NCBI GenBank assembly: GCA_016840095.1
Contig: JAEOSZ010000063.1
Span: forward strand, 1 to 23,680
From: Candidatus Heimdallarchaeota archaeon
GTDB lineage: Archaea > Asgardarchaeota > Heimdallarchaeia > Heimdallarchaeales > Heimdallarchaeaceae
Reading direction: 5' to 3'
DNA: 23,680 bases
Shown here: piece by piece, positions 1-23,680 of the stretch
Layout: each line of letters starts with the position of its first letter
How positions within the stretch are numbered: position 1 is the first letter of the stretch
Notes under the pieces: model-generated
Database searches by the model: none
What the model saw: the letters and a program-made list of their open reading frames with translations, nothing else
What the model was told of the DNA's origin: nothing
Program-made: the position numbers and the translations under genes

Positions 1-1272
1 AATATATTCAAAGTATCTAGAGAAATCCAAAATCAATCAAATACCTCTTACCTCCAAAATACACTAGATGCAATTTTAAATCGCCTGAACTTCATTTTCA
101 ACCCAATAAATTTTGAAATTTTAGGTGCATTAAGAACAACCTTAGATCTCTCAGTTCTAGAAAAAGGAAAGAGTATAATTCTGGATTTAAGTAGATTTAT
201 GAGAAAATCCGCCCGCCCAAGCGATGTGTTTCTTATATGTAATTTAATTCTAAAAGTACTTTATAGACAGGCTTCGAAAAAGGATATGTCTAACAAACTT
301 CGTTATGTAGTTGTTTTAGAAGAGGCAATTAATATAATTCCTAATTTCTACCATACCTCAAGTTCTGCTAATCTAATAACATCAGAGAACAATTTCCTAC
401 TTGGTAGATCTCTTGGAATTGGTCATATAACAATTACTCAAATGTATTCAAGCATCTCAAATATCGTTCATGGTAATTCTGCAACAAAATTTGTTTTCAG
501 ATCGAGCGAAAAAACTGATGTTCTAGCTAAAAATCTAAATCTAGAAGAAGAGGAAGTTTCGAAGATTCAAAGCTTACCAACACAGCATTGCTTCTTATTT
601 TCTGATAATACAAATACAGCAATTCAAATCCGAACATTAGACTTAGATACTGTTCCAATTAGTTTTGCAGAGTATCAAGCAAAGATGCTAAAGAAATATG
701 GAAGATCTGTTTATCCTTTACTTTACAACAATTTCATAGATATGAGAACTTCCATTTACAAACAAAGTAGCGCAAATGTTATTGGAAAAAGTAAGAAATC
801 TTCTGGAAAGAAACTTGATTTACCTCAAGAAAATTTAGATAACTTTCTAAAGAGTGAAGAATTTAGTACAGAATCCAAGAAGAAGACCATTATAGAAGAA
901 GATACCTTAAATCTTATTTCCTCAGCAGGACTTCTGCCTGAAAACTTGATTTGCGAGCAATTGTGCTCCCAAGAAAGCAGTGAAAAAGGCTGTTTGAAAT
1001 ATAATATGGGAGCTAAGATTGTTAAATCCACTATAATCAAAGAATGCTCAACTGAGGAAATATCAATTTTATTGACTGATATTGGAGAACTTCGTTCATT
1101 GGTTTCAGCAATTTCAATTAAAAGAAACCTTGAGTTCGATGAATATTTAGTGTTCTGTACTGTTAAAGTTCTAGTTTCTGATTTTATCTCAGAGAATATA
1201 CTAACAGCAAATGAAGCTTATAATATCCTTACCAAATTCTCTCCTAGAATTAAAGAAACAATAAAACCTTAA
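1..1272 (+). CDS. HerA/FtsK/VirB4-like P-loop ATPase, C-terminal part (5'-truncated by the window edge)
   Basis: Frame 1 is open from base 1 (NIFKVSREIQ...KSIILDLSRFM), so the track start at 199 is internal. Shows 'IILDLS', Walker B 'VVVLEEA', 'GRSLGIGHITITQ' (GR-x-x-G...TQ) and 'GNSATKFVFR', typical of HerA/VirB4 C-terminal cores. A Cys-containing extension follows. Confidence 0.75.
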   Translation, partial: NIFKVSREIQNQSNTSYLQNTLDAILNRLNFIFNPINFEILGALRTTLDLSVLEKGKSIILDLSRFMRKSARPSDVFLICNLILKVLYRQASKKDMSNKLRYVVVLEEAINIIPNFYHTSSSANLITSENNFLLGRSLGIGHITITQMYSSISNIVHGNSATKFVFRSSEKTDVLAKNLNLEEEEVSKIQSLPTQHCFLFSDNTNTAIQIRTLDLDTVPISFAEYQAKMLKKYGRSVYPLLYNNFIDMRTSIYKQSSANVIGKSKKSSGKKLDLPQENLDNFLKSEEFSTESKKKTIIEEDTLNLISSAGLLPENLICEQLCSQESSEKGCLKYNMGAKIVKSTIIKECSTEEISILLTDIGELRSLVSAISIKRNLEFDEYLVFCTVKVLVSDFISENILTANEAYNILTKFSPRIKETIKP

Positions 1273-1286
1273 ACATTCTCTCGTTT

Positions 1287-1301
1287 GATAAAATTTAAAA
1301 A
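1287..1301 (+). promoter_or_regulatory. Putative BRE/TATA promoter of the rpl1-rpl10-rpl12 operon
   Basis: gataaaa-TTTAAAAA (TATA at 1294-1301) just after the upstream stop; predicts a start site near 1325, just before the leader hairpin. Confidence 0.45.
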
Positions 1302-1330
1302 CAAACGTTCTTTTCTTCTCTTAAGTTCTG

Positions 1331-1370
1331 ACCACGCTGACCGTTGTCAATTGGGCTTAACGGAAGTGGT
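1331..1370 (+). promoter_or_regulatory. Structured 5' leader hairpin with a kink-turn-like internal loop upstream of rpl1
   Basis: ACCAC(1331-35) pairs with GTGGT(1366-70); CCGTT(1341-45) pairs with AACGG(1359-63); the internal loop is GCT+GA opposite AA. It is a GC-rich island in an AT-rich spacer, directly 5' of the RBS. Confidence 0.5.
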
Positions 1371-1385
1371 AGTTGGATGATACTT

Positions 1386-2027
1386 ATGGTAGAACAAGAA
1401 CTTAAAATCGCAATTGAAAAAATGAAAAAAGATTCACCTGCTCGTAAGTTCACTGAATCAGTTGATATAGCGGTCAATCTCAAAGACATCAATCTTCAAG
1501 ATCCTTCTAAGAGGTTTCAAATGGATGTTAGACTTCCACACCCTCTTGAGAAAGAAATTAAGATATGTGTGCTTGGAGAAGGATCACACTTAGTTGAAGC
1601 TGAATCAGCTGGAGCAGCTAGAATCATAAACAAAGATGAATTGGACAACATTAGTAGAGAACCCAAGTTAGCAAAGAAATTAGCCCAACAATACGATTTC
1701 TTTATCGCAACTGCTTCGTTGATGCCTCAAATTGGAAGATCACTCGGAAAATTTTTAGCTCCTCGCGGCAAGATGCCAAAACCGCTCCCCCCCACTGCAC
1801 CGATTGAACCACTCATGAACAACTTTCAATCTACAATACAAATTCGTTTAAGGCAATCTCCTGTTATTCACGCACGAATAGGAACTATAGACATGGAAAT
1901 TGATTTTATAGTTGAGAATGCTTTGAACGTAGTAAGAACTATTGAAGGCAGACTTGAAAAAGGGGAACATAACATACGAACAATCTACATTAAAACTACT
2001 ATGGGTCCTGCAATAAAAGTCAAGTAG
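1386..2027 (+). CDS. rpl1: 50S ribosomal protein uL1
   Basis: RKFTESVDIAVNLK, GRSLGKFLAPRGKMPKP, IYIKTTMGPAIKV. Start moved to ATG 1386 (GGATGA upstream; 213 aa, the usual archaeal length) from the track's TTG 1344. Confidence 0.97.
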   Translation: MVEQELKIAIEKMKKDSPARKFTESVDIAVNLKDINLQDPSKRFQMDVRLPHPLEKEIKICVLGEGSHLVEAESAGAARIINKDELDNISREPKLAKKLAQQYDFFIATASLMPQIGRSLGKFLAPRGKMPKPLPPTAPIEPLMNNFQSTIQIRLRQSPVIHARIGTIDMEIDFIVENALNVVRTIEGRLEKGEHNIRTIYIKTTMGPAIKVK

Positions 2028-2035
2028 GTGACAAG

Positions 2036-3040
2036 ATGTCAACCGTAAAAATTTCTGAAAAGAAAAAGCAAATAGTTGAGAAACTAAAAAACGATCTCAC
2101 ATCCTATCCCATTATTGGGCTCGTTAAAATTGATAATATCAATGCAAGCGTTGTTCAAAGAATGAGAAAGGATCTACGAAAGGATGCTAAAATTGTTATG
2201 GCTAAAAACAGTTTAATGAGAATTGCAGTTTCTGATTTGAAGAAAAAGGTTCCAGGTATTGAAAAACTATTAGAATACATTGTTGGTTCCTGTGCATTCC
2301 TATTAAGCGAAACAAACCCCTACAGATTAGCAAATTTCATGGATGAGAATAAAGTACCCGCACCAGCAAAAGCTGGACAATATGCACCAAATAATGTTGT
2401 AATAAGACCAATGAATACAGGAATCCCTCCTGGACCCGTCATTGCTGAATTACAATCATTGGGACTTAAAACAAGGATAGAAGGGGGACAAATACGTATC
2501 TCTGAGGAAGCAGTTGTAACCGAAGAGGGTGAACGTGTTAATCGAACTGTAGCTCTTCTTTTAAGAAGACTAAATATCAATCCCTTTCAAGCTGGTTTAA
2601 GTTTTGTTGTTGCTCTTGAAGACGGGGAAATAATTCCTGGAGACGCTTTGTTACTTGATTATGAGCAATATAGAGCAAATATCCAATGGGCTTATAATTC
2701 CGCTTTAAATCTAGCTGTCAATACTGGATTTATAACAAAGCAAAGTCTGTTGATGATACTTTCTAATGCTCATCAATTAGCTGTTAATCTTTCAGTTAAT
2801 GCAGGATTTCTGACTAACAAATCTCTGCCATTAATTCTCTCTAAAGCAGTTCAAGGATCTCTTTCCGTTGCAGCTGCTATTAGTGAAAAAGATCCAAAGG
2901 CTTTATCGGACAAAGTGCAGGCCAAACTTTCTGAAGCACCACCAGTTCAACAAGCTGAACCAGAGGTAGTTGAAGAAAAAGAAGAAGAGCCTGAAGAAGA
3001 ACCAGAGGAAGATCTAGGATTAGGATCGTTATTTGGATAG
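2036..3040 (+). CDS. rpl10: 50S ribosomal protein uL10 (acidic ribosomal protein P0)
   Basis: QRMRKDLR...KNSLM, PAPAKAGQYAP, NTGIPPGP; acidic hinge and GLGSLFG C-terminus; GGTGA Shine-Dalgarno at 2027-2031. Confidence 0.97.
   Translation: MSTVKISEKKKQIVEKLKNDLTSYPIIGLVKIDNINASVVQRMRKDLRKDAKIVMAKNSLMRIAVSDLKKKVPGIEKLLEYIVGSCAFLLSETNPYRLANFMDENKVPAPAKAGQYAPNNVVIRPMNTGIPPGPVIAELQSLGLKTRIEGGQIRISEEAVVTEEGERVNRTVALLLRRLNINPFQAGLSFVVALEDGEIIPGDALLLDYEQYRANIQWAYNSALNLAVNTGFITKQSLLMILSNAHQLAVNLSVNAGFLTNKSLPLILSKAVQGSLSVAAAISEKDPKALSDKVQAKLSEAPPVQQAEPEVVEEKEEEPEEEPEEDLGLGSLFG
2708..2851 (+). repeat. Degenerate 78-nt (26-aa) tandem repeat in the uL10 spine (P1-dimer binding helices)
   Basis: NLAVNTGFITKQSLLMILSNA vs NLSVNAGFLTNKSLPLILSKA; the matching AAT codons at 2708 and 2786 are 78 nt apart. 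Confidence 0.7.
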
Positions 3041-3051
3041 GTGAAAAAAAA

Positions 3052-3351
3052 ATGGAATACGTATATTCAGCATTAATACTACATGAATTAGGCGCAAATA
3101 TTACTCAAACCAAGGTAAAAGCTATACTTGAAGCTGCTGGAGCAAAAGTAGACGAAGCTCGAATAAAAGCTTTAGTAGCAGCCTTGAAAGATGTCAATAT
3201 TGAAGAAGCTTTGAAAGCTTCTGTAATGGCTGCTGCACCAGTTGCAGCTGCTCCAGCTGCTGGCGATAAGGCAGCACCCGCAGAAGCTGAAGAAGAAGAA
3301 GAAGAACCTGAAGAAGATGCCGATTTAGGCCTAAGTGCTTTATTCGGATAG
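3052..3351 (+). CDS. rpl12: 50S ribosomal stalk protein P1 (aL12)
   Basis: MEYVYSALILHE, Ala/Pro-rich linker, poly-Glu hinge, GLSALFG; GGTGA Shine-Dalgarno at 3040-3044. Confidence 0.97.
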   Translation: MEYVYSALILHELGANITQTKVKAILEAAGAKVDEARIKALVAALKDVNIEEALKASVMAAAPVAAAPAAGDKAAPAEAEEEEEEPEEDADLGLSALFG

Positions 3352-3403
3352 AATTTTCTATTTATCTTCTTATTTTCTTTTTCAATCTCTTTTATTTATT
3401 TTT
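3352..3403 (+). terminator. Probable oligo-T terminator region between convergent operons
   Basis: Pyrimidine/T-run tract (ttttctatttatcttcttattttctttttc...) directly after the rpl12 stop. Confidence 0.45.
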
Positions 3404-3730
3404 TAAAAAAACATTAAATGCATCAATAATATTATCACATTTTTCCAAAGCGTGATAAATTTCTAAATCAGAAAATTCAGTCTCTATATCAGAAAACTCA
3501 GTTTCTTGAACTGAACCTGAACTGAGAGAAGCTGTTCTTGACCTTCTAATTTCTCCTCTGCCATCAATTGAGATAATTAAAGTATGGTCGTCTGCATGCA
3601 TCAGTACAAAGTTAAACAATTGGCTGTCTCTTAATTCCTCCAATTGCTTTCTTTCTATTTTGCATTCAAGCATCTTTCCACAATGATCACAGCTGAATGT
3701 TTTGTGGATGTACCTTTCATTTTCTCTCAT
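3392..3730 (-). CDS. Small putative Zn-binding protein (CxxC...H-x3-H), last gene of the KaiC/GTPase operon
   Basis: FSCDHCG...FVLMHADDHTLIISIDGRGEIRR. ATG 3730 has GAGGT upstream and avoids overlapping the GTPase; the alternative start is 3784. Confidence 0.65.
   Translation of the reverse strand: MRENERYIHKTFSCDHCGKMLECKIERKQLEELRDSQLFNFVLMHADDHTLIISIDGRGEIRRSRTASLSSGSVQETEFSDIETEFSDLEIYHALEKCDNIIDAFNVFLKNK
3462..3503. repeat. 21-bp tandem duplication within the CDS (ETEFSDI/ETEFSDL)
   Basis: tctaaatcagaaaattcagtc / tctatatcagaaaactcagtt, 18 of 21 identical. Confidence 0.7.
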
Positions 3731-3752
3731 TTGCTTCTCTACCTCTTTTTGA

Positions 3753-4358
3753 TTAGAAACTCTGATATTTTGAAACGAGTTCATCCGCTAGACTTTGTTC
3801 CTTGTTTATTATTCTATCAACTATGTACTCAAAAGGTTCAGAAACATTACCTGATAGAAGACCGCTAACTAGGAAATGCTTTTTGATTCCATAATTCTTC
3901 ATGAAGTCATGAATGTCTTCAATAGATACTTCTGCGTCCTCTAAATCTAGTTTATTTCCAACTAAAACTTCAGGAACTTTTGGGTAAAAGTGATTGGCTA
4001 AGTAATTACGAGTAAGATCAACAAACTCATTTAGATATGCTAAAGTTTCAATATCTGTGATATCATAGACGTACATTACACCTTTAACTCCACGCAAAAA
4101 AACGTCAATCATGAATCGAAATTGCTTTTGACCTGCAAAATCCCAAATTTGTAAGGTGATTGTTCGACCTTGATGAACTATGCGTTTTACAGTTATATCT
4201 ACGCCCTTTGTCATTGATATTTGATTAGGATCATTAAGTTCTCCGGAATAGCTTTTAGATATCGTAGTTTTGCCCACAGAACCTAATCCTAACACAGCAA
4301 CTTTCAGTATATTGTCATTCTTTGAATTTTGAGGGAGTACTGTATTCATCATAATCAT
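3753..4358 (-). CDS. Ras-superfamily (Rab-like) small GTPase
   Basis: G1 GLGSVGKT, G2 Thr (MTKG), G3 LQIWDFAGQ, G4 GNKLD, degenerate G5 (VSGL); no C-terminal CaaX/CC. Confidence 0.92.
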   Translation of the reverse strand: MIMMNTVLPQNSKNDNILKVAVLGLGSVGKTTISKSYSGELNDPNQISMTKGVDITVKRIVHQGRTITLQIWDFAGQKQFRFMIDVFLRGVKGVMYVYDITDIETLAYLNEFVDLTRNYLANHFYPKVPEVLVGNKLDLEDAEVSIEDIHDFMKNYGIKKHFLVSGLLSGNVSEPFEYIVDRIINKEQSLADELVSKYQSF

Positions 4359-4373
4359 ATCCTAAAATAATAT

Positions 4374-5717
4374 TTAAAACACCACATTTTTTTGTGGTGA
4401 ATTATTGTACCCTGCTACTAATCCATGTACTGAGACAGCTGCATAGACTGGTTTGCTTTTGATTATTGAAAATTCTCCTCCTGAATATAGTGTCATAAAA
4501 GGCACATCAGGTCCTAAAGCCTTTTTGATCATTTTGTTTTCTTCTTCGATTTTATCTCCAGCAATAAGTAATCTATTACTGCAGTTAATAAACAGACCAA
4601 AAAGCGGATGATCAACTCCTTGGACAAGAGAACTAGCACAATCATATGCTGATTCTTGAACTCCGATACCAGATTGAGTGCAAAACTCTGCAATCTTGTC
4701 ACTTTCATCTAGAATTTCTTCAGGTATTGTAGCAATTACTCCTTTCAGAATTGGATGACATACAGATACAAAAGGAAGATTTCCTTGGTTTTCTGATTTC
4801 AATGTAGAAAGATATAGAAGTGAAGCATAAGCCATATTTTGAAAAGCTTCTTCATAGAGTTCCTTAGAAATCCCTATTTGATTAAGAAATTCTTCTTGTG
4901 CTGGTTTATCGTTTATTTCATGTAAATAACTACTGCTCTTTAGTCCCTTAGATAATTCAAAGCTTTGATTTTTCCTTGATTGATCAAAAGTCCAATTATG
5001 TTCAAAGTTAATTGTGTTTGAAGAGAATACTGTTCCTACCAAGGCGTTTTGAAATACATTATCTCCTTGAAACTGATAACAAGAAAGCATATCCAAATCA
5101 ATTGTAGCTCCTCCTAGGGTGTTTTCTACACCGTTTTCAAGTAACTTCAGAAGTATTTTGTAAGCAAATGATGTTACACCATGTCCGTTCTTAGCCATAC
5201 TACGGTTAATTAGTTTACCAACTTGGTTGAACATTCCTCTGAATTTATGAGCAAATATAGTATCCATCGCTTTCATATCTTCAAAAGCTCCTGGCGGAAA
5301 GAAAGGACCTGGAGTTAGAAAGAATCCTGTCTTGAATTTGTTTTGGTCATCTTTAAAGAGGTTTACAAGTTTGTCTGATCCTTTTTCAGGATTAAGCCGT
5401 ACATTTGAATAGGATACAGGTGTATGAACATCTAGTTCTGATGACTTAATAGCCATTGCAGAACAACCTTGAGTAGTAGGCATCTCATCTGATGTAGCTA
5501 CAGCTGGAAAAGTTCCTCCAATTATGTTCTCTGTTCCACTTTCTTCTCTGATTTTGGATACAGCTCTTTCATACTCTTTCTTTTCGCGGTAGTTTGGTGT
5601 ATACGCTACAAGTACAACGTCAGGAGTACCATTAATATCACCAATCACATCATTGATGATTTCCTTAGTTGTTATGTGGATTGATCTGTTGCTAGCTGTT
5701 CTTGTGGCAATTTGCAT
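4374..5717 (-). CDS. Stand-alone FIST (FIST_N + FIST_C) sensory-domain protein
   Basis: PDVVLVAYT, IIGGT, LGGAT, LHEINDKPA, GLFINCSNRLL and PFMTLYSGGEF match FIST_N/FIST_C motifs (EIN-x-x-PA; C-x-x-R; GE). Confidence 0.8.
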   Translation of the reverse strand: MQIATRTASNRSIHITTKEIINDVIGDINGTPDVVLVAYTPNYREKKEYERAVSKIREESGTENIIGGTFPAVATSDEMPTTQGCSAMAIKSSELDVHTPVSYSNVRLNPEKGSDKLVNLFKDDQNKFKTGFFLTPGPFFPPGAFEDMKAMDTIFAHKFRGMFNQVGKLINRSMAKNGHGVTSFAYKILLKLLENGVENTLGGATIDLDMLSCYQFQGDNVFQNALVGTVFSSNTINFEHNWTFDQSRKNQSFELSKGLKSSSYLHEINDKPAQEEFLNQIGISKELYEEAFQNMAYASLLYLSTLKSENQGNLPFVSVCHPILKGVIATIPEEILDESDKIAEFCTQSGIGVQESAYDCASSLVQGVDHPLFGLFINCSNRLLIAGDKIEEENKMIKKALGPDVPFMTLYSGGEFSIIKSKPVYAAVSVHGLVAGYNNSPQKNVVF

Positions 5718-5727
5718 AAAATGACCC

Positions 5728-6087
5728 TCACAGATAATTTGAAATTAAGAGCGCCTTTCTCTTAGATTCTATAGATAACAAACTCAGGTTTGCATTCTTA
5801 CTTGCAATAGTTGTTAGAATTGAAATACTATTTACAACATAGAATATTACACAGAATTCATTCAGTTCATAGGTTACTTTGTTGAGGTTATTTGATTTCA
5901 TCTCTAAGGAGACTTTGTCAACATTTGCTTTACACCACTGAATTGTTCTCAATAACTTATGTGAATATTCTTCTTTAAATGATGAATCCACTACATCTCC
6001 ATCAATTCTGAAGAGCATTGCAGCTTCAACCTCATCTAAGTGAGTTAAATCCTTTAGTTCAGAACCAATTCCTTGGTTATAATTCAT
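5728..6087 (-). CDS. Roadblock/LC7 (MglB/LAMTOR-like) domain protein
   Basis: 119 aa; LKDL...VEAAMLFRIDGDVVDSS helix/beta-hairpin pattern, central helix, three strands and NLSLL final helix. Start overlaps the KaiC stop (ATGA). Confidence 0.75.
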   Translation of the reverse strand: MNYNQGIGSELKDLTHLDEVEAAMLFRIDGDVVDSSFKEEYSHKLLRTIQWCKANVDKVSLEMKSNNLNKVTYELNEFCVIFYVVNSISILTTIASKNANLSLLSIESKRKALLISNYL

Positions 6088-7013
6088 TTTCTTACCTCTT
6101 GCAATACTTGTTTATTTGTTAATACTTCTACGAACTCTATGTTCTGTGAACTATCTCTCTCTCTTTCACCAAGAAGATTTTTAGCAATTTGAGCTATCAC
6201 TCTTTTCTTTGGATCTTTATCCTTAGAGAGTTCTTTCACCCTTTTCATCAATTCTTGGTATCTTATATCTTCAACAACTGGGTTGATAACAGTATTCTGA
6301 ACTGAACTTGTATCTATAACAAGTCCTGGTCCCTCTACGAAATTAAGAGGATATATTCCTTCATGATGAGGAGTTTTTCGAGATTTAACAACTTTACAAG
6401 TTCTATTGTACTTTCCACCTAAACCTAAGTTCTGGATATGTATTACGCTATCAGATAGGTAGATAGGAACTCTAGTTTCTTTAGCACCAATATCTGTTTG
6501 ACCAAAAGCATTAGGTTCTTCGACTGTTTGTAAAACAGTACCGAGTGAACTCAAATGATGGTAAATCTTTGTTAGAACTTTTCTTTGTTCTTTCTCTGAA
6601 GGAAATTCCCACAGTATTGGAGTAAGAGGATCCAAAATAATTCTTGTATGTTTCACATTTCTATGTTTCAGCTTTTGTGCTAAAGCTGGAAGAATGTTTG
6701 TCATAAACTCTACAATCTTTTCACTTTCAACTAAATGAATCAAATCTTCAGCATCATTTGTCATATTACGAATGTTAATTCCTAATGATTCAGCTTCTCC
6801 AATCAATTTAGATGGAGTTTCTTCAAAAGACAAATAAAGGGTATGATCACCTTCTAAAAGCCCTTGATACAAATATGCTAAGGCAAAGGTAGTTTTTCCA
6901 GTTCCGCTACTACCTACTATTGAATTAATAGAATTCTTGATTATTCCTCCGTTCATAAGAACATCAAGACCTTCTATCCCAGAAGATATTCTCTCATGGT
7001 TAATCATAGACAT
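6084..7013 (-). CDS. KaiC/RAD55-like RecA-superfamily ATPase (single domain plus C-terminal helical extension)
   Basis: RISSGIEGLDVLMNGG, Walker A GSSGTGKT, YLSFEE catalytic Glu pair, Walker B RIILD, VVKSR K-x-R finger. Confidence 0.88.
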   Translation of the reverse strand: MSMINHERISSGIEGLDVLMNGGIIKNSINSIVGSSGTGKTTFALAYLYQGLLEGDHTLYLSFEETPSKLIGEAESLGINIRNMTNDAEDLIHLVESEKIVEFMTNILPALAQKLKHRNVKHTRIILDPLTPILWEFPSEKEQRKVLTKIYHHLSSLGTVLQTVEEPNAFGQTDIGAKETRVPIYLSDSVIHIQNLGLGGKYNRTCKVVKSRKTPHHEGIYPLNFVEGPGLVIDTSSVQNTVINPVVEDIRYQELMKRVKELSKDKDPKKRVIAQIAKNLLGERERDSSQNIEFVEVLTNKQVLQEVRK

Positions 7014-7169
7014 CTATAGTTATACATTAACAAGCTAAATAAACTCCACAATTTCTAAATTTGGTCTAAATCCAGTTCCTTTAGGTTACAAACTTCTAAA
7101 TTAGAATTTAGAATTAAACACAAAGAGTAACATTTTAGTAAAGATACAAAAATACCCATCTCGATAATA

Positions 7170-7928
7170 ATGAGTTCATTTTTACAAAAGATAAAGGATT
7201 TGTTTGCTTCCGAAGAAAAAAAATTCTCTATGATGTTATTTGAAAAATTGGAAACAACTAATTTTATCAATATTAGGAAGATGGAATCAAAGCTTTCTTT
7301 GGAGAAGCGATACGTAACTATTACCAGTTTACTATCAAATAAAAAACTATCAGGTGTTTTTCTTCCTGAAAAGTCCCATTTCTTTACTATTTCTGAAGGG
7401 GAACTATCAGAAATAAGAGATTCTTTGAAGAAACAAGGAATGATAGAAATTTCAATAATCAAGAATCATTGGGCTGTTACTGACAAAACATTAGTACCTT
7501 TGTTAAATCATCTAGAAAAAGGAATCATTGGTGACAAAAGATATTATACAACCACATTTCTGCAAAACACCATTAAATCTTCTCTAGCAAGGACAGATGA
7601 ATATGAAATCAAAGAGTTTGAGAAAAAATTCGGTATAGAGGTAGAGGTCTTTAACCAGCTTATTACAAACATGATAGAAGAACAAGAAATTAATGGTATT
7701 TTGAAGAATAACTCAATATATCTTAGTTCAGAAACTTTTGAAAATGGCCTTTTTGAGTTTCTAGAAGACAAACTAGATAGTGATAATGAACTAACATTTG
7801 ATGAGATATCTTCTGAACTAGGAGTTCCATCGTCGAATATAGAACGCTTTCTTGTGAGCTATGTTGATAAAAATCCTGGGAGTTTAGTCATTTATCCTTT
7901 AGAGAAAAAGATAATTTTTAAAGGATGA
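7170..7928 (+). CDS. Tandem winged-helix (PCI-like) protein resembling DDRGK1/UFL1 WH repeats
   Basis: Repeated 'I..L.....l.G.......F/Y.....l.....l...g.i.i.el' units; residues ~51-97 parallel the DDRGK1 C-terminal WH as remembered. Confidence 0.55.
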   Translation: MSSFLQKIKDLFASEEKKFSMMLFEKLETTNFINIRKMESKLSLEKRYVTITSLLSNKKLSGVFLPEKSHFFTISEGELSEIRDSLKKQGMIEISIIKNHWAVTDKTLVPLLNHLEKGIIGDKRYYTTTFLQNTIKSSLARTDEYEIKEFEKKFGIEVEVFNQLITNMIEEQEINGILKNNSIYLSSETFENGLFEFLEDKLDSDNELTFDEISSELGVPSSNIERFLVSYVDKNPGSLVIYPLEKKIIFKG

Positions 7929-15309: not shown

Positions 15310-18192
15310 CTAAATTTCAAGAACCATTCCCTTTTTCTTATTATAAACTTTAATTATAGCTGTTACAGCACCTAGAAGTACTCCTGAACTTGATACTAAT
15401 GGTACCACTATGTTTGCTATTGATCTCATTCCAGAGGTTTTAGTTCCAACTAAATCAAGCATTAACACACTTCCTTTAGCAATTTCTATATTAGTTGCAT
15501 AAACATAGAGATCATTTACTTGTAGTTCATACACACTTGTTACGTCATTACTATTATATGATAAAAGCTTCCAATCATATTTTGAAGTGGAATAACTTTC
15601 ATTCAGATAATATAACATAGAAATATCTGAGTAGCTCCTAACATCTGAACTTATAATGAAATGTACTGAAATCTGAGTATCATTCTCTTCTACTGTAGCT
15701 AATAGACTTGGACCAATTGTAACTATCTTTAGTTTATGATCGTCTACACTACTATCTGCTTGTATGTGCCAGTATATTGCTTCAGCATCTAAATAAACAG
15801 GAATCTGTAAAGAACTAGTTTCCACGTAAGCTTCTAAAAGCGGTAACATTTCATCATCAATATAATATTTCCATCTGTCGTGTGTAGATGGGTAAGAAAT
15901 GTCGTATGTAAGTGTGATATTTTCTGCTATTACTACATCCTCATTATTTCTTTCTGCTGTTACAAGCAAATTTTCAAGCATAATTTGAAATGATCTTGTT
16001 GCTATAGGTGTAAATGCTTTGAATATTGAACAGTTAATATCAATTATCAGAAGATCTTGCGGTAGAGCAATAACATATGTATATAGCCCCTGTTCATCAG
16101 TAATCCCTGAATGGGGTTCATATTCATTAATTTCTATCGTTATTGGAACTAAACCGACTGGTGATTCATCAGATGTAACATTGAAGTGTAAAAGGAAATC
16201 TGATGAAATCTCTGCGTTTTCATACTCAAAGCTAATATTAATCTCACTATCATAAATCGTAATATTGACTGTTTTTTGGATAGAAGCATGTGAAGTAGAT
16301 TGAGCAAAGATATCTAAAGTATAATTAGTTTCTGTAAGGTAAAAGGAAGAGATACTGAAAACATACTGATCTCCTACAAGAACACTTGGTAGAACCTCAC
16401 CATCTAGAATTCCACTTACATCTGCGTTTTCGATTTCTAGAGAATAGTTCAAGCTCAAATAAGATATTTCTACTTTTTCCATTGCATATTTAGGAATGTA
16501 AATCTCTTGCTCAGCTACTAGTTCAGATGCTTCTCTCATCAAAGTTACAGATGTATTCTCGTATCCTATCAGATTACCATCCAGAGCAAGAAGTGTTATA
16601 TCATAATCTCCACTTGCAACTTCTGATGGAAAAATAAATTCTAAATTATTACCTACTAATTCCTCCATGTTGCTGCTATTTTCTTCACCCATCCAAAATA
16701 CTTCAATTTGGTTATTTTGAGGTGTTTCAAGAAAACTAAATGTTGCATTTAGTATTTCAAAAATGGTTGTATCTTCAATATCTACACTCAGTATTTGATT
16801 AGGTAAACTGTATTGAAATTCAATATCATAGATTCCTGCTCTTCTAGCCAATGAAAGGGTTCTATATCCAGCTTCTGTAACAGTATCACTTATGATATCT
16901 GCACCTTGTGGAATTCCTACAATAGTCCAAGTATCAGGATAAGAGAAGTTGACTGGATTAACAAGCAACGAAAGACCATTAATAGCAATAGAAAGAAGTA
17001 TGGATGCTTCATTTTCTAAAGAAAGTTGCTTCGTATAAGGAATTATTACGGTCCCAGAAGATCTTATAGTAAAGTTAGCATCTATGCTATAATTTGAATT
17101 ATGAGACCAATTTACATCATACTCAAAAGGGGCACCTGCCTCAAACAAGATGTCTTCATTAAACGTTCCTTCCCCTATACTAGTTGAACTAATTACTATA
17201 TCATTTAGTTTCAAATCAATATCCGAAGGTAGTAATGCTGATTCAAGCTTTAAATCATCAATTAAAACTGTACAATCAGAAACTTCTGGAGATATAACAT
17301 ATATTCCAAATGATTTTAACATTGTAGGTATCAAGGGATCTGTTAAGGAGAAGAGATCACTCATATAGAGTGTATAATCATTCCACTGATCATCCCAACT
17401 ACTATTTTGTAATAGTCTATACACAATAAATGGGGATGTTGTGTTCTCCCCAATTGATGGTGGTTCTGCGTCTGTGTAGTGCCAATGAATTACCATAATG
17501 CGGCACGTATCGAAAACAAAATCAAAAATCAGAGATGAGTTTATTACATTTTGTAAACTCGAATTTGATGCTAACTGATAACTGTAAGATATTTTTGTAT
17601 CAGTGTCATATAGACTAATATCTTTCTGGTAAAGGGCATATTTTATGGATTCTGAATTATAGGAATAGAATTTCCATACATAATCCCCATTCCTGCTTCC
17701 TGAATAATATAATCTTTCAACTTCCAAACCAGGAACAATCGCATCCTCAGAATAAAACTCTTGATTGTTCTCTGCTCCAGGGTTGTTAATGTATTGTGAT
17801 TGTAAATTTGTAATATTTCCTTCCAAGGTGAATTGTCCGTTACTAGGTAAGGAAATACTTGAATCATTATCTTCAAGGTTTCCTTCTAAAGAATCTCCTA
17901 TGTAATTTCCCGTTAAATTCATATTAGGATTGAAAGCATTCAATGAATCCTCTAACGAATTTCCACCACTGTTTATTGTTGTTTGTTCTTCCAATTCTTC
18001 TTGATCTTTGACCAAAAATTCTGAATCTTTGGCAATCTCAATTTTTCCTTTTTCTACCTCTAAATCTCCAAAGGTTTCATTATTGACAATATCAATATCT
18101 GATACTATTCCATCACCATTAATCATTGGTGATTTAAGAAACACTATCATATAGAATAGAAATACTACTATAACTATTTGTTTGAGTTTCAT
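15310..18192 (-). CDS. Large acidic secreted, membrane-anchored surface glycoprotein (beta-rich; CBM-like and Ig-like segments)
   Basis: Signal peptide MKLKQIVIVVFLFY; NNPGAE...WNDYTL...LIDDLKL jelly-roll pattern; TDEQGLYT Ig-like motif; C-terminal TM plus KKK tail; more than 20 N-x-S/T sequons. Confidence 0.65.
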   Translation of the reverse strand: MKLKQIVIVVFLFYMIVFLKSPMINGDGIVSDIDIVNNETFGDLEVEKGKIEIAKDSEFLVKDQEELEEQTTINSGGNSLEDSLNAFNPNMNLTGNYIGDSLEGNLEDNDSSISLPSNGQFTLEGNITNLQSQYINNPGAENNQEFYSEDAIVPGLEVERLYYSGSRNGDYVWKFYSYNSESIKYALYQKDISLYDTDTKISYSYQLASNSSLQNVINSSLIFDFVFDTCRIMVIHWHYTDAEPPSIGENTTSPFIVYRLLQNSSWDDQWNDYTLYMSDLFSLTDPLIPTMLKSFGIYVISPEVSDCTVLIDDLKLESALLPSDIDLKLNDIVISSTSIGEGTFNEDILFEAGAPFEYDVNWSHNSNYSIDANFTIRSSGTVIIPYTKQLSLENEASILLSIAINGLSLLVNPVNFSYPDTWTIVGIPQGADIISDTVTEAGYRTLSLARRAGIYDIEFQYSLPNQILSVDIEDTTIFEILNATFSFLETPQNNQIEVFWMGEENSSNMEELVGNNLEFIFPSEVASGDYDITLLALDGNLIGYENTSVTLMREASELVAEQEIYIPKYAMEKVEISYLSLNYSLEIENADVSGILDGEVLPSVLVGDQYVFSISSFYLTETNYTLDIFAQSTSHASIQKTVNITIYDSEINISFEYENAEISSDFLLHFNVTSDESPVGLVPITIEINEYEPHSGITDEQGLYTYVIALPQDLLIIDINCSIFKAFTPIATRSFQIMLENLLVTAERNNEDVVIAENITLTYDISYPSTHDRWKYYIDDEMLPLLEAYVETSSLQIPVYLDAEAIYWHIQADSSVDDHKLKIVTIGPSLLATVEENDTQISVHFIISSDVRSYSDISMLYYLNESYSTSKYDWKLLSYNSNDVTSVYELQVNDLYVYATNIEIAKGSVLMLDLVGTKTSGMRSIANIVVPLVSSSGVLLGAVTAIIKVYNKKKGMVLEI

Positions 18193-18517
18193 TCTACCCT
18201 TTATACTAATTATGTTTTAAAAACAGCACAATTTTCAGTTTACTTAAGTAGGTTAACTTATTTTATTCTTAAGCTTATATTTACGTATTTTACTCTTGAA
18301 TCGCTTTTCATGCTATATTAGTTTCAATTTAGTAAAATAACGTTTAAACGTCCGACAAAGATTTTTTCTCTATGAGTTGAATACTTTCAGTCATCTGCCT
18401 CTTCTTTCTTTAAAGGTCAAACAAAAATACCAAAAACAGTACTGAACCATATACGAACTAGCACACAGCTTTGTTTCAATCTTAAAAATTCTCAATAGTT
18501 TCGGAGAGGTTATTTTT

Positions 18518-19558
18518 TTGAGTAAAATGGAAAGCTGCTTGTGTGATGAATGCGGTTCTAGAATTATTCAAGAAAATGGTCTTAACGTGTGCAAGAAATG
18601 CGGTCTTGTACATGATTCCGTCCTTGAATCTTCGTCTTTTCAATTGGGCTCCATGTCTCCGGACGGATCTCGAAGAAATCAACAATACACGTCAATTAAT
18701 AATAATCTGGCAGTTGTGAGTTCTTTAGGATCTTCTATTGGATCAGTTGAAGAGTACATGTTTAGAGATTCTAATGGATCTCTATTAGATGAAACAAATC
18801 AGTATAAATTTAGAAAATTTAAGAATTATTACCATATCCCTGGAGCAATAAAAGGGAAAGAAACTGATTTTCGAACTATTAAGATATTGAATGAAGTGTT
18901 TTCGAGACTTCAAGTTCCTACAAAGATTAGAGATAGGACACTCTTTCTGTATTATAAGTACAAATCTGAGCATCAGAAGAAGATAACAAATCATGTTCTC
19001 TTATCTGCAATGTCTCTGCTTCTAAGTGTTAGAGAGGAAGGACATAATTGTCCATTAACTTTGAAAGAGATTGTTGGAACTTATAGAGAACTAGGTCATA
19101 GGGTTCTTGGTAAGAACTTACTAAGTCTTATGCAGGATTTGAATATCAAACCCTCTGTAAGTGGGATCAGGAGAAGTGAAGATTATGTTTTTCGAATTTG
19201 CTCTCTAATCTGTCGTTCTGAAGCAATAAAAGAAAGAATAGAGAAAAAATATTCAATAGATGTTTATGTGTATGAAAAGATTCTTCATCTTTTATGTTTG
19301 AAAATACTTGAAAGAATTCCGTTTCCAGATCGTGGTGGGAGAAGGCCTTATCCTCTTTCAGCTGCATCAGCTTATGTTGCAGACAAACTACTATCAAGAC
19401 AGATTAAACATTCTTCAGCTCTAACACAGAAATTGGTTGCGCAATCTGCTAACGTTGCTGAATTTACAATTCGAGATCATGCTGAGTTTATCTTTTCCTA
19501 TGATTATACTGATATAATTGCTGAGGTAAGTCAAAGATTATCTTCTAGTTTCGAATAA
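18518..19558 (+). CDS. tfb: Divergent transcription initiation factor IIB (TFB) family paralog
   Basis: Zn ribbon CDEC...VCKKCGLV; two cyclin folds; GRRPYPLSAASAYVA; HTH TQKLVAQSANVAEFTIRD. GGAGAGG precedes TTG 18518; the alternative start is ATG 18527. Confidence 0.8.
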   Translation: MSKMESCLCDECGSRIIQENGLNVCKKCGLVHDSVLESSSFQLGSMSPDGSRRNQQYTSINNNLAVVSSLGSSIGSVEEYMFRDSNGSLLDETNQYKFRKFKNYYHIPGAIKGKETDFRTIKILNEVFSRLQVPTKIRDRTLFLYYKYKSEHQKKITNHVLLSAMSLLLSVREEGHNCPLTLKEIVGTYRELGHRVLGKNLLSLMQDLNIKPSVSGIRRSEDYVFRICSLICRSEAIKERIEKKYSIDVYVYEKILHLLCLKILERIPFPDRGGRRPYPLSAASAYVADKLLSRQIKHSSALTQKLVAQSANVAEFTIRDHAEFIFSYDYTDIIAEVSQRLSSSFE

Positions 19559-19601
19559 TTCCAAAGAATACAAAAAATAAATTATCCTTCAGGATTCCCT
19601 T

Positions 19602-20219
19602 TCAGATAGGGATAAGATTAAGAATAAAAAATCTAACTCCTATAACAATAGCTGAATGCAAGAAGATGACAGGAATAAGCCTGAAATACTTTTTTTCTTC
19701 ATTTCCCATTTTCATCAGATAATAATTGTTAAGTAAATTTATGATAAGAAAGGATATAGATAATATTGACCAAATAGAAAATGAACTTGTGAATTCTCCT
19801 GTGCTAATAAAACTGTATAGGTTAGAAAAGATAGGAGAAAAACCTGCAATCATTGCGATTGTAAACATAGTTACATAACGAATAATCTTTAGCCTTCTTT
19901 GATGAACTTTCAAAGATGAATCCTTTTCTTTGAGCACCTCTTCACGAACTCTAATCAATCTAGAAGTTGATTTAACCCTATCTATAACTTCATCTTCGTC
20001 TGCATAATCTACTGAAGAAAAGAGATTTTTCAGTGCAGGATAGTTGAAATCGATAGAAGAAATTACTTCATGTAGGTTTTCACCTAGTTGTAATCTAACA
20101 AGTATTTCTTCAGGTATATTTTCAGTTAGAAAGAAGGACCTTTCTAGATTTTCTCCATTTTCGAGTTTTAAAGCGATATTGCTGAGAAAGTTAAAATCAG
20201 TACAATTCAATTTACTCAT
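19602..20219 (-). CDS. TadC/GspF-like membrane platform protein
   Basis: FLSNIALKLENGENLERS (GspF/Tad 'l..G..l..a' motif) and three C-terminal TMs; translationally coupled to the upstream Tad-like gene. Confidence 0.6.
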   Translation of the reverse strand: MSKLNCTDFNFLSNIALKLENGENLERSFFLTENIPEEILVRLQLGENLHEVISSIDFNYPALKNLFSSVDYADEDEVIDRVKSTSRLIRVREEVLKEKDSSLKVHQRRLKIIRYVTMFTIAMIAGFSPIFSNLYSFISTGEFTSSFSIWSILSISFLIINLLNNYYLMKMGNEEKKYFRLIPVIFLHSAIVIGVRFFILNLIPI

Positions 20220-21024
20220 TCTGACCACCAATACTTTTGTTATTCATAAAGCGAAGAATCAAAGTTCCAAAGACAGCATATAAGAGAGGAAAAATGAATA
20301 TTGTAGGAGAATTTGCAGGTAATAGGAATGATAAAACCATACTCAATACTAGTGGTAATAGACAAGAAACTGCAATAAAGATTACAATATTGTCTTCTAC
20401 TAATTTAATGCTCTTTCTTACATGAATTATAAACTCTGGATCAGATTCAATGAATGAATTTTCATTTTTAATGTTCTGAAATGCCACTTCATATTGTTTG
20501 TTCAGAAAAATTTTTCCACCATTATTGATTATCTCATCTTCATTCTCTCCAAGATTCAAATTATAGAGCATGTCTTGGAAATACTTTGTATAATATTTAT
20601 CAGTAATTCCTTTTGCAAGTAGAAGTTCCAATGAATGTGGAAAAGATTGAGTTGCAACCATGTTGATCGATAGCGAATTGATTATCAAGAATGCCTTTTC
20701 TTCAAATTTCTTATGCTTATTTATGATTCTGGAGCGAATATAATCACTTAGCACAAAAAGAAACGAAATACTAGCAATGAAACTAATTAGTAGTGCAATT
20801 AACGCATTAACCATAGTAACATAATGAAATAAAACAAACGAAGTAACAAAAAACAATAATGTTGAGTTTCCAATGATTCTCAAGTATCTGTAATCACTTT
20901 CTGAAATGAAGAATTTGGAATGTTTTTCCACTTTTCCCAAAGCTATCTTATAGAGTATTCTCTTGGGAAAAATACTGAATTGAGTCATTTTAGAGCCTGA
21001 TTTAGAGTAATTGACTGTTCTCAT
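20212..21024 (-). CDS. TadB/GspF-like membrane platform protein
   Basis: Two N-terminal TMs, a soluble region (INSLSINMVATQSFPHSLE...LNLGEN) and two C-terminal TMs; lies directly downstream of the secretion ATPase. Confidence 0.65.
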   Translation of the reverse strand: MRTVNYSKSGSKMTQFSIFPKRILYKIALGKVEKHSKFFISESDYRYLRIIGNSTLLFFVTSFVLFHYVTMVNALIALLISFIASISFLFVLSDYIRSRIINKHKKFEEKAFLIINSLSINMVATQSFPHSLELLLAKGITDKYYTKYFQDMLYNLNLGENEDEIINNGGKIFLNKQYEVAFQNIKNENSFIESDPEFIIHVRKSIKLVEDNIVIFIAVSCLLPLVLSMVLSFLLPANSPTIFIFPLLYAVFGTLILRFMNNKSIGGQNE

Positions 21025-21034
21025 GTTTATCCCC

Positions 21035-22411
21035 TTAAATTCCCCAATTCTGGGATTGTTCAGTTTTCAAGGAGTCATTCCTTTCTATAATCAAATCCAG
21101 TTTTTTATTCAATCTTGATTTTTCTTTGATTGTTTGAAGCATTTGATCTTCATTCATATTTGAATTGTAGATTTCAGTTAGGAAACCATAATCTCCTTTA
21201 CTTGTGTTATTTTGATTTATTTCGTAAACACCAACAATCTTCCTTTCAAAGGTGGATTTCGCAATTTCTCTTCTCATGACTACAATGATATCAAGTGAAA
21301 GAAAATCTGAACGAGCAATTTTGTGTAAGTTCTCCCACCTTCTGAGAATCTTTTCAGCAGAATCTGCATGCGCAGTTTGTATTCCTTTAAGACCTGCATT
21401 AAGTGCTTCGAACATTGCTTGAGTATGTTCTCTTGATTGTATCTCTCCTAGATATATCCAATCAGGAGATCTGTGTAACAATTTCAATATTTCAGAAGTC
21501 TTTGTATGGTCACTTTTACTTGATTCAAATGAATCTACCTGAATTGATAAATGTTTAAAACCCATTGCTGCTTGATTTGTAGATTCTATAGCATCTTCAA
21601 TAGCAATCTTTCTCCAGTGTTTGGGTGTGTATAAATCAATTGCATTAGCCAACGTAGTCTTTCCTGCATTGGGCTCTCCAATGATTGTGATATTCTGTCT
21701 ATCAATTACAGCTTCCACTAAGTAAGCTCCTAAGAACGTTGGAAATGTATTGAAATTGATTAAATCTAACAATTCAAGTGGTTTTCTTTTTAATTTTCTA
21801 ATATTGAAAGTAGGACCATTAGGTGAAAGAGGTGGAAAATCCATTGAAATACGAGAATGAAACCTCTGTGTTTGAAACTCTATCTTCAAAGATGGTTTTT
21901 TAGCTGATATTGTTACGGGATGCTCCAACTTAATTCTAGTTAGTAAAGCGTCCAGTTCTTCCTCTTCGAGGATTACCTTTGTATTACATCGTCCATATAC
22001 CTGATGATCTAAATAAATTGTGGATCCTTTTTGATCCATGTAAATCTCATTTACATAATGATCCAGAAGAGCTGGAATTATTCTATCAAATTTTATTAAT
22101 CGATAGATGAAAAGTTCCGTAAATGCTTCTGGATCAATTTCGAGACCATTTATTTCGAGAACCTTCAACATGCAAATTGACTTAATTGTATCTATTAAAT
22201 CATCAAATTTTAGAATTTCCTTTCCAAGCCTATCCTTGTTCTTTATTACAACTGAAGACAGTTCAGCAAATAAAAGTGGATCCTTGTGGAAATCAAATAA
22301 TGGTTCAGCAGCATAGTATACTATCCCCTCTTCTTCGTGAATACTGATTTTGAACCCTTGAATATTATACTCGTTGATTATTCCCTTCTCGCTGTGACCT
22401 TCATCATGCAC
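21035..22411 (-). CDS. Type II/IV secretion ATPase (TadA/CpaF/FlaI/VirB11 family)
   Basis: LLDHYVNEIY, PPLSPNGPTFNIRK, Walker A GEPNAGKT, Asp box IEDAIE, Walker B PDWIYLGEI, His box TAHADS. Confidence 0.88.
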   Translation of the reverse strand: MHDEGHSEKGIINEYNIQGFKISIHEEEGIVYYAAEPLFDFHKDPLLFAELSSVVIKNKDRLGKEILKFDDLIDTIKSICMLKVLEINGLEIDPEAFTELFIYRLIKFDRIIPALLDHYVNEIYMDQKGSTIYLDHQVYGRCNTKVILEEEELDALLTRIKLEHPVTISAKKPSLKIEFQTQRFHSRISMDFPPLSPNGPTFNIRKLKRKPLELLDLINFNTFPTFLGAYLVEAVIDRQNITIIGEPNAGKTTLANAIDLYTPKHWRKIAIEDAIESTNQAAMGFKHLSIQVDSFESSKSDHTKTSEILKLLHRSPDWIYLGEIQSREHTQAMFEALNAGLKGIQTAHADSAEKILRRWENLHKIARSDFLSLDIIVVMRREIAKSTFERKIVGVYEINQNNTSKGDYGFLTEIYNSNMNEDQMLQTIKEKSRLNKKLDLIIERNDSLKTEQSQNWGI

Positions 22412-22566
22412 AGTTTCGTAGCTAGTAATCTACATCACCTTCTTCCAATGTCTATTCTAGCATTTAGTATATCAACACCACTTTTTTTAACCAACCATAA
22501 ACAAAATAATCAAGCTCTTGGTAATAGATTTAAATAGAAAAAACTTTTACTTGATGTTGTGGAAAA

Positions 22567-23544
22567 ATGACAAACGATTATGATATAATGTGGACTGAAA
22601 AATATAGACCTAAAAATCTTGATGAGCTTAAAGGTCATGAGGACATTATTCCAAGGTTGAAAGGATTTGTTGAAAGGAGAAATCTTCCACATCTTCTATT
22701 TGCAGGTCCTCCTGGAACAGGTAAGACAACAGCTTTGCTTGCTTTGGCAAATGATTTATTTGGCCCAGGAAATGTGTCTAGAAATCTTTTAGAGTTAAAT
22801 GCGTCTGATGATCGTGGTATCGATGCAATTCGAAATAAAGTTAAGGAATTTGCTAGAACTGCATCATATGGTGGTGTTCCATTCAAAATTGTTTGTCTGG
22901 ATGAAGCTGACAGTTTAACATCAGCTGCACAACATGCTCTAAGACGTACCATGGAAAGATACGTTAAAACAAGTAGGTTTGCACTTATCTGTAATTATTC
23001 TAGTAAATTAATTGAACCCGTTCAATCTAGATGTGCTATCTTCCGTTTCAAACCTCTCGATGAAAAAAGCATGAAAGAATTTTTAGTTAAAATATGTGAG
23101 AAAGAAAAACTGGTTTATGATGACGAAGGAATCGCAACAGTACTTTATATCTCTGAAGGTGACTTAAGAAAAGCCATTAATATATTGCAATCAACTGTTG
23201 CATCAGGAAAATCTATAGAGAAAGTAACAGTTCTTCAAACAGTTGGTCATGCAGATCCTGAGAAGATTAGAAGCATGCTAACCCACGCTCTTAAAGGAGA
23301 TTTCTACAAAGCAAGAGATGTACTTCAACATCTAATTCTTGAATATGGGTTATCTGGAACAGATGTAACTTACCAGATTTATAGAGAAATACCTTCTTTG
23401 GAAATGCCTGATTTGCAAAAACTTGAGCTAAACGAGTATTTAGCAGAAGTTGATTTTCGCATCTCTGAAGGTGCTTCAAGTAATATTCAGCTTACTGCAT
23501 TTTTAGCCAAACTGGTTAAAGAGAATGAATCAAGAGTTTCCTAA
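22567..23544 (+). CDS. rfcS: Replication factor C small subunit
   Basis: WTEKYRP, PHLLFAGPPGTGKTT, LELNASDDRG, LDEAD, QHALRRTME, SRC motif, GDLRKAIN; no intein. Confidence 0.97.
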   Translation: MTNDYDIMWTEKYRPKNLDELKGHEDIIPRLKGFVERRNLPHLLFAGPPGTGKTTALLALANDLFGPGNVSRNLLELNASDDRGIDAIRNKVKEFARTASYGGVPFKIVCLDEADSLTSAAQHALRRTMERYVKTSRFALICNYSSKLIEPVQSRCAIFRFKPLDEKSMKEFLVKICEKEKLVYDDEGIATVLYISEGDLRKAINILQSTVASGKSIEKVTVLQTVGHADPEKIRSMLTHALKGDFYKARDVLQHLILEYGLSGTDVTYQIYREIPSLEMPDLQKLELNEYLAEVDFRISEGASSNIQLTAFLAKLVKENESRVS

Positions 23545-23566
23545 TTTCTACTAGAAAAATCCTAAA

Positions 23567-23680
23567 TCATAGATTATCAAAGAAATCAAGAACTGCTGTA
23601 AAGAAAACCTCTCTTTGTTTTATTTTCAATTTTTCATTTGCAAATTTCTTTAGAATTTGTTCCTGTGTTCTTTCACTGAT
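23567..23680 (-). CDS. 3' end of an unidentified gene running in from the right edge
   Basis: Minus frame open from the window end: ISERTQEQILKKFANEKLKIKQREVFFTAVLDFFDNL*; stop lies 22 nt from the convergent rfcS stop. Confidence 0.5.
   Translation of the reverse strand: MSERTQEQILKKFANEKLKIKQREVFFTAVLDFFDNL

What the first reader, a model, noticed from the sequence alone, without database searches (positions are those of the whole stretch)
3392..7013. Five-gene KaiC - roadblock - FIST - Rab-like GTPase - Zn protein signalling operon
Seen: five co-directional genes with tight spacing (4-nt ATGA overlap, then gaps of 10, 15 and 22 nt) and SD-like motifs, all soluble, with no kinase, receiver or HTH output. 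Known: roadblock proteins act as GAPs or scaffolds for small GTPases (MglA/MglB; Ragulator-Rag); FIST domains are predicted small-ligand (amino acid/NO) sensors; KaiC-like ATPases are proposed archaeal signalling hubs. Inference: a self-contained cytoplasmic circuit integrating a ligand signal (FIST) and energy state (KaiC) on a Rab-like switch, conceptually like Rag/Ragulator nutrient sensing. I know of no characterised system with this composition.
Basis: partly seen in the sequence, partly recalled or inferred. Interest (0 to 1): 0.8.

Follow-up and report, generated by a model that had tools for sequence, protein, structure and literature searches.

The report
KaiC-roadblock-FIST-GTPase operon, Heimdallarchaeaceae
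An Asgard archaeon of the Heimdall group keeps five tightly packed genes together (a KaiC-type ATPase, a roadblock protein, a FIST sensor-type protein, a Rab-like GTPase and a small Cys2-His2 protein), which names likely partners for one of its roughly 40 small GTPases, although how the proteins work together is untested.

Summary
Five co-directional minus-strand genes lie at 7013-3392, with a 4-nt ATGA overlap and gaps of 10, 15 and 22 nt.

- **Gene identities.** Four hold: KaiC-like ATPase, roadblock fold (by predicted structure only), FIST and a Rab-like GTPase. The "Zn protein" has no known family.
- **Family conservation.** The five-gene order is kept in all five genera sampled of Heimdallarchaeaceae.
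- **Core triad.** KaiC-roadblock-FIST is orthologous in two further Heimdall-group lineages. A Hodarchaeales-type family has GTPase-KaiC-roadblock-FIST-MFS; another class has KaiC-roadblock-FIST-MFS.
- **The GTPases.** The two operon GTPases are not best-hit orthologues, so a Rab-like GTPase was probably recruited twice.
- **The small protein.** It founds an Asgard-wide Cys2-His2 domain family. Outside this family, 12 of 49 loci are fused to, or within 100 nt of, a small-GTPase gene, against a 1.9% background.

Best reading: an ATP- and ligand-dependent roadblock platform that controls a Rab-like switch, analogous to actinobacterial conservons and MglA/MglB. Rag/Ragulator homology is not supported. 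This scan had already found the same operon in other genomes.

The parts
6084..7013 (-). Single-domain KaiC-like RecA-superfamily ATPase, 309 aa. The ATPase core is residues 10-233, followed by a roughly 75-residue C-terminal tail.
   Evidence: Pfam PF06745 E 9.5e-36. The best solved relatives are the KaiC CI domain. Invariant across three lineages: Walker A G37-x-G39-K40, E64, Walker B R124...D128-P-L-T-P, and R204. The tail is present in family f1 and differs in f32; it is absent in f5.
5728..6087 (-). Roadblock/LC7-fold protein, 119 aa. Its start overlaps the KaiC stop (ATGA).
   Evidence: There is no hit in the local Pfam copy. The AF2 model has pLDDT 90.9. Foldseek matches MglB, MglC and Asgard roadblocks at TM about 0.8, E 1e-7. 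A profile hits PDB 7f8m at E 0.003. Orthologues carry precomputed PF27410.1 'AF0774'.
4374..5717 (-). FIST-domain protein, 447 aa, the only FIST gene found in this genome.
   Evidence: PF08495 scores 31.1 bits (cut-off 23.2). FIST_C scores 26.2 bits (cut-off 28.5). Orthologues carry both domains precomputed. There is a single match in G000. No solved relative was found by sequence.
3753..4358 (-). Rab-like small GTPase, 201 aa, with complete G1-G5 motifs and a catalytic Gln. It has no C-terminal Cys for prenylation.
   Evidence: PF00071 E 1.8e-29. The 60 best solved relatives listed are Rab-type GTPases: Rab proteins, Ypt1, Ypt7 and Sec4. GxGSVGKT, T50, WDFAGQ and GNKxD are invariant in 13 orthologues. 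It is one of about 40-44 Ras-superfamily genes in the genome.
3392..3730 (-). Small protein of 112 aa. It has an N-terminal Cys2-His2 beta-hairpin (zinc-ribbon-like) domain at residues 7-68, a disordered linker at 71-90 and a C-terminal helix.
   Evidence: Invariant residues are C14, C17, H45, D48, H49, D56 and G59; R62 is nearly invariant. The AF2 model has pLDDT 72 and places both residue pairs at hairpin turns. No Pfam family, no solved fold match, and no link to ArvC were found. Relatives are fused to or adjacent to small GTPases.
7014..7169 (.). Divergent intergenic region upstream of KaiC. A TATA-like TTTATTTA lies at 7043-7036, about 27 nt before the KaiC ATG. This is the likely operon promoter (inferred).
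   Evidence: Read directly from the sequence. No archaeal promoter tool was available.
7170..7928 (+). UFL1-like tandem winged-helix protein, a conserved neighbour of KaiC within the family. Whether it belongs to the system is uncertain.
   Evidence: PF09743 E 1.5e-8. It is adjacent to KaiC in four genera, with its orientation flipped in L064. It is absent next to the f5 and f32 clusters.

Best explanation
The five genes form one operon that encodes a cytoplasmic switch module.

**Core.** A KaiC-like ATPase, a roadblock protein (probably a dimer) and a FIST protein are inherited together in three Heimdall-group lineages.

**Proposed mechanism (inferred).**
1. FIST binds a small ligand.
2. Ligand binding changes the ATPase or autophosphorylation state of the KaiC hexamer.
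3. That state sets how the roadblock platform engages the Rab-like GTPase, as a GAP-type or GEF-type regulator or as a scaffold.
4. The Cys2-His2 protein is a GTPase-specific partner, either an effector or a GAP-like factor that may use conserved R62.

**What is shown.** The gene identities, the fold of the roadblock protein, intact catalytic motifs, conserved linkage, and the recurrent fusion or adjacency of the Cys2-His2 domain with small GTPases.

**What is inferred.** Every physical contact, the direction of signal flow, the ligand and the output.
For: - Spacing is tight and Shine-Dalgarno-like motifs are present.
- The same five-gene order occurs in 19 congeners and in four further genera, including two closed Heimdallarchaeum genomes.
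- The KaiC-roadblock-FIST order is kept in family f5 (5 of 6 loci by tblastn; the sixth, G055, also has the roadblock gene upstream of FIST by profile) and in f32, with no shared flanks.
- f5 KaiC and roadblock are best hits to the window's copies.
- In 400 Asgard genomes, roadblock matches at E<=1e-29 are confined to f1, f5, f32 and one probably misbinned contig; all others are at E>=1e-15.
- The GTPases of f1 and f5 sit at different ends of the operon and are not best-hit orthologues. This points to two separate recruitments.
- The roadblock fold matches the MglB GAP.
- Catalytic motifs of KaiC and the GTPase are invariant.
- Of 49 Cys2-His2 domain loci outside f1, 4 are fused to a GTPase and 8 lie within 100 nt of one. 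The background in G000 is 1.9%.
- Precedent: in conservons an ATP-dependent kinase, a roadblock protein and a small GTPase interact (PMC4316618).
Against:
- The triad occurs without a GTPase in f32 and is followed by an MFS transporter in f5 and f32. The GTPase may therefore be an accessory rather than the output.
- 31 of 49 Cys2-His2 loci have no GTPase gene within the roughly 3 kb of flank fetched (less where a contig ended), and the sampled loci are not phylogenetically independent.
- Metal binding is only inferred.
- The FIST_C match is below Pfam's threshold in this protein.
Confidence: 0.5

Rival explanations
1. There are two separate modules on one transcript. KaiC-roadblock-FIST is a self-sufficient unit whose target is something else, such as the MFS transporter that follows it in other lineages, or a metabolic step. 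The GTPase and the Cys2-His2 protein form an unrelated pair that merely landed beside it.
For: The triad exists without a GTPase in f32, and FIST is followed by an MFS gene in f5 and f32. The GTPase-then-Cys2-His2 gene pair occurs on its own in other families, with Arf-like GTPases.
Against: A Rab-like GTPase joined the triad in two lineages, at different positions and from different paralogues. Roadblock proteins are the classic partners of small GTPases. The five-gene order is fixed across five genera.
Confidence: 0.25
2. This is a Rag/Ragulator-type amino-acid sensing pathway, homologous to or directly ancestral to the eukaryotic one.
For: Foldseek also lists LAMTOR subunits among the roadblock matches. 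The lineage is close to eukaryotes. FIST domains are proposed small-ligand sensors (own knowledge: Borziak and Zhulin 2007).
Against: The GTPase is Rab-like and has no C-terminal roadblock domain. MglB and MglC score as well as or better than LAMTORs. Eukaryotic Ragulator has neither KaiC nor FIST. Asgard archaea have separate Rag-like GTPases (PMC10933270).
Confidence: 0.07
3. The genes are neighbours only through inherited gene order, with no functional coupling.
For: Within the genus the flanking genes are conserved too.
Against: The downstream flank changes between genera while the cluster stays intact. The triad recurs in other classes with entirely different flanks and at 22-45% identity. 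The gene overlap and the 10-24 nt gaps are preserved.
Confidence: 0.05
4. It is an anti-virus defence system or the cargo of a mobile element.
For: A weak PADLOC hit of KaiC to mad8, 24.7 bits over the P-loop region only.
Against: The other four proteins have no PADLOC hit. The operon is single-copy, vertically inherited and in a stable chromosomal position next to ribosomal protein genes.
Confidence: 0.03

Closest known systems
Actinobacterial conservons (CvnA-CvnD; mycobacterial mfp operon), as described in PMC4316618
   Same: A multi-gene operon that joins an ATP-using autophosphorylating protein, an MglB-type roadblock protein, a small protein of unknown role and a Ras-superfamily GTPase. 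In conservons the interactions depend on kinase and GTPase activity.
   Different: The ATPase here is KaiC/RecA-type, not a histidine kinase. The GTPase is Rab-like with DxxGQ, not MglA-like. A FIST protein is present. There is no DUF742. All five proteins appear soluble.
MglA/MglB (Myxococcus xanthus, Thermus thermophilus)
   Same: A roadblock-fold protein is encoded with a small GTPase. The model of the window's roadblock protein superposes on MglB at TM about 0.8.
   Different: The GTPase is not MglA-type. The roadblock gene is coupled to KaiC and separated from the GTPase gene by FIST. GAP activity is untested.
Archaeal KaiC-like ATPase 'signalling hubs' (Makarova, Galperin and Koonin 2017; paper not held) and ArlH
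   Same: A single-domain KaiC-like ATPase encoded with putative input and adaptor proteins. NCBIfam archaeal KaiC models match below their cut-offs.
   Different: I could not confirm that roadblock, FIST or small-GTPase partners were described there. The papers that hold KaiC, roadblock, GTPase and archaea together do not link them.
ArvA-ArvB-ArvC of Haloferax volcanii (PMC10927574)
   Same: An archaeal small GTPase operon that contains a Zn-ribbon protein proposed to act as a GAP.
   Different: The Cys2-His2 domain is unrelated to ArvC/OapC (hhalign probability 5.6%). The genome has a separate OapC homologue on contig C122. ArvA is Arf-like.
Pfam PF27410 'AF0774' roadblock-like family; the euryarchaeal KaiC-AF0774-AF0772 triad noted earlier in this scan
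   Same: Orthologues of the window's roadblock protein carry PF27410.1. The nearest Atlas cluster is mostly Methanobacteriota.
   Different: The family is missing from the local Pfam copy. I could not inspect the euryarchaeal gene order, so the age of the triad outside Asgard is unverified here.

Membership tests
KaiC family (PF06745) | RecA-type core with Walker A, Walker B and a catalytic Glu | tested here: met
   PF06745 scores 123.7 bits. The motifs are invariant in 12 orthologues.
Bona fide circadian KaiC | Two tandem KaiC domains (CI and CII), about 500 aa | tested here: not met
   One domain in 309 aa. NCBIfam circadian KaiC models score far below their cut-offs.
Roadblock/LC7 superfamily | Alpha-beta-beta-alpha-beta-beta-beta-alpha roadblock fold | tested here: met
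   AF2 pLDDT 90.9. Foldseek matches MglB, MglC and Asgard roadblocks at TM 0.75-0.80.
Roadblock/LC7 superfamily | Sequence match to Pfam PF03259 | tested here: not met
   No Pfam hit at E<=0.1. Orthologues carry PF27410.1 instead, and only one also carries PF03259.
FIST | FIST N domain plus FIST C domain | tested here: met
   The N domain is above the cut-off. The C domain scores 26.2 against 28.5 bits in this protein, but both domains are precomputed on orthologues.
Rab GTPases | Ras-superfamily G domain with Rab proteins as nearest relatives | tested here: met
   PF00071 scores 102.8 bits. The 60 best PDB hits listed are Rab, Ypt or Sec4 proteins.
Rab GTPases | C-terminal Cys prenylation motif | tested here: not met
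   The C-terminus ends in KYQSF and the tail has no Cys.
MglA/MglB system | MglA-type GTPase | tested here: inconclusive
   Nearest solved relatives are Rab, Ypt or Sec4 proteins and the G3 motif is the canonical WDFAGQ, which points away from MglA. MglA's own motifs were not compared here; how they differ rests on my own knowledge.
Rag/Ragulator | Rag GTPase: a G domain plus a C-terminal roadblock domain, acting as a heterodimer | tested here: not met
   A 201-aa G domain only. Gtr1_RagA scores 26.9 bits against 102.8 for Ras.
Actinobacterial conservon | CvnA histidine kinase and CvnC (DUF742) | tested here: not met
   No HATPase or DUF742 hit in any of the five proteins. The composition comes from PMC4316618.
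ArvC/OapC (PF09845) | Sequence or profile match to OapC | tested here: not met
   No Pfam hit. hhalign probability 5.6%. A separate OapC gene lies elsewhere in the genome.
ArfGAP zinc finger | C4 finger with an arginine finger; ArfGap Pfam match | tested here: not met
   The ligand pattern is C2H2 with 27-48 residues between the pairs. No ArfGap hit.
Known folds for the Cys2-His2 domain | Structural match in the PDB | tested here: inconclusive
   Foldseek best E 0.37. VIA-align wide best Z 3.4. The model has pLDDT 72.

The most novel reading that the evidence does not exclude
The Cys2-His2 hairpin domain is an unrecognised, Asgard-wide class of small-GTPase regulator, either a GAP or an effector. 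KaiC-roadblock-FIST would then be an ATP- and ligand-gated platform that sets the nucleotide state of a Rab-like GTPase. That would be a prokaryotic solution to metabolite-controlled GTPase switching in the closest relatives of eukaryotes.
Probability: 0.15. Interest if true: 0.85.

Novelty: new variant of a known kind. Interest (0 to 1): 0.6.

Why it matters
Asgard genomes encode dozens of Ras-superfamily GTPases. This genome has about 40.

A structural study of Asgard GTPases and roadblocks noted that these genes are generally not in operons with roadblock or longin genes. That makes regulators hard to assign (PMC10933270).

This operon is an exception, and it is conserved in Heimdallarchaeaceae and in a Hodarchaeales-type family. 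It gives a concrete set of five proteins that can be expressed and tested for how an archaeal Rab-like switch is regulated.

It also links KaiC-type ATPases to small-GTPase signalling. And it points to a new Cys2-His2 domain family, found in 198 of 400 Asgard genomes, that repeatedly accompanies small GTPases.

Tried and rejected

**Searches that found nothing useful**
- The Makarova 2017 KaiC paper is not held.
- Pfam PF27410 and PF27411 are not in the local library.
- The search for related loci with the roadblock alignment: no stretch conserved enough to search with.
- Foldseek and VIA-align on the Cys2-His2 model: no convincing match.
- FIST profile against PDB sequences: no hit.
- AF0774 and AF0772 in the literature: only unrelated accession strings.

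**Ideas tested and dropped**
- The C-terminal domain of the long Cys2-His2 proteins is not a degenerate GTPase (hhalign probability 0.6%).
- The Altiarchaeota FIST locus L141 has no KaiC or roadblock gene beside it.
- My first impression that KaiC paralogues cluster with GTPase genes in G000 did not hold with a stricter KaiC profile. Only the window's copy and one other lie within 6 kb.
- The paralogous KaiC on C158 sits among APH-type kinases, not roadblock genes.
- The G077 hit is probably a misbinned contig and was not counted as a further lineage.


Full report
**Observation**

The window is contig C43 of a 3.44-Mb Heimdall-group genome (89% complete). Its closest named relative is Heimdallarchaeota AB_125.

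Five minus-strand ORFs occupy 7013-3392: 309, 119, 447, 201 and 112 codons. The first two share ATGA. The next junctions are 10, 15 and 22 nt.

GAGGT-type motifs lie 6-13 nt before the starts of genes 2, 3 and 5. A TATA-like TTTATTTA lies about 27 nt before the KaiC ATG. The promoter reading is inferred.

**What each gene is**

- **Gene 1** is a single-domain KaiC-like ATPase (PF06745, E 9.5e-36). Its nearest solved relatives are the CI half of cyanobacterial KaiC. Walker A, E64, Walker B and R204 are invariant in 12 orthologues from three lineages, so it is probably active.
- **Gene 2** has no hit in the local Pfam copy. Its AF2 model (pLDDT 90.9) is a roadblock fold that matches MglB, MglC and solved Asgard roadblocks at TM about 0.8. 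Orthologues carry the recent family PF27410 'AF0774'.
- **Gene 3** is a FIST protein. The N domain is above threshold and the C domain is just below. It is the only FIST gene found in the genome.
- **Gene 4** is a Rab-like GTPase. The 60 best PDB hits listed are Rab, Ypt or Sec4 proteins, G1-G5 are complete and invariant, and there is no prenylation Cys.
- **Gene 5** has no family.

**Conservation**

All five genes occur in the same order and with similar spacing in 19 congeneric genomes. The same holds in four further genera of the family, including the closed genomes of Ca. Heimdallarchaeum aukensis and endolithica. FIST identity there falls to 43% and the small protein to 45%.

The downstream ribosomal-protein flank is lost outside the genus. 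The UFL1-like upstream neighbour is kept, with its orientation flipped once.

In family f5, the order is GTPase, KaiC (248 aa, no tail), roadblock, FIST, MFS transporter. NCBI labels proteins of the f5 type Hodarchaeota or Hodarchaeales. This order was seen in 5 of 6 loci by tblastn; a profile search later found the roadblock gene upstream of FIST in the sixth, G055.

In f32, a different class, the order is KaiC, roadblock, FIST, MFS. Neither lineage shares flanks with the window.

f5 KaiC and roadblock hit the window's copies best in G000. Among 400 Asgard genomes, roadblock matches at E<=1e-29 are confined to f1, f5, f32 and one probably misbinned contig. All other roadblocks score E>=1e-15. 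The triad is therefore an orthologous, selected unit.

The operon GTPases of f1 and f5 are not reciprocal best hits. One ranks 5th of 20 matches listed; the other ranks low among the 28 G057 matches, well below the best. They also sit at opposite ends of the operon. The simplest reading is that Rab-like paralogues were recruited twice, although rapid divergence is not excluded.

In Loki-type families, FIST homologues sit in a different cluster with LuxE and LuxC.

**The small Cys/His protein**

Alignment with relatives gives the signature C-x2-C, then 27-48 residues, then H-x2-D-H, x6, D-x2-G-x2-R.

The AF2 model (pLDDT 72) places both residue pairs at beta-hairpin turns. That is a zinc-ribbon-like arrangement, followed by a disordered linker and a helix. 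Metal binding is inferred.

No solved fold matches convincingly. It is unrelated to ArvC/OapC, and the genome encodes a separate OapC homologue elsewhere.

The family is small in global terms: 158 representatives out of 1.84 billion proteins. It is nonetheless present in 198 of 400 Asgard genomes.

In sister families the domain heads 220-310-aa proteins. Some are encoded immediately after Arf-like GTPase genes, and some are fused to a GTPase domain.

| Cys2-His2 loci outside f1 (n=49) | Count | G000 background |
|---|---|---|
| Fused to a GTPase domain | 4 | - |
| GTPase gene within 100 nt, not fused | 8 | - |
| Fused or within 100 nt | 12 | 1.9% |
| Within 2 kb (includes the 12) | 18 | 6.4% |

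 The sampled loci include orthologues, so the enrichment is indicative rather than a formal test.

**Mechanism**

The best-supported reading is a KaiC-roadblock-FIST core that acts on a Rab-like GTPase, with the Cys2-His2 protein as a partner specific to that GTPase.

The direction of signal flow (FIST ligand, to KaiC state, to roadblock, to GTPase) is inference. It rests on what these families do elsewhere. Roadblock proteins regulate small GTPases, as in MglB and in conservons (PMC4316618). KaiC proteins are ATP-driven autophosphorylating hubs. FIST is a proposed sensor (own knowledge).

The main rival is that the triad works on another target, such as the MFS transporter, and that the GTPase pair is a separate unit. 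The f32 form has no GTPase.

Rag/Ragulator homology is not supported. A defence role is unlikely.

**Novelty and limits**

I found no paper in the searched library that describes this gene set. One paper states that Asgard GTPase genes are generally not in operons with roadblock genes.

This scan had already reported the same operon in other Heimdallarchaeaceae and Hodarchaeales genomes. Two of those notes call the triad an old euryarchaeal trio. I could confirm only the PF27410 'AF0774' assignment and that the nearest Atlas cluster is mostly Methanobacteriota, not the gene order.

Noticed in passing
L125-L137 (for example L129:3050-9571): In Loki-type Asgard families, FIST homologues lie in a different conserved co-directional cluster. 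It runs: about 139-aa unknown, about 330-aa unknown, gelsolin-like about 170 aa, FIST about 438 aa, LuxE acyl-protein synthetase, LuxC acyl-CoA reductase.
   Followed up: partly
L066:4148-5017, L175, L176, L192; L067, L069, L074, L162, L163, L181, L191, L197: The Cys2-His2 hairpin domain is fused to Arf-like GTPase domains, or encoded directly after small-GTPase genes, in several other Asgard families. Most long forms carry an unknown C-terminal domain of about 170 aa.
   Followed up: partly
window 3464-3505 (-): The window's small protein carries a 7-residue tandem duplication (ETEFSDI / ETEFSDL) that is absent from all orthologues. It lies in the predicted disordered linker.
   Followed up: no
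window 7170-7928 (+): The UFL1-like tandem winged-helix gene is a conserved neighbour of KaiC in four genera, and its orientation is flipped in L064. It could be a regulator of the operon or simply a syntenic neighbour.
   Followed up: partly
G077:C96 (L097): A bin from another family holds a 6.8-kb contig with the operon at genus-level identity (KaiC 77%, FIST 56%). This is probably a misbinned contig.
   Followed up: no
G000:C30 (L144:4134-6955); L066:5110-6507: A Ras-like GTPase gene lies directly upstream of the pyruvate:ferredoxin oxidoreductase gamma, delta and alpha genes in this genome. In G032, the Cys2-His2-Arf fusion lies next to a POR beta gene.
   Followed up: no
G000:C122:92813-93115: A separate ArvC/OapC (PF09845) homologue is present in this genome and in most of the family, away from the operon.
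   Followed up: no
f5 genomes, for example G057:C1:2783352-2783573: In the Hodarchaeales-type family, a standalone 105-135-aa Cys2-His2 protein lies a conserved 11-15 kb from the GTPase-KaiC-roadblock-FIST-MFS operon. No GTPase gene lies within 3 kb of it.
   Followed up: partly
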